32,000 nt of DNA from Delftia acidovorans NBRC 14950 (GCF_001598795.1 NZ_BCZP01000018.1:74796-106795); one strand, 5' to 3'; counted from the first letter of the stretch, positions 1-32,000 are shown. A program made the numbers and translations. The notes: generated from the sequence alone by a model not told the origin.

Positions 1-153
1 GGCGTGATGCTGCTGACACCGTCGGTGCGGTCCTCCGCGCTGGCCATTCCGATCTGGGTCCTGGTGGTCTACGGGGCCTATCGCCTCGTGTTCCGCCAAC
101 GTCCCACGCCTGTGCTGGAATCCGTACTGGAACCCGCGCACATCCCCCGTTGA
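1..153 (+). CDS. 3' end of an unidentified gene (hydrophobic C-terminal fragment, 5'-truncated by the window edge)
   Basis: Frame 1 is open from base 1 to TGA at 151-153. It translates to GVMLLTPSVRSSALAIPIWVLVVYGAYRLVFRQRPTPVLESVLEPAHIPR, which contains one TM-like segment. G/C-rich third codon positions match the neighbouring genes. No family recognised. Confidence 0.4.
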   Translation, partial: GVMLLTPSVRSSALAIPIWVLVVYGAYRLVFRQRPTPVLESVLEPAHIPR

Positions 154-174
154 AACCTTCAAGGAGAACCAACC

Positions 175-1269
175 ATGGCAGACCTGTTCGACAACCCGAT
201 GGGCCTGATGGGCTTCGAATTCGTGGAATTCGCGTCGCCCGCGCCCGGCGTGCTGGAGCCGCTGTTCGAGAAGCTGGGCTTCACCCTGGTGGCCAAGCAC
301 CGTTCCAAGAACGTGCTGCTGTACCGCCAGGGAGGCATCAACTTCATCATCAACAATGAGCCGGGGCAGGCCGCCTATTTCGCGGCCGAGCACGGCGCCT
401 CGGCCTGCGGCCTGGCCTTCCGCGTCAAGGACGCGCACCAGGCCTACAAGCGCGCGCTGGAACTGGGCGCGCAGCCGGTGGAGATCCCCACGGGTCCCAT
501 GGAGCTGCGCCTGCCGGCCATCAAGGGCATCGGCGGCGCGCCGCTGTACCTGATCGACCGCTTCGACGAAGGCAAGTCCATCTACGACATCGACTTCGAG
601 TTCCTGCCCGGCGTGGACCGCAACCCCAAGGGCCACGGCTTCCATGTGGTGGACCACCTGACGCACAACGTCTACCGTGGCCGCATGACCTACTGGGCGG
701 ACTTCTACAGCAAGCTGTTCAATTTCCGCGAGATCCGCTACTTCGACATCTCGGGCGAGTACACCGGCCTGGCTTCCAAGGCCATGACCGCGCCCGACGG
801 CCTGATCCGCATTCCGCTGAACGAGGAATCGCGCCAGGGCGGCGGCCAGATCGAGGAGTTCCTCATGCAGTTCAACGGCGAGGGCATCCAGCACATCGCG
901 CTGCTGACGGACAATCTGCTGGACTCCATCGACCAGCTGCAGATGGCCGGCATTCCGCTGTTGACCGCGCCCAACGACATCTACTACCAGAACCTGGAAG
1001 GCCGCCTGCCCGGTCACGGCCAGCCCGTGGGCGAGCTGCAGGCACGCGGCATCCTGCTGGACGGCACGACCGAGGGCGGCCAGCCGCGCCTGCTGCTGCA
1101 GATCTTCTCCCAGCCCATGCTGGGCCCCGTGTTCTTCGAGTTCATCGAGCGCAAGGGCAACTACCGCGAAGGCTTCGGCGAAGGCAATTTCAAGGCCCTG
1201 TTCGAGTCCATGGAGCGCGACCAGATCAACCGCGGCGTGCTGCAGACCGAGGCACCGCAGGGCGCCTGA
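175..1269 (+). CDS. hppD: 4-hydroxyphenylpyruvate dioxygenase
   Basis: 364-aa ORF with AAGGAG at 161-166 upstream of the ATG. The N-terminus [22 protein letters not shown], the HIALLTD segment and the C-terminal FFEFIERKG...[18 protein letters not shown] are hallmark HPPD (vicinal oxygen chelate fold) sequences. Confidence 0.93.
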
Positions 1270-1281
1270 TTCCGGCAGACG

Positions 1282-1319
1282 CAGCGCGCCCGCCCGGCCC
1301 TGGCCAGGTGGGCGCGCTG
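1282..1319 (+). terminator. GC-rich hairpin downstream of hppD (possible terminator, no T-tract)
   Basis: CAGCGCGCCC (1282-1291) is the perfect reverse complement of GGGCGCGCTG (1310-1319), with an 18-nt loop. It starts 13 nt after the hppD stop. No U-run follows. Confidence 0.3.
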
Positions 1320-1373
1320 TCGTCAGGGTAAACACGGGCGGCCCTACACTCGGTGCCCATGAATTCCCCCTCG

Positions 1374-2435
1374 ATGCAACCGGTGGCGCTCGGTCAAAGC
1401 GCATTGCAAGTCAGCCCCATCTGCCTGGGCACCATGACGTTCGGCGAGCAGGTCGGCGAGGCCGAGGCCTTTGCCATCATGGACCGCGCGCTGGAGCGCG
1501 GCGTGGACTTCTTCGACACGGCCGAGATGTATGCCGTGCCCGCACGCGCCGAAACCTGTGGCGCCACCGAAACCATCATCGGCCGCTGGTTCGCCCAGCG
1601 CCCCGGCGCGCGCGCCAAGGTCGTGCTGGCCACCAAGGTGGCCGGTCCTTCGCGGGGCATGCCCTGGGTGCGCGAGGGCAAGGGCATGACGGCGGCCGAC
1701 ATCGCCGCCTCCTGCGAAGGCAGCCTGCGCCGCCTGGGCACGGACGTGATCGACCTCTACCAGATCCATTGGCCCGAGCGCAATGTGCCGGCCTTCGGCC
1801 AGCTGTACTACGACCCGTCCAAGGAAAGCTCGCAGACCGGCATCCACGAGCAGCTCGAGGCGCTGGGCCGCCTGGTCCGGGAAGGCAAGGTGCGCCACAT
1901 CGGCCTGTCCAACGAAACGCCCTGGGGCGTGCACGAATTCGTGCGCCTGGCCGAGCAGCACGGCCTGCCGCGCGTGGCCTCGGTGCAGAACGCCTACTGC
2001 CTGCTCAACCGCAGCTGGGAAAACGGCATGGACGAAAGCTGCCACCGCCTGGGCGTGCCGCTGCTGGCCTATTCGCCGCTGGCTTTCGGCCTGCTCACGG
2101 GCAAGTTCGACGTGCATGCGCCCACCGATCCCGCTGCGCCGCAGGCCGCACGCATTGCGCGCTACGAGTCCGTGCGCAAGCAGCGCTGGGGCCGGCCCGA
2201 AGCCCTGGCCGCCGCGCGCCGCTACAACGCGCTGGCGCGCGAGCACGGCATGACGCCCACGCAGCTGGCGCTGGCGTTTTGCTACACCAAGTGGCAGGTG
2301 GCCAGCACCATCATCGGCGTGACCTCGGTGGCCCAGCTCGATGAGGACCTGAACGCCTGGGGCACGCAACTGTCGCCCGAACTGCTGTCGGCCATCGACG
2401 CCATCCGCTGGGAAGTGCGCGACCCTGCGCAATAG
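1374..2435 (+). CDS. tas: NADP(H)-dependent aldo/keto reductase, Tas-like
   Basis: MQPVALGQSALQVSPICLGTMTFGEQ...DTAEMYAVP lines up residue for residue in length with the E. coli Tas N-terminus. AKR motifs run throughout (LYQIHWP, GLSNETPWG). The start is ambiguous: ATG 1374 is preferred by alignment, and in-frame alternatives are ATG 1359 and GTG 1353. Confidence 0.88.
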   Translation: MQPVALGQSALQVSPICLGTMTFGEQVGEAEAFAIMDRALERGVDFFDTAEMYAVPARAETCGATETIIGRWFAQRPGARAKVVLATKVAGPSRGMPWVREGKGMTAADIAASCEGSLRRLGTDVIDLYQIHWPERNVPAFGQLYYDPSKESSQTGIHEQLEALGRLVREGKVRHIGLSNETPWGVHEFVRLAEQHGLPRVASVQNAYCLLNRSWENGMDESCHRLGVPLLAYSPLAFGLLTGKFDVHAPTDPAAPQAARIARYESVRKQRWGRPEALAAARRYNALAREHGMTPTQLALAFCYTKWQVASTIIGVTSVAQLDEDLNAWGTQLSPELLSAIDAIRWEVRDPAQ

Positions 2436-2462
2436 GCCTAGGCCCTGCGCAATAGGCCTCGC
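2423..2462 (+). repeat. 20-bp tandem duplication spanning the tas stop codon
   Basis: CCCTGCGCAATAGGCCT occurs at 2423-2439 and again at 2443-2459. The first copy contains the TAG stop (2433-2435). Confidence 0.9.
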
Positions 2463-2472
2463 CACTGCATCT

Positions 2473-3141
2473 TCAGCGGCTGCACTCGCCCTTGAGCGCA
2501 GCGGCCGCCAGCATGGGCAGGCTCAGCAGGCCCATGCCGCCGCCCTTGAACTCGCCCTTCATGCAATCGCCCTGGGCGGCCTCACGCATGCCGCTGGCCA
2601 GCGGGTCCTCGCGCTGCGCATGGATCTGGGGCCTGACCAGGCCTTGCCGGGCCGCCGACTGCACGGCCTCGCGGCCTGCGGCCGAGTCCAGCAGGCGGCT
2701 CATGGCCCTGGCGCTGCGCGCGGTGTCCGGGACGGCCTCGGTGTCGGCGGGCACAGGCGCTTGCGGCGCGGCGGCTGTTGCGGCTTCCTCCATGGCCTTT
2801 GCCGCCCCTGCGCTTTGCCTTGAAGGCGGTGCGGCGGTGTCCGGCCGCCGCGCAGGCTTGGGCCTGGGCGCGGAACTGGGCGCGGGCGCCGGTCCGGGCC
2901 GGGCAGCCGCTGGAGCAGGAGAGGGGGCCGGCGTCGGCGTCGGCATCGGCATCGGCATCGGCATCGGCGTCTCGACCCAGACCACCTGAAGGCGGTGCGC
3001 CTCGGCCTGCCCGGTGCCGGGCCGCGCAATGTCCGGGGACAGACCCTGCCACAGCAGCGCCCCGTGCAGCAGCAGCGACAGCAGCAGGCCCGCGATCAGC
3101 CGCAGCCGTCCGCTGCTCAAGCCTCGGGCCCTGCCACCCAT
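2473..3141 (-). CDS. Hypothetical membrane-anchored Pro/Ala-rich protein with a Cys-flanked C-terminal hydrophobic motif
   Basis: The ORF has an N-terminal TM segment (LRLIAGLLLSLLLHGALLW), a (PM)4(PT)2 repeat and a long P/A-rich linker. The C-terminus reads DCMKGEFKGGGMGLLSLPMLAAAALKGEC. Start options are ATG 3141 and GTG 3165, and both overlap the 3' end of the upstream HTH gene. No family recognised. Confidence 0.55.
   Translation of the reverse strand: MGGRARGLSSGRLRLIAGLLLSLLLHGALLWQGLSPDIARPGTGQAEAHRLQVVWVETPMPMPMPMPTPTPAPSPAPAAARPGPAPAPSSAPRPKPARRPDTAAPPSRQSAGAAKAMEEAATAAAPQAPVPADTEAVPDTARSARAMSRLLDSAAGREAVQSAARQGLVRPQIHAQREDPLASGMREAAQGDCMKGEFKGGGMGLLSLPMLAAAALKGECSR
2930..2971 (-). 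repeat. In-frame hexanucleotide repeat (GGCRTC)x7 encoding PMPMPMPMPTPTP
   Basis: Seven consecutive GGCGTC/GGCATC units read directly at 2930-2971. Confidence 0.9.
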
Positions 3142-3332
3142 TCCAGCAGGTCGCCGGGCTGGCACTGCAGTGCCTCGCAGATGCGCTCCAGCGTGTCGAA
3201 GCGCACGCCGCGCACCTTGCCGCTCTTGAGTAGGGAAATATTCTGTTCGGTGATGCCGACCATCTCGGCCAGTTCGCGCGAACGCATCTTGCGGCGCGCC
3301 AGCATCACATCGAGGTGGACGATGATGGGCAT
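3117..3332 (-). CDS. XRE-family helix-turn-helix transcriptional regulator (YozG-like, HTH_26 type)
   Basis: The 71-aa product is MPIIVHLDVMLARRKMRSRELAEMVGITEQNISLLKSGKVRGVRFDTLERICEALQCQPGDLLEW. This is the typical short YozG-type HTH that is usually paired with a DUF2975 membrane protein. The ATG at 3330-3332 lies 2 nt after the stop of the upstream DUF2975 gene. The longer 169-aa track ORF is rejected as an upstream extension. Confidence 0.85.
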   Translation of the reverse strand: MPIIVHLDVMLARRKMRSRELAEMVGITEQNISLLKSGKVRGVRFDTLERICEALQCQPGDLLEWVAGPEA

Positions 3333-3334
3333 GC

Positions 3335-3883
3335 TCAGACGAATCCCGCGTTCTCGTCGGCGATGCGCCGCGCCTGCAGCATCACATGGGCGATGGAGAC
3401 CAGCACCACGCCGAGCAGGACCAGCAGGCCATCGTGCCAGTACAGGCCCAGCGTGACGAAGCGCTGCCCTGGCGGATTGCCCATGCTGGCCGCCACCGAC
3501 ATCAGCGCGCGCGTGAAGGGCAGGGCCAGCGCGCCCGCCAGCACCGTCCAGGCAAAGCGCATCAGGGCGTGCTGCGCCTGCTGGCCGAAGACACGGCCCT
3601 GCAGGTATTCGCCGAACAGTGTCCACAACTGGCGCAGCGCATACAGGCCGCAGCCCACGGGCAGCAGGCTGACCAGTGCGGTGCGCCAGCGCGCAGCCAT
3701 GTCCAGCGGCTGGCCGGGCGGCATGCCCAGCAGGCCTTCCGCCTGGCCCGAAAGATCTTGCGGCGACAGCAGGGCGGCTGCCGGCAGGGCCAGCAGCGCG
3801 ACGGCACCGAGCGCAATCAGGATGCGCGCCGCCTGGGAGTGGCGCCTCAGGGCGTTGCCCGCGGCGTGGGGCGTATAGTTCAT
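3335..3883 (-). CDS. DUF2975-like integral membrane protein (4 predicted TM segments)
   Basis: 182-aa ORF with four hydrophobic segments: ILIALGAVALLALPAAALL, ALVSLLPVGCGLYAL, FAWTVLAGALALPF and GLLVLLGVVLVSIAHVML. It sits directly upstream of the YozG-like HTH gene, which is the canonical DUF2975-HTH pairing. Confidence 0.72.
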   Translation of the reverse strand: MNYTPHAAGNALRRHSQAARILIALGAVALLALPAAALLSPQDLSGQAEGLLGMPPGQPLDMAARWRTALVSLLPVGCGLYALRQLWTLFGEYLQGRVFGQQAQHALMRFAWTVLAGALALPFTRALMSVAASMGNPPGQRFVTLGLYWHDGLLVLLGVVLVSIAHVMLQARRIADENAGFV

Positions 3884-3906
3884 GGCACAGCCTTGTATTG
3901 ATGAAT

Positions 3907-3939
3907 CGATAAAAAATTATTGTAAAACGATAAAAAATT
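3907..3939. promoter_or_regulatory. 12-bp direct repeat CGATAAAAAATT x2 in a 57-bp AT-rich divergent control region
   Basis: The repeat occurs at 3907-3918 and 3928-3939, giving a 21-bp periodicity. It lies between the divergent start codons at 3883 (minus strand) and 3941 (plus strand). This is a candidate operator or promoter element. Confidence 0.35.
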
Positions 3940-3940
3940 C

Positions 3941-4435
3941 ATGTCCAAGAAAAACTCTCATGTCAGCGAGACACCGGCCACGCAGCTGCTGCGCGCCCAC
4001 AAGGTGGAGTTCACCGAGCACCCCTATGAGTACCTGGAACACGGCGGCACCGAGCACAGCGCGGCCAGCCTGGGCCTGGACGAGCACATGGTGGTCAAGA
4101 CCCTGGTGATGCAGGACCAGGACGCCAGGCCGCTGATCGTGCTCATGCACGGCGACTGCAAGGTCTCCACCAAGAACCTGGCGCGGCAGATCGGCGCCAA
4201 GAGCGTGGAGCCCTGCAAGCCCGAAGTCGCCAACCGCCACAGCGGCTACCTGGTCGGCGGCACCTCGCCCTTCGGCACGCGCCGCGACATGCAGGTCTAT
4301 ATCGAAGAGAGCATCCTGGCGCTGCCGCGCATCGCCATCAACGGCGGGCGCCGGGGCTTTCTGGTGCAGCTGGACCCGCAGGTCTGCGTGCAGCTGCTGG
4401 ATGCACGGCCCGTGCACTGCGCGCTGGCAGAATAG
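3941..4435 (+). CDS. ybaK: Cys-tRNA(Pro)/Cys-tRNA(Cys) deacylase YbaK
   Basis: TPATQLLRAHKVEFTEHPYEY, KTLVM and GYLVGGTSPFG are YbaK/ProX editing-domain signatures. The 164-aa length fits. Confidence 0.9.
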   Translation: MSKKNSHVSETPATQLLRAHKVEFTEHPYEYLEHGGTEHSAASLGLDEHMVVKTLVMQDQDARPLIVLMHGDCKVSTKNLARQIGAKSVEPCKPEVANRHSGYLVGGTSPFGTRRDMQVYIEESILALPRIAINGGRRGFLVQLDPQVCVQLLDARPVHCALAE

Positions 4436-4603
4436 ATGCCCTGAAGAAATGAACATGACTTGCGCACACGGGAAGGCGGCCACCGCCTCCAACGGGTTCG
4501 CGCAGGTCCTGATGAAAAACATGTGTCGGCGATCAGGGAGGGCGGGCCATCATGGCCGGCCGGATCGCGCGCCGGCGCTCCACAGACCGGCCAAGGACTT
4601 CAA

Positions 4604-5284
4604 TTGAACGCGCTCTACCCCCTTCTCGCCACCGTGGCGGCCTACCTGATCGGCTCGCTGTCGTTCGCCGTCATCGTCAGCCGGGCCATGGGCCTGAATG
4701 ATCCGCGCACCTATGGCAGCGGCAACCCCGGTGCCACCAATGTGCTGCGTTCCGGCAGCAAGGCGGCCGCAGCCGTGACCCTGTTGCTGGACGCCGCCAA
4801 GGGCTGGCTGCCCGTGGCCCTGGTGCAATGGTTCGGCAGCCGCTTCGGCCTGGGCGACGGCACGGTGGCCATGGTGGCGCTGGCCGCCTTCCTGGGCCAC
4901 CTGTACCCGGTGTTCTTCCGCTTCAAGGGCGGCAAGGGCGTGGCCACAGCCCTGGGCGTGCTGCTGGGCATCAGCGTCTGGCTGGGCCTGGCGGTGGCGC
5001 TGACCTGGCTGATCATTGCCGTGTTCTTCCGCTATTCCTCGCTGGCGGCCCTGGTGGCATCCGTGTTCGCCCCCGTCTACTACCTCCTGTGCAGTGGCGT
5101 GGTCTGGTATGCCGAGACGCCGATTGCCGCCGCCATCGTCGCCATGGCTGCCCTGCTGATCTGGCGCCACCGCGAGAACATCCAGCGCCTGATGGCCGGC
5201 AAGGAATCCAGGCTGGGCAGCAAGAAGGCCGACCCGGCAGCCGCCGCGGCCAAGCCCGGCACGGCCAAAGGCAAGCCGCATTGA
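4604..5284 (+). CDS. plsY: Glycerol-3-phosphate acyltransferase PlsY
   Basis: [13 protein letters not shown]...[17 protein letters not shown]...[21 protein letters not shown] are PlsY signatures. The start is uncertain. I prefer the in-frame TTG at 4604 (NALYPLL...), because the track ORF from 4460 adds a non-conserved basic extension. Confidence 0.87.
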
Positions 5285-5382
5285 CCGCCGCCACCGCGCT
5301 GCGCTCCACGGGCGCAGCTTGCGTGAATGGCGTGGCCGGCCAGCCGCGCTCCAGGCCCTCTCACCACTGACGACCTTCCCAC

Positions 5383-6915
5383 ATGGCATCGAGTCCATCG
5401 CAGCGCGTCTACCGCGCACCTTGCCCCGGCTGCGGCGCGCCCGTGGAATTTTCCAGCGCCCAGGCCAGCTACGCCGTCTGCGAGTTCTGCCGCAGCACCG
5501 TGGTGCGCCAGGGCGATGTGCTGCAGCGCCGCGGCTCCATGGCCGAGGTCTTCGAGGACTACAGCCCCCTGCGCATCGGCGCCACGGGCCAGATGCTGCG
5601 CAACGGCAAGCCCGAGCACTTCACCCTGGTCGGGCGGCTGCAACTCAAGAGCGAGGCGGGGGCCTGGAGCGAATGGGTTGCCGCGTTCAGCGATGGTGCG
5701 CTGGGCTTTCTGAGCGAGGACAACGGCCAGTTCGTCTGGTCCTGGCCCTGGGAGGCCGAGGCCCTGCGCAACGGGCCGTTCAAGGCCTCCGACTGGCTGC
5801 TGGGCTCGCAGCGCGTGCTCGGCGGCAAGAGCTTCACGGTCAGCAGCGTGCAGAACGCGCGGCTGGTATCGGCCCAGGGCGAGCTGGCGCAGCTTCCCGA
5901 GCCCGGCACGCCGTACTGGCTGGTGGAGCTGCGCAGCGAGCAGGGCCAGGTCCTGTCCGTGGACTTCTCGGCCCAGCCGCCTGCGCTGAGCCTGGGCGAA
6001 CGCGTGGTGCTGGACGACCTCAGGCTGCAGGGCCTGCGCGACGGCGCCTCGCTCAAGGGCGAGCAGGGCAGGCACTTCAACTGCCCCAAGTGCGGCGCCG
6101 TGGTGCCCGTGCGCTTCACCACCACCAAGAGCCTGAGCTGCCCCAGTTGCGGATCGCTGGTGGACCTGAGCCAGGGCATTGGCAAGGAACTGTCCTATGC
6201 CGAACAGAACGAGCCCGTGCGCCCCGCCATCCCCCTGGGCAGCAAGGGCGCATTGGAAGGCCTGCAATGGCAGGTGGTGGGCTTTCAGCACCGCATGGGC
6301 CAGGAGCCTGGCGACGACGAGAGCTTTGGCTGGGAGGAATACCTGCTGTTCAGCCAGAAGGCCGGCTTCGCCTTCCTGGTCGATTCCTCTGATGGCTGGA
6401 GCATGGCCCGCGTGACCACGGGCGTGCCCAAGCTCTCCAAGAACCGCAGCACGGCCAAGTACATGGGCCGGCAGTACCAGCTTGAATCGCGCTACACGGC
6501 CGAGACCACCTATGCGCTGGGCGAGTTCTACTGGCCCGTGCAGCGCGGCCAGACCACGCGCAATGTGGACTATGTGAGCGCAGGCGCGCAGAACAAGGCC
6601 TTTCTGGCCAGCGAGACCGAGAACGGCGAGACCACCTGGTCGCATGGCAGCGCCGTCTCGGCCACCACGCTGGCCACGGCCTTCGGCCTCAAGCAGCTGC
6701 GGGACCGCTCGCAGGTCGGCGTGATGTCGGGCAGCCGCTTCGGCCTGTGGACCATCGTCATCGGCGTGGTCATCCTGTGGCTGGTGTTCGTCATGCTGCG
6801 CGGCTGCATGTCGCGCCCGAACTGCGACCCGAACACCGATCCCAACTGCAACAGCTACACCCGCAGCAGCGGCGGCTCCTGGGGTGGCTACACCTCGGGC
6901 GGCAGCCACAAGTAA
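5383..6915 (+). CDS. Tandem zinc-ribbon/DUF4178 domain protein with a C-terminal TM anchor
   Basis: There are two CxxC-N15-CxxC zinc ribbons (C14/C17/C33/C36 and C234/C237/C253/C256). Each is followed by a DUF4178-like segment (...WSEWVAAFSDGALGFLSEDNG..., ...FGWEEYLLFSQKAGFAFLVDSSDGW...). A TM helix (LWTIVIGVVILWLVFVML) and a Cys/Asn/Gly-rich tail close the protein. Confidence 0.8.
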   Translation: MASSPSQRVYRAPCPGCGAPVEFSSAQASYAVCEFCRSTVVRQGDVLQRRGSMAEVFEDYSPLRIGATGQMLRNGKPEHFTLVGRLQLKSEAGAWSEWVAAFSDGALGFLSEDNGQFVWSWPWEAEALRNGPFKASDWLLGSQRVLGGKSFTVSSVQNARLVSAQGELAQLPEPGTPYWLVELRSEQGQVLSVDFSAQPPALSLGERVVLDDLRLQGLRDGASLKGEQGRHFNCPKCGAVVPVRFTTTKSLSCPSCGSLVDLSQGIGKELSYAEQNEPVRPAIPLGSKGALEGLQWQVVGFQHRMGQEPGDDESFGWEEYLLFSQKAGFAFLVDSSDGWSMARVTTGVPKLSKNRSTAKYMGRQYQLESRYTAETTYALGEFYWPVQRGQTTRNVDYVSAGAQNKAFLASETENGETTWSHGSAVSATTLATAFGLKQLRDRSQVGVMSGSRFGLWTIVIGVVILWLVFVMLRGCMSRPNCDPNTDPNCNSYTRSSGGSWGGYTSGGSHK

Positions 6916-6933
6916 ACAACGGAGAAACTGATC

Positions 6934-7152
6934 ATGAACTTCGACTGGTTCAACCCCGCCGCCTTCTTCGGCTCGATCCTCTATGCGCTGGTGGGCGTGG
7001 TGGTGTTCTGGCTGTGCTTCATCATCATCGACAAGATCACGCCCGTGGACATGTGGGCCGAGATCGTCGAGAAGCACAACAAGGCGCTGGCCATGGTGGT
7101 GGCCGCCATGTGCCTGGGCATCAGCATCATCGTCGCTGCCGCCATCCACTGA
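6934..7152 (+). CDS. DUF350 (YjfL-like) small membrane protein
   Basis: The 72-aa product has two hydrophobic segments and the DUF350-type IIIDKITP motif. GGAG lies 11 nt upstream of the ATG, and the start is 18 nt after the DUF4178 stop. Confidence 0.8.
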   Translation: MNFDWFNPAAFFGSILYALVGVVVFWLCFIIIDKITPVDMWAEIVEKHNKALAMVVAAMCLGISIIVAAAIH

Positions 7153-7278
7153 ACGGGGCCGCCTGGCCCCCCCGCACTCCCCATCTCCCGCCGACACGCA
7201 GCCCGCCTGAAAAGGTGCGGCTGCGCTGCGCATGGCGGCGTTGTTGCGTGGCAACAAATTCCTTGTTGATAGTGAGTT

Positions 7279-7299
7279 TGCAAATGATATTCGTTTGCA
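7279..7299 (+). promoter_or_regulatory. Fur-box-like operator upstream of the TonB-dependent receptor
   Basis: TGCAAATGATATTCGTTTGCA is a TGCAAA/TTTGCA inverted repeat. The core GCAAATGATATTCGTTTGC matches 13 of 19 positions of the GATAATGATAATCATTATC consensus. It sits in an AT-rich stretch 43 nt before the receptor ATG. Confidence 0.5.
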
Positions 7300-7341
7300 T
7301 TCTAAATAGAATCGCCCCCTTCATTCGAAGAGAGGGTTTCC

Positions 7342-9501
7342 ATGACAGACCATCAAGCCGCCCGCAGGGCAAGGCTTTCAGCGGGTGTGACCGCTGGCAT
7401 CATCACCACCGCGCTGGCGGGCGCGGTCCATGCCCAGGAGGCCGCTCCAGCCGTTCCAGCCGATCCGGCCCAGGCACAGACGCAGACGCAGACGCAGCCT
7501 CAACAGGCCCACACCCTGCCCACGCTGCAGGTCAACGCCTCCCAGTACGACCCTGACGACGTGCGCCCCGAAGGCGTGACCACGGCGACCAAGACCTATC
7601 TGGCGCCCAAGGACATCCCGCAGACCATCGATACGCTGGAGGTCAACAAGTACAAGAGCTACGGCATCAACGACCTGGCCACCATGCTGGACGGCGTGCC
7701 GGGCGTGAACACCACCTACGACATGCGTGGCGAGGGCGTGTACATCCGCGGCTTCAAGGCCGACGAGAGCGACATCTACCGCGACGGCGTGCGCGAAAGC
7801 GGCCAGGTGCGCCGCAGCACGGCCAATGTGGAGCGCATCGAGATCCTCAAGGGACCGGCCTCCGTGCTCTACGGCCGCAGCGCGGGCGGCGGCGTGGTCA
7901 ACATGGTGAGCAAGCAGGCGCGCTTCGACGCCAAGAGCAGCATCACGCTGCGCGGCGGCTCCTGGGACAACGTGGGCGGCACCATCGACATCAACCGCGT
8001 GCTCAACGAGAACGTGGCCGTGCGCCTGACGGCCGACCGCGAGCAGGCCCACAGCTTCCGCGAAGGCATACGCAACCGCAACGAGATGGTCTCGCCCAGC
8101 ATCCTGGTGGACACCCGCACGGGATGGCGCTGGACCGGCCAGTACACCTATGACAACGTCTGGCGCGTGCCCGATCGCGGTCCGGTCTATGACCAGTTGC
8201 CAGCCGGCGTTTCCATCCGCAAGGGCTTCGCGGCGCCGGGCGACTACGTGGAAGATCGCCTGCGCGTGCTGCGCTCCGACCTGTCCTATGACTTCAACAA
8301 CCGCTGGAACCTGCGCTGGGTGGCCAGCAAGCGCGAGGCCAGCCAGGACTTCGACCACTATTTCGCCGGTACCTACCGCGCCGCCACCGGCAAGATCACG
8401 CCCAACTACGCTTGGCAGCAGACCCGCAACACCACGCTGTCCAACACGCTGGACCTGACGGGCAAGTTCAGCACGGGCAGCATCAAGCACGATCTGCTGG
8501 TGGGCCTGGAGGCCAGCGAGGAAGAGCGCGCGCCGCGCGTCGGCCAGCCCGGCAGCACCTTCTCCTACGATCCGTTCCAGCCCATCGTCTGGCCCAGCCG
8601 TCCGGTGCAGGGCAAGCCGACCCAGGACAACTATCACAAGGGCAAGGGCCAGGCGCTGTACATGCAGGACCTGGTCAGCCTGACCGAGCAGTGGAAGCTG
8701 CTGCTGGGCCTGCGCTACGACAGCTATGACTTCCAGAGCACCAACAAGATCGCCAATCTCACGCGCAAGACCGACGGCAACGGCTTCAGCCCGCGCGTGG
8801 GCGTGGTGTGGCAGCCGGTGCGTGAGCACAGCTTCTATGCGTCCTGGAACAAGAGCTACTCGCCCTATGGCGGCCGCGGCATCCTGACCGTGGAAACCGC
8901 CGTGGGCGCGGTGCCGGACGACGAGCCCCAGTACTCGCGCCAGTCCGAGGTCGGCGTCAAGAGCGACTGGCTCGGCGGTGCGCTGTCCACCCAGGTCTCC
9001 GTCTACCAGCTGGAGAAGTACAACATCCGCTACCGCCCCGATCCCGAGAACGATCCCTACACCTGGGCCATCCGGGGCAAGGACCGTTCGCGCGGCATCG
9101 AGTTCAGCGCGGCCGGCCGCGTGGCCAGTTCCTGGTATGTGCGAGGCGGCGTGGCCTTCATGGAGGCCAAGGTGGCTGAAGACGCGCAAAACCCCGCCAA
9201 CGTGGGCCTGTACCTGCGTGACACGGCCAAGCGCAACGGCAACCTGTTCCTGCGCTATGCGCCCAAGGGCCCCTGGTATGGCGAAGTCGGCGTGACCTAC
9301 ACGGGCAGCCGCTTCACCAACGCCGCCAACACGGCCCTCCTGCCCGGCTACACGCGCTGGGATGCGCTGGTGGGCTGGCGCCAGGACACCTGGACGGTGA
9401 CCGTGGCGCTGTCCAACCTGTTCGACAAGCAGTACTGGCGCTCCAGCTCCATGCCAGGCGCACCGCGCAGCGTTCTGGTCAGCGCCAACTACCAGTTCTG
9501 A
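7342..9501 (+). CDS. TonB-dependent siderophore receptor
   Basis: 719 aa. It has a signal peptide ending AVHAQE, a TonB-box-like TLPTLQVNAS and plug-domain motifs (IEILKGPASVLYGRSAGGGVVNMVSK). The barrel ends in the aromatic terminal motif VSANYQF. An in-frame (CAGACG)x3 repeat at 7477-7494 encodes QTQTQT. No adjacent FecI/FecR, tonB-exbBD or siderophore biosynthesis genes. Confidence 0.92.
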   Translation: MTDHQAARRARLSAGVTAGIITTALAGAVHAQEAAPAVPADPAQAQTQTQTQPQQAHTLPTLQVNASQYDPDDVRPEGVTTATKTYLAPKDIPQTIDTLEVNKYKSYGINDLATMLDGVPGVNTTYDMRGEGVYIRGFKADESDIYRDGVRESGQVRRSTANVERIEILKGPASVLYGRSAGGGVVNMVSKQARFDAKSSITLRGGSWDNVGGTIDINRVLNENVAVRLTADREQAHSFREGIRNRNEMVSPSILVDTRTGWRWTGQYTYDNVWRVPDRGPVYDQLPAGVSIRKGFAAPGDYVEDRLRVLRSDLSYDFNNRWNLRWVASKREASQDFDHYFAGTYRAATGKITPNYAWQQTRNTTLSNTLDLTGKFSTGSIKHDLLVGLEASEEERAPRVGQPGSTFSYDPFQPIVWPSRPVQGKPTQDNYHKGKGQALYMQDLVSLTEQWKLLLGLRYDSYDFQSTNKIANLTRKTDGNGFSPRVGVVWQPVREHSFYASWNKSYSPYGGRGILTVETAVGAVPDDEPQYSRQSEVGVKSDWLGGALSTQVSVYQLEKYNIRYRPDPENDPYTWAIRGKDRSRGIEFSAAGRVASSWYVRGGVAFMEAKVAEDAQNPANVGLYLRDTAKRNGNLFLRYAPKGPWYGEVGVTYTGSRFTNAANTALLPGYTRWDALVGWRQDTWTVTVALSNLFDKQYWRSSSMPGAPRSVLVSANYQF

Positions 9502-9549
9502 CGGCGGAGCCCGAGGCGCTGCGCTCCTTCCCGCTTTGCACGGTGTCCG

Positions 9550-11133
9550 TTGCACGCGGGAAGGGGCGCATCGCGCACAATACCGGCCGTGCAAACCTCA
9601 GCCCCTCTTGCCGGCGCGCAGCCGGCGCGTCCCATCGACATCGCCCTGCTGGTCAGCGTCTTCGTGATCGCGGCCTGCGGCCTGCTTTACGAACTGGCTG
9701 CGGGTGCGCTGGCTTCCTATCTGCTGGGCGATTCGGTCCTGCAGTTCTCCACCATCATCGGCAGCTACCTGTTCGCCATGGGCATCGGCTCATGGCTTTC
9801 GCGCTATTTCGAGGACCATCTGCCCGCGCACTTTCTGCGCATCGAGCTGATGGTGGCCCTGGTCGGCGGCGCGCTGCCGGCCACGCTGTTCATTGCCAAT
9901 GCCTACGCGCCCGGCGCGTTCCGCTTTCTGCTGTACGGCATGGTGCTGGTGGTGGGCACGCTGGTGGGGCTGGAGATTCCGCTGGTGATGCGCATCCTCA
10001 AGCGCAATGTGACGCTCAAGGACCTGGTGTCCCAGGTGCTGACCTTCGACTACCTGGGCGCGCTGGCCGTGTCGCTGGCATTTCCGCTGCTGCTGGTGCC
10101 CAAGCTGGGCCTGGTGCGCACGGGGCTGCTGTTCGGCTTCATGAATGCGGCGGTGGCGGTCTGGGCACTGCTGCTGTTTCGGCATGAGCTGCGGCGCCCG
10201 CGTGCCCATGCCCTGGCCTGCGCTGCCGTGCTGGCCTTGCTGGGCACGGGCATCTGGGGCGCCGACCATCTGACGCGCCTGGCCGACGACCATTTCTACC
10301 AGGACCGCATCGTGCTCTCCAGCAGCTCGCCCTACCAGCGCATCGTGGTGACGCAGGGGCGCCAGGGCGCGCGGCTGTACCTCAACGGCAACCTGCAGTT
10401 CGCCCAAAGCGACGAGTACCGCTACCACGAGGCCCTGGTCCACCCCGTGATGGCCGCGCATGGCGCGCCCAAGCGCGTGGCCGTGCTGGGCGGCGGCGAC
10501 GGCATGGCCGTGCGCGAGGTGCTCAAGTACCCCTCGGTGGAGTCGGTCACCCTGGTGGAGCTGGACCCGGCCATGACCGACCTGTTCAAGGACAACGCCA
10601 TGCTGCGCCGGCTCAACGGCGAAGCGCTCAGCGATGCGCGCGTGCACATCCTCAATACCGATGCCTTCCACTGGCTGCAGCAGGGCGGCGATACCTTCGA
10701 CGTGGTCATCGTCGATTTCCCCGACCCGACCAATTTCGCCATCGGCAAGCTGTTCACCAACAGCTTCTATGCCTTGCTGGACAAGCGCCTGGCGGCCAGC
10801 GGCTACGCCGTGGTGCAGACCACCTCGCCCCTGATCGCACGCAAGAGCTACTGGACCGTGGTGCAGACCATCGAATCCATCGGCCTGCAGGCCACGCCCT
10901 ACCACGCCCATGTGCCCAGTTTTGGCGAATGGGGCTTCGTCATCGCCAGCCACCGGCCTTGGCGCGAGCCCGATGCCCTGCCTGCGGGCCTGCGCTTTCT
11001 GAGCGCGCAGACCATGGCGCTGATGTTCGACTTCCCGCTGGACATGGCGCGTGTGCCGGCCGAGGTCAACCGCCTGTCGAACCAGGTGCTGGTCAACACC
11101 TACGAGCGCGAATGGGGCAGGGTGGAGCGTTGA
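9550..11133 (+). CDS. Polyamine aminopropyltransferase (spermidine synthase-like) fused to an N-terminal ~7-TM domain
   Basis: The C-terminal half carries SpeE motifs: YQRIVV, LYLNG..Q..DEYRYHE, VLGGGDGMAVREV and VDFPDPTNFAIGKLFT. The N-terminal ~235 aa hold about seven hydrophobic helices. The start is uncertain (TTG 9550 or GTG 9589). Confidence 0.85.
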   Translation: MHAGRGASRTIPAVQTSAPLAGAQPARPIDIALLVSVFVIAACGLLYELAAGALASYLLGDSVLQFSTIIGSYLFAMGIGSWLSRYFEDHLPAHFLRIELMVALVGGALPATLFIANAYAPGAFRFLLYGMVLVVGTLVGLEIPLVMRILKRNVTLKDLVSQVLTFDYLGALAVSLAFPLLLVPKLGLVRTGLLFGFMNAAVAVWALLLFRHELRRPRAHALACAAVLALLGTGIWGADHLTRLADDHFYQDRIVLSSSSPYQRIVVTQGRQGARLYLNGNLQFAQSDEYRYHEALVHPVMAAHGAPKRVAVLGGGDGMAVREVLKYPSVESVTLVELDPAMTDLFKDNAMLRRLNGEALSDARVHILNTDAFHWLQQGGDTFDVVIVDFPDPTNFAIGKLFTNSFYALLDKRLAASGYAVVQTTSPLIARKSYWTVVQTIESIGLQATPYHAHVPSFGEWGFVIASHRPWREPDALPAGLRFLSAQTMALMFDFPLDMARVPAEVNRLSNQVLVNTYEREWGRVER

Positions 11134-12866
11134 GCACCGGCCTCTCGCCCCTGTGGAGCCGGCGCCAATGGCTGCAGGGCCTGGCCGGCGGCGCGGCCCT
11201 GGGCCTGTCCGGCTGCACGCCAACGCCACCGCGGCTTGAGAACCTGCCCGGCGGATTCAGCGGCGTGGCGCTGGAGCGCGGCCATGCCTTGCGCGCTTTC
11301 TGGCAGCGCCTGGGCCAGGGCCTGGCGCTGCCGGCGCCGGCCGTGGTGCACCGTGCCAAGGTGGTGATTGCCGGCGGCGGCATGGCAGGCCTGGCCGCCG
11401 CGCGCGCACTGGAGCTGGCGGGTGTGCAGGGCGTGGCCCTGCTGGACACGCAGCAGGCCATGGGCGGCAACAGCCAGGGCGGCAGCATTGCGGGCCTGCC
11501 CTGTCCGCTGGGTGCCCACTATCTGCCCCTGCCCAGCGACGATGCGGCCGAGGTGCAGGACTGGCTGGAGGCCCTGGGCCTGCGCCAGCGCCGCGCGGGC
11601 CGCTGGCAGTACGACGAGCGCCATCTGTGCCACAGCCCGCAGGAGCGCCTGTTCTGGCAGGGCGCCTGGCATGAGGGCCTGCTGCCCGTCGATGGCGTGG
11701 CGCCGCGCACGCTGGAGCAGTACGAACTCTTTGCGCGCAGCGTGGCCCAGGAGATGGACAGGGCGGCCTTTGCCATGCCGTCCATCCGTGTCTGGCAGCG
11801 CGAGGGCCGGCTGCCCGCCGCCCATGCCGCGCTGGACGGCCAGACCATGCAGGCCTGGCTGACCAGCCAGGGCATCGATGATGCGCAGCTGATCTGGTAT
11901 CTGGAGTACTGCTGCCGCGACGACTTTGGCGCGGGCCTGGCGCGCGTATCGGCCTGGGCAGGCATTCACTATTTCGCCAGCCGCCATGGCTTCTCGGCCC
12001 CGCGCCGCCAGGACGAGCGCACGGCCGAAGACGCCGGCGACGCCGTGCTGACCTGGCCCCAGGGCAATGGCTGGCTGTCGCAGCAGCTGGTGGCAGGGCT
12101 GGGCTCCACCGACCTGCAGACGGATTGCAGCGTGCTATCCATCGCCGAAGGTGCCGACGGTGTGGAGATCGACGTCTACCACCATGGCCGCCAGCAGCAC
12201 GAGCGCTGGCTGGCCGCGCGCTGCGTCGTGGCCCTGCCCAGCTTCATCGCGGCACGCGTGGTACGCGATGCGCCGGATTTCCTGCGCGCGGTGGCGGGCC
12301 GGCTGGACTGGGCGCCCTGGCTGGTGGCCAACATCCATCTGCAGCGGCCGCTGGCCGACCGGCCCGGCGCCGATCCGGCCTGGGACAACGTGCTGTTTGC
12401 CGATCCGAATGCGGGCGGTCTGGGCTACGTGGACGCGGGCCACCAGGGCCTGGACCGGCTCACGCCCCGTCCCACGGTGCTCAGTTACTACCAGGCGCTG
12501 GGCGACTGGCCTGACGGGCGCGCGCAACTGCTGGGCCAGCCCTTCGGCTTCTGGCGGGACCGCATCGTCGGCAGCCTGCTCGTCCCCCATCCCGACCTGC
12601 TGCACAAGGCCACGCGCATGGAGATCACGCGCTACGGCCACGCCATGGCCATTCCCCGGCCTGGCGACCAGCAACTGCTCAGCCAGGTGGCGCTGCAGTC
12701 GCACCACCGGGGCCGCAGCGCGCAGTGCGCCGGCGAGCGCGTGGCCCTGCTGCCCACGCCGGGCACGAGACGCCTGTGGTTCGCGCATTCCGACTGGGCC
12801 GGCTACTCGGTACTGGAGGAGGCCTTCACGCGCGGCCACCATGCGGGCCTGTGGGCTGGCGCCTGA
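11112..12866 (+). CDS. FAD/NAD(P)-binding oxidoreductase (amine-oxidase-like) with a Tat signal and lipobox
   Basis: The N-terminus is MGQGGALSTGLSPLWSRRQWLQGLAGGAALGLSGC, combining a twin-arginine motif with an L-S-G-C lipobox. A Rossmann dinucleotide motif follows (VVIAGGGMAGLAAARALELAG). The start overlaps the SpeE-like stop at 11131-11133: either ATG 11112 or TTG 11130, the latter in a TTGA overlap. Confidence 0.8.
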   Translation: MGQGGALSTGLSPLWSRRQWLQGLAGGAALGLSGCTPTPPRLENLPGGFSGVALERGHALRAFWQRLGQGLALPAPAVVHRAKVVIAGGGMAGLAAARALELAGVQGVALLDTQQAMGGNSQGGSIAGLPCPLGAHYLPLPSDDAAEVQDWLEALGLRQRRAGRWQYDERHLCHSPQERLFWQGAWHEGLLPVDGVAPRTLEQYELFARSVAQEMDRAAFAMPSIRVWQREGRLPAAHAALDGQTMQAWLTSQGIDDAQLIWYLEYCCRDDFGAGLARVSAWAGIHYFASRHGFSAPRRQDERTAEDAGDAVLTWPQGNGWLSQQLVAGLGSTDLQTDCSVLSIAEGADGVEIDVYHHGRQQHERWLAARCVVALPSFIAARVVRDAPDFLRAVAGRLDWAPWLVANIHLQRPLADRPGADPAWDNVLFADPNAGGLGYVDAGHQGLDRLTPRPTVLSYYQALGDWPDGRAQLLGQPFGFWRDRIVGSLLVPHPDLLHKATRMEITRYGHAMAIPRPGDQQLLSQVALQSHHRGRSAQCAGERVALLPTPGTRRLWFAHSDWAGYSVLEEAFTRGHHAGLWAGA

Positions 12867-12984
12867 TCTCCATACCGACCTCTTTCGTGGATTCCTGATC
12901 GCCGGGCAAGCTGCTGCCGGTTCGTCGCTGGCCGCGTCCGCCAGCGGGTTTGCCCTTGTCCGTGTGCCGTAGATGCCTGGCTAT

Positions 12985-13023
12985 AGTTCTATTTGATAGA
13001 TCTTGATTCTGTTGGATAGAACT
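12985..13023. promoter_or_regulatory. Inverted repeat AGTTCTAT-N23-ATAGAACT in the AT-rich region upstream of the amidohydrolase gene
   Basis: AGTTCTAT (12985-12992) is the reverse complement of ATAGAACT (13016-13023). The repeat encloses TTGATA and TAGAAC hexamers with about 18-bp spacing, a possible sigma-70 promoter. Confidence 0.3.
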
Positions 13024-13045
13024 TTGAAAAGGGTACGAAACGCAC

Positions 13046-14092
13046 ATGGGCAACTATCTACCGGTGAGGCCGGATTGGCTGGGCCTGCACGAGGAGGAGA
13101 TCCTTGAGCCATCGCTGGCCATCGTCGATGCCCACCACCATTTCTACGATCGACCGGGCTGGCGCTACCTGGCGGACGAGTACCTGGCCGACGCGGGCTC
13201 GGGCCACAGGGTCCGTGCCTCGGTCTACATGCAGGCGCTGACGCGCTACCGCACTGCCGGCCCGCAGGCGATGCAGCCGGTGGGCGAGACCGAGTTCGTG
13301 GTGCAGGCGGCGGAGGGCGTGCAGGACGTGCAAGAGCACAGGCAAGGCCATGCGGCCTGTGCCCTTGCGCAGGGCATCGTCGGATATGCGGACCTGCGCG
13401 CCGGTGCGGCGGTGCGCGAGGTGTTGCTGGCCCATCTGGAGGCCGGCAAGGGGCGCTTTCGTGGCATCCGGCACCTGGTGACCTGGGACGCGGACAGTTC
13501 CCTGGTCAATCCCCTGACCGCCGCGCCGCAGGGCCTGCTGCTGGACCGGTCCTACCGGCAGGGCGTGGCGCAGTTGGCGCCGTTGGGGCTTTCCTTCGAT
13601 GCCTGGCTGCTTTTTCCGCAGCTGCCGGAGCTGCTGGACCTGGCACTGGCCTTTCCGCAGACGGCCGTGATCATCAACCACTGCGGGGGCGTGGCGCGCA
13701 TCGGCGCCTATGAAGGCCGGCATGCCGAGGTGTTCGAGCGCTGGAAGACCTCCATGCAGGCCCTGGCCCGGCTGCCCAATGTGTACGTGAAGCTCGGCGG
13801 GCTGGGCATGCGCATCAACGGATTCGGCTTCGAGAAAGCGGACAGGCCTGCGGCCTCGGAGCAACTGGCTGCGGCCTGGAGACCGTGGATGGAGACCTGC
13901 ATCGAGGCATTCGGCGCCGACCGCTGCATGTTCGAGAGCAATTTCCCGGTGGACAAGGGCTCCTTCAGCTACGCCACCTGCTGGAACGCCTTCAAGCGGC
14001 TGGCGGCGGGCGCAAGTGCCGCCGAGCGCCAGGCCCTTTTCGAAGGAACGGCAAGCCGCGTGTACCGGCTGGGCCAGGCGCAGCGCGAATGA
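13046..14092 (+). CDS. Amidohydrolase-2 family metal-dependent hydrolase (LigI/sugar-lactonase-like TIM barrel)
   Basis: IVDAHHHFYD at the N-terminus, an internal IINHCGG and a C-terminal CMFESNFPVDK match the PF04909/COG3618-type pattern. Confidence 0.82.
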   Translation: MGNYLPVRPDWLGLHEEEILEPSLAIVDAHHHFYDRPGWRYLADEYLADAGSGHRVRASVYMQALTRYRTAGPQAMQPVGETEFVVQAAEGVQDVQEHRQGHAACALAQGIVGYADLRAGAAVREVLLAHLEAGKGRFRGIRHLVTWDADSSLVNPLTAAPQGLLLDRSYRQGVAQLAPLGLSFDAWLLFPQLPELLDLALAFPQTAVIINHCGGVARIGAYEGRHAEVFERWKTSMQALARLPNVYVKLGGLGMRINGFGFEKADRPAASEQLAAAWRPWMETCIEAFGADRCMFESNFPVDKGSFSYATCWNAFKRLAAGASAAERQALFEGTASRVYRLGQAQRE

Positions 14093-14184
14093 CGCTGCGT
14101 CACAGGAGCCATCTGCCTCGCCTGCCCCATCGATCCCATCTCACCCGACTTATTCGTCCAAGCCATCATTCCAAGGAGACCGCC

Positions 14185-15153
14185 ATGCCATCCCTCATCT
14201 CTCGTCGCGCCATGCTGGCGCTGGCCGGCACAGCCTGCCTAGCCCCCGCCTGGGCGGCGGCCCAGGGCAAGCCCGTGACCATCATCGTGCCGTATGCGCC
14301 GGGCGGCAGCGCCGATCTGGTGACGCGCGTGATCGCGCAGTTCGCCGCGCCGGGACTGGGCTCTGCCTTGGTGGTGGACAACCGCACCGGCGGTGGCGGC
14401 GTGGTGGGCTGGAGCGCGGCCGCGCGTGCCGCGCCCGACGGCCAGACGCTGCTGACCGTGGAGCTGTCCTATGCCATTGCAGCCGGCCTGATGCCGAACC
14501 TGCCCTTCGATCCGCGCAAGGCGTTCACCCAGGTCACCACGGTGGTGAAGGTGCCCCATGTGCTGGTGGTCAACCCCCAGGTGCAGGCGCGCAGCGTGGG
14601 CGAGTTCATTGCGCTGGCCAGGGCGCAGCCCGGCAAGCTCAACTACGGCTCTGGCGGCAACGGCACCAACACCCACCTGGCCGGCGAGCTGTTCAAAAGC
14701 GCAACGGGCGCCGACCTGGTCCATGTGCCGTACAAGGGCGCGGGCGCCGTGCTGGCCGACCTGATGGGCAACCAGGTGCAGGCCCTGATCACCTCGGTCC
14801 CCACGGCGCTGCCCTACATCCGAAGCGGCAAGCTCAGGGCACTGATGGTGACGGGCTCGGAGCGCAATGTAACGCTGCCTGATGTGCCTTGTGCCAAAGA
14901 GGCCGGCATCCCCGCCATGGACATCGACTACTGGATTGGCATAGGCGCCCCGGCCGGCACGCCTGCGGCCGCCGTTGCCCGGTTGAACAAGGAATTCAAC
15001 GCGGCACTGGCCCAGCCGCAGGCCAGCCGGAAGATGGCGGAGATGGGGCTGTCCGTGGTGGCGAACACGCCCGAGCAGGCCACGCAATGGGTGCAGAACG
15101 AGATACAGCGCTGGAGCGCCGTGATCCGGCAGGCGGGCATCAAGGCCGATTGA
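14185..15153 (+). CDS. Tripartite tricarboxylate transporter substrate-binding protein (Bug/TctC family)
   Basis: AAGGAGA lies 6 nt before ATG 14185. The product has a signal peptide (MPSLISRRAMLALAGTACLAPAWAAAQ) and the Bug-family signatures PVTIIVPYAPGGSADLVTR, NRTGGGG, LNYGSGGNGTNTHL and VPYKGAG. No tctA or tctB genes are nearby, so this is an orphan Bug. Confidence 0.9.
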   Translation: MPSLISRRAMLALAGTACLAPAWAAAQGKPVTIIVPYAPGGSADLVTRVIAQFAAPGLGSALVVDNRTGGGGVVGWSAAARAAPDGQTLLTVELSYAIAAGLMPNLPFDPRKAFTQVTTVVKVPHVLVVNPQVQARSVGEFIALARAQPGKLNYGSGGNGTNTHLAGELFKSATGADLVHVPYKGAGAVLADLMGNQVQALITSVPTALPYIRSGKLRALMVTGSERNVTLPDVPCAKEAGIPAMDIDYWIGIGAPAGTPAAAVARLNKEFNAALAQPQASRKMAEMGLSVVANTPEQATQWVQNEIQRWSAVIRQAGIKAD

Positions 15154-15191
15154 CGACCGATTTAAGGCCGATGGCCGGCCTGCAGGACGCG

Positions 15192-16181
15192 CTACAGCGG
15201 ACCCGGCACCTGCACCATGCGGTACAGCGATTGGCTGCCGCGTGCGGCCAGCACGCCCAGCTGCGCCAGCGTGCGCGGGTCCAGCTCCAGCGTGATGGCG
15301 GCGCGCGCCAGTGCCGAGCGGATGCGGGGGCCGTCCTCGCCTTCATGGATGACGGGCGGGTAGAGGCTGGCGCCGTCGGCGCCGATCACGCTGGCTACCA
15401 GCGGCGGCTGCGGCGGCTCGCCACGGCGCAGCACCACGGCGATGTCGCCGTTGTCCAGCCGCACGTAGGTGCCGGGCGGGCACAGGCCCACGGCGCGCAC
15501 CAGCGCGAAGCCCACCTCGTCGGAGTAGCGCTGCTGCTGGGTGAGCGCGCGCAGCGACTCGGCGGCGCTGCGGCCTTCGCGTGACTTGCGCGGGCTGATC
15601 AGGGCCGCGTAGCGGTCCACCGTGCCCAGGATGCGCACCAGGCGCTGCACCGGGGGCAGTGTGGCCAAGGGCTGCTGGGGCACGGCTTCATGGTGTCGGG
15701 CCACCAGTTCCAGCCACAGCGCGTCGTTGACGAACAGACGCGCCAGCAGGGCCTGGCTTTGCAGCGGATGGCGCTGCACGGCCTGCTGCTGGGCGGGGGT
15801 CAGCGGCTCGCGCTGCAGCGCCAGTTCGTCCTGCAGCGCGTTCATGCCGATGTTCATGGTCAGCGCGCCGCGTACCAGGGTGCGGTGCTCGGTCTCGTTC
15901 AGGCGCAGCTCGCGCGCCAGCACATGGCACAGGCAGGCGCAGACCAGGGCATGGGAGGCGCTGTAGCCCACGGTGGAGGAGCAGGCGCGCTGGAACATCA
16001 GGTACAGCGCGGCATCGCTGTCGTGGGCGATCAACTCCTGCAGCCACAGGTCGATCTGCTGCAGCTTGACCAGGAAGCCCTGCACCTGCAGCGGCGCGGA
16101 CAGCAGCACGGACAGCGCGGCCTCCAGGTCGGACCACAGGCCCAGCAGGTCTTCGTAGGAATCGTCGGGGCGTCGGCTCAT
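15192..16181 (-). CDS. Degenerate HD-GYP-like domain protein (HD dyad and GYP motif missing)
   Basis: The 329-aa product follows the HD-GYP motif order: H77, then LTMNIGM where LLHDIGK is expected, H138, HHE163-165 and a VDRYAALISPR segment. The catalytic HD is replaced by MN and no GYP is present. Confidence 0.65.
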   Translation of the reverse strand: MSRRPDDSYEDLLGLWSDLEAALSVLLSAPLQVQGFLVKLQQIDLWLQELIAHDSDAALYLMFQRACSSTVGYSASHALVCACLCHVLARELRLNETEHRTLVRGALTMNIGMNALQDELALQREPLTPAQQQAVQRHPLQSQALLARLFVNDALWLELVARHHEAVPQQPLATLPPVQRLVRILGTVDRYAALISPRKSREGRSAAESLRALTQQQRYSDEVGFALVRAVGLCPPGTYVRLDNGDIAVVLRRGEPPQPPLVASVIGADGASLYPPVIHEGEDGPRIRSALARAAITLELDPRTLAQLGVLAARGSQSLYRMVQVPGPL

Positions 16182-16221
16182 CGGTGGCGGGGTGCGGAAA
16201 ACGGGGCGCGTGCAGGCCGCA

Positions 16222-16887
16222 TCAGCGCCGCTCCAGCACCATCTCGCTGCCCTGGCGGGTCATCTGGACGTGGGCAAGAAAGCTGTTTCCCAGCAGCACA
16301 TAGGGCATGGCAAGAGGGGCGACCACGGCGTCCACGCCAAAGACCTCGACATCGCCCACGCGCACCGAGTCCAGCCGCAGGCTCCAGCCCTGGGCGTCGC
16401 CGTTGGCGGTGCGCATCATCACGGGCTGGCCCTTGAGAAAGGGCAGGCCCATGCGTTCGGCGTCGGACCGGCCTATGGCGACCGAGCTGGCGCCCGTGTC
16501 CACCATGTAGACCATGGTCTTGCCATTGATCTGGCCGCGTTCGATGAAATGGCCCCGGTTGTCGGCCTTGAGCACCACGCGCCGGCCAAGCGCGGGATCG
16601 CCCGCTGCCGCGCCCCGGCCGCCCAGGCTGATGGGCGCTTCGCCCAGGCGCAATGTCTGGCGGCGGCCCTTGATTTCCACCTCGGCCGTGTCGCCCGATA
16701 CCTGCAGCACGCGCACGTCCTGCAGGCTGTCGCCGGCCGCCAGAGCGCGTGGCGTGCCGCCGTCGATGACCAGCAGGGCCTTGTTGCCCAGCACGCCGCG
16801 GAGTGCCACGGACTGCGCTGTCGCCGGTGGCGGAGCCAGCACGGCCACGCCGGCCAGGCTCAGAAGTACGGCACGCAGGTGGCGCAT
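16222..16887 (-). CDS. Secreted retropepsin-like (clan AA, TIGR02281-type) aspartic protease
   Basis: The product has a signal peptide (MRHLRAVLLSLAGVAVLAPPPATAQS) and a single D-T-G-A active-site motif (MVDTGASSVAI, D130). The C-terminus LLGNSFL...MVLER is typical of bacterial retropepsin-like proteins. Confidence 0.8.
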   Translation of the reverse strand: MRHLRAVLLSLAGVAVLAPPPATAQSVALRGVLGNKALLVIDGGTPRALAAGDSLQDVRVLQVSGDTAEVEIKGRRQTLRLGEAPISLGGRGAAAGDPALGRRVVLKADNRGHFIERGQINGKTMVYMVDTGASSVAIGRSDAERMGLPFLKGQPVMMRTANGDAQGWSLRLDSVRVGDVEVFGVDAVVAPLAMPYVLLGNSFLAHVQMTRQGSEMVLERR

Positions 16888-16920
16888 GGGGCTTGTGGTG
16901 CAGGGGCGGAGGCCGGGCGT

Positions 16921-17406
16921 TCAGTCGCGGAAGTTGTTGAAGGACAGGGGATGGTCGGCCAGGTCCTTGCGGATCAGGGCCATGGCCGCCTGCAGGTCGT
17001 CGCGCTTGGCGCCCGTGACGCGCACGGCGTCGCCCTGGATGGCGGCCTGCACCTTGAGCTTGCTGTCCTTGATCAGCTTTTGCAGCTTCTTGCCCAGCTC
17101 GGCCTCGATGCCGTTCTTGACCTTGATGGTCTGCTTGAGCTTGTCGCCGCCGATCTTCTGGGCCTTCTGGATGTCCAGGAAGCGCACGTCCACGCTGCGC
17201 TTGGTCAGCTTGTTGCGCAGGATGTCCTCGACCTGCTGCAGCTGGAAGTCGGCATCGCCGAACAGCGTGATTTCCTTGTCCTTGAGTTCGATGGCGGCCG
17301 AGGTGCCCTTGAAGTCGAAGCGCGTGCCGATTTCCTTGGCGGTGTTCTCCACGGCGTTCTTCACTTCGACGAAGTCGGCTTCGCACACGGTGTCAAAAGA
17401 AGGCAT
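16921..17406 (-). CDS. yajQ: YajQ-family nucleotide (cyclic-di-GMP) binding protein
   Basis: The 161-aa product [35 protein letters not shown]...[15 protein letters not shown] is the UPF0234/YajQ signature. The longer track ORF (to 17502) is an upstream extension. Confidence 0.92.
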
Positions 17407-17510
17407 GGCAAATATTTCCTGTAAATGTTCTGAAAAAGTATCGCAGCGCGGGACCGGGCGATGCGGGCACGGTGCCGGAGGCGTGGGGACGCGGTGCGAC
17501 AATCCGGCTG

Positions 17511-18611
17511 ATGTTAGTCGAGAAAAATGTTCCGCTGCAGCATTGCAACAGCTTCGGCATCGCCGCCCGTGCCCACACCCTGGTGCGTGTGCGCAGCGAT
17601 GAGGATGTTCGCCATTTCCTGGCCGATCCGCTGTGGGGCCGCCAGCCCGTGTTCGTGCTGGGCGGCGGCAGCAACGTGGTGATCACGGGCGATGTCGATC
17701 CCGTGGTCCTCAAGATGGAGATAGCGGGCATGCGCCTGCTGCGCGAGACCGAGCGCCACTGGATCGTCGAGGCCGGTGCCGGCGAGCGCTGGCACGACCT
17801 GGTGGCCTGGACCCTGTCGCAGGGCTATGGCGGCCTGGAGAACATGGCGCTGATTCCCGGCACCGTGGGCGCATCGCCGGTGCAGAACATCGGCGCCTAC
17901 GGGCTGGAGCTGCAGGACCGGTTCGAGTCGCTGGATGCCGTCGACCTGGCCACGGGTGAATCCTTCACACTGGATGCCGCGCAATGCGCCTTCGGCTACC
18001 GCGACTCGGTGTTCAAGCACGCCCCGGCCGAACCCACGCCCGTGGCGCGGGCGCGCATGAGCGGCGTGCCGCCGCGCGGCATGGGCCTCAAGGGCCGCGC
18101 CGTGATCACGCGCGTGCGCCTGGCCCTGCCCAAGGACTGGAAGCCCGGCCTGGGCTACCTGGACCTGCAGCGCCGCCAGGCCGAGGCCGGCGTGGCCGAG
18201 CCCACGGCCCGCCAGATCTTCGACTGGGTCTGCGAGATCCGCCGCGCCAAGCTGCCGGACCCGGATCAGATCGGCAACGCCGGCAGCTTCTTCAAGAACC
18301 CGACGGTGACGCCCGAGCAGTGCGCCGACATCATTGCGCGCGAGCCCAAGATCGTGCACTACCCCATGGACGACGGCTCCATCAAGCTGGCCGCCGGCTG
18401 GCTGATCGATGCCTGCGGCTGGAAGGGCAAATCCATGGGCCGCGCCGGGGTGTATGACAAGCAGGCCCTGGTGCTGGTCAACCGGGGCGACCGGCACAGC
18501 GTGGACCGCAGCGTCACCGGCGGCGAGGTCATGACGCTGGCCGGCGCGATACAGACCAGCGTCTACGAGCGATTCGGCATCCGCCTGGAGCCCGAGCCCG
18601 TCGTGGTCTGA
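17511..18611 (+). CDS. murB: UDP-N-acetylenolpyruvoylglucosamine reductase
   Basis: [48 protein letters not shown] and AGSFFKNP are MurB motifs. ATG 17511 (MLVEKNVPL) is preferred. Confidence 0.92.
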
Positions 18612-18634
18612 TCGATCGACGGCCTCAAGAAAAC

Positions 18635-18669
18635 AGCGGCCCGCAGACCATGAAGGCCTGCGGGCCGCT
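18635..18669. terminator. Bidirectional intrinsic terminator between convergent murB and the SPW-repeat gene
   Basis: A perfect 12-bp stem pairs AGCGGCCCGCAG (18635-18646) with CTGCGGGCCGCT (18658-18669). It is followed by TTTGCTTGCTTT on the plus strand and by GTTTTCTTG on the minus strand. Confidence 0.75.
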
Positions 18670-18691
18670 TTGCTTGCTTTGTATCAGCGCA

Positions 18692-19057
18692 TCAGTGGGC
18701 GGAGTGGCTGCTGCGCCAGCTCATGTAGTCCTTGTCGGTCATCAGCACCCACAGCGCCAGCACCATGACCACCACGCCGGACACCACGGCATTGCGCATG
18801 GCATCCATCTGGCCCGCATAGCCCAGCACCCAGGGCGAGATCACCATCCACAGTCCCAGCAGGCCTTCGGTCCATTCCTCCCACGCGCGGGGCATGAAGA
18901 TGGCCCCCAGCGCAGCGGCAATCAGCGCCAGGCCGATGACCACGCCATTGGCCGTGGGCGCCATCTGGTCCTGGAACCCGAGCACCCAGGGCGAGACCGC
19001 CAACCAGGCTCCCAGCAGGACATTGATCGGGTCCTGCCAATGCTTCATGTATTTCAT
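18692..19057 (-). CDS. SPW-repeat membrane protein
   Basis: The 121-aa product has two copies of the SPWVLG motif (LAVSPWVLGF and MVISPWVLGY) within four hydrophobic segments. GGAGG lies 8 nt upstream of ATG 19057. Confidence 0.8.
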   Translation of the reverse strand: MKYMKHWQDPINVLLGAWLAVSPWVLGFQDQMAPTANGVVIGLALIAAALGAIFMPRAWEEWTEGLLGLWMVISPWVLGYAGQMDAMRNAVVSGVVVMVLALWVLMTDKDYMSWRSSHSAH

Positions 19058-19155
19058 GGCTGCACCTCCTGCCGCCACGACGAATGAGGGCGGCAATTCG
19101 TTGGATCAAGGCCGCAGCATGCAGGTTCCATGAGGATTTTTGTGAAAGTGCCTGC

Positions 19156-20025
19156 TTACCAGGGCATCTCGCCCTTGTTCACCTTGGCGCCAATGTCCAG
19201 CGACAGCGCCATGCCGGCCTGCGGGTAGGCCTGCTTCATGGCGCCGATCAGCTCGGCACTGTTTGCGGCCTTGGCGGCGGCGGCCTCGAAACGCTGGAGA
19301 TAGTCGCGTGTATAGGCGATGGCGCTGGCGTCCATGGCGGTGCCGGCCTGCATGTGGCCGGGCACGACGACGGCGGGCTTGAGGGCCTGCATCTCGTCCA
19401 GCTGCGCCAGCCAGGCCTTGCGCTCGGCGCTCTTTTGCGTGTCCGCCGTCCAGACATGCAGGTTGCCGAACACGCCCACGTTGCCGACGATGGCCTGCAG
19501 CGCAGGCACCCAGACATAGGGGCGGTGGGCCAGCGGGCCGGTGGTGCCGCGCAGCTCCAGCGTCTGGCCGTCCACGGTCACCGTATTGCCCTGCAGGGCT
19601 TCGGGCAGGACCGGCTTGCCGGGTGCGTTGGCTCCCATCTTGGGGCCCCAGAAGGCCAGCTTGCCCTGCAGCTTGGACTCGATCTTCTCGCGCACGGCGG
19701 GCGTGGCCACGACCTTGGCCTGCGGGAACAGGTTCTTCAGCACCTCGGCGCCGAAGTAGTAGTCGGGGTCGGCATTGCTGATGAGGATGGTGGTCAGCTG
19801 CTTGCCGCTGTCCAGCACATTGGCGGCAATGCGCAGGCCGTCGGCGCGGGTGAAGCCGCTGTCCACGACCACGGCCTCCTTGGCGCCGGTGATCAGGGTG
19901 GAGGTCACGGCAAAGCTGTGTTCGTCGGCCTGGTAGACCTTCATCTGCAGCGGGGCGGGTGCCTGGGCATGGGACAGGCCGGCCGACAGGGCCAGGGTGA
20001 GCGAAAGCACGGTGGTGCGAAGCAT
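19156..20025 (-). CDS. Periplasmic MBL-fold protein with a degenerate HxHxDH motif
   Basis: The product has a signal peptide (MLRTTVLSLTLALSAGLSHAQA) and the overall MBL-fold pattern (VVVDSGFT...TILISNADPDYYFG...VVPGHM). Motif 1 reads N-A-D-P-D-Y (codons at 19759-19776) where H-x-H-x-D-H is expected. Confidence 0.72.
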   Translation of the reverse strand: MLRTTVLSLTLALSAGLSHAQAPAPLQMKVYQADEHSFAVTSTLITGAKEAVVVDSGFTRADGLRIAANVLDSGKQLTTILISNADPDYYFGAEVLKNLFPQAKVVATPAVREKIESKLQGKLAFWGPKMGANAPGKPVLPEALQGNTVTVDGQTLELRGTTGPLAHRPYVWVPALQAIVGNVGVFGNLHVWTADTQKSAERKAWLAQLDEMQALKPAVVVPGHMQAGTAMDASAIAYTRDYLQRFEAAAAKAANSAELIGAMKQAYPQAGMALSLDIGAKVNKGEMPW

Positions 20026-20103
20026 GTCGATTTCCTTTGAAAAAAGCACAAGACAGAAAACGGGTGGCAGCGCCGTGCTGCCATGTGTCGTACTTTAGTT
20101 TTT

Positions 20104-20161
20104 GAAATCGAGCAGATAAACCGCAGAATATGCGCTTGTTTGTTGCAGAAATCGAGCAGAT
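20104..20161. promoter_or_regulatory. 14-bp direct repeat GAAATCGAGCAGAT x2 in the divergent MBL/LysR intergenic region
   Basis: Copies lie at 20104-20117 and 20148-20161, 44 bp apart. Each contains the small dyad ATC-N5-GAT. The second copy ends 2 nt before the LysR ATG. These are candidate LysR binding sites. Confidence 0.35.
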
Positions 20162-20163
20162 TC

Positions 20164-21063
20164 ATGGACCGATTGCTGGCGATGCAGGTGTTTGCCACGG
20201 TGGCCGAATGCGGCAGCTTCACGGCGGCGGCCGAACGGCTGGACCTGTCGCGTGCCATGGCCACGCGGCATGTGGAGTCGCTGGAGCAGTGGCTGGGCGC
20301 GCGCCTGCTGCACCGCACCACGCGCCGCGTCTCGCTCACCGATGCCGGTGCACAGTGCCTGCGCTACAGCCAGCAGATGCTGGCCCTGGCCGATGAGGTG
20401 CAAGGCGAAATGCGCGCCGGCGACAGCCAGCTGCGCGGCCTGCTGCGCGTGACCTGCAGCATGTCCTTCGGCCATGCGCAGATGGCGCCGGCCATTGCGC
20501 AGTTCATGCGGCTGCACCCGCACCTCAAGATCGACCTGCTGGTGGACGACGGCGCGCTGGACCTGGTGCAGCAGCGCATCGACCTGGCCATACGCATCAG
20601 CGCCGATCCGGGCGCCGCACTCATCGGCCGGCCGCTGGCCGTGTGCGAATCGGTGCTGGTGGCCTCGCCCGCCTACCTGGACGCGGCAGGGCGGCCGCAG
20701 ACACCGGCCCAGTTGCAGGCTCACCGCTGCCTGGGCCACATGCGCGTGGGCCGCAGTGTCTGGCAATTGGCGCGGCGTGACGATGAAAGCGATGAGCAGC
20801 AGATCGCCGTCACCACCTGGTTCAACGCCAACGAAGCCACCGTGCTGGCCGCCGCTGCCGTCGAGGGTGCGGGCATCGCCTTCCAGCCCACCTACCTGGT
20901 CCAGCCCATGCTGCAGGCCGGCCAGCTGGAGCTGGTGCTGCCGGACTGGCGCCCGCAGCCGCTGACCGTGCATGCGCTGTACAGCTCGCGCCGCCACCTG
21001 CCGGTGGCCGTGCGCGCGCTGCTGGATTTTCTCGTGCAGCGCTTCGAGGGCGCGCGCTGGTAG
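20164..21063 (+). CDS. LysR-family transcriptional regulator
   Basis: MDRLLAMQVFATVAECGSFTAAAERLDLSRAMATRHVESLEQWLGARLLHRTTRRVSLTDAG is a canonical LysR wHTH N-terminus. A LysR substrate-binding domain follows. The gene is divergent from the MBL-fold gene. Confidence 0.9.
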   Translation: MDRLLAMQVFATVAECGSFTAAAERLDLSRAMATRHVESLEQWLGARLLHRTTRRVSLTDAGAQCLRYSQQMLALADEVQGEMRAGDSQLRGLLRVTCSMSFGHAQMAPAIAQFMRLHPHLKIDLLVDDGALDLVQQRIDLAIRISADPGAALIGRPLAVCESVLVASPAYLDAAGRPQTPAQLQAHRCLGHMRVGRSVWQLARRDDESDEQQIAVTTWFNANEATVLAAAAVEGAGIAFQPTYLVQPMLQAGQLELVLPDWRPQPLTVHALYSSRRHLPVAVRALLDFLVQRFEGARW

Positions 21064-21072
21064 CAGGGGCGT

Positions 21073-21095
21073 AAAAAAGCCGCCTTGCGGCGGCT
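21073..21095 (-). terminator. Intrinsic terminator of argG
   Basis: The stem pairs AGCCGCC with GGCGGCT around a TTGC loop (21078-21095). On the minus strand it is followed by TTTTTT (21073-21078). It lies 35 nt downstream of the argG stop. Confidence 0.75.
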
Positions 21096-21129
21096 CTTGG
21101 CAATCTGCGGCAGGGTGCCGCAGGTTGGC

Positions 21130-22476
<1,347 letters not shown>

Positions 22477-22564
22477 TCAATAACGATGGCGGCTGGCGTG
22501 CGGGACGCGGCTGCCGGAAAACACGGAAGGCGCCTGGGCGCCGTCAGGTCGAATGCGTCGGTCT

Positions 22565-22588
22565 GCTCAGGCGCTCAGGCGCTCAGGC
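22565..22588 (-). repeat. 8-bp tandem repeat (GCTCAGGC)x3 spanning the ppnP stop codon
   Basis: Three exact units lie at 22565-22572, 22573-22580 and 22581-22588. The gene-proximal unit contains the TGA stop (22583-22585 on the minus strand). Confidence 0.9.
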
Positions 22589-22900
22589 GTAGTGGCAGAT
22601 GTAGTGGTAGGCCTCGGTCACGCGGATGTCGAACTTGGAGTTCGCAGGCACCTGGAAGGACTCGCCGGCCTTGGAGGTCAGCCACTGGTCCGAGCCGTCG
22701 AGCTTGTACTCGCAGGAGCCGGCCACGCATTCCATGATCTCGGCAGCGGCCGTGCCGAAAGTCAGCTGGCTGGGCAGCACCACGCCGGCAGACTTCTTCG
22801 TGCCATCGGCCAGCGTGAAGCCGTGGCTGATGCATTTGCCGTCGAAATAGACATTGGCCTTGGTGGTCAGGGTGATGCCAGAGATGGTTTCGGTGGTCAT
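22583..22900 (-). CDS. ppnP: Pyrimidine/purine nucleoside phosphorylase PpnP (YaiE/DUF1255)
   Basis: The 105-aa cupin-like product carries ANVYFDGKCISH, ..G.YEF-like FGTAAAEIMECVAG and FQVPANSKFDI, which are characteristic of PpnP. Confidence 0.88.
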   Translation of the reverse strand: MTTETISGITLTTKANVYFDGKCISHGFTLADGTKKSAGVVLPSQLTFGTAAAEIMECVAGSCEYKLDGSDQWLTSKAGESFQVPANSKFDIRVTEAYHYICHYA

Positions 22901-22983
22901 GGAAGCTGGGCAGAGGGTGGACTAAATCGCCCATTTTAGGCCAGCACCCGGCCGCTGCCCGTACGTGCTGGCCGCCGCCATGC

Positions 22984-23004
22984 AAAAAGCCCCTTGTCGG
23001 GGCT
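22984..23004 (-). terminator. Intrinsic terminator of the glycine-zipper protein gene
   Basis: The stem pairs AGCCCC with GGGGCT around a TTGTC loop (22988-23004). On the minus strand it is followed by TTTTT (22984-22988). It lies about 24 nt after the stop at 23028. Confidence 0.65.
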
Positions 23005-23027
23005 TGCGGGGCGAGCGCATGGCGGCC

Positions 23028-23771
23028 TCAGCGGCGCCAGCCATGGCGGTAGCCGCCGCGCCAGCCGTGATAGCTGGGGCGCGAGGCGTAGTACACGCCG
23101 GCAGCAAGGGCTGCACCAATCACCACGGGCGCCACATAGTCACCGGCCGAATACACCGGTTGCACCGGCTGGGCCGGGTAGTAACCACCGCCGTAGTAAT
23201 TGTTTTCATAGACCACGGGCGGCGGCACGGGCGTGGTGGAGTACGCGGCCTGGGGCGGCTGGTTGGTGCTGTAGTAACCATTGCTGCCGTAGGCGCCGCT
23301 GTTGGCTGCGGGCTGCACGCTCAGTGCAATCCAGTCGCCAGGCGGCGTGGCGGTCCGCGTCGTGTAGTTGCGGCCCGCGTACTCATAGACCACGTCGTAG
23401 GCCACGGCGCGGTTCTGGTAGTAGGTCTGGGTGGTGCAGTTGCGCACCGTCTGGTATTGGGGCTGCTGTCCCGAGGCTTCCGCCTGGTTGCCCAGCATGG
23501 CGCCGCCAATCACGCCGGCTGCCGTGGCCGCAGCGCGTCCGCCGCCGTGGCCAATGGCGTTGCCCACCACGCCGCCCGCCAGCGCACCCAGCACGGCGCC
23601 CGCGCCCGAAGTGCTGCGCTGGCCCGAGTAGACGTTCTCATCGCGGCAGACCTGCTGGGGCACGGCCACCTGTTGCGTCACCGGGGTCACGGAAAGCACC
23701 CGGCCTTGCTCCTGGGCCAGGGCTACGGTGGCGGTCGTGGCCGCCAGCGTCAAAAGAACCAGGGATTTCAT
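23028..23771 (-). CDS. Glycine-zipper 2TM domain protein with a Tyr/Gly/Pro-rich C-terminal half
   Basis: GGAG lies 8 nt before ATG 23771. The product has a signal peptide (MKSLVLLTLAATTATVALAQE) and a glycine zipper (GAGAVLGALAGGVVGNAIGHGGGRAAATAAGVIGGAMLGN). A Y/G/P-rich region follows, then a hydrophobic segment and a basic tail (HGWRGGYRHGWRR). The 391-aa track ORF is an upstream extension. Confidence 0.7.
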   Translation of the reverse strand: MKSLVLLTLAATTATVALAQEQGRVLSVTPVTQQVAVPQQVCRDENVYSGQRSTSGAGAVLGALAGGVVGNAIGHGGGRAAATAAGVIGGAMLGNQAEASGQQPQYQTVRNCTTQTYYQNRAVAYDVVYEYAGRNYTTRTATPPGDWIALSVQPAANSGAYGSNGYYSTNQPPQAAYSTTPVPPPVVYENNYYGGGYYPAQPVQPVYSAGDYVAPVVIGAALAAGVYYASRPSYHGWRGGYRHGWRR

Positions 23772-23898
23772 GATTGCACTCCTGTTGCGCTGGCGGTACT
23801 TCCTGCCAGGCTCCATGCAAGTGTATTCCTCGGGCCCGAAAAGCAGTTTGCGGCCGCGTAAATCCACGTAATAAGCTGTTCCAGGCTTGACGGCAGTG

Positions 23899-24276
23899 TT
23901 AGCGCTTGCCCTCGTGGGCCAGCTCTGCCCAGGTATCGGGCGCAAAACCCACGGTGATGCGTCCCTGCGGCCATTGGACGACCGGGCGCTTGATGACGCT
24001 GGGCTGCTGCTGCATGAGGGCTGCGGCACCGGCCGCATCCTGGGCGCCGGCCTGGGTGTCGGCGTCGAGCTTGCGCCAGGTCGTGCCCTGGCGGTTGAGC
24101 AGCTTTTCCCAGCCCACGGCCTGCATCCAGGCGGGCAGTTGTGCGGAAGGGACGCCCTGTTTCTTGAAGTCGTGGAATTCGTAGGCGATGCCCTGGTCGG
24201 CAAGCCAGGCGCGGGCCTTCTTGACGGTGTCGCAGTTGGGAATGCCGTAGAGCGTCACAGTGTTTGAGGTGGTCAT
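23899..24276 (-). CDS. yffB: ArsC-family reductase, YffB type
   Basis: The 125-aa product begins LYGIPNCDTVKKARAWL, which carries the single N-terminal Cys motif. NRQGTTWRKL and IKRPV are typical of YffB/Spx-ArsC-fold proteins. Confidence 0.87.
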   Translation of the reverse strand: MTTSNTVTLYGIPNCDTVKKARAWLADQGIAYEFHDFKKQGVPSAQLPAWMQAVGWEKLLNRQGTTWRKLDADTQAGAQDAAGAAALMQQQPSVIKRPVVQWPQGRITVGFAPDTWAELAHEGKR

Positions 24277-24355
24277 GATTGGTTGCAGTTGCCGCAGTCC
24301 GCGGATGGCGAGGACCCCATAAGGACACTGTCCCTGGGTAACAATAGCGCGCAGT

Positions 24356-25678
24356 ATGCACACCTCATTTCCCACATTGGATGCATGGCTCGCATATTGC
24401 GAGCGCCTGCACCCCAAGAATATCGCGCTGGGCCTGGATCGCGTGCGCGAAGTCGCCCAGCGCCTGGATCTGCGTTTCGACTGCCCCGTGATCACGGTGG
24501 CGGGCACCAATGGCAAGGGCTCGACCTGCGCCATGCTGGAGGCCGTGGCGCTGCAGTCGGGCTTTCGTCCCGGCGTCTACACATCGCCGCATCTGGTGCA
24601 TTTCGAGGAGCGCTGCCGCGTGGGCGGCGAGATCGTGAAGGCCGCCGAGCTGCTGCCGCAGTTCGAGGCCGTGGAGCAGGCGCGCGTGCAGGGCACGGAA
24701 GTGGCGCTCACCTATTTCGAATTCACCACGCTGGCCATCCTGCGGCTGATGAGCCAGTCCAGGCTGGATGTGGCGATTCTCGAGGTGGGCCTGGGCGGGA
24801 GGCTGGATGCCACGAACGTGATCGATGCCGATTGCGCCGTCATCACCAGCATCGACATCGACCATGTGGAATTCCTGGGCCCGGACCGCGAGAGCATCGG
24901 CCGCGAGAAGGCCGGCATCATGCGCGCCGGTCGGCCGGTGGTGGTCAGCGATCCCATGCCGCCGCAAAGCGTGCTGGACCATGCACAGGCCATTGGTGCC
25001 GATCTCTGGCGCCTGGGCCAGGATTTCAACTTCTCGGGCGACAAGCAGCAGTGGGGCTGGGCAGGACGCGGGCGGCGCTATGCGGGCCTGGCCTATCCGG
25101 CGCTGCGCGGCGCCAACCAGCTGGTCAATGCATCGGGTGCGCTGGCCGCGCTCGAAGCCATTCGCAGCCGCCTTCCGGTCACGGCCCAGGCCGTGCGCAC
25201 GGGGCTGGCCATGGTCGAGCTGCCAGGGCGTTTCCAGATCATTCCTGGCCAGCCCACGCTGGTGCTGGATGTTGCGCACAACCCGCATTCGGTGGCGGCG
25301 CTGACGGCCAACCTCGACGCCATGGGCTACTTCCCCTGCACGCATGCGGTGTTTGGCGCCATGCACGACAAGGACCTGGCGCCCATGCTGGGCAGGATCG
25401 CACCGCTGATCGACCGCTGGTACCTGACCGACCTGCCCACGCCGCGTGCTGAAAGCGCCGAAGTGCTGCGCCAGAAGATCGAAGCCCTGCCGCCCGCACC
25501 CGGCGTGCCCCGCGAGCTGTCGGTGGCCACCTTCGCAAACCCGCAGCTGGCGCTGGATGCAGCGGTTCTGGCCGCAGGTCCCACTGATAGAATCGTGGTC
25601 TTTGGCTCGTTCTTCACGGTGGGCGGCGTGCTGCAGGACGGCCCGCCCCGGCTGAACGCCAAGCATCTGGGCACCTGA
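24356..25678 (+). CDS. folC: Bifunctional folylpolyglutamate synthase/dihydrofolate synthase
   Basis: VAGTNGKGST (P-loop), YTSPHLVHFEERC, EVGLGGRLDATNV and the Mur-ligase C-terminal domain are present. The 440-aa length fits. Confidence 0.93.
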   Translation: MHTSFPTLDAWLAYCERLHPKNIALGLDRVREVAQRLDLRFDCPVITVAGTNGKGSTCAMLEAVALQSGFRPGVYTSPHLVHFEERCRVGGEIVKAAELLPQFEAVEQARVQGTEVALTYFEFTTLAILRLMSQSRLDVAILEVGLGGRLDATNVIDADCAVITSIDIDHVEFLGPDRESIGREKAGIMRAGRPVVVSDPMPPQSVLDHAQAIGADLWRLGQDFNFSGDKQQWGWAGRGRRYAGLAYPALRGANQLVNASGALAALEAIRSRLPVTAQAVRTGLAMVELPGRFQIIPGQPTLVLDVAHNPHSVAALTANLDAMGYFPCTHAVFGAMHDKDLAPMLGRIAPLIDRWYLTDLPTPRAESAEVLRQKIEALPPAPGVPRELSVATFANPQLALDAAVLAAGPTDRIVVFGSFFTVGGVLQDGPPRLNAKHLGT

Positions 25679-25748
25679 ATCCAGTGATCCGCACCGCAGG
25701 CGGCCATCGTGGCCGCTGTGGTGGCCGATATGAACGAGTCCGCACTCC

Positions 25749-26684
25749 ATGGCATTTTTCAATTTTCGTTGGCCCGGCAAAAAAGACGACGGTGATTCGT
25801 CGTCCGCATCGAGGCGGCCCACACGGCTGGGACAGGCGGAAAGCGTCGATGTCATGCGCCGTCGGGCGCGCCACCGCCTCATCGGCGCTGCCGTGCTGGT
25901 CCTGGCGGGCGTGGTGGGCTTCCCCCTGCTGTTCGACACCCAGCCGCGCCCGATTCCCGTAGACATCCCCATCGAGATTCCTGACCGCGACAAGGTTGCG
26001 CCCCTGGTCGTGCCCGGCGCCAATGCCGTGGATGCCCATTCGCATGGCGCGGCTGCGCCGACGGGCCGCGTGTCGGCCCAGGCCTCGCTGGGAGCCGATG
26101 AGGAAGAGGTTCCCATGGGCAGGCCTTCGGCGCCGTCCGTGCCGTCCGTGCCTGTGGCCCCTCCCGTTTCCCAGGTGGCTCCGGTCAAGCCTGAAGCGAA
26201 GCCCGAGGCAAAGCCGGAGCCCAAGCCCGCCGCCAAGCCTGAGACCAAACCCGAGCCCAAGCCGGAACCCAAGCCCAAGCCGGAGCAGCCGAAGCCCGAA
26301 CACAAGCCGGAGCCCAAGCCCGAACCGAAACCCGAGCCCAAGCCAAAGCCCGAACCCAAGCCCGAGCCGTCCAGGAGCGACGATGCCGCGCGTGCCCGGG
26401 CCCTGCTGGAAGGACGCAGCGCGCCCGCCGCTTCAACGGCGGCCGCGGCGACGGACGAACGCTTCATCGTGCAGGTCGGAGCCTTCTCTGACGCCGGCAA
26501 GGCCCAGGAAATCCGCGCCAAGCTGGAGCTGGCGGGCCTGAAGACATTCACGCAAGTGGTGGACACCAAGGACGGCAAGCGCACGCGGGTGCGTGTGGGC
26601 CCGTTCAACGGCCGTGCCGAAGCCGACAAGGCGGCGGCGCGCGTCAAGGGCCAGGGCCTGCCGGCGTCGGTGATCAAGCTCTGA
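25749..26684 (+). CDS. dedD: SPOR-domain cell-division protein (DedD-like)
   Basis: The product has an N-terminal TM segment (LIGAAVLVLAGVVGFPLLF) and a long KPEP-type linker. The C-terminal SPOR domain reads FIVQVGAFSDAGKAQEIRAKL...RVRVGPFNGRAEADKAAARV. It occupies the folC-dedD-cvpA-purF position known from E. coli and Pseudomonas. Confidence 0.85.
   Translation: MAFFNFRWPGKKDDGDSSSASRRPTRLGQAESVDVMRRRARHRLIGAAVLVLAGVVGFPLLFDTQPRPIPVDIPIEIPDRDKVAPLVVPGANAVDAHSHGAAAPTGRVSAQASLGADEEEVPMGRPSAPSVPSVPVAPPVSQVAPVKPEAKPEAKPEPKPAAKPETKPEPKPEPKPKPEQPKPEHKPEPKPEPKPEPKPKPEPKPEPSRSDDAARARALLEGRSAPAASTAAAATDERFIVQVGAFSDAGKAQEIRAKLELAGLKTFTQVVDTKDGKRTRVRVGPFNGRAEADKAAARVKGQGLPASVIKL
26187..26369 (+). 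repeat. In-frame low-complexity (KPEx)n coding repeat inside the SPOR protein
   Basis: Residues 147-207 read KPEAKPEAKPEPKPAAKPETKPEPKPEPKPKPEQPKPEHKPEPKPEPKPEPKPKPEPKPEP. Confidence 0.9.
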
Positions 26685-26733
26685 CGCGGTGACGTACATC
26701 TTGCAAAGCAGCACGGGCGCACAGAAATAGCGT

Positions 26734-27225
26734 ATGTCCACGGTGGACTGGGTTTTGCTGGCCTGCGTGCTGGCCTCGATGCTGCTTGGCGCCTGGCGCG
26801 GGCTGGTGTACGAGGTACTGTCTCTGCTGGGCTGGCTGGTGGCCTTTGTCGTGGCCCGCATCTGGGCGGCCGACGTGGCGCTGTGGCTGCCCATGCAGGA
26901 CTGGGACATGCAGCTGCGCTACGCCGCAGGCTTTGTGCTTTTGTTCGTGCTGGCGCTGTTCGGCTGGGGCCTGGTGTCCTGGCTGTCGCGCCGGCTGATC
27001 GAGGCGGTGGGCCTGAGGCCCGTGGACCGCACGCTGGGCGCGCTGTTCGGCGTGCTGCGCGGGGCGCTGCTGGCCCTGGTGGCAACGATGGTGATCAGCT
27101 ACACGCCGCTGCACCAGGGGCAGTGGTGGCAGGATTCAGCCCTGGCGCCATGGCTGATGCAGGCGCTGGCTGTGGTTTTGCCACAGCTGCCGCAGGAATG
27201 GGGACGCTATCTGCCGGCTGCATGA
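26734..27225 (+). CDS. cvpA: CvpA-family membrane protein (colicin V production protein)
   Basis: The 163-aa product begins VDWVLLACVLASMLLGAWRGLVYEVLSLLGW and contains DRTLGALFGVLRG, both CvpA signatures. Synteny with purF supports the call. Confidence 0.88.
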   Translation: MSTVDWVLLACVLASMLLGAWRGLVYEVLSLLGWLVAFVVARIWAADVALWLPMQDWDMQLRYAAGFVLLFVLALFGWGLVSWLSRRLIEAVGLRPVDRTLGALFGVLRGALLALVATMVISYTPLHQGQWWQDSALAPWLMQALAVVLPQLPQEWGRYLPAA

Positions 27226-27358
27226 CAAGGCGCTGCAGCGCAGGAGTCGGCTGGCAGAAACAGTTTGGATAGAGAAATCGGGCGCAGGCGTGGCCAATGG
27301 GTGGCTGCTACGGCCCAGACAGCGAAGGGCGACCTTCGCAAACGGATGGAACGCAACT

Positions 27359-28867
27359 ATGTGTGGAATCGTTGGTGTAGTCAGCACCGCGCCCGTGAAT
27401 CAACTGATCTATGACGCCCTGCTGCTGCTGCAGCACCGTGGCCAGGATGCCGCAGGCATCGTGACCCAGCAGGAGCGCAAGTTCTTCATGCACAAGGCCA
27501 AGGGCATGGTGCGCGACGTGTTCCGCACCCGCAACATGCGTGCCCTGCCGGGCACGGTGGGCCTGGGTCAGGTGCGCTACCCGACGGCCGGCAACGCGAC
27601 CAGCGAGGAAGAGGCCCAGCCCTTCTACGTGAACGCGCCCTTCGGCATCGTCATGGTGCACAACGGCAACCTCACCAATGCCAAGCAGCTGCGCGAGGAG
27701 CTGTCGGACACCGACCACCGCCACACCAATACCGAGAGCGACTCCGAAGTCCTGCTCAACGTGCTGGCCCACGAGCTGGCCCGCGCCAGCAGTGGCGCGC
27801 CGCTCAAGAGCGAAGACGTGTTCCAGGCCGTCAGCGCCGTTCACAAGCGCATCAAGGGCTCATATGCCGTGATCGCGCTGATCGCCGGCTACGGCCTGCT
27901 GGCCTTCCGCGACCCGTTCGGCATCCGCCCCCTGTGCATGGGCCGCGGTGCCGACGGCTCGGTGATGCTGGCCAGCGAGTCCGTGGCCCTGGAAGGCACG
28001 CTGCACCAGCTCGAGCGCGATGTCGCCCCGGGCGAGGCGGTGTTCGTGCACAGCGACGGCCAGGTCGAAACCCGCCAGTGCGCTGAAAAGAGCGAGCTGC
28101 ACCCCTGCGTGTTCGAGTACGTGTACCTGGCCCGCCCGGACTCCGTGCTGGATGGCATCTCCGTCTACCAGGCCCGCCTGAACATGGGCGAGACGCTGGC
28201 CAAGCGCGTGGTCTCCACCGTGCCGCCCAACGAGATCGACGCCATCATCCCGATTCCCGAATCCAGCCGCCCCAGCGCCATGCAGCTGGCCCAGCTGCTG
28301 GGCATTCCGTACCGCGAAGGCTTCGTCAAGAACCGCTACGTGGGCCGGACCTTCATCATGCCGGGCCAGTCCTCGCGCAAGAAATCGGTGCGCCAGAAGC
28401 TCAACGCCATCGGCAGCGAGTTCAAGGGCCGCAAGGTGCTGCTGGTGGATGACTCCATCGTGCGCGGCACCACCTCCAAGGAAATCGTGCAGATGGCGCG
28501 TGATGCCGGTGCCGTCAAGGTCTACCTGGCCTCGGCAGCGCCTCCGGTGCGCCATCCCAACGTCTACGGCATCGACATGCCCACGCGCGCCGAACTGGTG
28601 GCGCATGGCCGCACGGTCGAGGAAATCCGCCAGGTCATCGGTGCCGACGCGCTGATCTACCAGGACGTGGCCGCCATGAAGCAGACCGTGGGCAAGATCA
28701 ACCCGCAGGTGCAGGGCTTCGAGGCCTCGTGCTTCGATGGCGTCTACATCACGGGCGACATCTCCGAGGACGAAGTCACGGCACTCAATGAAGGCCGCAA
28801 CCGCGGCGGTGAGGAAGAGTCCAGCGACGCCTCGCGCCTATCCCTGCCCAACGCCCAGGAAGCCTGA
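27359..28867 (+). CDS. purF: Amidophosphoribosyltransferase
   Basis: The MCGIVG N-terminal nucleophile, LQHRGQDAAGI, the PRTase motif VLLVDDSIVRGTTS and YGIDMP are present. The start is at ATG 27359, not the track start at 27290. Confidence 0.95.
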   Translation: MCGIVGVVSTAPVNQLIYDALLLLQHRGQDAAGIVTQQERKFFMHKAKGMVRDVFRTRNMRALPGTVGLGQVRYPTAGNATSEEEAQPFYVNAPFGIVMVHNGNLTNAKQLREELSDTDHRHTNTESDSEVLLNVLAHELARASSGAPLKSEDVFQAVSAVHKRIKGSYAVIALIAGYGLLAFRDPFGIRPLCMGRGADGSVMLASESVALEGTLHQLERDVAPGEAVFVHSDGQVETRQCAEKSELHPCVFEYVYLARPDSVLDGISVYQARLNMGETLAKRVVSTVPPNEIDAIIPIPESSRPSAMQLAQLLGIPYREGFVKNRYVGRTFIMPGQSSRKKSVRQKLNAIGSEFKGRKVLLVDDSIVRGTTSKEIVQMARDAGAVKVYLASAAPPVRHPNVYGIDMPTRAELVAHGRTVEEIRQVIGADALIYQDVAAMKQTVGKINPQVQGFEASCFDGVYITGDISEDEVTALNEGRNRGGEEESSDASRLSLPNAQEA

Positions 28868-28911
28868 GCCCGAGCCTGAGTCAGAGCGATTGGGCTTCAG
28901 TGACAATACGG

Positions 28912-28938
28912 GGGCGGGCCTGAGGCCCGCCCTTTTTT
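28912..28938 (+). terminator. Intrinsic terminator after purF
   Basis: A 9-bp stem pairs GGGCGGGCC (28912-28920) with GGCCCGCCC (28924-28932) around a 3-nt loop. TTTTTT follows at 28933-28938. Confidence 0.85.
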
Positions 28939-29080
28939 GACAAATGAGCTAAAAGCGCTGGTGCTGGAGGACTGCAGGCTGCAACGCCCAGCAAGTCCCC
29001 AGGTGACAAGTGTTTCTAGCTCCTTTTTTCCGGGCACCGCCGCCATCGGCGGGCCGCGCCCGACCCCAAGGACCATCAAC

Positions 29081-30295
29081 GTGACGAACAAGACACTTCC
29101 CGAAGGCCTGCATCCCGATACGCTGGCCCTGCGCGTGGCCGTGGAACGAAGCCAGTGGGGCGAGCACAGCGAAGCCCTGTACATGACCAGCAGCTTCGTG
29201 CAGCCCGACTGCGCAACGGCAGCGCGCCGCTTCGCCAACGAAGAGCCCGGCTACACCTACAGCCGCACCTCCAACCCCACGGTGACCAGCTTCGAGCAGC
29301 GCCTGGCCGCCATGGAAGGCACGGAATGTGCCGTGGCCACGTCCACCGGCATGTCGGCCATCTTGCTGGTGGCGCTGACCACGCTCAAGGCGGGCGACCA
29401 TGTGATCTGCTCGCAGTCCATGTTCGGCTCCACCATCAAGCTGCTGGGCGGCGAGATGGCGCGCTTCGGCATCGAGACCAGCTTTGTCTCGCAGACCGAT
29501 GTGCAGGCCTGGAAGGCCGCCATCCGTCCCAACACGCGATTGCTGTTCGCCGAGACGCCGACCAACCCGCTGACCGACCTGTGCGACATCGCCGCGCTGG
29601 CCGAACTGGCGCACGCCCATGGCGCGCTGCTGGCGGTGGACAACAGCTTTGCCTCGCCCGCGCTGCAGCGGCCCGCGCAGTTCGGTGCCGACCTGGTCGT
29701 GCACTCCGGCACCAAGCTGCTGGACGGCCAGGGCCGCGTCATGTCGGGCGCGGTCTGTGGCACGACGGCGCTGGTGGACAAGGTCATGGGCACCTTCCTG
29801 CGCAGCGGCGGCCTGAACCTGGCGCCGTTCAACGCCTGGGTGGTGCTCAAGGGCCTGGAGACGCTGTCCCTGCGCGTCAAGGCGCAAAGCGCCGCCGCGC
29901 TGGAGCTGGCCACCTGGCTGGAGGCCCATCCCAAGGTCGCCCGTGTCTACTACCCGGGCCTGGCCAGCCACCCGCAGCACGAGCTGGCCATGCGCCAGCA
30001 AAACGGCATGGGCGGCGGCGTGCTTTCCTTCGACGTGGTGGGCGAGGGCGCCGAGCAACTGCGCGCCAATGCCTTCCATGTGGCCGACAGCACCCTGGTG
30101 TGCTCGATCACGGCCAACCTGGGCGACGTCAAGACCACCATCACCCACCCGGCCAGCACCTCGCATGGCCGCCTGAGCGAAGAGCAGCGCCGTGCCGCCG
30201 GCATCGGCCAGGGCCTGCTGCGCATCTCCGTCGGACTGGAATACCTGGGCGACATCAAGAACGATCTGTCCCGCGGACTGGATACCCTGCAATGA
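29081..30295 (+). CDS. metZ: O-succinylhomoserine sulfhydrylase
   Basis: There is strong end-to-end resemblance to Pseudomonas MetZ ([21 protein letters not shown] carrying the PLP lysine, [21 protein letters not shown]). The purF-metZ adjacency matches Pseudomonas. The GTG start at 29081 is chosen because the upstream in-frame ORF begins inside the purF terminator. Confidence 0.88.
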
Positions 30296-31698
30296 CACAA
30301 AAAGTACGAACCCGTTTTGCCCCGTCTCCCACGGGCTTCATCCACCTGGGCAACATCCGCTCGGCCCTGTATCCCTGGGCCTTCGCGCGCGCCACGGGCG
30401 GTGATTTCATCCTGCGCATCGAGGACACCGATGTGGAGCGTTCCACCCAGGCCTCGGTGGACGTGATCATCGAAGGCATGGCCTGGCTGCAGCTGGACCA
30501 TGACGAAGGTCCGTTCTATCAAATGCAGCGCATGGACCGCTACAAGGAGGTGCTGGCCGGTCTGCAGGCTTCGGGCCATGTCTACCCCTGCTACATGAGC
30601 GTGGAAGAACTCGACGCCCTGCGCGAGCGCCAGATGGCCAACAAGGAAAAGCCGCGCTACGACGGCACCTGGCGCCCTGAAGAAGGCAAGGTGCTGCCGC
30701 CCGTGCCCGAAGGCGTGCGCCCCGTGCTGCGCTTCAAGACGCCGCAGGGCGGCGTCGTGGCCTGGGAAGACAAGTGCAAGGGCCGCATCGAGTTCCAGAA
30801 CAGCGAGCTGGACGACCTGGTGATCGCGCGCCCCGATGGCACGCCGACCTACAACTTCTGCGTCTGCGTGGACGATATGGACATGGCCATCACCCATGTC
30901 ATCCGTGGCGACGACCACGTCAACAACACGCCGCGCCAGATCCACATCTTCGAGGCGCTGGGCGCCAGCGTGCCCGTGTTCGCCCACCTGCCCACCGTGC
31001 TCAACGAGCAGGGCGAGAAGATGAGCAAGCGCAACGGCGCCAAGGCCGTCACCCAGTACCGCGACGAAGGCTACCTGCCCGACGCCATGGTCAACTACCT
31101 GGCCCGCCTGGGCTGGAGCCATGGCGACGACGAAATCTTCAGCCGCGCCCAGTTCCTGGAGTGGTTCAACCTCGACCACCTGGGCCGCAGCGCAGGCCAG
31201 TTCGACGAGGCCAAGCTGCGCTGGGTCAATGCCCAGCACCTGAAGGCGCTGGACGATGCGGCCCTGGCAGAGCTGGTGCGCCCCTTCGTGCTCAAGACCG
31301 GCCTGGACCAGGCCCTGCTCGACGCCGACGACCGCCTGCCGCGCATCTGCGCCCTGTTCAAGGACCGCTGCGAAACCCTGGTCGATCTGGCCGGCTGGGT
31401 GCGCCTGTTCTATGTGGACGCCTTCGACCGCAACGCCGAAGACCTGGCCAAGCATGTGACCGACGCCGTGGCGCCCGCCCTGGACGCCTTCGCCGAAGGC
31501 ATCGCCTCGGTGGAGTGGAGCAAGGAAGCCATTGCCGCCCTGATCAAGAAAGTGCTCAAGGCCCAGGGCCTGAAGATGCCGCAACTGGCCATGCCGGTGC
31601 GCGTGCTGACGCTGGGCACGGCGCACACGCCTTCGGTGGACGCGGTGCTGGAGCTGCTGGGTCGTGAAAAAATTCTGGCCCGTTTGAAAAACCGCTAA
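30292..31698 (+). CDS. gltX: Glutamate--tRNA ligase
   Basis: [19 protein letters not shown] carries the HIGH-type motif and KMSKRNG is the KMSKS motif. The product is 468 aa. The ATG at 30292-30294 overlaps the metZ TGA at 30293-30295 (ATGA). Confidence 0.95.
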
Positions 31699-31713
31699 AA
31701 ACCTGTCTATAAT
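31684..31713 (+). promoter_or_regulatory. Sigma-70-like promoter for the tRNA-Ala/tRNA-Glu unit, overlapping the gltX 3' end
   Basis: TTGAAA (31684-31689), an 18-nt spacer and TATAAT (31708-31713). The perfect -10 hexamer lies about 55 nt upstream of the tRNA-Ala 5' end. Confidence 0.45.
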
Positions 31714-31768
31714 TCGAGTCTCTGATGCAAACGCAGCAACTAACAAGAAGCAGCGATTGCATCATGAA

Positions 31769-31844
<76 letters not shown>

Positions 31845-31881
31845 AAATTGAGACTTGGGTTTTTACGCAAGTTCTAGGATT

Positions 31882-31957
31882 GACCCTATCGTCTAGAGGC
31901 CTAGGACATCACCCTTTCACGGTGAGTACCGGGGTTCGAATCCCCGTAGGGTCGCCA
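31882..31957 (+). tRNA. tRNA-Glu (anticodon UUC)
   Basis: The 76-nt sequence GACCCTATCGTCTAGAGGCCTAGGACATCACCCTTTCACGGTGAGTACCGGGGTTCGAATCCCCGTAGGGTCGCCA closely resembles E. coli tRNA-Glu. The anticodon loop is CT-TTC-AC, and CCA is encoded. Confidence 0.95.
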
Positions 31958-32000
31958 AGTTTGCAGCACTTGGCTCGAAAGAGCGCAAAAGCTGTCTGCC

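Follow-up and report, generated by a model that had tools for sequence, protein, structure and literature searches.

Five adjacent genes of Delftia acidovorans, found in a 32-kb stretch of DNA that was analysed in full (the window), are read here, with a probability of about 0.7, as a conserved four-gene inner-membrane system into which a receptor gene has been inserted, and whose two enzymes, SpeE7TM and FLAV, would act on an amine of the cell envelope. The core of the system consists of a membrane-anchored protein with two zinc ribbons and DUF4178, a small DUF350 protein, the membrane-fused aminopropyltransferase SpeE7TM and the flavoprotein FLAV. The locus represents a local form of an already known type of system, and iron control does not belong to the module. 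An earlier note on this DNA had stated that none of the module's genes has an established function, and that statement is upheld.

All five ORFs lie on the plus strand with high GC3 values of 0.84-0.97 (Table 1), and the identical five-gene order was found in 8 close genomes. The window itself was assigned to Delftia acidovorans at 98%. The earlier description of five consecutive plus-strand genes with named domains was confirmed by ORF, GC3 and HMM matches. Of the spacings proposed at that time, the 18 nt between genes 1 and 2, the 189 nt before the receptor and the overlap of the last two genes (22 nt) were recovered, whereas the 48 nt before the SpeE7TM gene was not, because it counts from a TTG at 9550. 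Delftia species share a GTG start at 9589, which the database gene calls also adopt (514 aa), so that the gap between the receptor and SpeE7TM is 87 nt. The view that would place every one of the five products in the inner membrane or beyond it had to be given up, since most of the DUF4178 protein (446 aa, zinc ribbons included) is predicted to be cytoplasmic. A domain search among the ORFs of the window revealed no speD, in agreement with the previous reading, and no PspA or Band-7 gene; PspA_IM30 (PF04012) and CesT/Tir (DUF2170) matched no ORF there, and genes for the Ctha_1186 lipoprotein and RHH are likewise absent from the window.

Table 1. Genes and candidate control elements of the five-gene stretch, numbered from the first nucleotide of the window.
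Feature	Position	Strand	Model or basis
Module gene 1, 2xZn-ribbon/DUF4178 protein, 510 aa	5383..6915	+	Pfam DUF4178
Module gene 2, DUF350 protein, 72 aa, 2 predicted TM	6934..7152	+	Pfam DUF350
Terminator-like hairpin TTGTTGCGTGGCAACAA with T-rich tail, 3' of DUF350	7241..7257	+	consensus scan, fold
Fur-like box (7280-7298) overlapping sigma-70-like promoter (7284-7312)	7280..7312	+	motif match
TonB-dependent siderophore-type receptor (Fiu-like)	7342..9501	+	TIGR01783, Plug + barrel
GC-rich hairpin, no U tract, between receptor and SpeE7TM	9516..9576 (approx.)	+	fold
Module gene 3 (SpeE7TM), 7TM domain + SpeE-like aminopropyltransferase, 514 aa	9589..11133	+	NF002956
Module gene 4 (FLAV), predicted Tat-signal lipoprotein, flavin amine oxidase fold	11112..12866	+	Amino_oxidase, NAD_binding_8

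The proposal that the non-receptor genes form a module was borne out by a neighbourhood survey of 80 Comamonadaceae genomes (80 species loci) and 31 long metagenome contigs, in which the four genes were strongly co-conserved on the same strand. The DUF350 gene lies directly downstream of the DUF4178 gene in 79/80 loci, SpeE7TM is located downstream in 66 of the 70 loci with at least 9 kb of sequence (adjacent in 44), and FLAV is located downstream in 38 of the 39 loci with room for it, directly after SpeE7TM in 31/49 and frequently overlapping it. The same order was observed in metagenome lineages even where the DUF4178 protein is just 37-44% identical. Insertions occur at both junctions, and genes that lie several kb apart are still retained, as would be expected if they were chance neighbours without a shared function; however, about 100 loci with 37-98% identity preserve both the order and the strand, start and stop codons often overlapping, and the survey leaves chance juxtaposition close to refuted. 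A Band-7/SHOCT gene was found immediately upstream in 61/80 species loci, as well as in two loci examined apart from the survey, all outside Delftia/Comamonas; within the Delftia/Comamonas clade this gene has been lost or moved from the locus. The tie of DUF350 and DUF4178 to polyamine enzymes, previously held to be plausible, is real: class 1b speD adjoins the module in some lineages (loci L088, L047 and L067) and lies within ~5 kb in 10 of the 31 long metagenome loci, and the assignment of DUF350 to the YjfL family, with its member in the E. coli yjfIJKLMC cluster, was confirmed.

The receptor matches TIGR01783 (296.5 bits, cutoff 223.5), Plug (70.6) and barrel (184.5) models. It is like the Fiu/CirA type in its Plug and 22-strand barrel, its signal peptide, its TonB-box-like 'TLPTLQV' at the N-terminus and its Fur-like box, but it falls below every equivalog cutoff, the Fiu model giving 205 bits, far under the required 686. 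The Fur-like box reported earlier in the 189-nt gap was retrieved as a predicted site with 13/19 matches to the consensus, the best 19-mer in the window, and no promoter-like site other than the sigma-70-like one that overlaps it was scored in 4300-13300. Fur-like boxes (12-15/19) were also detected 5' of the receptor orthologues in 12 of 13 related species' loci, the sole one falling short being L040 with 10/19. The box and promoter together appear to be the receptor's own control region. The hairpin 3' of DUF350 is weak evidence for a transcript end, since the terminator consensus scan found 4 sites in all against 3.3 expected from shuffles. It had been noted that no convincing terminator follows the receptor, which holds for U-tract terminators, yet a strong GC hairpin sits there (z = -4.0; 0/200 shuffles as stable); it is poorly conserved among Delftia species (alignment A3) and is possibly a terminator or a transcript stabiliser. 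Because a U-tract terminator is lacking after the receptor, read-through from the receptor into SpeE7TM and FLAV may occur in Delftia.

These features bear on the reading of all five genes, receptor included, as one iron-controlled envelope operon for a polyamine-derived molecule, such as a polyamine-based siderophore or its recycling. The common strand, the short gaps and the absence of a U-tract terminator after the receptor would fit such an operon, as would the position of the box and of the only recognisable promoter just upstream of the receptor, and Delftia as well as some Acidovorax and Paracidovorax have receptor orthologues between the same two genes. Nevertheless, 14 of the 80 genome loci and none of the 31 metagenome loci contain the receptor, and the 66 genome loci and all 31 long metagenome loci that lack it keep the other four genes. 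Moreover, the receptor and SpeE7TM of Acidovorax are separated by a further gene, which in some cases (ApbA) runs on the opposite strand, and elsewhere the DUF350-SpeE7TM junction holds unrelated cargo (ResIII helicase, UPF0149/SEC-C, SLFN_AlbA_2, Fic, ClC channel, ApbA or a UbiA/GtrA cluster). The hairpins after DUF350 and after the receptor also count against a single operon, as does the lack of siderophore biosynthesis genes in the window. We therefore regard an iron-controlled five-gene operon as improbable, and the claim that the receptor belongs to the module is abandoned; it is instead a passenger gene inserted at the DUF350-SpeE7TM junction, outside the core. The suggested iron control through the Fur box fares no better, as the box goes with the receptor and not with the module. 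Given that the receptor is dispensable, has its own Fur-like box and sits in a slot that takes unrelated cargo, iron control of the module would amount at most to local read-through in Delftia, iron regulation being otherwise probably confined to the receptor. The receptor has been kept in place across three genera with a divergence about that of the flanking genes, which points to a long cohabitation with the module.

The product of module gene 1 matches Pfam DUF4178 at 102.7 bits (cutoff 25), with weak zinc-ribbon matches, and is composed of two tandem units, each with a Cys4 zinc ribbon and a DUF4178 beta-rich domain. Alignment A1 shows no variation at the ribbon cysteines (C14/C17/C33/C36 and C234/C237/C253/C256). 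A single TM helix is predicted at ~residues 450-475, and the AF2 model (pLDDT 68) consists of two beta domains and a TM helix. The tail, predicted to be extracytoplasmic, ends in ...RSSGGSWGGYTSGGSHK and is invariant in the same alignment; the C-terminus is HK in 80/80 loci, with an invariant '...GGxHK' pattern. The gene 2 product matches Pfam DUF350 at 50.3 bits (cutoff 26) and has half the length of YjfL.

SpeE7TM matches NCBIfam NF002956/PRK03612 over ORF residues 27-524 with 688.3 bits (cutoff 472) and has seven hydrophobic segments. The motifs LGGGDG, VDFPDP and DEYRYHE, which belong to dcAdoMet binding and catalysis, are invariant in 52 family sequences. The closest solved structures to the SpeE domain are thermospermine synthase ACL5 (6bq2) and the aminopropyltransferase of T. 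thermophilus (1uir), to both of which the motifs were aligned, and the domain resembles the ACL5/TAAPT-type enzymes that take larger acceptors. The 'DFPDP' active-site stretch is of the ACL5/TAAPT type, as opposed to the putrescine-specific 'D(S/T)(S/T)DP'. In the 52 sequences with 7 TM, the mean K+R counts of the loops are 1.4/1.8/4.0/3.6 on one side of the membrane and 0.02/0/0.17 on the other, and the soluble domain is free of Cys in 50/52 sequences. From hydropathy, the positive-inside rule and the depletion of cysteines, the catalytic domain is predicted to be periplasmic; if the TM helices were miscounted (6 or 8 instead of 7), it would lie in the cytoplasm. The substrate dcAdoMet is made in the cytoplasm, and to our knowledge no SAM-derived cofactor is in periplasmic use.

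FLAV matches Pfam Amino_oxidase (39.3 bits vs 19.8) and NAD_binding_8 (35.5 vs 21.9) and carries the FAD dinucleotide-binding motif 'IAGGGMAGLAAA' near its N-terminus. Its signal 'SRRQWLQGLAGGAALGLSGC' comprises a twin-arginine pair, a hydrophobic stretch and a lipobox Cys, and R17 and R18 of the pair and the lipobox C35 are invariant in 24/24 homologues; FLAV is accordingly predicted to be a Tat-exported, lipid-anchored protein. The AF2 model (pLDDT 83, pTM 0.84) has a two-domain amine oxidase fold, with 922 PDB chains matched by Foldseek at E <= 1e-3, the best being putrescine oxidase 2yg3 (E = 2e-21), bacterial MAO, NicA2 and SpdH. The fold is that of Pseudomonas putida NicA2, the spermidine dehydrogenase SpdH of P. 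aeruginosa and the putrescine oxidase PuO of Rhodococcus (E ~1e-18 to 1e-21; TM-score on target 0.54-0.73), but sequence identity to them is just 13-20%, and FLAV is ~130 residues longer than PuO and, by prediction, lipid-anchored. NicA2 and SpdH are exported by Tat and serve as precedents for FLAV in this respect.

In the preferred reading, SpeE7TM would aminopropylate, at the membrane and with decarboxylated SAM as donor, some amine that is not putrescine, and charge topology would place this transfer on the periplasmic face. FLAV, presumably translationally coupled to it and periplasmic, might then remove or process the aminopropylated product by oxidation, and the two enzymes may thus work as a write/erase or make/trim pair whose target is an amine of the envelope. 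The DUF4178 and DUF350 proteins, with Band-7/SHOCT where present, could serve as membrane scaffold, sensor or substrate. A more specific version, in which a periplasmic SpeE domain aminopropylates an envelope amine, the 7TM part delivers dcSAM or the acceptor across the inner membrane and FLAV erases or processes the mark, is unlikely as a whole; its candidate periplasmic acceptors would be a lipid head group, peptidoglycan or the '...GGxHK' tail of the DUF4178 partner. If true, the cell envelope would be reversibly modified with aminopropyl groups, and this would be the first case of a SAM-derived group transferred outside the cytoplasm.

An ordinary polyamine locus, with SpeE7TM as the cell's membrane-tethered synthase of spermidine or another polyamine, FLAV as a polyamine oxidase serving catabolism or back-conversion, and DUF4178 and DUF350 as accessory or unrelated proteins, has also to be considered. 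The model matched by SpeE7TM is an 'equivalog' named polyamine aminopropyltransferase, its catalytic motifs are all present, and the best structural matches of FLAV are putrescine/polyamine oxidases and a spermidine dehydrogenase. Spermidine was reported in D. acidovorans (PMC5977210), and SpeE7TM could therefore simply make spermidine; surface-located spermidine is also reported to be made in P. aeruginosa by two dedicated genes, speD2/speE2 (Johnson 2012, reference list of PMC11107197). On the other hand, a housekeeping enzyme would not be expected to be so tightly co-conserved with DUF4178, DUF350 and Band-7/SHOCT over divergent lineages, the membrane fusion and predicted outside orientation of SpeE7TM fit poorly, and its 'DFPDP' stretch is not of the putrescine-specific kind. 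The predicted export and lipid anchor of FLAV would put the cytoplasmic polyamine pool out of its reach. Furthermore, Li, Kurihara, Kim, Liang and Michael reportedly described in 2019 a SpdSyn-like protein fused to a membrane protein, in a gene cluster with class 1b AdoMetDC and DUF350. The fusion is said to have failed to complement an E. coli spermidine synthase mutant; the organisms carrying it reportedly had no spermidine, and an acceptor other than putrescine is said to have been proposed. The Delftia locus is like that fusion in linking a membrane-fused SpeE to DUF350, with class 1b speD in relatives, and in the proposal of an acceptor that is not putrescine. The flavoprotein partner, the predicted outside orientation and the DUF4178 tail are not known to belong to the 2019 description, and speD is not in the window. 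Taken together, we hold an ordinary polyamine locus to be quite unlikely.

The association of DUF4178, DUF350 and 7TM-SpeE has already been published in silico: operons with a 7TM-spermine-synthase, YjfL/DUF350 and DUF4178 were described by Ravi et al. (2024, mSystems, PMC11237479), who also cite Li et al. 2019 (Biochem J 476:2579). Their PspA-CesT/Tir operon, represented by SO_3763-3767 of Shewanella oneidensis, contains these three components and the Ctha_1186 lipoprotein, Band-7/2TM/SHOCT variants carry AdoMetDC and a polyamine oxidase, with Band-7/SHOCT in place of the PspA dyad. The system is found across Comamonadaceae and, by the literature, in lineages far outside that family. The Delftia locus shares with these operons the 7TM-fused SpeE-like enzyme, DUF350 and DUF4178 in one same-strand neighbourhood, and its relatives match the reported variants in having Band-7/SHOCT, an amine oxidase and sometimes speD. 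It differs from them in the absence of PspA, CesT/DUF2170, the Ctha_1186 lipoprotein, RHH and Band-7 from the window, in its gene order (DUF4178-DUF350-SpeE-oxidase, with the receptor inserted), in the 2-TM half-size form of DUF350, and in a DUF4178 protein whose unit is doubled and which carries zinc ribbons, the HK tail and a TM anchor. Compared with the Band-7/SHOCT variant, the oxidase is present in the window and Band-7/SHOCT and speD are not, both of which occur in related loci. As far as can be told, the predicted periplasmic SpeE domain, the tight coupling of SpeE7TM to an oxidase predicted to be exported and the invariant, predicted extracytoplasmic '...GGxHK' tail of the DUF4178 protein are new.

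The E. coli yjfIJKLMC and ygiBC clusters provide another comparison. YjfC and YgiC were identified as peptide-spermidine ligases, according to Pederick et al. 2023 as cited in PMC11762307. The E. coli cluster enzyme is an ATP-grasp ligase, in contrast to the aminopropyltransferase of Delftia, and the cluster has PspA/YjfJ and DUF2170 and no flavoprotein, E. coli also having no DUF4178 gene. Common to both is a DUF350 gene beside an enzyme that attaches, or in Delftia would attach, a polyamine-type group, together with a lipoprotein, predicted as such in the case of FLAV.

The analysis points, with a probability that we put at about 0.7-0.8, to a conserved module of four plus-strand genes, in which the TonB-dependent receptor gene between the second and the third is a passenger. 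The four genes encode a DUF4178 protein, a DUF350 protein, an aminopropyltransferase fused to seven transmembrane helices (SpeE7TM), and a Tat-lipoprotein flavin amine oxidase (FLAV). All domains that the earlier note had named in this region were recovered by Pfam and NCBIfam.

Features of the module and its surroundings (window positions)
Feature	Position	Strand	Remarks
DUF2975 membrane protein, HTH_26 regulator and 230-aa protein genes	2473-3883	-	
plsY	4604-5284	+	glycerol-3-phosphate acyltransferase
DUF4178 protein ORF	5383-6915	+	Pfam DUF4178, 102.7 bits; weak zinc-ribbon matches
DUF4178 protein tail	6780-6912	+	predicted extracytoplasmic
DUF350 ORF	6934-7152	+	Pfam DUF350, 50.3 bits
DUF350-SpeE7TM junction	7153-9588		
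Terminator-like hairpin	7241-7257		weak
Fur-box match	7280-7298		13/19
Sigma-70-like promoter match	7284-7312		
Receptor ORF	7342-9501	+	Plug and TonB-dependent barrel; TIGR01783, 296 bits; nearest named model Fiu
GC hairpin	~9516-9576		z = -4.0
SpeE7TM ORF	9550/9589-11133	+	NF002956, membrane-fused polyamine aminopropyltransferase family, 688 bits
FLAV ORF	11112-12866	+	NAD_binding_8/Amino_oxidase
SpeE7TM-FLAV junction	11133		
Amidohydrolase_2 and TctC (Bug-family) genes	13046-15153		

The gene neighbourhood was surveyed with the DUF4178 protein as anchor and one genome per species; the best 80 of 521 matching loci, all from Comamonadaceae, were kept, and the other module genes were placed in them by tblastn. 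DUF350 follows DUF4178 in 79 of these 80 loci. Of the 70 loci that offer 9 kb of sequence or more, 66 have SpeE7TM downstream in the same orientation, and FLAV comes after SpeE7TM in 38 of the 39 loci with room for it (directly in 31/49, often with overlapping stop and start codons). A second scan covered metagenome contigs, with distant family members as queries; it yielded 31 long loci in which the gene order is unchanged, including those of lineages with identity as low as 37-44%. The four non-receptor genes are thus co-conserved, and the earlier proposal of a module with a polyamine link is borne out. Outside the Delftia/Comamonas clade, 61 of the 80 species loci have a Band_7_1/SHOCT gene directly before DUF4178, as do two more that were looked up separately. 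A minimal four-gene core is thereby defined, and its passengers can be told apart from its core neighbours. SpeE-like membrane fusions are widespread together with DUF350 and DUF4178: 2,619 protein cluster representatives were matched in the search with DUF4178 alone, and Mycobacterium tuberculosis has the cluster as Rv2599-Rv2601.

The embedded receptor had been read as part of the module and as a sign of its possible iron control, and this part of the earlier reading did not hold. Of the 80 loci, 14 have the receptor, at 66-98% identity (Delftia and some Acidovorax and Paracidovorax), and the 31 metagenome loci all lack it. It brings its own Fur-like box, located 41-151 nt upstream and matching 12-15 of 19 positions at every occurrence except one probably truncated copy. 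Iron control would belong to the inserted gene, not to the module; the embedded receptor with its putative Fur regulation, the most striking feature of the locus, is incidental, and iron regulation should not be read into the system. In Delftia, the receptor promoter may nevertheless read through into SpeE7TM and FLAV. An alignment of the Delftia and Comamonas intergenic regions for the boundaries of the receptor insertion showed no similarity beyond the coding ends. The receptor was also considered as the importer of a polyamine-based siderophore, which was rejected because biosynthesis genes are missing nearby and most module copies lack the receptor.

Insertions are found at both the DUF350-SpeE7TM and the SpeE7TM-FLAV junctions, so the core tolerates insertion there. 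The former carries, in other genomes, a ResIII helicase, UPF0149/SEC-C, SLFN_AlbA_2 ATPases, Fic, a ClC channel, ApbA or a UbiA/GtrA/FAD_binding_4/SDR cluster, and in Acidovorax an additional gene, at times on the opposite strand, separates the receptor from SpeE. This junction is an insertion hot spot in Comamonadaceae, with inserts in surveyed loci at L026:14613-17363, L027:11845-16224, L037:11905-13086, L030:11963-13414 and L089:11826-18021; the helicase, SLFN_AlbA_2, UPF0149/SEC-C and Fic inserts resemble defence or mobile-element cargo, and the UbiA/GtrA/FAD_binding_4/SDR/YfdI_N inserts form a glycan-type cluster. The SpeE7TM-FLAV junction often holds a MHYT-PAS sensor and a response-regulator-HD protein. 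This pair (a multi-domain sensor of ~1250 aa and Response_reg-HD_5, on the same strand) was seen in 24 loci (L091:16163-20907 and 23 others) and may be the module's dedicated signalling pair.

The GTG at 9589, rather than the TTG at 9550, is most likely the start of the SpeE7TM gene. The GTG and the 25 nt preceding it are kept across Delftia species, the TTG lies inside a hairpin that varies, and the protein has 514 aa in public gene calls. The gap between receptor and SpeE7TM, previously taken as 48 nt, is then 87 nt. The GC hairpin after the receptor is very stable and has no U tract, and it is not a repeated (REP-like) element within the window. The hairpin after DUF350 is terminator-like, from a scan whose sites were no more numerous than in shuffled sequences; the sigma-70-like promoter match downstream of it is the only one in 9 kb, and is overlapped by the best Fur-box match of the window.

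The SpeE domain is nearest to the thermospermine synthase ACL5 (6bq2) and the Thermus thermophilus aminopropyltransferase 1uir (E ~1e-32), and GGGDG, VDFPDP and DEYRYHE are invariant among 52 family members. The pattern D-F-P-D-P is that of larger-acceptor enzymes, not of putrescine-specific ones. Li and co-workers reportedly found that the fusion proteins co-occur with a functional class 1b AdoMet decarboxylase and DUF350, that they did not complement a spermidine synthase mutant, and that they probably aminopropylate something other than putrescine. The main rival explanation, that SpeE7TM is simply a membrane-tethered spermidine synthase and FLAV a catabolic oxidase, draws support from the presence of spermidine in D. 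acidovorans (PMC5977210).

Seven hydrophobic segments are conserved in SpeE7TM. The mean number of Lys and Arg residues is 1.4, 1.8, 4.0 and 3.6 in the loops of one side and 0.02, 0 and 0.17 in those of the other, and therefore the N-terminus is predicted inside and the catalytic domain outside. The catalytic domain is free of cysteine in 50/52 sequences, which weakly fits export. The twin arginine and the lipobox cysteine of FLAV are invariant (24/24 sequences), and its confident structure model (pLDDT 83, pTM 0.84) matches putrescine oxidase, bacterial monoamine oxidase, NicA2 and the spermidine dehydrogenase SpdH; NicA2 and SpdH are Tat-exported. The analysis thus points to the periplasmic face as the place where the enzyme would act, and to the amine oxidase, predicted to be exported, as its obligate partner. 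In 12 loci (L090:15328-15855 and 11 others) the gene next after FLAV encodes a YkuD-type L,D-transpeptidase, a weak hint at peptidoglycan.

The mechanism proposed as most likely is the following; as a periplasmic write/erase cycle it is put forward tentatively and with the odds against it. Decarboxylated SAM from a SpeD encoded nearby or elsewhere would feed SpeE7TM, which at the membrane, probably on the periplasmic side, would add an aminopropyl group to some amine other than putrescine, and the translationally coupled, lipid-anchored FLAV would act on the product. Since polyamine oxidases cut beside secondary amines, an aminopropyl mark on an envelope component could be set by one of the two enzymes and removed by the other. 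The role of scaffold, sensor or substrate would fall to DUF4178 and DUF350, joined by Band-7/SHOCT where present.

The DUF4178 protein has 446 aa of Cys4 ribbons and beta-rich domains, two of each, followed by one transmembrane helix and a 35-aa tail. Its bulk is predicted to be cytoplasmic, which amends the view that all five products sit in or beyond the membrane. A PDB sequence search matched only the zinc ribbon, to RNA polymerase subunit P/Rpo12 (E ~0.08), and a structure model of mediocre quality gave no structural match. The tail after the helix, ...RS(S)GG(S)xGG[YFW]S[ST]GG[SG]HK, has His-Lys as its last two residues in 80/80 loci and, among the best 149 cluster representatives, in 32; proteins of ~640 aa from a subfamily further away have an acidic 'RRWxDSD...' tail instead. 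The conserved tail is a candidate acceptor for the aminopropyl group, and its modification would be detectable by mass spectrometry as +57.06 Da. Topology, oxidase coupling and conserved tail offer concrete handles for experiments; the window itself holds no new principle.

The association of 7TM-SpeE, DUF350 and DUF4178 has already been described in silico and is not new. Ravi et al. 2024 (PMC11237479) describe PspA-CesT/Tir operons with 7TM-spermine-synthase, YjfL/DUF350, Ctha_1186 lipoprotein and DUF4178, and cite Li et al. 2019. The Delftia locus differs from these systems in having a receptor inserted and no PspA, Band-7 or speD nearby; the absence of speD from the window, noticed earlier, was confirmed, and PspA and Band-7 genes were likewise not found within the 32 kb. 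The E. coli yjfIJKLMC cluster, in which the earlier note had placed the DUF350-family protein YjfL, was also verified, and the current annotation of its YjfC is peptide-spermidine ligase (Pederick 2023, as cited in PMC11762307). The substrate problem of SpeE7TM systems, standing since 2019, is narrowed here, not solved.

The five open reading frames have GC3 values of 0.84-0.97, and the closest genome locus (98% identical) assigns the window to Delftia acidovorans. They are flanked by ybaK and plsY upstream and by an amidohydrolase and a TctC gene downstream, and the remaining genes are housekeeping (argG, folC, cvpA, purF, gltX, tRNAs). The plsY gene shares the strand of the DUF4178 gene and precedes it by 98 nt; it has this position in Delftia and Comamonas only, and Band-7/SHOCT replaces it in other genera. 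The amidohydrolase_2/TctC pair directly after FLAV is a strain-variable insertion (present in D. acidovorans loci L002, L005, L008 and L009, missing from L001, L003, L004, L006 and L007) and marks the downstream edge of the module. In the minus-strand set, the HTH_26 regulator has 71 aa, and the 230-aa protein has no Pfam match and measures 106-224 aa in public gene calls across strains. An Rfam scan of the whole window returned only two tRNAs at 31.8 kb, with no riboswitch or known RNA in the intergenic regions.

A class 1b AdoMet decarboxylase gene adjoins the module in Rhodoferax and Ottowia, and 10 of the 31 metagenome loci have one at a distance of ~5 kb or less. A search for homologues of the Rhodoferax SpeD gave at least 120 matches at 75% identity or more; those named belong to other genera of Comamonadaceae, and neither Delftia nor Comamonas was among the matches listed. 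In Rhodoferax sp. OV413 (L088:7033-8903) the order is TetR, speD, a ~267-aa protein with a Gly/Ser/Cys/Asp-rich tail and no Pfam match, Band-7/SHOCT and the module; this may be the system in its fullest form. One Ottowia MAG contig (L047 and L049) carries two DUF4178-DUF350 pairs, one with SpeE7TM, FLAV and speD and the second with none of these within 9.7 kb. In one Acidovorax lineage, the class 1b speD is away from the module (L092:6001-11738); its neighbours there are an NTP_transferase gene and, in divergent orientation, a PspA_IM30-YqiJ-Band_7/flotillin operon, a further link between decarboxylated AdoMet supply and membrane-stress genes.
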